This document shows positions 1 to 64,000 of a DNA stretch of 64,000 bases, in pieces (position 1 is the stretch's first letter; each line of letters starts with the position of its first letter). The position numbers and the translations under genes were made by a program. A model generated the notes under the pieces. The model was not told the origin of the DNA and made no database searches. It was given only the letters and a program-made list of their open reading frames with translations. Source of the stretch: Balamuthia mandrillaris. Lineage: Eukaryota. The stretch spans positions 124,001 to 188,000 of the forward strand of contig JAVKOQ020000002.1 in assembly GCA_031835245.2 (NCBI GenBank), read 5' to 3'.

Positions 1-12179: not shown

Positions 12180-14683
12180 ATGTTTGTGTTGCGCAGTGGT
12201 TGCCTCACAAAACGCTCCTCGCTGTGCTGCTTATGTTTTTCGTCAAACGTGCAACACTTTCGCTGGGGTAGCCATGTACACGTAGAGAGAGGTAAGATCA
12301 CCGTTTGCCAAAACCACACTGGTTTTGCAGCTGAAACGACGAATAACAGGAGGGAGGTTGTTTCACCACAATGCCAGCCAACCTGGCTCATTGGAAAGGG
12401 CGACAAGAGCGCCATCGGGGCAATTTTCGGTGGTAAGGAAGCTCTGTGCGGAGGGCAAACTGAAGGAAGCCAAGTTGGCGTTGAGCAGTGAACCCAGCTC
12501 TGACGGGGCCATGGTGCTCATATCTGTTTTAGGGTCACGGAAGGACCTACATTCGGCCAAGGAAGTAGTGGACACCCTCCAAACAGTTGGATTTCGGCTG
12601 GATGTGCGTATCATAGGAGCACTGCTAAAGACCTACTGTGGAGTCAAGGATAGGGAGGCCGCCCTCCATCTGTTCGATAGCATGCAGTCGCGCTATGGCG
12701 TCACGCCCAACGCACAATGCTTCGGTATCCTCACTAATGCCTGTGGAGCGGCGGCTGACGCTGATACGGCCAAGCTTCTCCTGGAACGAATGCGCAGGCC
12801 TGGAACACTGTCCTTCGTTCCCAACGCCATTGACTGCTCTCAGCTGGCAAAGGCTTTCTGTAGGGCATCCCCCCCTCGGCTGCAGGATGCTATGACGTTA
12901 CTTCGATGGATGGAGGCTAACCGTATCATCCTCCACGAAGCCTGTTTTCGGACTATATTACGGGCATGTAGTGATTATGCTGGCCATGAAGCTACGGCCT
13001 CCAGCGGAGAGATAGCGAGCTGGTTGCTTCAAAAAATGCAAAGCCAGGGGAGCACCATGTCCTTCGTTCCCAACGCTATTGACTGCTCCCAGCTGGCAAA
13101 GACCTTCTGTAGGGCATCCCCCCCTCGGATGGAGGACCTCAAAGCTTTACTAGCCTGGATGGCCTCTCACCACGTCCCCATCAATGACAAATGCTTTGCA
13201 ACCCTCACCCATGCATGTAGTGTAGTGGAAGATGGAGAGCTTGCCAACAAGCTGTGGAAGACCCTGCAAAGAAACAGAACGAAGGAAGGAAAGGAGAAGG
13301 GAAGGGAGGTGGAACTTTCATTTGATTTACCAAACGAGATAGATTGCACGCAGTTGGCACAAGCATTGTGCAAGGCATCCCCACCACGATTACAAGAGGC
13401 CATGGATCTTTTCGACTGGACACAGAGCCACAGAATTAAACTTACAGATGAGGGTTTATACCTTGTACTGCTTAATGGCTGCGCGATGTATGTAGCTCCG
13501 GTTTTGGGACGGCAAGTCCATGATAAAATTACTGCCTCAGGACACAAGTGCTCAGATAAGCTCTTCGCATCATTAGTTAATATGTACAGCAAATGTGGCA
13601 GACTTGAGGACGCCCTTTCAGTCTTCACAGAAGCCTCTCAGCAAAGGGAATACGAAGGGCAGCAGCTTTCAGTGAGTGTGTGGACGGCAATGATACACAG
13701 CTATGGCCAGCATGGTCGCGCCAAAGAAGCCCTTGAGCTGCTGCAAGCGATGACAGCCAGGGGAGTACATCCCAACGATGTCACCTTGATTGCTGCCTTA
13801 AATGCATGTAGCCACAATGGGCTTGTGGAGGATGCAATGCACCTTTTCAATTCTATGGAGAGTAAATGGGGAATACAGCCTAACACCCGCCATTGGACCT
13901 GCATAGTAGATGCTCTAGGCCGTGCTGGTCACATTGAAAAAGCTGAGAAGTTGGTCCTCCAAATGAACAAACCTCAGGAGGTCGCATGGCGAACACTACT
14001 AGGCGCATGCAGGGGATATAGGTTTGTGCATTGTGTCGGTGTGCAATTCACCTAGATTGTCCATGTTCCTAATACTTGATTCTTTCACCTACTTACACAG
14101 AGGAGCTGAACAAGATCGCTACATTGATGTCGCCACACGAGCAGCAGAACAGATCTGGCAGTTATCTGAACCGGATGCTGCAACACACGTTCTGCTTAGT
14201 AACATCTATGCTGCAGCTGGTAGACAAAGTGATGCAACTAGGATTCGACAACGCATGGTTGACCTGGGTCTCAAAAAGATTCCTGGACAAACGTGGATAG
14301 AATTGCAGGGCGAGACTCATCACTTTGTGGCTGGCCAACAATGTTCCCCGGAGGTATATAAGGAATTACAGACTTTACAAACGGAGCTGAGCGCAAACGG
14401 ATATGTGCCGGACACTCGTTTGGTAACTTGGGATGAAGAAGAAGAGGAAAAAGTCAAACGGCTTTGTTATCATAGTGAAAAGCTAGCAATTGCTTTTGGC
14501 CTAGCGCACACACCACCAGGCACTCCCTTGTTGATAAGCAAAAATCTACGAGTGTGTCCTGATTGCCATACTGTAACCAAGTTGATAGCTAAGATTCGCC
14601 AACGGTCAATTGTTGTGAGAGATGCAAATCGCTTTCATCATTTCACAGAAGATGGCCACTGTTCATGTGGTGATTTCTGGTGA
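12180..14683 (+). CDS. DYW-type pentatricopeptide repeat (PPR-E-DYW) protein, probable organellar C-to-U editing factor
   Basis: PPR motifs (WTAMIHSYGQHG, WTCIVDALGRAG), E domain, PG box KKIPGQTWIE, HSEKLAIAFG, CPDCH, and C-terminus HHF..G.CSCGDFW. In-phase introns at 12292-12349 and 14022-14100. Presequence-like exon 1. Confidence 0.92.
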
Positions 14684-14811
14684 ACAAGTGAATAACAGTA
14701 ACTAGCCTTTACATTTTGATACATTTTGACCCATTTGCTCACCCTTGATTAAGGTTTTGTTTATTGTTTTATATTTTTTGTTTCTTTTTGTTTTTGTTTC
14801 TATTTTTGCTA

Positions 14812-17469
14812 TCAACACATAAGTAAGCGGTTTGTGTGAGGATTGTCTTTGCGAAGCAAACTGTAGCCACCACTTGTAGCAAATCCAGTCACTTTTAAGT
14901 TGGTAACATTGCCAGCAACAATCTCAATACACCACCAACCTTTATATTCAAATATCTCAATAGCAAATGGAGAAAGTTGGAATTGTACCCATCTCTTAGT
15001 AGTCTTTCTCTTAAGGCTACAAAGTTCAATAGGCTCTCTGCCAGTATTTTTTAAGCGAATCCAACCTGGCCCTGGGCTTAGCTTGTTGGAGGAAGGAAAA
15101 ATAATATAAAAATGGGTCGAATCATAGGCTGAGCCACTTTGGTCCAATCTTCTAAGTTCCTCTCCACTTACAATCAACACAGATTTTACTTCACCAACCT
15201 CCACCTAAATTACAAATAGCTCGGAAATAAGCACTTGGGAAAGTTGAAGAAACACAATGAACTAGATAGATACCAACATGATGTATATGGAGAGCAGAAG
15301 ATAAGATATTTTGGTGTTGGTTCAACTGGTCGTTAGCAAGTTGATCCAAGTGGGCAGCAAGAGTTTGAATTTCCTTGAGCACGTTGCGCATTAGTTGTAG
15401 GTCAATATGGCTTTCTGGTGTGTGCTTGATGATATCTTTGAGAAGTAGCTCATAACGAGGCAATCGTTGAATAGGCATCACAATCAAAGAGTCCAAGTGT
15501 AGCTTTGTGGACTCTTGGGAATCTTCTAGTTTCTGTGAAAGATAAGGTTAGTAATGGTTGGCAAACAAGGGAAAAGTCAAACCTTGACTGCTTTTATGAA
15601 CTCTGGGACAGTTTGCTGACACCAATGCAGCACCTTGTTGGCACTTTCAAAATTTTCATAATAGCGGTTATAAACTACTAGCGATGATAACTGAGGAGTG
15701 TATTCATTAATATGTAGCAAAAAAAAAAAAAAAGAAAAAAGAAAAAAGAAAAACAATGGACAAGAAACCTTCTTAGCAAACGTTGCTCCTATAGCAGGAT
15801 TCTCCTTATTTACTTCCAGACACAAGGCATTGAAAAGAGATTGATTGGTCACAAGGATGTCTTCAATATTGCAAAATATAATATCAATATGGTAGGGGGT
15901 TACAACTCCCAGTTTAGAGTTTTCTGCAGCAGCTTTTAATGGTTCATAGAAACGCTGGTAGAGAAGTTAATAAGTGATGATAAACCATTTAAGTTTGAGA
16001 AAGGAACATACTGTTGTTAATATTTCCAAAAATTCCACATATTTTTCTTCACTTGATATAAGCTCTGCTATGATCTTGGAGCGATGGCGATATGCTTTTG
16101 CATGCTCTGAGGCTGAGTACTCTCGCACTTGGGTCGGGAGGGTAAGTATTATTTTTAGTGTGAGCTGCGAACCAAAAAAAAAAATATTCAGTACCCATCT
16201 TCTTAAGCTTGCTATGCATAAGCCAGCGTTTCGCATGCCGTTGGCATTGGATCACTTGTTGGATGCGTTGCGCGTAGTGTAGATCTTTCTCTGCAGTATA
16301 TTCATAGAGGAGGCTTTGAAGAAGAGTGGATTTACGGGTCTTCAGTCGCCGTTGTTCTATCTGACGAATGGAAGCCGCCAAGTCCTGTTCAGAAATTGTT
16401 GTGCTATCCTGGAGGCAAAACACTTGGTGACTAGGCTTTATGTAGTTTCTGTTGACGGTGAACGTGCCCACACAGAAACCTTGCTCTTGTGAAGCGAGAG
16501 CATAAGATGAAGACGGAGAGAGCTCGGAAGCTAATGACGAGGAAGAGGAGGAGGAGGGAGTGAACGAGGACGAGGATTTGGATAACGATGGCTGAGAGGA
16601 AGTTGATGATAATAACCGTGTGGGAGCATTGACAGGAGGGGCTATTGAATTGGCCAGCGGGGACAGAGGGTGAATGCGCCAAATAGAGCATCTACCAAAC
16701 GACGCTCCAGAATTGATGTCTGACCACAAGCATAGGCCATCGTGCTCGAAACCAGGCGCTCCTGTGACCACCACGCTCTCATGAACGCAGCGAATAAGGT
16801 CCAAATCAGGTCTGCTATAACGAGAGTCCTGACTAGCCACGCAACCTAACGCCTTGTATCCTTCTGGAGGCACCGGTTCCTATTTATTCCGTTTAAGCGT
16901 TATAAGAGCGAGAACGAGAAAAGAGAAGACGGTTAGAAGACAGATGGGAAAGTACCCAAAAGGAACAACGGCCAAAGCTAGCACCAGAGCCCTTCTCCGT
17001 CCAAAGAAGGCGGTAGTCCACTGGAGGTACCAACAAAGGTAGAGTTGGATTGGTCTCTATCTCAGCAACGACGAAACAAGCCTCATCACGTTCTTTTACC
17101 TTTGAGACAGGAAAGCGGGAAGGGTCAAGAACCTCGGGATTCTTTCCCCGTTCAGCCATATCACCAAGCCGGTAATAACCTTTTTTAAAAAAATATCATC
17201 ATCATCATCATGTAGCGGCCGGAGGCAATGTTACTGTGTCTCACAAGCTAGAGAGATATGAAAGTCTTACCAGTGGGGGGAATGGGGCGAAGAATGGTAA
17301 CGGAACTAGGCGCGGCTCCCGTTTTGGAGTCATCCCACAGTTTCTGGAAGCGCTCAGGGCGGCAAACTTTGAGGCGAAAAGAAGGAAACAACTGGTCGGC
17401 AGGACCTGCCAGTGTCTGTGCCCCGGTCCCTGTGGGACTGTCCTTTTCCGTAAGCTCACTCCGCCGCAT
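14812..17469 (-). CDS. Vps62-like repeat region plus DH (RhoGEF) domain protein
   Basis: W.D..SGA...CSIW and PPEGYKALGCVA repeats (Vps62-like); ELISSEEKYV and SLIVMPIQRLPRYELLLKDIIKHTP (DH signatures). Confidence 0.8.
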
Positions 17470-17733
17470 CTTGGGCAAAGGGAGAAGGGGACAATAATCA
17501 GGGAGCTGGGAGGCAGGTGGGTCGGTGGGGTAACGTTTCAACCAGCGGCGTTCACCTTTTCGGCTTGTGGGCGGAATTTTCACGGGGCGCTGTGCCTAGT
17601 GGGGGTGACTCCTCTTTAACAAGAGGGGTCATTCCCAGCTGTGGCTGTCTTGCGTGGGGCTGGGGTTTCCCATCAGGCGGCGGAAAAAGCGAAAACCAAG
17701 CAAGCGCCGCCCTCGCAAACCTTTCTTCTGCTC

Positions 17734-19295
17734 ATGAAAACTCTCCCGGCAACCACCTTTGCTACCGCACTGCAGTGGGTTTATGTAACCCTGGCGCTGA
17801 CCATCGCCTTGGTCCTGTGGGGGGTTCCTTCCTCTGCCGCCGCTGCTCACGTGGTGTCGATGGAGGGGCAACTCCCAACTCCGGCCATCATTGTTAAAAC
17901 AAGAAACCTGGAAGCGCCCGACACCAGCCACACTCCAGTGGTTATCATGCACGGCCTTTTCGAGTCCTCTGCTGCCATGGTATGATCACTCCATGAGAGC
18001 GTCTCTCTCCTCACCATGACTGAACCGCTTTCCTGTTTTTTCATTGACAATGGCCACCTTCACTCCACTCTTGTGCATGTATAGGAGCCCTTGATGGACC
18101 ACATAAACCAAACATATCCAGGTGCTCCCATGGTAAGTCTCAACATTATGAACTACATAAGTACTCTGGAACCTATGTGGATTCAAGTTACGGCTGCCAT
18201 CGAAGTAATGAAACAGCTTCCTCCTCTTTTTGACAATGGGTACCATTGCATTGCTTTCAGCCAAGGTGCACCGCCTTCCTCCCTTCCTCTATAAGGATGC
18301 TCTTTAGAGCGCGATTAACCTCGTCTCTTTCTTTGTTGTAATTCATGTAACCGCCCAACAAAGGCACATTGGTGATGCGTGGAGTGATACACAAATGGCC
18401 GGAGCACAAGTGTAAACACTTTATTACGCTCTCCGGTCCACTTATGGGACAGTACGTCTATTCTACATTTCTTCTCCTATATTCGTAGCTTCTCTTATTT
18501 CGCCTCATTCTTCGTGTCCTTTTTCTACTTTTTCATGTCTTGTTTGTTCTTTCTTTGTTTTTTTCGTTTGTGGCCTCTCTCCTTCTTTCCCTTTGTTCCT
18601 CCTCTTCTTGCTCCTTCCTCGAAATTCTTACCTCAGTGATACCCTTGAATGAAGATTTGGGGACACGTCCTACCTACGCTATCTCTTTCCAGAGTACACA
18701 AGGGACTCCCTCTATCGAGTATTCTACACCCAAACAGCCCAGAATTGGATATCCATTGCCAATTACTGGCGAGATCCCTACGAGTTCGATTACTACAAAA
18801 ACGCAAGCGCTTTCCTCGCTCTCATCAACAATGAAAGGTTATTCTGTCCTGCTGTATTCATTTCTTTGTGTTTATTGATTTAGCGCTTCCTTTCCCACAC
18901 AGACGAACGAACGAAAGCGAGCTCTACAAGAAAAACTTTTTAAAAGTTAACAAAATAGTGGCGATAGGAGGGCCAGATGATGGGGTCATTCAACCCTGGC
19001 AAAGTGCTGTTTGGGGATTCTACAAATGTCCTACGATCTATCCCGCTCCTTTGCTTGTAACCCCTATGGAGTATGCTTTCACTTGTGCTTGTTGGTTGCA
19101 TAAACATATCTGATGATTAACCAAACATCTTCTGGTTGCAGTGAGCAAGAGGTGTATCAAAAAGACTTGTTTGGATTGCGGACAATAGTGGAGCGCGGAT
19201 CCTTCAAAATGTGTATTGTTAATAACGTGGAGCACAGCATGTGGTACTCCGACGAAGCGGTGTATCTTAAATGTGTTGCCCCATTTCTAGACTAA
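17734..19295 (+). CDS. Palmitoyl-protein thioesterase (PPT1/PPT2 family)
   Basis: Hydrophobic leader, [13 protein letters not shown] nucleophile elbow, [23 protein letters not shown] and VEHSMW (Ser-Asp-His triad). Confidence 0.88.
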
Positions 19296-19410
19296 TCTAG
19301 AGCCACTTGTAAGTTAAATGTATGTAATGTACTCTTGAGATTGGTTGCAGTCTTTGTTGTTGTTGCTGTCAGGGAAGGTTTTGTACGACGTGGTTTATTT
19401 CCATTCATTA

Positions 19411-21996
19411 CTAAGAGGAAGGAGAGGTAATGGCACCACCCGACGCACTACCAACCATCCGGGCATATTTAGCAAGCACTCCATGGGTATACTTTTGGGC
19501 TGGTGGCTTCCACTCTTGCTTTCTTCTCCTCCGTTCTTCCTCAGACACACCCATAAGATCTATGCTTCGCTTCTTCATGTCTATGCAGATGGTGTCTCCT
19601 TCTCGAAGCTCGGCCAGTGGACCACCCATTTGCGCTAATGTAATAAAATGCATGGAATCATTTTAAAGACAGCATCGACGAGGAGGGAGGGGGAGGGAGG
19701 GAGGGAGGGAGGGAGGGAGGGAACAAGTAAAAAAAAAAAACAGGCGAACCTTCAGGTGTGACATGACCAATCATAATGCCATGGGTAGCTCCTGAGAATC
19801 TGCCATCAGTAATGAGAGCAACATCCTTGCCCAAGCCAGCCCCTACTATTGCACTCGATACTTGCAACATTTCGCGCATGCCAGGACCACCTCTTGGCCC
19901 TTCATAGCGGATCACCACCACGTCTCCCTTCTTTAATTTTCCTCTTTACATTTGTTAGAATGGTTTGGCTATCAACCCAAAAGAGAGGAGTATACTTGAG
20001 AACAGCAGTAAGGGCTTCTTGCTCACAATCAAAAACGCGGGCAGGACCTTGAAATTTTTGCAGCTCCTTTCCGCTTAGTTTTATAACAGCGCCTTCTGGC
20101 GCCAAATTGCCATGCAGAACTACAATATGGTTCATGGGGGGAGCCAATGGTTTTTCTAGGGGGCAAATGACGCGTTGTGGGGGCAAGGAGCTCAATGCTG
20201 CAACATTTGCCAAGTTTTCTTCCAACGTTTTTCCAGTGACAGTCAAACAATTTCCGTGAAGTAGGCCTGCATCCAATAACATCTACATTACATAGTTGTT
20301 AGCAATGGTCCAATAAGAGGGTAGGAGAGGGAGAAAGAAAACTTACTTTCATAACCAAAGGCACACCTCCTATATGGTGCAAGTCCTCCATCAAATACTC
20401 GCCAAAGGGTTTGAAATTGCCGATGAGTGGTACCCGGGATGCAATAGTGTTAAAGTCTTCTATGGAAAGGGGTACATCAGCCTCACATGCAAGTGCGAGC
20501 AGGTGCAGCACTCCATTGGTGCTTCCGCCAAGTGCCATCATTACCTATTTGCATGTAGAAAAGGCTGCGGTAAGTTGCTTACAGCCTTTCTTCCGGGTGG
20601 TTAAGGAGGTTACCGTGATGGCATTCTCAAAAGCTTGGCGGGTCATTATGTCCCTAGTCCGTATGCCTCTTTCCATCAAGTGGCGCAATGCGCGCACGCT
20701 CTTTCTACAATCCTCTGCTTTCTCTTTTGAGGTTTTGTTGCTCCGATCAACTGCAGGATTGGAGGAAGAACCAGTCACGCTCATTCCCAGAGCTTCAATG
20801 GCGGATGCCATGGTATTTGCTGTAAACATGCCCCCACAAGATCCATGTCCTGGGCAGGAATGGCACTCAACTAAAAGTAAATGAAGGGATAGAAATGCAT
20901 TAATATGCGCACAAGGGTATGTGCACTGGTACCAGAAAAAAGTAACGTTGCGTGGAACATTGTCGAATAGGAATAGTAACAGTACTTTGATGCAATTCTT
21001 CTTTTGATATGCTGCCAGAGGCGTAAGCTCCAATTGCTTCAAAGGACGACGCTATATTTAGGTCCTTGCCCTTGTACTTGCCTGAAAGTATCGTCCCTCC
21101 ATAAAGAGTCACTCCTATTACCAAAACAATAAGCAATGGGTTGGATTTAAATCCGCCGTAGACTCCACTTCATTACCGATAGCGTTATTCCGTGCAAGAG
21201 GCATAAGTGCCCCTGGGATCGTTTTGTCGCACCCACCGAGAGTGATGATTCCGTCTGCATTATAGGCTTCATACATCATCTCAATACAGTCAGCAATGAG
21301 GTCTCTACTAGCAAGCGAATATTTCATGCCCTATTCATTCCACGATGCACGGGCATTGGAGTTGGGTTTGGTCAGGGCTGCAAGTTGTACAAAAAACAAG
21401 AAAGAGAGAGAGAGACCTCGGTGCCCATTGTTTCACCGTCAGATACGACCGGAGTGCCAAAGGAAAAGGGCTTGCCTCCAACAGCCACCACTTCCTCTTT
21501 GACAAACTCACCAAGGGCACCCAAGTTACTGTTGCATGGTAAAATGTCGCTTTGGGGACAGGCCACAGCGACAAGAGGCTTCTCAAAGTCTTGGTCATTC
21601 CAGCCGACGGCCCTCAGCATGGAGCGAGCGGCAGTTCGTGTGACCCAATTGTCTTGCCCTACGTTGCCGGTCAGCACCCCACTATTGTATGTTTCAGGGG
21701 AGAGGTTGGTGGTGTGCAGGTTAGACAACGGAAACAGAACAGAGGACACTGGAGTCGTCAAAAGCAGCACTGCCGACGATACCTTCGCTGTTTCAGTTTA
21801 CGCTCATCTGAATGATGAGTGACGAAATAAGGTCAGAAACCAAAATACTGGTGAAGATGATTGGGCAGAGAAAGTACTAACCACTTCCAGCGGCAAATTG
21901 AAGGGCAGAAGTAGTGGAAAAGGGTCGTCCCTTAGACAGCCTCCTATTTAAGCATGCTGAAGGCAAGGGGTTACGCAGAAGGGCCAGTTGTCTCAT
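19411..21996 (-). CDS. ILV3: Dihydroxy-acid dehydratase, with predicted mitochondrial presequence
   Basis: [61 protein letters not shown] and GHVTPE. N-terminus [28 protein letters not shown]. Confidence 0.95.
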
Positions 21997-24264
21997 TACT
22001 ACTTGCTGGCCAGCGGGCTCAAAAGAAGGAAAAACTGCTTGGGGTGGAGGAAGGAAAGCAGCAAGCTCCAATAATAATAATAATAACGAGCAGCTCTTGA
22101 TGTTGTTGTTCTTTGGTGGTGGCGGTGGCTGCTGGGCAGATGTGTGGTGGGCCTTCCTTGCTCGTGTCAATGGCCAGCGGGTGCTAACGCCGCAGCAGCA
22201 ACCAAGCCACTTTCGGCCCACGAAAAACGGTGGAAAATTGGCCGCATTTTTTCGCTTTTTGGCAACAGCGCACAAGCAAACACATCACAAGAAAAAAAAA
22301 AGCTGCATTGAATGGGTCGTCATCAGCATTTGACTTCAATTTTACCTTGGCTCGTCATCACCGTCGTCCGCTTTTCGCCTTCATCTTGCTGTTTGTATTA
22401 ACAAGCTTCAAAGGCAAAAACAAAGATAGAAGACATCAATTACTTACTCTAGCTGTTTGCAAGTCAACAACATCCAAGCCACAGTTGGGAAGCAAAATGC
22501 TCTACCTGTTTGCCTTTCCTCAAACTGTTTCCATCTCAGTACTCCTGATATGCTTTTTGAAGTAAAGGATGGTTTCACGTTTAGTGAGGACAAGCCAAAT
22601 CATACAAAAAGGGACAAATGATTAAAAAGGCGTGTATTCCAGAAGAAAAAAAGAAAGACAACAGGAGGGGTTCTTTATCATTGCTTTAGAGTACACCAAG
22701 AGAAAGGGGAAAAGGAAAAGAAATGATAAGGGGATTAAGGACCCACTTATTGTTGACAACTGCCAACATAACCAACGCATTGCTTCTTTCTTTGTTCATC
22801 CTCAGCTTACATCAGCACCTAGCCCACCAGCTTCTTGTGATTTCCCATAGATTTCTCTTGTGGAACTTAGGAACTTTCCTTTCTTCTTTTTGACATGTGG
22901 TTTCTCTTGATTGGTTCTTTTTCTCATTCATTTTGTCTTTCTCTTTCTTTATTTTCTCTTTTCTCTTTTCTCTCTTTCTTTTTTTCTTGGAACAGGAACA
23001 AGTAACAAACACACACACACTGTCATGACACTTTCTTTCCATTAAAGCCTATTCTTGGTCTTGTTCACTTGTATTCTTGTATTTACAGGTCGAGTTTAAA
23101 TTATTACTTCCTATTTATTGTATAAAGACCTAATTTTATAAAGAAAATAAATGAGCTTCTTACTTACTATAATATGATGAGTAATAAGCAATGGGCACTT
23201 TAATCTTGCTGCTTGCCTAGTGAATGATTACTATATGACCAAAATTTTTGTCTTATAATTCCACCCAAAATTAACTACCATATTTTTGGATGCTTTTCCC
23301 TGCTTATCTCCTCCTTGTGTAATGTGCTTTTTCCCTTTTTAACAAAACTTCATATGTAGGTGGTGTTTGCTATTTGTGTGGAGTTTACTGCTAAATAAAG
23401 TTTCCTCACCTGTTTGAAATGAGTTTCTTTGCTAATTGTGATAAGGCCGGTAGGGAAACAACCTAATGGACACCAACTCGATGGGTGTAGGGAAAAAGAC
23501 CTTTAATGAAATGAAAGAAAGAGATATATATATACAAGGAGAGATAGGGATAGGTATTATGGGAGAGTGGTATAACATAATGGTTGATAAATGCAATTCA
23601 ACTGTCATTGTCAACACATCTCCAGCAATGAAAAAGCACAGATGAAGAGAGCCATATATCACAGTGAGTATTACTAACACAAAAACAAGAACAATAGAAG
23701 AAAAAAGTGTAAGTTGCTAAAAAGCTATAATGGGCAACAAAGCACGGCCTCAAAGAGGAAACAGCTAGCTTAAGCCATTGCTTTTTTTCTTTCTTCTCTT
23801 TTTTCTGTGTGTTTATACAAGTTCACAACTATTGAAAAGGATAAATTAAAGGCATGTGAATGTCATGTGGTGTGATCTGATTGATAGAATGATGTCAACT
23901 AGTTAGTTAAATCCAACCTCAAGAATAAAAGAGTTGGTGACAAGACAAGAGGTGTATTCAAGAGAATAGAGGAAGGACAGCAAGAGTGAATCTTTGATGT
24001 TGCTTCAAAGTATACTAACAAAAGGGAAAAAGGGAAAAAGAAAGGATGAAGGATACAAAAAAAAGGAGCTGAGGGTCCAGGATGGATGAGAAGTCTTGAG
24101 ATATGTGTTGGTGATTTTACCAACATATACACATGAAGTAGGTCTTTTGAATAAGAGCAAACCAAGAACTGCCCCAATCATATCTCTTCTATGTGAGTCT
24201 TGAATGAGAAAGAAAGAGAGAGATTGGCAGGATCCAAGACCCGGTTGTGACATAAAGCACACAA

Positions 24265-24640
24265 AGAAGTTTATTTGCTCTGAGAGTAACATCAAACCAT
24301 ACATAAAAAGAAAGCTTTATACATACTTAGTGTACTCTTATTTCCCTCATTCTTAATACTTTCCTAATTGTTATTCACAAGTAAGATATTAGATGAGCTT
24401 TCAGACTAGGTGTGTACTATACTATTTTTCTATCCTTTTCTTTACTTTGACATTGTTTCATCTCTTGAGCTTTGTTGCATTTCAAACCACTTGATAGGAG
24501 CTTTTTTGTACTGTCTTCTACAATCAGCTTTGAACAAGTTCTTCATTTTTAATCTACACTCCAAATTTTAAAGTAATCTTCCCAAAGATTTGGGCAACTT
24601 AACAGGAACTGTTTCTTCCTTTGCATTGCAACCAGGACAC
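24265..24640 (-). mobile_element. Old, degenerate 5'-truncated copy of the LINE 3' end
   Basis: Diverged match to 24650-25170 (shared AAGAAGTTTATTTGCTCTGAGAG and TCTTCCCAAAGATTTGG segments). Confidence 0.7.
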
Positions 24641-24642
24641 TT

Positions 24643-27234
24643 AGTAGTAATAAGAAGTTTATTTGCTCTGAGAGCAACACCACACTATCTAAAAAGTAAG
24701 CATTGTACATACATAGTGTACTTTTACTTCTCTTACTCCCTCATCCTCAATGCCTTCCCAATTGTTATGTTAGTTCACAAGTGAAAGGTGTTGAATGTGC
24801 TTTCAGACTAACTTTGTATCATCTAGCTATCCTTTTCTTCCCCTTTTCCTCTCTTATCATTTCCTTACTTTTACATTACTTCCAAAGATTGATAAAATGC
24901 AGAAGAACTTCCATACTTCCAACTTGCTGTTGCTGTCCATAATCTCCAGACTCGTTTACAACTCTGCTTACAATGCTCCATCTCTTGAGCTCTGTTGCAT
25001 TTCTTTCCACTTGACAGGAGCTTTGTTGTACAGTCTTCTATAATCAGCTTTCTGACTTGTTCTTCATCTCTATTGTCCACATTCCAGATTCTAAAACGAT
25101 CTTCCCAAAGATTTGGACATCTTAATAGGAAGTGTTCTGCAGTTTCTTCCTCAGCATTGCATGCAGGGCACATACTGTCCTCTTCAGACTGCTGAATGGC
25201 TCCCCACTTTTTTCCAATGGGCAGTCCACCACAGCGAATAGCATTCATCAATAATTCCTTCCTTGGGTTGGTAATCACTAAGCTTCGTTGTTGTCCAACC
25301 AAACATCTTCCATTTGTCAAGAAGTTATGCCAAAGCCATGCTCTTGTTCCTCTTTCTCCTTCAACTGCATACTCTGCCTTGGCTACTTGAGTTAAGGTCC
25401 TCATCCTCTTGGCTTTCTTTTCAATGTCACTCATCCCTTCACTTCCCTCACCTTCTCTCTTCTCACCTTCCTCTTCCCTTGCTTGGCTTATCTCTTCCAG
25501 AAGCTCAAAGTGGCCATCTTGCCTCTCAGCATGGCGAATTACTGCTTGCCTTTCCAACTCACAGTAGGCCTTGATAGTCAACCAGCCCAATTCTGCTCTA
25601 CAAACCCCTGCCACAGTCCTTTGATGAACTTGCAATACACTTCTTGCTGTTTCATTCCACACAGCTTCGATCTTCTTCCACCATGATTTGGAAAGCTCTG
25701 TCATGCAAAGTCCATATGACAAGGTAGACTTGACAATGGCCTCTGCTGCAATCTGGGCAGTACGTGTACCCAGGCCTTGAGCAATGGCTCCTCGCTGCCT
25801 AAGGCTGTAGAGGGCTTGCTTGGCCTTGGTGATCCTCTCCTCGGCATGGGTTGTCCACTCACCACTTTCTTCAAACCACAGTCCCAGATACTTGGCCTCC
25901 TTCACACGTTTCACAGCCTCCCCCTTTAGTCTCCACTCTTGGAAGCAAGCCTTCTTTCCTTGTACTAGCACCACTGATTTCTTTGCATTGAACTGAAGTC
26001 CCAGAGCATTCACTGCCTCCACTGCCACATTCAGTCTTCTTTGAAGCTCAAAAGGATCGCTGGCCACCACTGCCAAATCATCTGCAAACAACAAGCAAAC
26101 ATTCCTTGCTTTATCTCCTCTGCCACCCGTAGCTTTCTTGCCACCACGTCAATATACACATTGAATAAGAAGGGAGACAAAACTCCTCCTTGCTTAACTC
26201 CTCTTTCTACCAGAAATTCCTCAGAGAGTTGCCCATTCATGCAAATGACACTTGTCATACCACAGTACCACTCTGCAATGATGCCCACTGCTGCCTCTTC
26301 TGCTCCTCTTTTGCACAATGTCCTTGCCAGTATGTTATGGTCAAGCATGTCATATGCTTTGCTGATATCCAACAGAGCAATATAAGTACATTCTTTGCTT
26401 CTCTTCATCAGGCATTTCTTCAACCGCCACACTTGATCCATGACTCCTCTTCCTTTTCTAAATCAGCCCTGGCAATCACTTATCCACCCTTGCTCTCTTG
26501 CTTGCATGTTCAACTGCACCAAGATAGCTCCCTCAAACACCTTGGCTGCATTGCATAGGAGGGTAATTCCTCTATAGTTTGCTGGGTTCTGGGGATCTCC
26601 TGCCTTATGCAATGGGATAACCACCCCTTGTTTCCACTCCTTGGGGAACACGCCTTGGTTCTCAATGGCCTTGATCAGTGTCCAAGTTGCGTCTTGCACA
26701 TGTTTACCTCTATACTTCATCATTTCCCCATCAATATTATCCACTCCAGGTGCTTTGCCCACCCTCAATCTTTTCCTTCATGCAAGATTAAAGCTCTCCT
26801 TCTTAAGCCAGTTGCTGCCAGACCAAGACAGTCCTTCTGGACCTGCTTCCTCTCGATGCAAGCTCCTGATGGAAGAATCCTTCCTTCCCAGCTTTGCCCA
26901 ATGTTCCTTGAAGGCGGCCATGGTGCTTAATAACAGCTTTGGGCTCTGCTCTACGCTTTGCCACTATCCTCCACATGTTGCCAATCCATTTCTGCATTTC
27001 CTTGATGTTCTCTTGTCTCTTCCACTTCATCCAGTCCCTTTTGTTGGCTCTCCACAACTTCACAAACCTTTTCCTAAGTTCCACAAAATCCTCTCTGGCC
27101 TTTCCATCATGCTTTCCTTCTCTCCGCCACTGAGCATGAGCTTTCACCACCTGCTTGTTCAAGGATGTTAACTCTGCCCTCCACCATGGCTTCCTTGCCC
27201 TGCTTGTAACCAGGACACTTATTTTCCTCTTCAA
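24643..27234 (-). mobile_element. Decayed non-LTR (LINE-like) retrotransposon: frameshifted reverse transcriptase, C-terminal CCHC knuckle and 3' UTR
   Basis: KAPGVD, PANYRGITLL, LDISKAYD, GVKQGGVLSPFLFN, LFADD, KYLG and CPAC...ETAEHFLLRC, split over several frames. The 3' end is a TTATTACTA tail. Confidence 0.9.
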
Positions 27235-27600
27235 ACTACTGAATGGATTTCCACTTTTTGGCTATTTATCACAATGAGGTCAGTTTGCAAGGGGCTGGTT
27301 AGATTGATGGCAATATGCTCAAAAGGAAAGGTATCATTGATGGACTTGAAAGAGTGGGAAGAGATATTGATCAGGAGGCGAAGGGCAGCTGCAATGAAGT
27401 GGGACATGACAGCCTGAACATGCTTGATGCCAAAAGGTGTGCTCACAAACTTGAGTCATATGCCATACCATGTGCAGGTAAGTTTTTTCTAATGTGGTGG
27501 ATAGACTAAAATTTGGTTGTAGGACCAGATGAGGTCCAAGAGGGTAGCCCATTTGAGGCCTAGAGCTCATGTGATGAGGACCTTGGTGTCTTTGAGCAGG
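27235..27600 (-). mobile_element. Highly degraded LTR-type integrase remnant
   Basis: PFEHIAINLTSPLQT resembles the PF-x-x-V-x-x-D-L-x-G-P start of rve integrase cores; catalytic Asp lost. Confidence 0.4.
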
Positions 27601-28517
27601 TACTCATCGTCAGCAAGGAGAGGGTTAATGTCATCAGGGTCAATACAGATCCTGACTTTTGACCATTTTCTGTGTTTGTCCTTTTCCAAAGATCTTCAAC
27701 TGTAGCTGCTCCCTCCTGGGTTTTCCTCACCATGGCCTTTCATTCCTCTCCTTTGCAGAAATGCTTACACCTGCATTTGTACTCCCTCTACCTCCTCTTA
27801 TGATCTTCTTCAAGTAGGACTTCATTTCCAACCTTTCATCCAAACCTTGTTGCAATTATCTGCTGAATCCTTCAACTCCACCTCCTCTAAAGGCTGATGA
27901 TCAGTCCATGCTTGCCACTCATCACCTGCTACCTTCCTATTCATCTCTGTGCTACTACATAGTCCACAATGTGCTTTCGTTTTCCAGCTTTCCATGTGAA
28001 CACTGGTGTTTCCTCTTCAAGCTGATGCATTGAGAGGACCAGCCTCTTGAAAGACTCTACTAACACTTGAACTTGTGTTGAACTTGAAAACAGAGCTTTT
28101 TACCTGGGTGAATGGACCCTTTCTTAGTTGTGTTCATAACTTGTGCTGTCTTCATGAGCCCATTTCTTGCAATGGTCAATTGCACAAATTGCTTGGTGAC
28201 AAAGCACTTGTCGGCAAGCCTTACAACGGTGAACTCTCTCTTTTGTTGTTTGAGTTCAATCAAGAGATGGTGGTCATCGAGTTGAAGTGAAACAAGCCAT
28301 AGGGCAACTAAAAACTTCAACTGCTTAGATCACATGGCACCACCATAGAGAGGACCACATTTCTTGTTAAGTAAGTTGTGTGTTTGGTAAACTTAGACGA
28401 CATAAGACAACAACAACAACAACATAAGACAACATTAGACAACAATATAAGCAACACTACTTTTATTTCTTTTCCAGTTGCCTTCAAGTTCCTCCTGAGT
28501 ATATATATAAGGTTTTT

Positions 28518-28800
28518 AGGAAGTATGGAAGTTCTTCTGCATTTTATCAATCTTTGGAAGTAATGTAAAAGTAAGGAAATGATAAGAAAGGAAAAGGGGA
28601 AGAAAAGGATAGCTAGATGATACAAAGTTAGTCTGAAAGCTCATTCAACACCTTTCACTTGTGAACTAACATAACAATTGGGAAGGCATTGAGGATGAGG
28701 GAGTAAGAGCAGTAAGAGTACACTATGTATGTACAATGCTTACTTTTTAGATAGTGTGGTGTTGCTCCTAGAGCAAATAAACTTCTTATTACTACTACTA
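28518..28800 (+). mobile_element. Inverted copy of the LINE 3' terminal segment
   Basis: Near-identical reverse complement of 24643-24921, ending TTATTACTACTACTA. Confidence 0.88.
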
Positions 28801-28885
28801 TATATAAGGTTTTACTTTTGTCTGAGGCAAACAAAATAATCAGTCTTCCAATAAAGATTCGAAGGTCATTTATTCTCACTAATCA

Positions 28886-29406
28886 GCTTCTGGAAGAGAA
28901 AAGCCAAGCAAGGGAAGAGGAAGGTGAGAAGAGAGAAGGTGAGGGAAGTGAAGGGATGAGTGACATTGAAAAGAAAGCCAAGAGGATGAGGACCTTAACT
29001 CAAGTAGCCAAGGCAGAGTATGCAGTTGAAGGAGAAAGAGGAACAAGAGCATGGCTTTGGCATAACTTCTTGACAAATGAAAGATGTTTGGTTGGACAAC
29101 AACAGAGCTTAGTGATTACCAACCCAAGGAAGGAATTATTGATGAATGCTATTCGCTGTGGAATTAATGTAAAAGTAAGGAAATGATAAAAGAGGAAAAG
29201 GGAAAGGAAAGAATAGCTAGATGATACAAAGTTAGTCTGAAAGCACATTCAACACCTTTCACTTGTGAACTAACATAACAATTGGGAAGGCATTGAGGAT
29301 GAGGGAGTAAGAAAAGTAAGAGTACACTAAGTATATACAATGCTTACTTTTTATGTATAGGTTGGTGTTGCTCTCAGAGCAAATAAACTTCTTATTACTA
29401 CTACTA
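28886..29406 (+). mobile_element. Second inverted, internally deleted LINE fragment (ORF piece fused to 3' UTR)
   Basis: 28886-29160 encodes SQAREEEGEKREGEG...NAIRCG, as in the reverse of 25231-25503. It joins directly to the 3' UTR copy at 29165-29406. Confidence 0.88.
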
Positions 29407-32378
29407 TTCTCACCAATCAAATGGCCTGTGTGCCACCTTGCTTTTGAACTGCAATTGATATTATCACCAAATCAGAGAAATAAAGAAAACATGACTATGA
29501 TTGGGTTATGGTTGTTGCTGGTAGTTTTGGTGGGGCTGTTAGGACAGGGATCAACTTTGCATTTAAGGCATCCACATTGCCAGTGTCTATCTTGCAGAGC
29601 AGGATGTCCAGCGCTCTTTGCTGATAACAAGTACTTTCAACCCTTCCAACATTGACAGTTTGCAGCACTTGATGATCAAGAAACAGTTACATTATTTTTT
29701 GTTAACAAAAAACACTAAAGTGTGACATTAAAAAACTCAGGAGGTCATTTGTTATGGTATGGAGAATGAGCTGCCTTGCACTCAGGAGCAACAACTGACT
29801 AGGCATGGGACAAGAACTTAATGGGCAACTACTCCACCACTCTAAGCTTGAATACCATCGCTTTGGGCCAAGGCTCTCCTTCCAGCAGCCTTGCTAGTGC
29901 GATTTCTGTTGTCTGCCATCATTATAACCTATAACCCCCCTTCTCTTCTGTCTTCTTTGTGCAGATAACAGTGGTTCATTGCTTGTACTTGGTGCTGGAT
30001 CCTTTGCATTTGGCTTTTGTATGCTCTTTGTCTCTCTGTCTATCTCTGTCTCTGTCCCTGTCCTCATATAGTTTTTTTTTTCCTGATTTTGCCACAATGA
30101 GCACAGCCAACAAAGGGAACATCACAACCTGGACAGAAGCTGCTGGTTCACTTGCTAGGGGCCAATGTGAAACATTGACAAGAATTAGTAGCTCAGTTAG
30201 ATTGATGCACAATCTGTGTCTTACTTCCTTTTATGTTTATACTGTGACTAAGGGGAGTGAAATCTCAACTAGTGCATTTTCAATGGGTTCTGTTGCCATT
30301 GGGCAAGGTGAGTTGTCAACAAACATTACTCACTGTTTTGCACCTTGCTTTTTTTATATGTTTCTGTTTTGTTGTTCTTAGCTAAGAATGGTACATTTAC
30401 ACTGAATGGTTCAAACGTGGCTTATTGGCCATGGGTTTAAGTATGCTGTTGGAAAACCAACAATTTGTGTCATTTTGACTTCCTGTTGACACTTTCCCTG
30501 GATACCTCGAATTCTCTCACCCCTTTTTATTTTCCCTTTTTCCTCATGACACACTCAAAGCACACACTTTGGTCCACACCTCTTTTCTTGTGAATAAACC
30601 CAGAGTCACTTACATGCCGTCCCTTTCTTGATCCACAGGGTTTATCCCCCATCAACAATGCCTTTGCCATTCCTAAATAATCATTTTTTCAGTAACTAAT
30701 GGGGGTATAATTTCAGCAAGTAGGTTTAAGTTCACAACGTTTGCCCTTGGCTATGTGTATATTTAACCTGTTTCCAAATGCATTTATGTTGTATTTGTTT
30801 TAGCTAGTAACAATGGTGAAATTACAACTGGGAGTAAAAATACTGAGCTTGGCAATAGGAGTAGGTAAGTTAGTTCCATATTGTAAGTCTGATAACATAA
30901 TTGATAATATGTTTTTACTGTCTTTTTTTTAGTAATTAAAGGTGATGAAATATTCACTACACTCTCTGGCAGGTATTCCAGGGTTTCAGTTGCCATTGAC
31001 TGGGGGTAAGTTTTTGCTAATTTGGTGTGCATATTGAGGGTATAGTAGACTGAAGTAATCTATTATTCTTTGTCAGCCAGAGATGGCAGGATTCAGAGTG
31101 GTGAAGAGGCTTCTGGTTCATTGGCCATTGGTTTTGGTTGGTTAAAAGTATTGTTGCTGTATTAAATGAAACACTCATTTCTTAATAGCCAATCATAGAA
31201 TAATTGAAACAAGGTACTGTGCAGGTAGTTCTAGTTGCTATTGGCAATGGTGAGTATTGGAGTGTAGACCAGCAATGATTGTTTTCATGTTTCTTGCAAC
31301 TGCAGCTGATGTGGTAAAATCTGCACTGGTGAGGAAGCAATGGGATCATTTTCCTTTGAACATGATGAGTTGTTGAATGTGGTTTCAAATGAATGTTATT
31401 GCATGAGGGATAATTATTATTATTATCAGCATATAATGGTACCATTGCAAGTTTTGGTTCAGGCTCATTGGCTGGTGGCTTTGCTGGTTTGACTATCTTT
31501 TTTGTGACCAGGAATCATCTATTCCTACTGTCCCTTTCATCAACTCTTCCTTTCCCTATCTGATAAGCAAACAATTTGTAGGACCTGATGAGATAGTAAG
31601 AGCTTCAGGTACTGGGTCTGTTGCGTTTGGAGTGAATGTGGCAGCAAAGAAAATAGCAGAAGTTACCTTTGGGGTTTGTAACAATGCTATCTTGGGTGCT
31701 ATTTTTTTCCATTGGCACCAGCATACTTTCTGAGGATAGAGCGTGTACCTCTTGCTTGAATGCCTTGGTTATAGATGCTTCTGGCAACCTGTATGTTTGA
31801 GGAAACTTGTTCCTGGATGGTTCTGTGATAGTTATTGATTTAATGGAGAGGCACACCAAAGAATCTCCTTTTCCCAGCAATGCCACTGAAGAAGCAACAA
31901 CAAACTGTGACATTCAAGTGGCTGAATTGGAAAAGAAAGTGGAAATGCTTCAAAAATGGCTGAAAGAGTTATCCAAAGTGAAATTCATGAGTATGTTTTG
32001 AGTTTGGAGAAAAGAAAATGAGAAGGATTAAAAATACAACCAAAAATCGCTTAGAGGAGAGGCCAACATGATTGTTGATATGGTTGTGAGTGTCAACTTC
32101 ACCATTAAAAGGCCTTCTGTGTTGCCTTTTTCTTTGTTGTCCACAGACTGATTAGACAGCATAAACCTCTCTGAGATTCATGCATGCCAAGCGGACTATG
32201 ACAATCTCTTGGTCAAACAGACTAGCGATGCTTCTTACATGCTGTTAGCATTGCTGGTCAGAAGCCCACTATTGTATTTTCAGGGGTTGGTGTGCACATC
32301 AGACGACGAAAACAGAACAGAAACAGCCAAAGAAACACAGCTTTTACTACTATTAAAAGTTCAAATAATCACAAAAGT

Positions 32379-34669
32379 TCAAATCCTTATAGTGTTGCTT
32401 TTACAAAGGAAGCCGTCATAATACTTGTTTGCAAAGAGGCGAACTTCATAAAGACCAGGAGTTGTACAGGATTTGAAAGTTAGCTCTTCCAGGCCAGAGG
32501 CAAGGTACTTGTATTTCCTGTACATTTTGTTATCCTGCTCCTCCACACGGTATATGCCAATCCACACGTAGTCAGTCGTAGGGTCAACAGTAGCAACCTT
32601 ACACCTGACCTTCATGCAAGATCCATCTGCTTCAAAATCAACTGAATCCTCCCCACGAACCAAAGCAGTACAACGGGCAACAGGGTAATATCTTCGCTCT
32701 GGGAAAAGACGGAATTCCCAGCAGCCGGTTTTAGGGACTGAAAAGGAGAGAACATGGTCCACAGCGGAGGAAACCCATTGATAGGTCTTATATGCACTGT
32801 GAGGCGCGTTGGAATCATCGTAGAGGGCTACCCAAGCATTCGGATACATGTTGCCAGAGAGATGCTCCACCCGAACGTCAACGCTTAACTGGGCTTGCTC
32901 TGCCTCCAGAGCGGGGTGCTGAGCGGCAGTCAAAGTGTAGACAGGACCAACGGAGACGGGGTTGGAGGTCGCCACAAGCTTGTAGCTCTTGTTGGAGAAA
33001 TAGCGAAACACGTAGCGGCCGAGCTTGGGCGCAGGGAATACGATGCTGCCCTGTTTCTGTACTTTGCCAATCCAGTTGTAGGTGTAGTAGCCCTTCACAG
33101 AAGGAGAAGCAGCGCCCTCAGGCCAAGAGTACATCCCCACCCAATCGGAAGTAGTTACCTCGCAGGAAGCGTCCCAGCTAACCCTGATCTTGCCTCCTTT
33201 GTCCAGACGCTCAGGCGTGGCCGTTAGCACAAAGCCATCAGCAAGGTCCTCATCCTGTTTGCCGGCAGGAGCAACTATCGAGCTTTGCAAAGAATCCTCT
33301 ACGGGGCTTGCTCCTTGCTGTTGTTGTGGAGACGCTCCAGCAGGCTCCTCTTCCTCGTCAACAAATGGGGCGGCCTGCATCTTGTCGATCATCTTGCGTG
33401 TCAGTGGGATCATGCCCGGCAAGCCAGGTAAATCCTCCGGACCAAAACGCAATTTGTTTTCCAATTCTTGCCGGAAAATTGAGTGTGGGTTTATTTCAAG
33501 GGCCACCTCGGCGGTTTGAACTTGGATAAGTTCGGTCAGCTCCTTGCCCAAGATCGCTGAGCGAAGAAGAAACTTCTCCTCATCTTCCTTTTCCTTTCCT
33601 TTGTCTTCCTTGATATGATGAATGGGAGAGTTTGCTTTCGTCTCTTGTTGTATTTTGGCTAACTCTGCCATGGCACTTCGAATATCCCAGTTTGTGTCAT
33701 TCAGCACCGTGAGTACTTGCTCTCCCGTTACCGCCTGTTGGGGACAGAGATCGATGTTCATCAATTAGCGTACAAAAAATATGTCTTTGATCTTGTGAGA
33801 GAGAAAGGTACAAGCGCAAAGAGGAAGTAAGAGCTTACCGGGTAAAGTCGCAAAAGTCTCTCTTTCTTTCTCTTCTCCGTGAGTCGCAGGAGCTCGTTGC
33901 TGGCAGAAGGAACATCCATATCAGCAGCTTCCAAGGTAGCCACAACCTCCTCTTCTTCCACATATTCCTCGAACCTATCGCGACCATAAAGCACGATGTC
34001 GCATCAAAAAGTAAGAAAGAGTACTCGTGATTAAAAGAAACACACATACCTCTCTTTGAGGGTGTCTATTTTAAGTTGTCGTTCCAAGGCCATTTGTCTT
34101 TTAATGAGTTCTTTTTCTTCATGCTTTTGTTTGGCTTCGTTCTCCCTCTGCTCTCGTTCGTTCATCAACGCTAACAGCTGGTCAACAGTTGCATCCACGT
34201 CACCTTCGTTTTGATCGAGGTAAGCTTGAACTTCTTCTTCGGGTATGTTGGAAAAAAGTTGACGTAAGAAGGTTTTTGCTTTCTTTGAGGCCTCTTCCTT
34301 CAGTTGAAGTCTCTCTGCCTCTCGCTTTTTAAGGGCCTCTTCGCGAGCAAGTTTTCTTTCTTTCTCACGATGTTCCTCGACCGCAGCAAAGAGTGGAAGG
34401 ATAGCGCGTTCTGAGTCCCAGTCATTTTCGACCAAGCTGCGGACGATGACTTCCTTTCCAAGCAGGGGAAATGTTTGTTGGAGTTCCGCAACCATTCTTT
34501 CCTGTGTGCGCTGTTTTTCCTCGTCAGCTGCTGCTTGCGACATCCCAGAGGCAAGCTCCAACGCTCTTTCCTTATCCCCTTCACACTGGCGAAGAACATC
34601 ACCCCAAAGGCTGGCAGAGAGGTCTTCAGTGGGAGGGACTGGAGTAGACTTGTTGAATAGGCGTTGCAT
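32379..34669 (-). CDS. Protein with several CUE/UBA-like ubiquitin-binding helices and three C-terminal SKICH-like beta domains
   Basis: LQQTFP..L.ENDWD, LRQLFSNIP..L..NEGDVD and LEAADMDV repeats; three DWVG(M/I)Y...Y.W...Y.FR(Y/L)F repeats. Confidence 0.65.
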
Positions 34670-35153
34670 GGCTTCCCAGATCGTACGAAATCAAAAAAAA
34701 AAAAGGGTGTTGACGGCCGGGTGCAAGCTTTGCTACAAACTTCTTGTGTGGGTGATAAGTGGAGGGGAAAAAAAAGGTTTCCTCCTCTTTCGGCCGCTGC
34801 TACTGCTATGTCTTTTCTGCTGCTTGCTTGCTTGCTGTGGTAGGTGGTGGTGGTGGTACGTTGACGTTGACAAGTAGACAAGCAACAAAGGAAAAGAAAG
34901 GGAAACAACAACAAATGGTTGGTTGGTTGGTTGGTTTTTGGGATGTGCGGGCAACGAAAGTTCCAAAACGAAAATTCCGCGAACACATAGGTCCCCCTCA
35001 GATTTCGGGCGGTTTTCGCCAAGTGGTCTTCCCACGACGACATGAGATCAAACAATATTTCTTAGCACGACAGATTTTCTCAACGAAGCGCCGTGGTGGT
35101 GGTGGTGGACTCCTCCGTTCTTTCCGACCGGTATTGTTCCATTTGGCGGCAGC

Positions 35154-36540
35154 ATGGGCTTCCTTTCTTTTTGGTTGGATATGGTGATGGTGCAGCTGGT
35201 GCCGTTGGCGTTTTGCTGGTTGTCGGTGGTGGATATCGCCACAAAGGGCATGTTCCTAGGCATCAGGCGTTGGTTTGGGGTAACCTTCGAGCTACATGGG
35301 GAACAGCTTCCCTATGTGCCCGAGAAAGGAGAAAAAGTCATGTGGTTGTGCAACCACCGCACATGGGCTGATTTTTTCGTGGACCACATGCTCACAGGTT
35401 TGCTCTGCCCTCCCCCTGCTAGGCCCACAGCTGTAATCTTTTCTGTAACACAATCTCTAACGATGCTTGCTATTGTTGGGCAGGCTTCCAGTGCGCCTAT
35501 TTATCGCGCTGTCTCGTTTTCTTGGGTATTCCTTTTAACAGCTGGGCGGGCTTCACCAATGACACTGTCTGGTTCTTCCGCCGTCCCGCACAACGAGGTA
35601 CGTTGCAACTGAACACCTCACAAGGAGTACCACCGCATGCCTGGCCTTTTGCCTCCTTCTTTGTCACTGTTTCTTGTGTTGTGGTATGTGCAACACCACT
35701 AACAAAAGCAATTATCCACCTCTGCCACAACACGTTGTACTCTCTGCAGATAGGAGAAAGTTTATTGAAACCTTTTATCGGTTTCTGGACCGCCGCTACA
35801 AAAGCACTCCATGGCATGGCCTCCTTATCTACCCAGAAGGCTCTCGTAATGTGCAACCCGATTCCTTGCCCCTTAAGAAAGGTCACTTTCGTTCCGTAAC
35901 TCTGCGGTTTTGCTTTTGCTTTTGCTTTTGCTTTTGCTTTTGCTTTTGCTTTTGCTTTTGCTTTTGCTTTTGCTTTTGCTTTTGCTTTTGCTTTTGCTTT
36001 GTCATTTTCTTATGTGCTTAATGCAACTAGGCTGTATAAACTATGCCTATGAGCGGGGTCTGCCAGTGCAGGTAAGTGACATGTCGTTTTTCTGTTTTAT
36101 TACCCAAACACCATACAAGCCCGTTGGTTGTGTGACTTTTAATCCATCAGATAATCATCGCCACCAACAAGGAGCATATTTTTAACGAATGCACGCTTAC
36201 TAGCAAGCATAACGTGCGGGTAAGAGTGGGTTATTCCAAGGTTCTCCGACCGGAAAACTACTCCTCCAGTGAAGCGTTCTTCTCTGCCATCGAAAGTCTG
36301 TGGCTGGAAACGTGGAAGGAGGTGATGCCACGCCCAGGTGAACAGGACAAGCCCCCCTCAGCGAGGGCACCGGCGTGGGAACCCCCCAATCTCTACAAAC
36401 CCAAAGCCATCCGGCGCAGCTGGGTGCAAGTGCGCTTCCTGTTGGGACTGCTGGTCATGTACGGAGCTCCTGCTGCTCTCCTCTTTTTGTTGTGGAAGGT
36501 GGTGGGTTTTGCCTTGCTGGCAATTTTGTCACAATTTTGA
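35154..36540 (+). CDS. PlsC/AGPAT-family lysophospholipid acyltransferase
   Basis: NHRTWAD (NHxxxxD), YPEGSR (PEGT/S-R), LPLKKG, and a C-terminal TM helix. Confidence 0.85.
35908..36001. repeat. (TTTTGC)n hexanucleotide microsatellite within an intron
   Basis: Directly visible. Confidence 0.95.
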
Positions 36541-36729
36541 GCGTTCTGGTGGTGGTTATTCTCGGAAATTCTATTCTCATTCTCCGTTTCTTTTTTGCCG
36601 ACCTTGTTTTCCCGCCAAAATCACCACCCACAGGGTATTCGCCTTGACGTGAAAGTTGCCCTCACCGAAGTGTGTGTTTCCTACTTTTTAAAAGAAAAGA
36701 AAGTAGTAGTACAGTAGTGAAGGTTTAAA

Positions 36730-38009
36730 ATGGAAGTGGACCAAACCCAGTTCAAGCTCGTCAGCCAGTGGCTCAAAGAGGTATTACAAGTCGAAACCTT
36801 GCCAAGTTTTGAGATCAATAAAACGACGGTGGCACTTCTCCATGACCTTGCCCTAAAAAATAACAGGAGGGATAGTGATTTCGAAGCCCTTCTGCAGGAT
36901 TTTTCTTCTCAAACGGAACGCTTTCGGAAGCAAGGTTTGGCCACACACTGTTCCTCTTGGTACCACGCCATCATGCTTTGCTGAGCTACTTGTTTCTTTC
37001 TATTCCATCTTTGAAGCCGATGCCTTGGGAGAAACCTTTTCTTGGCTGCATATTTCACGGCAAGAGCTTAGCGGGGAAGGCTTACAGAGTCTTGACAACC
37101 TTTCTTCCCTCGCCATTTTACTGGATCTCAAAGACGTAGAACCAACTAGGTTAAAAAAAGCTTCTCTTCATACTCATGGACAGGGAAGGGAGCGTTGCGC
37201 TGACACCTCGTATTGTTTTCATTTTATTTTAAAAAAAGCTACATGCTGGCTCTACAGGCATTGCAAGAGGAGATCGAGGAAGTGCAACATGCTTCTTATC
37301 ACCAGCAGCAATTGGCAGCAGCATTGACAGAGAAGACCCACACTGCCTTACCCTTCCTCGGTGAATGCAATCGGTTACTCTTATCTGTTTCTCGCTTCTC
37401 CAAATACAAGAGTGACGAAAGAAGGGCAGATAACATACTGACTCAGTTGGGTCAATACAATTAGGCTTGCAGCGGCGCATATTGAGGATTTAGCCACTAA
37501 AGAACAAGTAACAGAGGAGCGCTTGCAAGAGATAAAATACCTTCAGCAAAAAAGTATGGAGTACCACGATACACTCCATACGCTTAAGGTACGATGTTGG
37601 AGTTCTCTCTCCCTCTTTCTCCCATTTACCTTTCTTTCTTTTCTTTTCCATAATTGCAGAATGAAATAGAAGCCACTGGCGTTACACCCGAATTTACACA
37701 CTCCGCTCTTATACAAGCACACCAGCAGCTGCAACAAGTTCAACAAGAAACAGATTCGTTGTTGACTGTGTTGAAAGGTTATCTTGAACTTCCACCGGTA
37801 AGTTATAACTTATCTTTATCTTGGTCAATGTGTAGCAGTTTACAGGGCCTTAACTTTGTAGTGGTGGTGATGCAAACCAACAGGACCTAGCTTTGGCTGA
37901 GCTGAAAGTAGCGGAGGCGCGGCAACGATTTGCGGCCGTAGAAGAAGAGATGCAGAGGCACATTCTTGCCATGCAACTCGATGAGGACCATGCAGCCCCT
38001 CTTAAGTAA
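36730..38009 (+). CDS. HAUS1: Augmin/HAUS complex subunit 1
   Basis: N-terminal V..WL..V....PSFEIN..T...LH.L, coiled coil, and C-terminal LKGYLELPPDLALAELKVAEA. Confidence 0.8.
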
Positions 38010-38512
38010 TAGACAGGGCTGCAAAACAACACGTGCCGCCCACTTGTGGTTCCATTCTACAACCCTCCTCCATCTATCCTCCATCTATGGAGGTTTAGCA
38101 GGAGTTTTTTTTTTTGGGTTGTAGGCCTTTACGGAACAAGAGAGGGGGCCTCTTAATAGTAAATGGGGGGGGGGGGAAGGCAGAGTAGTGAGTGAGGCAT
38201 CATTCAAACTGACATTGACACCAGGTGGCACGCGTGCCAGTAATGCTGCCACTTCGCCATCCTTCCTTCATACCAAGACAGTAAAAGAGCAGACAGTACG
38301 ATGTGCATAGCTACAATAAACTGACCCTTGAACATCCCTGGGAGGAAGAGAGCGAATGGCCATGGAGGAGGTTGCAAAGCAATGCTGCTATTGGAGCGGG
38401 CTCCTGCCCCTGGGCTGGCCGGCGCTGCTCATGCGTAACGAATCGCCAAATACACGATAAACAAAGACCGGTAAAGTAAAAAAAAGCCTCAACAACAAGA
38501 AGGTGAACAAAA

Positions 38513-39554
38513 ATGGGGCGGGCAGCAGCAGCACCGCCGGTGCAGCAACTGCAAAGGAGTTTCTTGCGGGACGTAATGGCAGGAACAGCCGGCGGGTTGG
38601 CCGTCTGTTTGGTGGGTCATCCTTTTGACACATTGAAAGTGCGGCTGCAGACGCAGCCCATTCAGCAGCCGATCTACAACGGCCTTTGGGACTGCGTTAA
38701 AAAGACTCTGAAATGGGAAGGCTTGGGTGGGTTGTACAAGGGCGTCGGCTCACCCATCGTAGGACAGATGTTCTTCCGTGCTGTCCTCTTTTCCTCTTAC
38801 GGGCAAAGCAAAGCCTTTCTCACTGACTGGCATCAGGCGCAGTCGCCGGCGGCTACTCCTCTTCCTCCTCACTTGTGCTTTGTGGCAGGAACGCTGACCG
38901 GAGTTGCCGCCTCTTTTGTTGAAGGTCCGATAGATCTCTTCAAATCACAGGTGCAAGTTCAGATCCTTCGTGAAAAGAGTTTGCTGAACAAAGGGCTTCA
39001 ACCACCGCCGCCCCAGTATACCAACGTCTTTGACTGCGCTTACAAGATAGCGAGCAGGTGCGTGTTGTTGGTTTTTATTTGTATTTTGATTTGCCAAGCT
39101 TGATGAGAGACTAACTTGTTCTTCCAGGCACGGTCTACGAGGAGTTTATCAGGGGCTGGGTGCAACCTTGCTCAGAAACATTCCTGCCAACACCTTCTTT
39201 TTTGGGGGCTATGAATGGGCTAAAGCAAGCTTTGCCAGCCTCAACCATGCAGGTGACGCAAGCAAGCTGCGGCCCTGGGAGCTCATGAGCAGCGGCGGCG
39301 TGGGCGGCCTTCTCTACTGGACACTCACCTATCCCACCGACGTCATAAAGTCCAGCATGCAAGGGGACAATCCTCACAAGCCCGACCGAAACTTCAGTGG
39401 CATTGTGGATTGCACCCGCAAGCTTTACCAACAACATGGCTGGCGGCGGTTTACTCGTGGTTTCACACCCTGCTTAATGCGTAGCATACCTGCCAATGCT
39501 GCCATGTTCCTCGTTGTGGAAAAGATGCACACTCTCCTTGCCGAGTGGGTCTAG
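38513..39554 (+). CDS. Mitochondrial carrier (SLC25A20/A29/YMC-like subfamily)
   Basis: Three PxDxxK signatures (HPFDTLKVR, GPIDLFKSQ, YPTDVIKSS), GLYKG and RSIPANA; one intron. Confidence 0.93.
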
Positions 39555-39698
39555 TTTGGTGTGGTGTGGTGTGCGTGCCAGCTTTGCACTTTAGATCTTG
39601 CCGCCGCTGCTCATGCGTGCCTGCTGCTGCTGCTGTTTTGTGACAAACAGCATACGATAGGAACCTGTGGTTGCATCATTATGATTGTATTTTTTTTT

Positions 39699-40803
39699 TT
39701 ACATAAGAAGTTGGTGGTTTTGTAGCAGGAGTTGCTGTAGCTTCGGGTAGAATATCTTTAAAGTAGCGCGGAAGCCATGGCTCGGATCATGACTCAATGG
39801 CAACACTGTTGTGGTGGAAGAGGAAGCGGAGGAAGAGGAGGAACCTAGTGCTTCTGTTGATAGATACACTGAACAAAGGTTCTCAATTTCTTCTTTGTGC
39901 TGGTCAAAGTGAAGACGGATCAAACGCTCGAAAGGGGGTGGAGGGTTGCTCAGGAGATGTATCATAGTCCGTACAGTCCCCAAAAATGCACTTTCATTGT
40001 AGAGCTTGGCCGAGTGAGACCCAAATAAGGTCCCTCTTTGTTTGTCATACCTGTTATCATCACGAAAGCGAGTTAAGAGGCGGGATAACAGATTGAATAC
40101 AGCAGTGTGTCAAACGCACCCCGCCTCAAGGAAGTAGGGCTCTGATGTCCCGAGTATCAGTCCCTGTACGCTGACAGCAACCTTTGAAGATGATAAAAAC
40201 GATCAACTTTCAACTCTGAGGAAAACAAGAGATGATTGGAATTACCTGCAGTAAATTGGAAGTATGGGGATTCCATGTTTCAACGCCCTCTCCTTCCCAA
40301 GTGCCTAAAAGACTCACTAAAAGTTGACGAATGTAAGATTCGCTGCAAAAAGAGCAGTTTTGAATAAGTGGTAGAAGCTTAACGTACGGCATACTTTGCC
40401 CGTTTCATAGAGATTAGGGTTAAATCTTTCATTCAGTGGACTGCAATAATGCACCTTTGGAGGGACGGACGGGTAGGTCTCTCCCAGTTGAACATCGAAG
40501 ATGAATGGGCAATAGGCATATGGTGTTCCCACCGGGCCAGCTATAAGAATTTTGAAGAGATCCATTCTGTTTGCAAAGCCTCTCACGTAAATATCATCTA
40601 AAATCGTAAAGCGTGTGTATGTAAGGCACTACATTCATTTATAGTGTACGCAACACTTACAGGGAAAGACAACTTACTTGGTAAAGATTTTTTTAGAATA
40701 CGCCATTCTTTTGTTACAACTTCAGTCCATTTTTTACGGTTGATGGGTTGCTATTCCTCGTGAGCAATCAGTAACAGCAAACAATCACTAACGAGGAAAA
40801 AAA

Positions 40804-40839
<36 letters not shown>

Positions 40840-43777
40840 CCTACCGTTTCTACAGCACTAAACCGATGGGTGGAGAGACAACGTTGCTCTTCCGCAGAGC
40901 CAGCTTCCAGAAATGCAAACAGAGTAAATGTATTGGAAGTCTCTTCACCTTGTGTTTGCTCTTCCTCTTCGTCTTCCTCTCCACTGCTTAACTCTTCCCA
41001 CTCGTCTTCACTCTCTTCCTCTTCTGTCGGGTCTTTTTCCACTTCGTTCGCCGTGGCACCTCTTCTTCCTGCCACTTCTGGTACATCGCTGGGTTTAGCA
41101 GGCGTTGCTTCCTGATGCTCTGCGTCATCACCTCTTTCATCGTCACTCCTACTGCTACCACTATCTCCTTCAACTTCATCTTCATCTGTATAACCATCCT
41201 CGCTATCATAGTGGTCGGCGTCAATCAGATCAAGGTCATCACTGCAAAACACAAGGATGAGCAACGCAGAAGAGAGAAAGAGGAGAGAGAGAGCCTATCA
41301 ATAGCAGCCTACCTATCAACCCGATACACTTCATCGTAGTTGACCCAATCCTCGGTTCCGTCAGACCAGTGGATGAGGAGCTTTCCACTGCTCATGTCAA
41401 TTAGTTCTCCTACCCACGCTTGCTGTTGCCCACTTACAGGCTCTGTCAGCATAGATGGTGGTGTTTCTGCGGTTGTTTCTAGGATCTGAGGATGCTCGGG
41501 ATGGTAGGCTTTCAGGGGAGAGGCCTCTGGCATGGTCGCTGGAGGCGTGTTTGTGACCACCACCTCTGATGACTGCGGCAACTTAAGCACTATATCTCCA
41601 ATTCTATATTCAAAGTCTGGGTGGCTCTGAATTGTGTAGAACGACACCTCTTCTAGCACTTCGGTCTCCCCTTTTTCTTTCTCTTTGCCATTCTGGGCTG
41701 TTGGGAATGGTAGCCAGAGCACGCGGCATGTCCTTTGGCTGGAGTTAACGTATTTAACGACACCCACTCGAGGTTGACGTGTCGTAGAAGCGGTAGATAT
41801 GTGTTCCGTCGGGCCGCTGTTGGAAACTTCTTGTTGTTGCTGCTGCTGCTGCTGAGGGATAGTAGTGCTGTTGGGAAGGGTGGTGATGGCCATGGGCCGA
41901 AGGAGTTGATTCTCAGTAACCTCAAGGACTAGATCCTCTGGCCAAAAGTCCTTGTCTAGAATGTGCATTACTGGAATCAGTTCTTTCGAGGCAATGTTTT
42001 GTTCTCTACTGCTGTCTTGCCATATTACGTCTGCAAATGTATGGATGCAAGTTACAACTGCACAGTTGTTAGCATCATCGCCAATCTTGTTCTGTTGTTT
42101 TTTCTGGTTTGTATTGTGATGTGACATCTTCTTTTTCGTTTTTTGGTTTTTTTTCTTGCCCTTGGACTTGGTACTGGCATCCCGTTTTTGTCCACTGGTG
42201 ATGTTACGACCATCTTTGTTGCTGTTAGGTTTGTTCTCTTGAGATAGAGAGTAGGTAGTCGACGGTGTTGTGGCAACAGTAAATTCACCCCTACGTACTC
42301 CTACAAACACCACCAGTTGATATTTAAAACGGAGAGAGAGAGAGAGAGAGAGAGAGAGGAGGACATATAGAACATAACTGGATGAGTACCTGGTTGACAG
42401 ATGGCTACATCCCCAATTCTCCAATGAACATGATTAAAGTAATCAAGCACAACCAGCTCAGAGGGCGGATAGGTTGCCCTAGTGCCAGTGGCTAATGCCT
42501 CTCTGTGCTGTTATATGAGACACTCATTGGTCAGTCATATGGGGTCGGCAGGCCGATAAAATGGAGTACCTCGGTGGTAGCAACCCATAGGACTTGAACT
42601 TCAAACGGTTCCACCTTAACAACCCTCTGTGCATCAAATGGTCAGGAAAAATATTGTAGGTTCATCAAGCCAAAGAAAACGTTAGAGAGAGGAACGTACA
42701 CCCTGATTATGCTTGCGTCGTTGATAGGTGCCATGTATCCATCGTATAGAGTCCTGTTTCACAGTGGACATATTGGTGTCGAATAGCATACCAGGATAAT
42801 AGGCATAGTTCCAGTCTTCTTCTTCGTCATCGTCCTCGTCATCGTACTTAATGGGAGGGGCGGGACATAACTCGCAGAGGGCGCCATCTTTGAATTGGAC
42901 CTGTATGCTCACTTTGCACTTGGTTTGAAAACATCAGTGGTGTTCCTCTCATCATCTTACAGTGAGAAAACTAAACCAAACCACTAACCCACAACACAAC
43001 AACAATGCTACAACACAAAGGAGACGAGAATAGAGTAAGTTACATACCATTGTAACACGACCAAGCAAGGGACCCCGCACCACAAAGGTATGAGGCTGAA
43101 AGGAATGCACGTGCCAAGCGTTGTTGGGGGCAGGCACCCACGTCTGTTGTTCGCCAGTTGAGAATTTGAGGTCCAGATAGACATGCACCTTCTCCACCAG
43201 CCCGCTTTGTGCATCGATTGGTGCTTTGGTTTTGGTCACAACGTCTCCCTGCACAATTGCTCTGTCCACCACCACCAGCCGCTTGGCCTCCAGAGCCTCT
43301 TGTTCGTCCTCTAGTAAGGCATCTTGCAGCCTGCGAGGTCCCCATTCCACTAGCACGCTTTCCTCTGGGAGAGGTTCCTCCTCGCTGTCACTGTAGTCCT
43401 CCTCGCTGTCCGACTGCCAACCTAACTTTGAGACGCAGCCAATGTTCTCCGGCTTGTTTGGCAAGCACACCAAGTCATCTGTAAAAAGCTGCTCTTCTTG
43501 TCAGTGACTTGACTCCCTTTGAAACTCCGCCTTCCACTCCACACTCAGAGAGAGAAAGAGGGAGAGAGAGAAAGAGAGAAAGAGAGAAAGAGAGAGAGAG
43601 GAGAGAGAGAGAGAGAGAAATAGAAGACTGACTGAGAGAGACTCTGCCAGTGAGCAGGCAGGTGCGTACCTGAGGGTGGTCTGTGTAAGGAACCTTGCCG
43701 AGCTGAGGACTGGAAGTGTCATTACTATTATTGCTGTCATTGTTGCTGGTGCTGTTGTGGTGCAGTCGTCGCTGCAT
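39699..43777 (-). CDS. Large E2/E3 hybrid ubiquitin-conjugating enzyme (UBE2O/PHO2-like)
   Basis: VVVDRAIVQGDVV, V.WQD, HPDFEYRIGDIV, and C-terminal UBC domain RMDL...GPVGTPY...FNPNLYETGKVC|SLLGTWEG. Confidence 0.88.
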
Positions 43778-44140
43778 GATGCTGAAAGTACGGGTGCGGG
43801 GGAGCAACCCAACAGTCCGCTCGCTAGCTCGCTTCCCGCCGTTAAACGCACAGGCACACAGGTCTTCTTCTCCAAGAGGAGGAGGAAGAAGAGGAAGCAG
43901 CAGCAGCTTTCTCTGTCCTCCGCTTTTCACGATGAGCCTCCAAGCTATGAGGTGGAGGTGGCCAAAGTAAGGGGCACCGATGCTCATAGGGTAGGTAGCG
44001 TAATTACGAAACCCTTCTTGGCCCTCTGCCCTGCCTGTCCCACCCCCACACAACCCCCACCCCTCCCACCAGCAGCAGACCAAAGAGGAGGAAGGGAGAA
44101 GCTAGCAGTGGCGTCCGGCCCCGGTACGCACAAAACGAGC

Positions 44141-45459
44141 ATGGCGGAGGCAACCACCCCCACCCCCACTGTTCTTTCTGCCGCCGCTGGAGGCAAGCCC
44201 CCCGCCAAAGCCGCCAAGGAGGCAAAGGAGAGCAAGCTAGAGCCCAGCAGCCTGGAGGCTCTGCTGGAGAAGCGGCTGGCAAACTTCGACTACCTAAAAC
44301 GGGTGCACCAGGGCTCCGCCCTCTGGATGAACACCCTCCAACTCACCAAAGAAGACCTGGCCCGGTTTTACCTCCACAAAACCCAACGCAAAAAGACGCT
44401 TACTTCCCTCACCTCCAACGGCCCGCTTAGCATTTCTCCTTCCGCTGCCTCTTCCTTCTCCTCCTCTTCGTCCTCTCACGCACCAACCAATACCAACGAC
44501 ACATTTCTTCAAAAGCGGTGCGTTTGCTCGCCCTGCATTCTCTCTTTTTTCCCTCCTCTTTATTCTCTCTAGTTGAGCCTCCAGCAAACCATGTATTAAA
44601 AAGGTCAGAGAGCTGGTTCTACATGGGCATTAGCTTGGCCCCGTTGATCACCGTGGATACCGCCGAAACATTCCTGCATGCCTTTCTAACCTTCTGGGAG
44701 GAGTACGAGGACTGGACCGAGAAAGGCGGTCCCGACCAGGAAATTCCCTCTGGTGCTGCTGGCACCAACTATTCCGGCAAGAAGACACCCAGAAAGAGAG
44801 TAATGCTGCCTAAGCCTCCTTCCTCTTCCTCCCCCCTACCTTCCTCTTCTCTCCCTCTGCATTAACACTTGCCTTGTCATTGTAGTCAAAACGAGAGTAC
44901 CTGACCACCCCAAACATAGTACGTATTATGTTTGCTTTCTCTGTTTGTTGATACAAGATCCTTAGCGTAGATGGTGTGTGCCATCTTATTAACCCTCATC
45001 ATGAATGTGTTGCTATGCAGCCATCCACCCTCGACTACCTTGAAATAGTGTACAGCTTGTTTGATCTACTCGTTCATCTCTACAAAAAGCTGCTCAGCTT
45101 GTGTGCTACTCTCACTACCACACAAATCAAAACCGCCTTTAAGATAGATGCCCGCATCAAGGTACGATTTCTCCATTCTTTAATGTCTGCATTTCTCCCC
45201 CTGTAGCTTCTTTCTGCTATTTTCTTCTCTTTTTGTCCTGCCTCCTCCGCCTTGATTGTGCAAACTGACATGAATGCATTATACGTGGCGATGGCTGCTT
45301 TCCTTGGCGGATGAGTAGAATCACGTGCTTACCACGGTCAGCAAAGAGTTAGAGAAGTTAGCTCTGGCGACGTTGGATGAGCAAATGGCAAGCGTTGGCA
45401 ACCTATTCAGCAGCGGCCTCATAGTACTTGGTGGCGGTCACCACCTGCTTGAGGACTAG
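44141..45459 (+). CDS. Conserved-looking uncharacterised protein (multi-exon)
   Basis: Coherent exons KRLANFDYLKRVHQG..WMNT, WFYMGISL and P.TLDYLEIVYSLFDLL..LYKK..KIDARIK with GT-AG boundaries. Confidence 0.6.
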
Positions 45460-45621
45460 GGAGCGACTGTCGTGGTGAATGGTAAGAGGAGGGTGGTGCA
45501 GATGTATTTATACCACAGCTGAGACAACGCAAACTTTGCTTTGTGAACTTTGTACAACCTTTTTAGACAAACAACTTAAATAATAATAAAAATAATGAGG
45601 AAAGGGAGGAGAACATCTTGC

Positions 45622-47420
45622 TTAAGAACGGTGAAGAGGAGGAGAGCGTCGACGAGGGCGATAGCTGGGGGCCGTAGAAGACGGGAGCGATCTGTTGAAC
45701 GAGAGGCCTGCCGTCAGCAGCTCCTTCAAATTGTTAAAGAGAAGACGAAGCAAGCGGGGAGCTCTGTCTTTTCGCAGAAACAAAAGGAAGGAATAGCATC
45801 CAAGGAAAGAGGCAACGAGGCATAAGCCTAACCACAACGTATAGCGCAGGGTCATTGCGTGGCGTTTTGCAAAATGAGAAGAAGGGGCGAGACTGGTGGG
45901 AGTAGATATGGAGGAGGTGATTGGGCTGGCTAGAGACATTATCCATTGGAAAAGGCTTTGCGGAAATGTCACGTCAGAAGGTGAGACAACCACATCTGTG
46001 TTGGTATTGCGTCTGATAGTAGGAAGGCTGGTTATGGCAGATGCGTCTCTTTCTTCCACCCTATGTGATGAGGAAAGAGGTGCACTACGTTCACCACTGG
46101 TGTCATCGCTTAGCACTTTATTGCTAGTTGGTGATGCTGGGTTGGTTGTTTGAAATGTATCGCTGTGGGTGGCAATAGGAGTAGTAGCAGCAGCAGCAGT
46201 CTTCTGTTGCCGGCTGGAAGGGGGCTGCTCTTTGCGTTCTTCCGCCGCTCGTTGCTCCGAAAACAAAGCCCGCCTCAACCTCTTTATTTTTGGATTTTTA
46301 ATGTTAGTTTTTGAGAAGAGGTTCGGAAACAAAAGTACCTCCAGTTTTTGGGCAGGGATGGCGGTGGCGTCGCCAAGGTGAGCTAACAAGTCACTGGCCT
46401 CCTGGTAATGTTGCAGAGGCAAAAGAATATGCATCACAAACAGCTCAAGAACAGCAAGGCTTTGCTGTCTTGTGAATGGTGGCCACCGTTTGTTCTCTTC
46501 CTCCTTGGCTTCCTTTCGGCTCTTACTATGGTCATTGTCAGCAAATAGCAAGGCAAATAGGACCAATTCCTGCTGTCTCTTCTTTTCTTCGCATGCTGAT
46601 GTAGTAGCAGCAGAAGGAGTAGAAGTTAGACGAGGAGGACCTTTTCCACCATTGGCCTGCTGTTGCTCTAAGGGCAAGGAGTCTTCCTCCTTGTCTGCCT
46701 TCTCCTTGCCTTTACGGCTGCTGGCTTCCTCATGGTTGCCGAGTTCCGGATTGGCAGTCACCACGGCGGCGTTGAGGTAGGCCACTGCCAATTCTTTGGC
46801 ATGTTCCAACTGGCCAAGAGAGATTTGCAAGTTCAGCCTTCACAACGTTGGATGGAATATATATTAGCACGAGAACGGAAACTAGAAGGGGAAGCACGAA
46901 TAACCTACATTAACAAGAACACTTGCAGGGGTATGTGAGGCAAAGCTCCGTAGAACTCAAAGATGAAGTCCTCCACGTCCACATGCCGCTTCAACTCGAA
47001 AAGAAGCTGTATCATAAGGAGCACCAACCGAGTCGCCGTGTCGTTCCGGGCTAATGTTGCCTTCCAATCGTCTTTACGTGCGGTAGTGCTGCCTGAAAAG
47101 CCTTGGCGGAGAGTTTCTTCTTTCTTCGCCTGTGGGTGAAGAGCGCGTTTTGTTTGCGCAAAGTTGTGTAGCACGTTGTTGGGGTTGGCGGTAGGCTTGT
47201 GAGCAGCTGTGTGGGGAGGCAAAGTGGTGGTCACAGCGCGAGCATCGTACTTGGCCAGCTGCTCCCTGCAAAGGAGGAAAGCGTCCTGGAAGCGCCCCAA
47301 CAAAAACAGGCTTTCGATCTGGTCGAGCGCCACGCTGGCGCTCATCTTTTCCTTGCTGGTGCACAGGGAGCGGCGGCGTTCCTGCTCTTCCCACCCGTTG
47401 GGCAGGCTGCTGGCTTCCAT
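45622..47420 (-). CDS. Tail-anchored helical protein, PEX26/APEM9/Pex15-like candidate
   Basis: N-terminal helical region (ESLFLLGRFQDA..C; LMIQLLFEL; IPLQVFLLW; LELFVMHILLP), low-complexity linker and a single C-terminal TM helix followed by basic residues. Confidence 0.5.
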
Positions 47421-47687
47421 GTGGCAGGGGGAAAAGAATAGCTGGGAAGAGGTCCTCCTGCTGCTGCGGTGGTGGTGGTGGTGGTTTTCTGACCAGGTCC
47501 TCCTGCTCCTGCTGCTGCTGCTTTCGGAGGGTTTCTTCTGTTGTTGTCGTCGTTATTTTTCTTCTCTTTTTTTGTGCCAGTCTTCTTCTGCTGCTGCAGG
47601 TTTCCTGCACCAATGGAGCAGGTGGTGGTCCATCGAGCACAATTCCTCCTCCTCTTCTTCAGGCAGGAACATACCCGCAGCAGCAGA

Positions 47688-48810
47688 ATGCGTACCACCA
47701 CCGCAGCCGGTACCGCTGCCGCTTTATCGTCATCCTCCGCTTCCGCCGTCGCTGCTCCCCCTCAAACAGATGGTGCAGTCGGGAGGGCGGCGCCATCACC
47801 GCTCTTGCTGCTGCTGAAAGGGAGGCGGTGGTACGTGGAGGACCCCTATCACCCCCAAAACGACCTCACGTTCTTCGGTAGGACCATTGCTTTGCAGGAA
47901 GCGGAAGAAAACCAAGGACAAACCCCAGGAGGGGAGGCCTCCTCCTCTTCCGTATCCCACGCTGCCAAGACGGGCTATCGGCTGTGGGTAGGTTACCCTT
48001 CCTTCTCCTCCTCCCTCCGACTTGGTTAAGGTGGTAATGCCTGAACCGCGGCGACTGACAGCGCTGAGCTACTACTACTACTACCAAAGGACAGTTCCAT
48101 AGCGCTGGCAAAATACTTGGAGCACAGCCAACAAGAATACAAATGGGAAGGGAAGCGAGTGCTGGAGGTGGGCGCTGGTTGCGGCCTTGTCGGCATCGCC
48201 CTTGCCCTTCAAGGTATTTTTTCTCCTTTCCTCTTTTTTCTTTTCCGTTTTATTGTTGCCAACATGATGGTAATGCTTTTGGTTTTACATAGGAGCAAAC
48301 GTGGTGATGACGGACCTTGAGGAGGTACTACCCAACCTGCAACGCAACCTGCAAGCCAACAAACTACTGCACAAAGATGCACTGCAAGCGGAACCCCAAG
48401 TGAGGATAGGATGCCTGCGGTGGGGCCATCCCCTTGATGTTGATGCTATCTGTGCCATTACTTCACAAACGCAGCGTGATACGAAGGAGAAACCACAAGA
48501 AGCTGAAGAAAAAGGGTTTGACTATGTGGTGGCATCAGATGTCATTTGGTTGGATCACTTGGTGGAACCGCTGGTGAAGACATTGGTGATGGTGGCAAAG
48601 AAGGGATGTCCTCAACAGCCCACTGAAATCATTTTGGCACAGGAAACGAGGTCCCTAAGAGTCGAACGAAAGTTTTTCGAGCAAATGGAGGAGGAGGGCT
48701 TCTCCTTGCATCCCGTTGCATGGAATGAGCTGCACCCCGATTTTAGGAACAGGGCCATCACCATCTACCGCATACGCCCGACAGCCTCCTTGCTCCACAA
48801 TAGCAAATAA
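47688..48810 (+). CDS. METTL21/EFM-type (Methyltransf_16) protein lysine methyltransferase
   Basis: TGYRLW, VLEVGAGCGLVG, MTD, LRWG and FDYVVASDVIW. Confidence 0.88.
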
Positions 48811-48869
48811 TATCATCGCCTGACCAATACATTCCCCCCACGCTATCTCACTAGAACGAACACATAGAA

Positions 48870-49529
48870 TTATTTGAACTTTAATGAGAAGGACTTGTGC
48901 GTTGGCTCCGTAAATACATCCACAAGAGGCGTGTTGCCAGCTGCCGTAAGAATCTTTGACAACACAACAATAAGCAAAAAAGCGATAAATTACATGCAAG
49001 TTGGAACAAAGAAAAGAGGGGGTGATGAGGAACAGAGAGGGCGAAGGAACTACATACAGCTAAGTTGACGGGATCCTTATTAGCACTTAACGAAAATATA
49101 GAGGATGACGAAGTGGTTATCCGATTCAAGAACTTGCCGTTACTCTTATGCCACAAATAGAGCTTGTCCTCATTTCCTGCTGATAAAATCTTTCGGGAAA
49201 TGAGCGTTGCTCATCAACCAGATGTGAGACAGCAAACCAACAAACAAACCTTATCTTCATGAAAGAGAACAGCTTGTGGAGCACCAGCCGAAGGCATGAC
49301 CGCCGTTGCCGTCAAGGAAGAGAGATGCCATAGAGAAAGGTAACGAGTGCCGCCGCCACACACCATCCAATTATCAGAAGGATCAAGAGCCATGCAGCTA
49401 ACCCAGCAGTTGGACTTGGCCTTGGGCAGCGACGACGTGTCGGTGGTGACAGCCTGCAGTGCAACTGGATCTAGCATTGCTGTTGACTCCATCGTCCTTG
49501 TATCTTTGTGAAACGAATCGTAAATGGAA

Positions 49530-49562
<33 letters not shown>

Positions 49563-50848
49563 CAAAGTAAAGACTTACCCCAAATACGAACGGTTCCATC
49601 TTCGGAGCCGGTGAGAACTTGACTCTCTTGCTGGCGCGCCACTATACAATGAAGGTAGTCGCTGTGTCCTTGCATTCTACCGATCTGCTTTTGTGTACTG
49701 AGATCGTAGGCATAAGCGTCCTTCTCTCCTGTTGCTGTGTACAATGTTTCCATCTTGACAATAGTGTCGTTCGTAACGGAATGAGGAAGAGGAAAAATAA
49801 TAGATAGAATATAATAGGCTGCACTTTATGGGGACAGCGTACTCGATTGTCAGTGGCCATTCCATTAGTTTCCGTTCTTGTTTTGTTTGTCAACTGGAAT
49901 AAAAGGTGGTTGGTGCTAACATAGTCTTCCACCACCCCTAAGTTTGTTTGTTGAGTGGCAAAAGACTGCTGCTGATGGGAGCCACCTTTGGTGGCAGCAC
50001 CCTCCTCCATAGCCATACCTGCATCGGTACATCCTGGTCAGGCATCATTTGTAGGTTAAACGAAAATCAACACAGCAGTACTTTCAGCAACTTCCTTGGC
50101 CCTTTTGACAATATCCCAACATTTCTGGGCTATGGCGTTCCAGTCCCATGCCCTTATTTCTTGTTCCGCTCCACTATCGTGATGTGAGAGAGAGAGAGGT
50201 GTCGTTAATAGCTGTATTAATGAAGAGAGCAAGAATAACGGGTGGATAGGACAGAGAGAGGAGGGCAGGAGAAATGTTGCACCTTATGAGCAACTGACCA
50301 TGGCCAGAGAAGCTCAACGAATATATGGAGGAGGAGTAATGGTGAGCTTGGAAGGAGTAGGTTGGTGGTGGACAGTGGTTCCTAAACAGCAAAGAGGAAG
50401 AAAATAAAATGAGAATAAAGCGGGAGAAGAGAACTGCAGCAGCAGAATGGGGAAGCCAATACTTGCCTCGACTTGCTCTTGCCAAGTGCGCTCTGCCAAT
50501 AGCCTTCACTCTGATAATGAGGCACAAACATAGAGCACGAGCATGCACACAGAGACAATAAAAATCAGAAGAAGAAGCAGCAGAAGGGGGAGAGAGCAAG
50601 CTACTCACCAAACAACGGTCCAGCAGCCACACGCAGAGTTTACCATAAGAGTTGCCGCACACTAGAAAGTGACCGTCTGGTGAGAATGCGGAGGCGAAGA
50701 CAGTGGTCTCCCGTTCCCTCTGCTTCTTCAGCAACCGTTCTCGGTACGCTGAGGAGAATGAAGCTTCTTCTGCTGCTGCTGCTGCTGCGGTGCTCTCCAT
50801 CTTGCCGTTGCTGTTGCTCCTTTCTCCGTTGAATGTTCGTGTCGTCAT
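48870..50848 (-). CDS. THOC6: WD40 protein, THO complex subunit 6-like
   Basis: FSPDGHFLVCGNSYG, GHSDYLHCI, TGSEDGTVRIW and WMVCGGG..LSLWHL match THOC6 hallmarks. Confidence 0.8.
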
Positions 50849-50964
50849 CGAAAAATATCATGTCGACGTTTTAGCTTTGCAAAAGGAAAGCTTGAACTAT
50901 TCCACCCAGCGGTAGAAGAAGCAGAAGAAGAAGCAGAAGAAGAAGAAGAACCCCAAGTAAAAGT

Positions 50965-51929
50965 ATGGAGGAGCAGCTAGCGGCTGCTTTCGAAACGTTG
51001 ATAGAGCAGCCGGACGTGGACTTTCATCCGGCCCTCACCACTTTGGTGAAACTGGTGAACAATGTACTGCAGCACCCTGAACCGGACTCCAAGTTCAGAA
51101 AAGTGGCCTTCACCAGCAAGGTCTTTCAGGACAAGGTGTGGAAGGTCAAAGGCGCACCCCAGTTTCTGCAAGCTTTGGGCTGGACCAGGGTAATCCTCTG
51201 CTTTCTTTCGTTGAATTGTTGTTTTTTAAAAAATATATATTGATTATTTTTTTTGTTCTGTTCTGTTCTGTTCTGTTCTGTTCTGTTCTGTTCTGTTCTG
51301 TTCTGTTCTGTTCTGTTCTGTTCTGTTCTGTTCTGTTCTGTTCTGTTCTGTTCTGTTCTGTTCTGTTCTGTTCTGTTCTGTTCTGTTCTGTTCTGTTCTG
51401 TTCTGTTCTGTTCTGTTCTGTTCTGTTCTGTTCTGTTCTGTTCTGTTCTGTTCTGTTCTGTTCTGTTCTGTTCTGTTCTGTTCTGTTCTGTTCTGTTCTG
51501 TTCTGTGGGTGAACTACTGGGCGGATAGGAAGGAGACTTTTTCATATTCCCAGAGAGTGGCAGCATGGAGGCTCTGGAAATAGGGTGGACCTTGCTGCAG
51601 ACAGGAGAGGACCGCCACGCTGAGTACCAACGCCAGCAGCGTGCCAAGCAACGCAAGCAAGAACACGCGGCGGAAGAGGCCAAGAAGAAAGAAATATTGG
51701 CCAAGGTGCAGGCTGACCGCAAGGAAGTAAGCCAAAAAGAATACCATGACTCGGTACATATTTACATGCTCCCACGTACTTGCTTAGCGGCTTTAAGAGA
51801 CACGTCTTAACTTCTTTTATCAACTTTTGTCCTATCATGCAGAAATCTCAGCTGTGTGGTGGTGGAGCTAACATTAGCAACTTTAGGGCTTTGGGGGTTG
51901 ACCTTAACAAAGGTGGTCGCTGAGGTTAA
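50965..51929 (+). CDS. PUB-domain protein, probable selenoprotein (Sec at penultimate codon). Exons 50965-51189, 51529-51753, 51843-51929; 178 aa
   Basis: PUB signature LVKLVNNVLQHP...KFRKV...FQDKV..VKGA.QFLQALGW, then a charged coiled coil. Last exon KSQLCGGGANISNFRALGVDLNKGGR-TGA-G-TAA. SECIS-like hairpin downstream. Confidence 0.85.
51254..51505. repeat. Perfect (TTCTG)n pentanucleotide microsatellite in intron 1 of the PUB gene
   Basis: Directly visible. Confidence 0.97.
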
Positions 51930-52190
51930 TGGTTAGTTTGGTTTCCTTTTACAATCGCTCTATCTTCAATTGGCTGAATTCATTGTTATTCTATTGTTAC
52001 AAGCGTCGGGAGACACGTTTTGCATAAGGAATGCTAAGATAATAGGAAGGAGTGGCACCATCTCGTTTGTAGATATAGTATTTCTTCCCTTCCTACTCTG
52101 TGCATAGCCTCCCGACGCCCTCATCCCAAGGAGTGATTAGGCAGGATTCCACCGCACATTAGCGTCACCACAAGTGCACCTGCTGTTGCT

Positions 52191-52256
52191 GCGGAGCAAT
52201 GAAGCATTGCGCATCAACCCCTCCCATGATGGGCTGCGTACTGCTGACTTTATTCC
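52191..52256 (+). promoter_or_regulatory. Eukaryotic SECIS element (type II) in the 3' UTR
   Basis: ATGAA (52199-52203) / TGAC (52245-52248) core. Helix II GCATTGCGCA (52204-52213) pairs with TGCGTACTGC (52235-52244) at 9 of 10 positions. Apical AA at 52216-52217, CCC/GGG mini-stem, lower stem GGAG/TTCC. AATAAA at 52289-52294. Confidence 0.82.
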
Positions 52257-52855
52257 TTTTGTAATCGCTCCCTCCTTTTGGACATTAAAATAAAACCAAG
52301 CTCTCTCACGAGCCCCTTCGGTTCATCTCCAAGTTTGGCTTGAAAGATGGTGAAAAGGTGGCACAAGTGGAGCCCTTGCCCAAAAACAGGCACTTGTCTC
52401 ATGAAGCGGGAGCCCAGCATAAGTATAAGAGCATTCAGTGTTGCAGCCCATTCTTGTCAAGGAGGAGCCGCAAACCAATCCTGCATCGCATCTGTAATTG
52501 TCGTCCTTCCTCTTCTTCTGAAGCGCCGCAAGGTGGCCATAAGTTTCATACAGGACAACGGGGAAATAAGCCGCTCTTACTCCTAACCTGCCCTGCCGGG
52601 CGTACATTCCTCCTCCTCCACCCCTTCTCGGCCATTTGACTGAAAAGAAATGGCGAGGGAAAAAAGGGCAGCAAAAAAGTCCTCCGCTTCCCCGCTACTT
52701 TCAGCGGGGGGAAATTAGTGTCGACAAGGACCACTGTCAAACCCTACCATTGCGCGTTAGTCATTTATGTAGGTGCGCATATTTTCCGAGAAAACGCAAA
52801 AAAAAAAGCCGGTTCCTCTTTGGAAGAAGAAGCGCCAAGAGGAAGGACTGGCCAG

Positions 52856-53286
52856 ATGGGAGTTTCCCACTTGTGGGAGCTTCTTGCCCCATCCGGCAAG
52901 TATTGCAGCCTCACTACGCTCAAGAACAAGCGACTGGCTATAGGTACGCTGGTTTCTGTCCCCCCCCCCCTTTTTTTTGGCGCTCAGTAGTTTTTTTTCG
53001 TTTGGATTGTTGGAATCAGATGCGTCGGTATGGATTTCTCAGTTGGTTGCTGGCATGGTTGATGATAGAGGCAACCCCATTCCAAATGCACACCTCAAAG
53101 GTCTATTTACTCGTGTATGGTTCGTTTGACATCATAACCTGTTGTGCAACCAGTTCTTTGCTAACCCTTTGTATTTTTATCACCTGTCTCCACCAGCAAG
53201 TTGCTTTTTTTTGGGATAAAGCCAGTCTTCGTGTTTGATGGCGGCGTACCTGCCCTAAAGCAACGCACAATCGTACCTTCTCCTTT

Positions 53287-53337
<51 letters not shown>

Positions 53338-55935
53338 TCTCATTCATTATTGGCATGAAGGCTGCACGACGGCGGCGTAGAGAGGACGCAGAGAGAAACT
53401 ACCGCAAAACCGCGGAGAAGCTTTTGATGCAGCGGTTAGGATTGGAATTTGTGGAAAAGCAAACAGAGAGAAAACGGCGAGGCAAGCGGAAACGACTGGA
53501 AGAATTGGAGGAAGAGGAAATGTTAGCATTTTCTCAGTTGGAACAGAGTCAAAATGAAGCAGAGAAAGAGAAAGGTACGGAAGAGGAGACAAAAGAAGAG
53601 ATAGAACGGAGAAATGACGAGGTAGAGATTTGGGAGTTAGAGGCACAGCCAGAGTTAGAAGAGACTAGACTTCTTTCTGCCTTGGGGATCGATCCAGAAG
53701 TTTATGCTGCCCTTCCTGAGGTCTGCTATGATTCCTTTTGAATCGTTGCACGTTGCTTATTCGTTCTGGCCTTCGTACCAGGAATTGCAAGAGGAAGTGC
53801 GTCAAAGTGTACATAGCAGACAGGTAGTGTTGGAAATGAGAGAAGAGCAATCCATCTTAACAGGAGAATGGGACGACCCAATCTTGCAACGTCATCGGTT
53901 AAATGCCCAGCTCTTGCAATCCCAGATGAGCATTAAACACAACAACCCTAAAGCAGCCCAAGACTTTTCTCAACAACAGTTGCAAAACCTCGTCAAGAAC
54001 GGTGAGATGTGGCGAAAGATAAAGCAGACCAAAGAGGAAATTAAACACTCGCTTTCTTCTTCCAACTTGTCCAACTCAGAAAATCGAATTGCCTCCGACT
54101 CGACCAGAGAATACATGTTGATATCTGTGGACGAAGAGGCGGAGAAGGAAAAGGAGTTAGACACAGAGGATCACTCGACATCACCTTCCAAAAAGAGACG
54201 AGTAGACAAAGGTAAAGAGAAGATGGATAATTACAGCAGTGCAGAAACGTTTTCCTTTTCACGGTTTTTCGATGAGGAAGGGCAGGGTGAGAGTATAAGT
54301 GGAGGAGGCGTTTTGACAGCAGAAGGGGAGGAGGCAGAACAAGAGGTCCAAGGTGGCGGATTCCTCATCGAGTCATCTGATAACGAGGATGAAGTGGAGG
54401 TTCAGTCTAAGCTTTTGGGAAAAGAGGAGAACCATAGCGAGAGGCGGGACAAAGGCAAGGAGAAAGAGGTAGAACCGGAGAAGGAGAAAGAACAGGAGAA
54501 GGAGGCTATTGTTTTTTATCGTAAACAAACATCATCGGTGAGTGAAGAAGCTTTTCAGTTCCTTGAAGAACCGGTAACTTTTTTCTTCTTACCTTTTCGC
54601 TTTCTCTCTCTCTCTCTCTCCTTTGCTAATCAGCACTGTTTCCAAGGTATTGCCACCAGGACCAAATGTGTCCCCGATAAAGGCAAGAACCTCCATCCTT
54701 GAGCAGCCTCAAAAGGGTAACGAAATTTATGGGGTGGAAGAGCAAGAAGAAAGTGGCATCGATATCACTTTTGATCCCACCAAAGTTACCTCAACCGACA
54801 TTTTCGATTTTTCTCTCTTCGAACAGCCAAACACTAACGGTGAAGAGGAAAAAGGGATACAAAAGGAGAAGAGAAAAGAACAAGATTTCTTATTTGAAGA
54901 TGAGTTATTGGCCATTCAATTACAAGAAGAAGAAGAAGAAGAAGACGAAGAAGACGACGACGAACCGAAAGACCGCCATAGCAGCGATACCCAACTAAAC
55001 AATGCTACGGAACCTGCCCCTTCAAACGCACCCCCGGAAATCGCCACCTCCATCGATACCTCTGTCGATGAAGTACATCGACAGTTAGAAATGGAAGCCA
55101 TTCTTCTCTCTCAAAAAGCCAAGCAACAAGGCAAAGCCATCCAATCCGTCACCAACGAGATGTTGTCCGACTGCCAAGAACTGCTGCAACTATTTGGCAT
55201 TCCTTATGTCATCAGCCCCATGGAAGCCGAAGCTCAGTGCGGCTACCTCAACGCCAACGGGTTGGTTCATGGTGTTGTGACAGAAGACAGCGATATATTC
55301 CTTGTTGGTGGACTCACCGTCTACAAAAAGTTCTTCTCCAGAGAGCACCTGGAGGCCTACTCCTTGGGCGACATCAAGAGAAAGCTGGGTTTGGATCGAC
55401 AAAAGCTCATCGAGCTGGCATTATTGTTGGGAAGCGATTACACAGAAGGAGTCAAAGGAATCGGTCCTGTTCACGCCATGGAAGTCATAAGTACTTTTGA
55501 AAGTTTGGATGCTTTCAAGAAGTGGTGGGAGAGTCCGAACACGGATGATTTCCCTGTTGACGAAAAAGAGGAGGATAGGGAGAATGAGGATAAAAAGGAG
55601 AATGCAAATGGTAGAGTTGGTTTTGATGAACGAGACTACAAACGAGTTAGCATCAAATTGGTTGGTGTATTATTGTTTCCTTACATTCCGCATTTCTCTT
55701 TTGAACGTTCTCACTTTTCTTCACTAATAGCGACAATTGAAGAAGCGAATCAAATTGCGGAAAGATTTTCCCAGTCAAGCAGTTGTAGAAGCTTATCTCC
55801 ATCCGCAAGTGGACGAATCTCTTGAATCGTTTGAGTGGGGCAAACCTGACTTAGATGGCCTTAGAAAATATCCTTTGTTGCTTACGACCTTCCATTTGTC
55901 GTTTCCTTCTCTCTCCATCTCTCTCTCTCTCTCTG

Positions 55936-55992
<57 letters not shown>

Positions 55993-56381
55993 GCTTTCCT
56001 TTCTTTCTCAACATTATTCTTTGCTTTACCTTGACCAATCATCTATTCACATTTGCAGCACACAAAATGGGCTGGAGTGAAGAAAGAGCAGATGAGTTGG
56101 TTATTCCTTTGTTGAAAAAGAGCGTTGAGGAGGCAGAGCAAGAGGCCGAAAAGGAAAGCACAACTACACAGAAAACATTGGATGACTGGTTCCTCCAAAT
56201 CCCCAAAAAGTTGGAATCTGTTCGTGTGCACAACGCCATTCAACATTTGGTTTCCAAAAACAGCAACAAAAATACGGCTGGAACTAAGGCAAAACGAGGA
56301 AGAAAAAGCACAGCCACCACAACTACAGCCAGGAAAAAGGGAAGCGCCACGAAGAAAACACCGAAAGGAACCAAGAAATAG
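52856..56381 (+). CDS. ERCC5: XPG/Rad2 nucleotide-excision-repair endonuclease
   Basis: [27 protein letters not shown], long acidic spacer, [39 protein letters not shown] and [11 protein letters not shown]-like QKTLDDWF and basic NLS tail. Confidence 0.93.
55868..56050 (+). other. U12-type (minor spliceosome) AT-AC intron in XPG
   Basis: 5' ATATCCTT, branch-like TACCTTGAC at 56027-56035, 3' CAC. Removal restores [13 protein letters not shown] in frame. Confidence 0.85.
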
Positions 56382-56390
56382 AAAAATTCT

Positions 56391-56412
56391 AAGAAAAACG
56401 AGGGGTCATCAA
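56391..56412. repeat. Left copy of 22-bp direct repeat AAGAAAAACGAGGGGTCATCAA
   Basis: Identical to 58837-58858. Confidence 0.9.
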
Positions 56413-56517
56413 TAAAAAATAGGGCACTTTCCGTGTTGCAGCGCAAGAAAGGAGAAGGAAGCTGTCTGCTCAGGCCTTCACACTGGGTCACTTGCAACAC
56501 AACGACAATCGAAGAGA

Positions 56518-57986
56518 TGATGGACTCCTATACTAGTACGGCTCATGCTTTCCACCAAAAGGCTGAATGGCCCGAGAAAGAAATAGTTGAAGTGAATAGG
56601 TTGGACATCTCCCCCCAACCAAACTCCTGTGTCAAAATCCATCTACAGCCAGACGAAACTACATTAGCAGCTCTGCAACACAACGGTGGGGACATGAACA
56701 AGAAGGAGCGACTGCTGGAGGAGTTTTATGATACAACGTACTTTGACCTCCTAGGCGAAGGCTGCTGGCTTTGCCACTGCATCAACCTGGACACCAACGA
56801 GGAGGCATGGTGCTTGCAAACACTCTCGCGAAAGATAGATGAGTTTACCCTTGCCTATGAACAAGAGGTTGTTGACCTCGAGCAGATTGTTTCGAAACTA
56901 CGTTCCATGTTTTCAGCCTTCCAACTCCCACAACCCACGGAAGACGCGTGGAACCCTGCCTGTTGGTGTTCCAACCGCTTCGCGACTTTCCTGACCTATC
57001 GCTATCACCCATTCTCCTCCGTGTGCTTGGACTACTGTTGGTTCGACATCCAAGGGACAAGCAAGTACTCTGTGGTAACTTGGAGCAACATCCAGGACAC
57101 AGGAATCCGCGAGCTTCTGCAAGGATCCTCATCGACTTGCACCAAGATCGTTGAATACCTCCGCCGCAACGCCTATCCCCTGTACGAGATGATATGTGAG
57201 AAACAGTATGTGTTCAAGGCCAGTGACGAAGCATCCTGCTTAGCTCCACTTGACAGACCACGAGTGGAAGACCTGAAGCAGATCAACCCCTTGTTGTTTG
57301 ACTATGAGGAAAAGAAGCAACTCTACGATGACCGAGCGGCAAAAGCGAAGCAAAGGTACCTCCCTGAATTGCTGAACGATCCTGCAAAGCATGGCAAGTG
57401 GGTCGCTGTCTTTGACAAGGAATGCGAGCCAATGGTGTTTGCTGATACTCATGAGCAAGCTGCTGAAAAAGCAATTGACGAGAAAAAAAAAATCGGAGCG
57501 AACGAGTTCTACCTATTTCGCATTGTTCCTGCAGGACTGCAGGATCTCGACTCGTTCTTGGATGATCAGATTCTCCTACAATGCAGCCTGCAGACCGATA
57601 CTGTGGATAACGCAAGTCAAAGAATCGTGATACCTGTTCTACTTGAACACCCCACCTACGGTCGCAAGAGTTTCCCTTCTGTTATTGTTGATACAGGCAC
57701 ACCCTGCGACCTTGTTATGACACCCTTTTCATATCTCGGGTGGCGCTTCCCCAGTGGATATCCCTCAACTGTTGACCCTGATTCCGTTACGCAATTAATA
57801 CAGGCCAAGTTAGTTGGTTTTGGCTTGGGCAATCCCTCTCGCTCATCTACTTTTCTTCGTGCTCCTGCTAATACAGTACTGAACATCGAAGTAACTGGCA
57901 TCAAAAGGCGCGATCTCTTGGGGCTCCCATTTCTATTGCGTGGCCCTTTCACCTTCTCGACATCTTTTACACGCGATTTGGCCTGA
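56518..57986 (+). CDS. Intronless ORF: unknown N-terminus, DUF5678-like module and C-terminal retropepsin-like (clan AA) aspartyl protease domain
   Basis: HGKWVAVFD...ADTHEQA segment; VIVDTG catalytic motif and LLGLPFL C-terminal motif; no introns, unlike neighbours. Confidence 0.6.
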
Positions 57987-57989
57987 TAA

Positions 57990-58750
57990 AGCCAAGGTCA
58001 AACAAGCTACCGTCCAACAAATCGTGCCCAAAGAGCTTAGGAACGAGATACTTCGTCAGTTCCACGATGTTCCTACGGGTGGGCATTTCGGCCTTACGAA
58101 GATGTACTCCCGCCTCATCACGCAGTACTGGTGGCCTGGAATTCACAAAGATGTGGAACGTTGGGTCAAGGGCTGTGTGGAATGCCAGGAGGCGAAGGCT
58201 CCGCGGAAGAAAGCTGACGGGCCGTTGGGTCACATCATTGCAACGAGCCAGGCGAGTTGGTCTGCATGGATCTGATCGGTGAGTTGCCCTTGACGGCCGA
58301 AGGGTACCGATACGCCTTGGTCACCATCGACGCCTTCACGCGTTGGCCGGACATTCGTCCATTGAAGCCGAAACAGGCAAAAGAAGTGGCAAAGGCCTTA
58401 CTTGAAATCTTCGCGAGCACTGACCTCCCGAAGGAGCTTCTGTCTGATCAAGGAAGAGAGTTCGTTAACAAACTCAACAATGAGCTTTCGACTCTTCTTG
58501 ACATCAAGCATAAATACGCCACAGCAGAGCATCCCCAAGGAAACGGCATGGTTGAACGATACAACCGCACCCTTAAGGAGCAGCTCCGAAAATTCGTGGA
58601 TGGCGGGCAACAAGTCTGGAGTGCGTACCTTCCAATGCTACTTTATTCCTATCGCCACGCGCCGCTGCCAGGACGACGATTTACCCCTTACGAACTTATG
58701 TTTGGGAGGAAGTCTCGGTCTCAACTCTTCCTCCGTCTCCAGCAAGGTGT
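57990..58750 (+). mobile_element. Ty3/Gypsy-type integrase fragment (H2C2 zinc finger plus DDE core) with a frameshift
   Basis: FHD..TGGHFG...YWWPG...CVECQ, then in another frame VCMDLIG, IDAFTRW, SDQGREF, HPQGNGMVERYN and TPYELMFGR. Frameshift near 58250. Confidence 0.9.
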
Positions 58751-58836
58751 AACTCTTCCTCCGGCTTGCCATGCCGTTTCTCCGTCTTCTCTTTTTGAGC
58801 GTTGCCGTTTCTCCGTCTTCTCTTTTTACAAAATCC

Positions 58837-58858
58837 AAGAAAAACGAGGGGTCATCAA
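58837..58858. repeat. Right copy of the 22-bp direct repeat
   Basis: Identical to 56391-56412. Confidence 0.9.
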
Positions 58859-59297
58859 CAAATAGTGGCGTTGATCGAGGGTTCTTCTCGAATTTTTTTT
58901 TTGTCCGTTGGAACTTTCCGTGCAGGCCCCACCCCAAATTAGCAGGCGGCGGCGGCGGCGGAAAGGAGAAGAAAGAGACTTAGACCTCCTTCACACAAAA
59001 AGGTGTGGTGCGTGCGGGGGTGCAAGGGAGAGAAGGAAAAAAAATAAAATAGAAATACCCCCCCAAAAAGGACGTCGACGTAAGTAGTTTTGTTGTTTAT
59101 TTTTTTTCAAACTTTTTTATGTGTTGGTGAGCATTTAAAGAACCTGCTTAGCAGCGCTAAGCAAAAAACAAAGAAGTGGGGGAAAGAAGAAGAAGAGGGG
59201 GTGTTGTGTGTTTTTTTTTCTGTTTGCATGTTTGTTGACTTGTTTTTTTTTTTTTTTTGACCATTTTGCTTGTTCAAAATGACCGCAAAAGTGAAAG

Positions 59298-62200
59298 ATG
59301 GCGCACATGACGACTGTGAACGGGGGCGCAAGCTTCCACGGCACGCAACCAACAGCCTTCATAGATGGACCAGCCAGCCGACGCTCCGTCATCAACCCAA
59401 ACCAAATAACAAGCCTCAACGAAGGCGAATTACTCAAACTTCGCAAGGTTCGCTTCTTTGCTTTCTTTTCTACACTTCTTTATGTCCTCTCCTCCCTCCT
59501 GCGTTTCCTCTCTATCCTTTGTACAGCCCTCATTTTTGAGCTTCACAGACGCTAGAAAAGATGTATGCTGCTGGCTATGATCCTTCGCATCCGCGCTACC
59601 AGGCTCTGCTTACTATCTACAAGCGGTGCGCCGCCAATGCGGCCGCACAAAGAGGATCTCATGGGCCTGCCAATGGCGCTCCCCGCTCTGTTGTTACCGC
59701 TGACAAGCCAACTAATGGCGTTCCAACTTCGGCTGGCCCTTCTGCTCCGCTTAGTACGGGTCCTTTTACGCGTGAGCAGTTGGCTCAGCTGAAAGCACAG
59801 ATATTAGCTTACAAGTACCTTTCTAGAAATTTACCTTTGCCACAAGAACTCATTCAAGGCATCAAAGGCACTAAGGCATGTTTTTGTTGTTTATTGTTTG
59901 TGACGTCCAGCGTAGACTGACATTGCATCCTCACTTCAGAGTCAAGTCTTTTCTGAACCACCTGCTCCTGTGCAGCCTAGTGGTGCTGCTGAGACTCCTG
60001 CCATAACCCATGAAGAGCCTGTTCGATTGCAACGCATGCAACATGCTGCGTCTCCTTCTTTACGCACAGCAGGTAAGTCTTATTTTCATTCGACCCATTT
60101 GTCTTCTGAGTCATTGACGTGAATTCATTTCAACTGTAGACATCAGAAATACAACCCCGCAAGAAAAGGTTAGAGCTCCTAGGGCAGCCCCTACACCAAA
60201 AGTCCCCCCAAAGGTTTTTTTAAACTTTCTTTTCTGCATATCTTCTGCCCTCATCACTTAACTCGCTTTTAGCCTGCACAACCACAAGCTTTGCAACCAG
60301 CAAAACTTTCGCCTATGTATTTGGCTCAGGAACGTGAACGGAGGGTCACAGCTCGCATTTGTCGACGGCTCGAAGAGCTGCAAAGTAACTCTCCTGCTTG
60401 TTTCCCGTACCAAATTGAATGTCTAACTTTGTCGCTTGTTTCTTTACAGCGCTTCCAGAAGATCTGCCTCAAGACCTCAAGACCCAAGCCCTCATTGAGG
60501 AAAAACAGTTAAGAGTACGTACGCCGTTCCATGTTCTGACACCATTGCTCATAATTTGTATCATACAAAATTTAGCTTTTGAGTTTGCAACGCAAGCTGA
60601 GACGTGAAATCGCAATACAAATACGGAATGAAACAGCTCTGCAAGCAGCCCATGATACAACTGCTTATCGACGTGGAAGCCGTAAGGTAGCTATATTCTC
60701 TCCCTCCCCTCTCTCTTTCTTTCTCTCTTTCTCTCTCTCTTTCTTTCTCTCTTTCTTTCTCTCTTTCTTTCTCTCTTTCTCTCTTTCTCTCTTTCTCTCT
60801 TCTCTCTCTTTTCTCTCTTCTCTCTTTCTCTCTTTCTCTCTTTCTCTCTCTCTCTTTCTCTCTTTCTTCTCTTCTTTCTCTCTTCTCTCTTTCTCTTCTC
60901 TTTCTCTCTCTCTCTCTTTCTCTTTCTCTTCTCTTCTTTCTCTTTCTCTTTCTCTTTCTCTTCTTTCTCTTTCTCTTTCTCTTTCTCTTTCTCTTTCTCT
61001 TTCTCTTTCTCTTTCTCTTTCTCTTTCTCTTTCTCTTTCTCTTTCTCTTTCTCGTTATCTGTAGCTGGTTTTGAAGTAAGCTTACTTGTTTCTTCTCATT
61101 GTCTTTCCAGAATTTGAAGCAACAACTTAGCCAATCCGAAATACTGAAAGAAAGGGAAGAACAAAAGCGGCAACAACGCCAGCGAGAGTTTGTGCAAGCA
61201 GTCGTAGCCCACGCCAAGAACTTTAAAGAGTTTCACACGGGTGCTACCCAAAAATGGAGAAAAATAACGCGGTCGATGATGTCTTGGCACACCAATCAAC
61301 AGAAGCGAGAACAACAGCGAAGAGAACGGGCGGAAAAGGAACGGCTCAACGCGTTGCGCGACAACGACGAGGAGGCCTACCTTCGCCTTTTGGAAGAAAC
61401 TAAAAACGAGCGTCTGACCACTCTGCTGCGAGAAACGGACGAATATCTGTCCAAAATAGGAGCTTTGGTGGCGAAACATCAGGAAGACGAAGAGGAGGAC
61501 GAGAAGAGGGATCGAGAAGCAGAAGCCGAATACGATTCCGGAGACGGACCTGGAACCGGAGCTGGATCTAGCGCTGGAGCTGAAGACACAGAACAAAGAG
61601 ACGAGGATGTGACGCAATTGGTTCGCGAAAAGAACGCTTCGGCTGCCATCGCTAGAGAGAAGAAAACCTACTACACGATGGTGCACAAGGTTGAAGAAGA
61701 AGTACGAGAGCAACCCTCCATTCTTGTGGGTGGTACTCTCAAGAAATACCAAATGGTGGGTCTGCAATGGCTGGTATCTCTCTACAACAATCGCCTGAAC
61801 GGTATTCTCGCGGATGAAATGGGTCTAGGTAAGACCATTCAAACTATCGCTCTCATCTGTTACTTGATTGAGATGAAGCAAAACAAAGGGCCTTATTTGG
61901 TCATTGTCCCATTATCGTACGTCTCCCTCCCTTTCCCTCTCCCTCTCTTTCCCTCTCCCTCTCTTTCCCTCTCTTTCCCTCTCTCCCTCCCTCTTCGCCT
62001 TCCTCTCTCTCTCCCTCTCTCCCTCTCTCCCTCTCCCTAATATTTCTTGTGACGCAAACAGAACGCTTTCAAACTGGGCACATGAATTTGAGCATTGGGC
62101 TCCCAGTGTTATCACAGTCCACTACAAGGGCATGCCTCCCGTCCGCAAATCTATCTACCAGAATCACATCGCCAACGGCAAGTTCAACGTCGTGCTGACC

Positions 62201-64000
62201 ACGTACGAATACGTAATGAAGGACAAGGCTAACCTCTCCAAAATCAAATGGAATTACATCATCATAGATGAGGGCCACCGCATGAAAAATCACTCCTGCA
62301 AGCTTGCCACCTCTCTTTCCAAGCACTATTCCTCGCGACATCGCCTACTGTTGACGGGAACACCGTTACAGAATAGCCTTCCAGAGCTTTGGGCGCTGTT
62401 GAACTTTTTGCTTCCCTCCATCTTCAACAGCGTCACCAACTTTGAGGAGTGGTTCAACGCTCCGTTCGCCAACACCGGGGATAAGCTGGAGATGACTGAA
62501 GAGGAAAGCCTCTTGATCATCAACCGCCTCCATAAAGTGCTTCGTCCTTTCCTGCTCCGTCGGTTGAAAAAACAGGTGGAAGATCAGTTGCCAGACAAAG
62601 TGGAAAAGATCCTCAAATGTAGGTTGTCCGCCTGGCAGCAACGCATGTATGCTCAAATGCGGGATTATGGCGTCATTAGGATTGATAGCACTACTCTTAG
62701 CAAACCTAAAGGCGCTAAGTACGTTATCTGCCCTCCCTTCCTCCCTCTCCTTCTTACCGTTCTAATATTTGTTGACATTCGTTTGCATCGTTTTGCAGTA
62801 AACAAGGAGTTAGAGGATTAGCAAACACATTGATGCAGCTACGGAAGATTTGCAATCATCCCTATCTCTTCAACGAGATGCAAGACTGGGCCTTAGATGA
62901 CAATCTTATCCGCTCTGCTGGCAAGTTTGACCTTCTCGACCGTGTTTTGCCAAAGTTTAAAGCTACTGGTCACAGAGTTTGTATCCTCTCCTGGTCTTTA
63001 TCTTGGCCTTTACTTGCTTTTTTAACATTCTTATTCCTCATTAGGTGTTAATTTTCAGTCAAATGACTTCGTTGATGAGCGTCATGGAAGACTACTTTCA
63101 GTACCGCGGATATCAGTACCTGCGTTTGGATGGATCCACCAAGGCCGAAGACAGGGCCGAACTTCTTAAGAAGTTCAATGCACCAGATTCTCCATACTTT
63201 ATCTTTATGCTTTCAACAAGGGCTGGAGGCTTGGGTCTCAACTTACAAACAGCCGACACAGTTATTCTGTTTGACAGCGACTGGTATGGACCTCTTACTT
63301 TTTCACTGCTTTCCTATTTTCTTGATAGACATATGGTGAATAACATGTATTGCTTTTGTCAAATAGGAATCCACACATTGATTTGCAGGCGCAAGACAGG
63401 GCTCATCGTATCGGACAAAAGAACGAAGTACGCGTGTTCCGTTTGATCACTGAGAACTCTGTGGAGGAAAACATCCTCTCCCGTGCTCAATGGAAGATGG
63501 GTCTTGATGAAAAGGTCATTGAAGCTGGCATGTTCAACAAACGTTCCAATGCCAGCGAGCGGAAGTCAATGCTGGAATCCATTCTGAAGAAGGACAAACA
63601 GAACAAGCATAAGCCTAGCAACATACCCACTGACCAGGAAGTTAATCGCATGATTGCAAGGAAGGACGGTGAGTTTGAGCTCTATGAGAAAATGGATGTG
63701 GAGAGGCACAAAGCGGAAGAACGCGAGTGGAGGAGGAAGGGCAACAAGGGCAAGTACCCAAGACTCGTAACGGATGAGGAGTTGCCGGCATGGATGAAAG
63801 AAGAGCGTCCAATTGTAGACGAGGTTCAGGAACTCCGGCTTAACTACGGACGCGGCAGAAGGCAGAGGGGAGATGTAAACTACGACGATGGTCTAACTGA
63901 GCTCCAATGGACTAAGGTAACGTTCAATTCTGTGCTTCTTTTCTCGTTTATTGTTATTCACTTGATTATCCGACCTTCGTGAAATAGATAATTGAGGAAG
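59298..64000 (+). CDS. BRM/BRG1/Snf2-type SWI/SNF ATPase (QLQ, HSA, SNF2 helicase, SnAC); truncated by the window end
   Basis: QLQ ([22 protein letters not shown]), [48 protein letters not shown] and [11 protein letters not shown]. Confidence 0.96.
60710..61052. repeat. Polypyrimidine (CT/CTTT/TTTCTC)n tract in an intron of the SNF2 gene
   Basis: Directly visible. Confidence 0.95.

What the first reader, a model, noticed from the sequence alone, without database searches (positions are those of the whole stretch)
50965..52294. Probable PUB-domain selenoprotein ending GGR-Sec-G, with a matching SECIS element
Seen in sequence: three in-phase exons encode a PUB domain, a charged coiled coil and a Gly-rich tail ending AAA GGT GGT CGC TGA GGT TAA (TGA at 51921-51923, TAA two codons later). 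About 270 nt downstream, before an AATAAA, is a SECIS-shaped hairpin with AUGA core, 10-bp helix (one mismatch), apical AA, mini-stem and opposing UGA. Established: eukaryotic Sec insertion needs such a 3' UTR element; SelK and SelS carry Sec near a Gly-rich C-terminus and work with p97/VCP in ERAD; PUB domains bind the p97 C-terminal tail. Inference: this is a soluble p97-adaptor selenoprotein with no TM helix, unlike SelK/SelS. I do not recognise it as a standard selenoprotein family, and pipelines would truncate it at the TGA.
Basis: partly seen in the sequence, partly recalled or inferred. Interest (0 to 1): 0.92.

Follow-up and report, generated by a model that had tools for sequence, protein, structure and literature searches.

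The report
Soluble PUB-domain selenoprotein of widespread family
This expressed amoeba gene has an early UGA 'stop' that relatives keep at the same place, mostly with a recoding hairpin behind it, so it very likely makes a selenium protein that likely docks on the p97 unfolding machine, and a mollusc relative suggests animal selenoprotein lists have missed the family.

Summary
Confirmed and extended. RNA supports the three coding exons and covers the SECIS. NCBI's Balamuthia mandrillaris protein stops at the TGA (176 aa).

The gene belongs to a large family: PUB domain, long helix, then an F-x-D-[IV]-G-[VI]-D-L-N-x-x-G tail (67 of 150 representatives). A scan blind to the stop codon found 11 family loci among 53 hits. 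All 11 have TGA there, with a second stop one or two codons later (8 informative lineages). Six carry a canonical SECIS, against 0 of 42 non-family loci. No Cys form was seen. Sec recoding is about 93% likely but untested at the bench, and the genome's Sec machinery could not be checked.

It is not SelK/SelS (no membrane helix). p97 binding is inferred from a family-conserved pocket; two pocket residues deviate here. A 'PUB domain-containing' selenoprotein family is already listed by name for algae (PMC7539508); I could not see its sequences. New here: Amoebozoa, the tail motif, and a chiton RefSeq protein ending at the same GGG. That points to an animal selenoprotein family missing from the lists I read, but the chiton codon was not seen.

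The parts
50965..51189 (+). Exon 1, ATG and most of the PUB domain (aa 1-75)
   Evidence: loose read ends at 51528 match the end of this exon (X23 4 reads and an X14 contig)
51190..51528 (+). Intron 1 (GT..AG) with a perfect (TGTTC)x50.6 array at 51254-51506
   Evidence: junction supported only by loose ends, because exon 1 was not in the laid stretch
51529..51753 (+). Exon 2, end of PUB and the long charged helix (aa 76-150)
51754..51842 (+). Intron 2 (89 nt, GT..AG)
   Evidence: 6 reads in X23, contigs in X13 and X14
51843..51931 (+). Exon 3, conserved tail motif, Sec codon, Gly, stop and 2 nt of UTR
51921..51923 (+). In-frame TGA, inferred Sec177 (penultimate residue of 178)
   Evidence: TGA at the same place in 11 of 11 family loci
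51927..51929 (+). TAA, inferred true stop
   Evidence: second stop one or two codons after the TGA in 11 of 11 family loci
51932..52003 (+). 3'UTR intron (72 nt, GT..AG) starting 2 nt after the TAA; removing it keeps the SECIS
   Evidence: X23 2 reads, X13 and X14 contigs; X17 and X18, possibly the same data
52004..52320 (+). Exon 4, 3'UTR; the end is approximate, where RNA cover fades
   Evidence: depth table
52199..52248 (+). Type II SECIS: AUGA 52199-52202, helix II 52204-52213 / 52235-52244, AA 52216-52217, mini-stem, UGAC 52245-52248
   Evidence: covered by RNA reads and contigs
52289..52294 (+). AATAAA, putative polyadenylation signal
   Evidence: X23 cover fades about 25-30 nt later; an RNA end is not shown

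Best explanation
This is a spliced, transcribed four-exon gene whose UGA at 51921 is very likely read as selenocysteine under its 3'UTR SECIS, giving a 178-aa protein without a membrane helix that ends G-G-R-U-G and likely acts as a redox-active adaptor of p97/VCP. Shown here: the gene structure, expression, the PUB fold, a helix of about 44 residues, a conserved tail motif, and TGA plus a second stop in relatives, with a SECIS in 6 of 11. Inferred, step by step. (1) SBP2/eEFSec recode the UGA (about 0.93). (2) The PUB pocket binds the p97 C-terminal PIM (about 0.65-0.7). (3) The helix holds the flexible tail roughly 65 A away, where the exposed Sec attacks disulfides or oxidised thiols of substrates handled by p97. 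With no conserved resolving Cys, a separate thioredoxin-type partner would recycle it; one relative is fused to a WCGPC thioredoxin. (4) In low selenium, termination at the UGA gives a Sec-less form. In most relatives that form ends in Gly-Gly, which I recall as the C-end degron of truncated SelK/SelS (recalled, untested here).
For: Blind tail scan of metagenomes: 11 of 53 loci score >= 20 bits to the family HMM and all 11 have TGA as first stop. It is followed by GGN+TAA/TAG in 8, TCT+TAA in 1, TAA in 1 and TGA in 1. After merging L011=L059 and L013~L022 and dropping L031, whose ciliate-type code leaves TGA as the only stop, 8 of 8 informative lineages have TGA; by arithmetic (1/3)^8 = 1.5e-4, or 0.004 at p = 0.5. 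Canonical SECIS in 6 of 11 loci against 0 of 42 non-family loci on the sense strand and 2 of 42 reverse; shuffles 0-3 per 100. Sub-threshold Rfam SECIS_1 matches in L013 (26.7 bits) and L022 (23.3 bits), gathering score 35. L013 and L022 differ by a both-sided change in helix II. 62 of 67 tail-bearing representatives end within 3 aa of the motif, and none has Cys at the Sec position. Two end in W-G, as TGA would read under a TGA=W code (their codons were not seen). Pocket residues in the 58-sequence alignment: N33 56/58, K43 53/58, Y/F44 56/58, K/R at 48 39/58, N at 51 46/58. Foldseek's top hits are the PNGase and UBXD1 PUB domains. Thioredoxin fusion in L014.
Against: No direct evidence of Sec insertion. 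The genome's Sec machinery could not be searched because no genome is held. No Rfam SECIS hit in this window and a weak fold z-score. 5 of 11 family loci have no canonical SECIS: L011 and L038 are too short (26 and 89 nt); L059 has only a hairpin without apical AA; L031 and L039 have none in 1.5 kb. This protein has Ala48 and Ser51 where PNGase has Arg55 and Asn58; the HOIP equivalent Asn102 is needed for PIM binding (PMC4017264). No VIM, VBM or SHP motif. Cys155 is not conserved, so a SelS-type internal selenosulfide is not general. RNA depth is low (25 reads in X23; none on the gene in X24).
Confidence: 0.65

Rival explanations
1. Sec is inserted, but the PUB domain, at least in this amoeba, binds a PIM-bearing protein other than p97, or the conserved tail motif rather than PUB sets the partner. 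The protein would then be a redox adaptor in another ubiquitin pathway.
For: Ala48 and Ser51 replace PNGase Arg55 and Asn58. In PNGase, R55A opens the pocket to internal PIMs, and HOIP's PUB prefers OTULIN (PMC4017264). The tail motif is about as conserved as the pocket (G168 55/58, D170 48/58, N172 47/58). No other p97 motif is present.
Against: Most family members keep K/R and N at those positions (39/58 and 46/58). All three PUB domains tested in PMC4017264 bound the p97 peptide.
Confidence: 0.18
2. Sec is inserted, but mainly as a selenium sensor. Read-through hides a Gly-Gly (here Arg) C-end degron, so the amount of this p97 cofactor follows selenium supply and the Sec does little catalysis.
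For: 49 of 67 representatives end in GG at the annotated stop; there is no conserved resolving Cys and no Cys variant. The degron link is recalled from the CRL2 literature and comes from no call.
Against: This protein and 2 others of the 67 truncate to R or K after Gly, and 1 more ends in SR. A thioredoxin fusion (L014) favours redox chemistry. The two roles are not exclusive.
Confidence: 0.11
3. The UGA is an ordinary stop and the protein ends at GGR (GG or GGG in relatives); the hairpin is chance.
For: All database proteins end there. No Rfam hit in the window. No Cys homologues to anchor the position.
Against: TGA in 8 of 8 informative lineages, a second stop one or two codons later in all, and SECIS in 6 of 11 against 0 of 42.
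Confidence: 0.04
4. The UGA is read through as Cys or Trp, or by leaky read-through, independent of Sec.
For: Two representatives end in W-G.
Against: In the same 90% cluster, two members end GGG and two end GGGWG, which points to the gene caller's choice of code. SECIS elements follow the stop in relatives.
Confidence: 0.02

Closest known systems
Algal 'PUB domain-containing protein' selenoprotein family (Jiang et al. 2020, PMC7539508)
   Same: A selenoprotein family defined by a PUB domain. A haptophyte-dominated Atlas cluster resembles the query (score 0.85, a lead only).
   Different: In the passages and sections I read it is only named, as one of the least widespread algal families, and is not among the 19 families said to occur in animals. 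Its sequences and Sec position were not visible (supplement unreadable), so identity is probable but untested.
SELENOS (SelS/VIMP) and SELENOK
   Same: Penultimate Sec in a Gly-rich flexible C-terminus. SelS also has a splice donor just inside its 3'UTR (8 nt; PMC3628699). The link to p97 is established knowledge, recalled.
   Different: No membrane helix, no shared SelK/SelS Pfam family across 58 members, no VIM, and no conserved resolving Cys. A PUB domain is present instead. The SelS splice removes the SECIS; this one keeps it.
PUB-domain p97 cofactors PNGase/NGLY1, UBXD1/UBXN6, HOIP/RNF31
   Same: PUB sequence and fold; pocket Asn, Lys and Tyr/Phe conserved.
   Different: No UBX, transglutaminase or RING domain, so the NCBI name 'UBX domain-containing protein 6' is a misnomer. 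A UGA/SECIS tail follows instead.

Membership tests
Eukaryotic selenoprotein gene | In-frame UGA present in the mature mRNA | tested here: met
   Spliced reads and contigs cover 51907-51930 without change
Eukaryotic selenoprotein gene | SECIS (RUGA, AA 10-13 nt on, GA 15-39 nt on, stable helix) in the same transcript's 3'UTR | tested here: met
   Spacings 13 and 28 nt, dG -15.1, criteria from PMC2375036. RNA covers it; an X13 contig overlaps the spliced contig by 30 nt, but no single read spans UGA to SECIS. The Rfam model did not hit.
Eukaryotic selenoprotein gene | UGA and SECIS conserved in homologues | tested here: met
   TGA in 11 of 11 loci, SECIS in 6 of 11
Eukaryotic selenoprotein gene | Cys-containing homologues at the Sec position | tested here: not met
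   0 of 67. Not required: SELENOK, SELENOS and MSP are almost only Sec in algae (PMC7539508).
Eukaryotic selenoprotein gene | Sec machinery in the genome (tRNA-Sec, eEFSec, SBP2, SPS2, PSTK, SecS) | not testable with these tools
   No genome held; no tRNA gene in the window. SPS2 candidates are reported for Acanthamoeba (PMC4561486).
Eukaryotic selenoprotein gene | Selenium in the protein | not testable with these tools
   Needs 75Se labelling or mass spectrometry
SELENOK/SELENOS | Single N-terminal transmembrane helix | tested here: not met
   Maximum 19-residue hydropathy 0.72; 4 of 67 relatives reach 1.6
SELENOK/SELENOS | Sequence match to the SelK/SelS families | tested here: not met
   Only PUB is shared by the 58 members; no SelK/SelS family among the 25 of 104 families shown, which include every family hit by 2 or more members
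SELENOK/SELENOS | Sec within the last few residues after a Gly-rich stretch | tested here: met
Algal PUB selenoprotein family (PMC7539508) | PUB domain plus Sec | tested here: met
   PUB shown; Sec inferred
Algal PUB selenoprotein family (PMC7539508) | Homology over the tail and the same Sec position | not testable with these tools
   Supplement too large to read; the authors' database cannot be reached
PUB-type p97 cofactor | PUB fold | tested here: met
   AF2 pLDDT 92.5 with alignment; Foldseek of the single-sequence model to 2ccq, TM 0.84 by target, rmsd 1.6
PUB-type p97 cofactor | Intact PIM pocket | tested here: inconclusive
   N33, K43 and F44 kept; A48 and S51 deviate here but are mostly K/R and N in the family
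UBXN6/UBXD1 | UBX domain and VIM | tested here: not met

The most novel reading that the evidence does not exclude
This is an ancient, Sec-only family of soluble p97 cofactors spread across amoebozoans, ciliates, algae and invertebrate animals, hidden because every annotation stops at its UGA. It would add a new family to the animal selenoproteome and give p97 a cytosolic selenium redox arm, separate from the ER-bound SelK and SelS.
Probability: 0.55. Interest if true: 0.82.

Novelty: new variant of a known kind. Interest (0 to 1): 0.66.

Why it matters
The invertebrate list I read has 21 selenoprotein families and no PUB family (PMC3473315), and the 2026 vertebrate survey searched only known families (PMC13134290). 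A chiton RefSeq protein ends at the same GGG and sits in a clade with three loci that show TGA plus SECIS. If its stop is TGA, animals have an overlooked selenoprotein family, and the tail motif gives a one-step way to test this in any genome. It would also be a second, soluble link between selenium and p97 quality control, with no membrane anchor to complicate biochemistry. The ceiling is set by the earlier listing of an algal 'PUB' selenoprotein family and by the lack of any functional test.

Tried and rejected
Rfam found no SECIS in the window. Word-based protein searches found only the protein itself and one relative. tblastn-confirmed locus searches found nothing in metagenomes or viral contigs. 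The 7 viral pattern hits are not family members (HMM 1 bit or less). MAFFT/RNAalifold on 7 SECIS elements misaligned them and predicted 0 pairs. I used a core-anchored pair table instead (53 of 56 cells paired at positions 1-8), which is circular because the elements were picked for pairing. The 9-of-9 probability printed is superseded: L031 is uninformative, so the count is 8 of 8. The homodimer prediction gave no verdict (score 0.00) and is not used either way. The careful tree did not finish; only the quick SH-aLRT tree was read (73 rows; P0029 and rows under 140 aa, or locus ORFs under 120 aa, left out). A SelS-type Cys155-Sec177 bond as the family mechanism was rejected because Cys155 is not conserved. 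The small-share runs X16, X17, X18 and X20 held only near-identical single fragments, not divergent relatives. Two papers were not held. Look-ups of earlier findings gave nothing on this gene and only unrelated selenoproteins of other genomes.

Full report
Observation. The database protein from this locus is 176 aa and stops at the TGA; it is named 'UBX domain-containing protein 6 [Balamuthia mandrillaris]'. A second annotated copy differs at 3 residues and ends the same way. Pfam finds only PUB (E 5.5e-17), no UBX.

The hairpin. The element at 52199-52248 meets the SECISearch spacing and energy rules quoted in PMC2375036 (passages). My own pattern scan found it as the only match with at most 1 helix mismatch on both strands of the window. 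Shuffled windows gave 0.4 such matches (0.03 with dG <= -12), and 1 of 3000 UTR shuffles gave one. Against this, Rfam SECIS_1 does not hit it and its folding z-score is only -1.39.

Transcripts. Four runs were laid on 51510-52700. Intron 2 is skipped by 6 X23 reads and by contigs of X13 and X14. Loose ends at 51528 match the end of exon 1. No depth was seen at 51950-51989. X23 reads and an X13 contig cover the SECIS, and cover fades about 25-30 nt past the AATAAA. X24 had no reads on the gene. X13 and X14 are only guessed to be RNA, but they are spliced. No single record spans UGA to SECIS. In the mRNA the SECIS lies 203 nt after the UGA, and the junction is 8 nt after the UGA and 2 nt after the TAA. 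By the recalled 50-nt rule that is too close to trigger junction-dependent decay.

The family. A tail-only search found a 172-aa PUB protein of Rhizamoeba saxonica, 31% identical over 162 aa and ending ...GVDLNKGG. The exhaustive search returned 278 proteins at E <= 0.001, of which 150 were listed. With a tail HMM built from 58 hand-picked sequences (so partly circular), 67 of 150 carry the tail. Of these 67, 62 end within 3 residues of it, 49 end in GG, and none has Cys where Sec would be. Of 10 looked up, one had an informative name: XP_064609339.1 of the chiton Liolophura sinensis, ending ...DLNRGGG. The Atlas places it nearest a 62-member cluster whose commonest phylum is Mollusca (21 with a known phylum). 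Basidiomycete-dominated PUB clusters also score high; whether they carry the tail was not seen.

The decisive test. I scanned metagenome contigs for the back-translated tail without specifying what follows. Of 53 loci, 11 score >= 20 bits to the family HMM; the other 42 score 10 or less. In all 11 the first stop is TGA, followed by GGN+TAA/TAG (8), TCT+TAA (1), TAA (1) or TGA (1). L011 and L059 are identical over the tail region and L013/L022 are 87% alike. L031 reads open only under a ciliate-type code, where TGA is the only stop. That leaves 8 of 8 informative lineages. One bulge-tolerant SECIS scan (dG <= -8, first 500 nt) hit 6 of 11 family loci and the window's UTR, 0 of 42 non-family loci on the sense strand and 2 of 42 reverse, with 0-3 of 100 shuffles positive. 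The misses are L011 and L038 (26 and 89 nt available), L059 (hairpin without apical AA), and L031 and L039 (nothing in 1.5 kb). Rfam gives sub-threshold SECIS_1 matches for L013 and L022, and these two differ by a both-sided change in helix II. I put Sec recoding at about 0.93.

Anatomy and mechanism. AlphaFold2 with the alignment gives pLDDT 92.5: a PUB domain, a helix at 101-144 and an extended tail at pLDDT 66-71. Foldseek on the single-sequence model matches the PUB domains of PNGase, UBXD1 and HOIP. There is no membrane helix and no VIM, VBM or SHP motif, and the only Cys (155) is not conserved. PUB domains bind the p97 C-terminal PIM (PMC4017264 and PMC5389986, passages). By the alignment, N33, K43 and F44 match PNGase N41, K50 and Y51, but A48 and S51 replace R55 and N58 (N41 and N58 numbered by counting). 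The family mostly keeps K/R (39/58) and N (46/58) there. So the family likely binds p97, while this member is less certain. My preferred model is a soluble p97 adaptor whose helix presents a flexible Sec to disulfides on p97 substrates, recycled in trans. The WCGPC thioredoxin fused to L014 fits that, but it is one case. The homodimer job gave no verdict.

Animals. In the quick tree, the chiton protein lies in a 24-row clade (SH-aLRT 97, no bootstrap) with L013, L040 and L053, all three with TGA and SECIS; L013 is 42% identical to it. The organisms of those loci are unnamed and the chiton codon could not be fetched, so Sec in animals is inferred, not shown.

What is known. The search for 'selenoprotein' plus 'PUB domain' listed 8 papers. 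One bears directly: PMC7539508 names 'PUB domain-containing protein' among 42 algal families, among the least widespread, not among its three novel ones and not among the 19 shared with animals (passages, section 5 and part 1 of 2 of section 12). Its supplement could not be read and may show the same tail and Sec position. The invertebrate table of PMC3473315 has 21 families without PUB (section 5 and passages). PMC13134290 searched known metazoan families only (passages). Dictyostelium's five selenoproteins do not include it (PMC2375036). Searches on Balamuthia, Acanthamoeba, Amoebozoa, algal PUB and invertebrate selenoproteomes (listings, with passages of PMC4561486 and PMC9083255) showed no description of this protein. 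The library lacks most subscription papers. SelS shares the penultimate Sec and a 3'UTR splice donor, but there the splice removes the SECIS (PMC3628699, passages and section 15).

Verdict. A real and very likely recoded selenoprotein gene. It works like a soluble SelK/SelS but is not a member of those families. It probably (about 0.7) belongs to the family that is named but, in what I could read, not characterised in algae. The new content is its presence in Amoebozoa, the defining tail motif, the Sec-only pattern and the probable reach into animals. Interest 0.66.

Noticed in passing
window 51932-52003: 3'UTR intron starting 2 nt after the stop, like the SELENOS donor 8 nt into its UTR, but keeping the SECIS; no SECIS-skipping form seen at low depth.
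   Followed up: partly
window 51254-51506: Perfect (TGTTC)x50.6 array filling most of intron 1.
   Followed up: no
window 52030-52160: Strain differences in the 3'UTR (an 11-nt deletion at 52030 and 5 substitutions) but none listed inside the SECIS, at low depth.
   Followed up: partly
window 52633-52700: Reads and contigs with many different flanks align here, upstream of the XPG gene; likely a dispersed transcribed repeat. Only weak short matches elsewhere in the window.
   Followed up: partly
window 49214-50857 (-) and 52858-56381 (+): Neighbours: a divergent WD40 gene starting about 110 nt upstream, and an XPG/RAD2-type nuclease gene downstream.
   Followed up: no
window 56382-58865 (+): A 534-codon open frame without a Pfam match, followed by integrase zinc-finger and core domains in two different frames; likely a degenerate or frameshifted retrotransposon.
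   Followed up: no
L014 (- strand ORF): Family member fused to an N-terminal WCGPC thioredoxin, with TGA directly before TAA, so Sec would be the last residue; SECIS-like element present.
   Followed up: partly
L038 and P0138: Family members with N-terminal EF-hands before the PUB domain.
   Followed up: no
L031: Member with a ciliate-type code ending GG-TGA-TGA; no SECIS found by my scans in 1.5 kb.
   Followed up: partly
L022 3' flank: Holds a repeat-like stretch of a kind I recall from stony-coral genomes (recalled, from no call, untested); if right it would put TGA plus SECIS in an animal.
   Followed up: no
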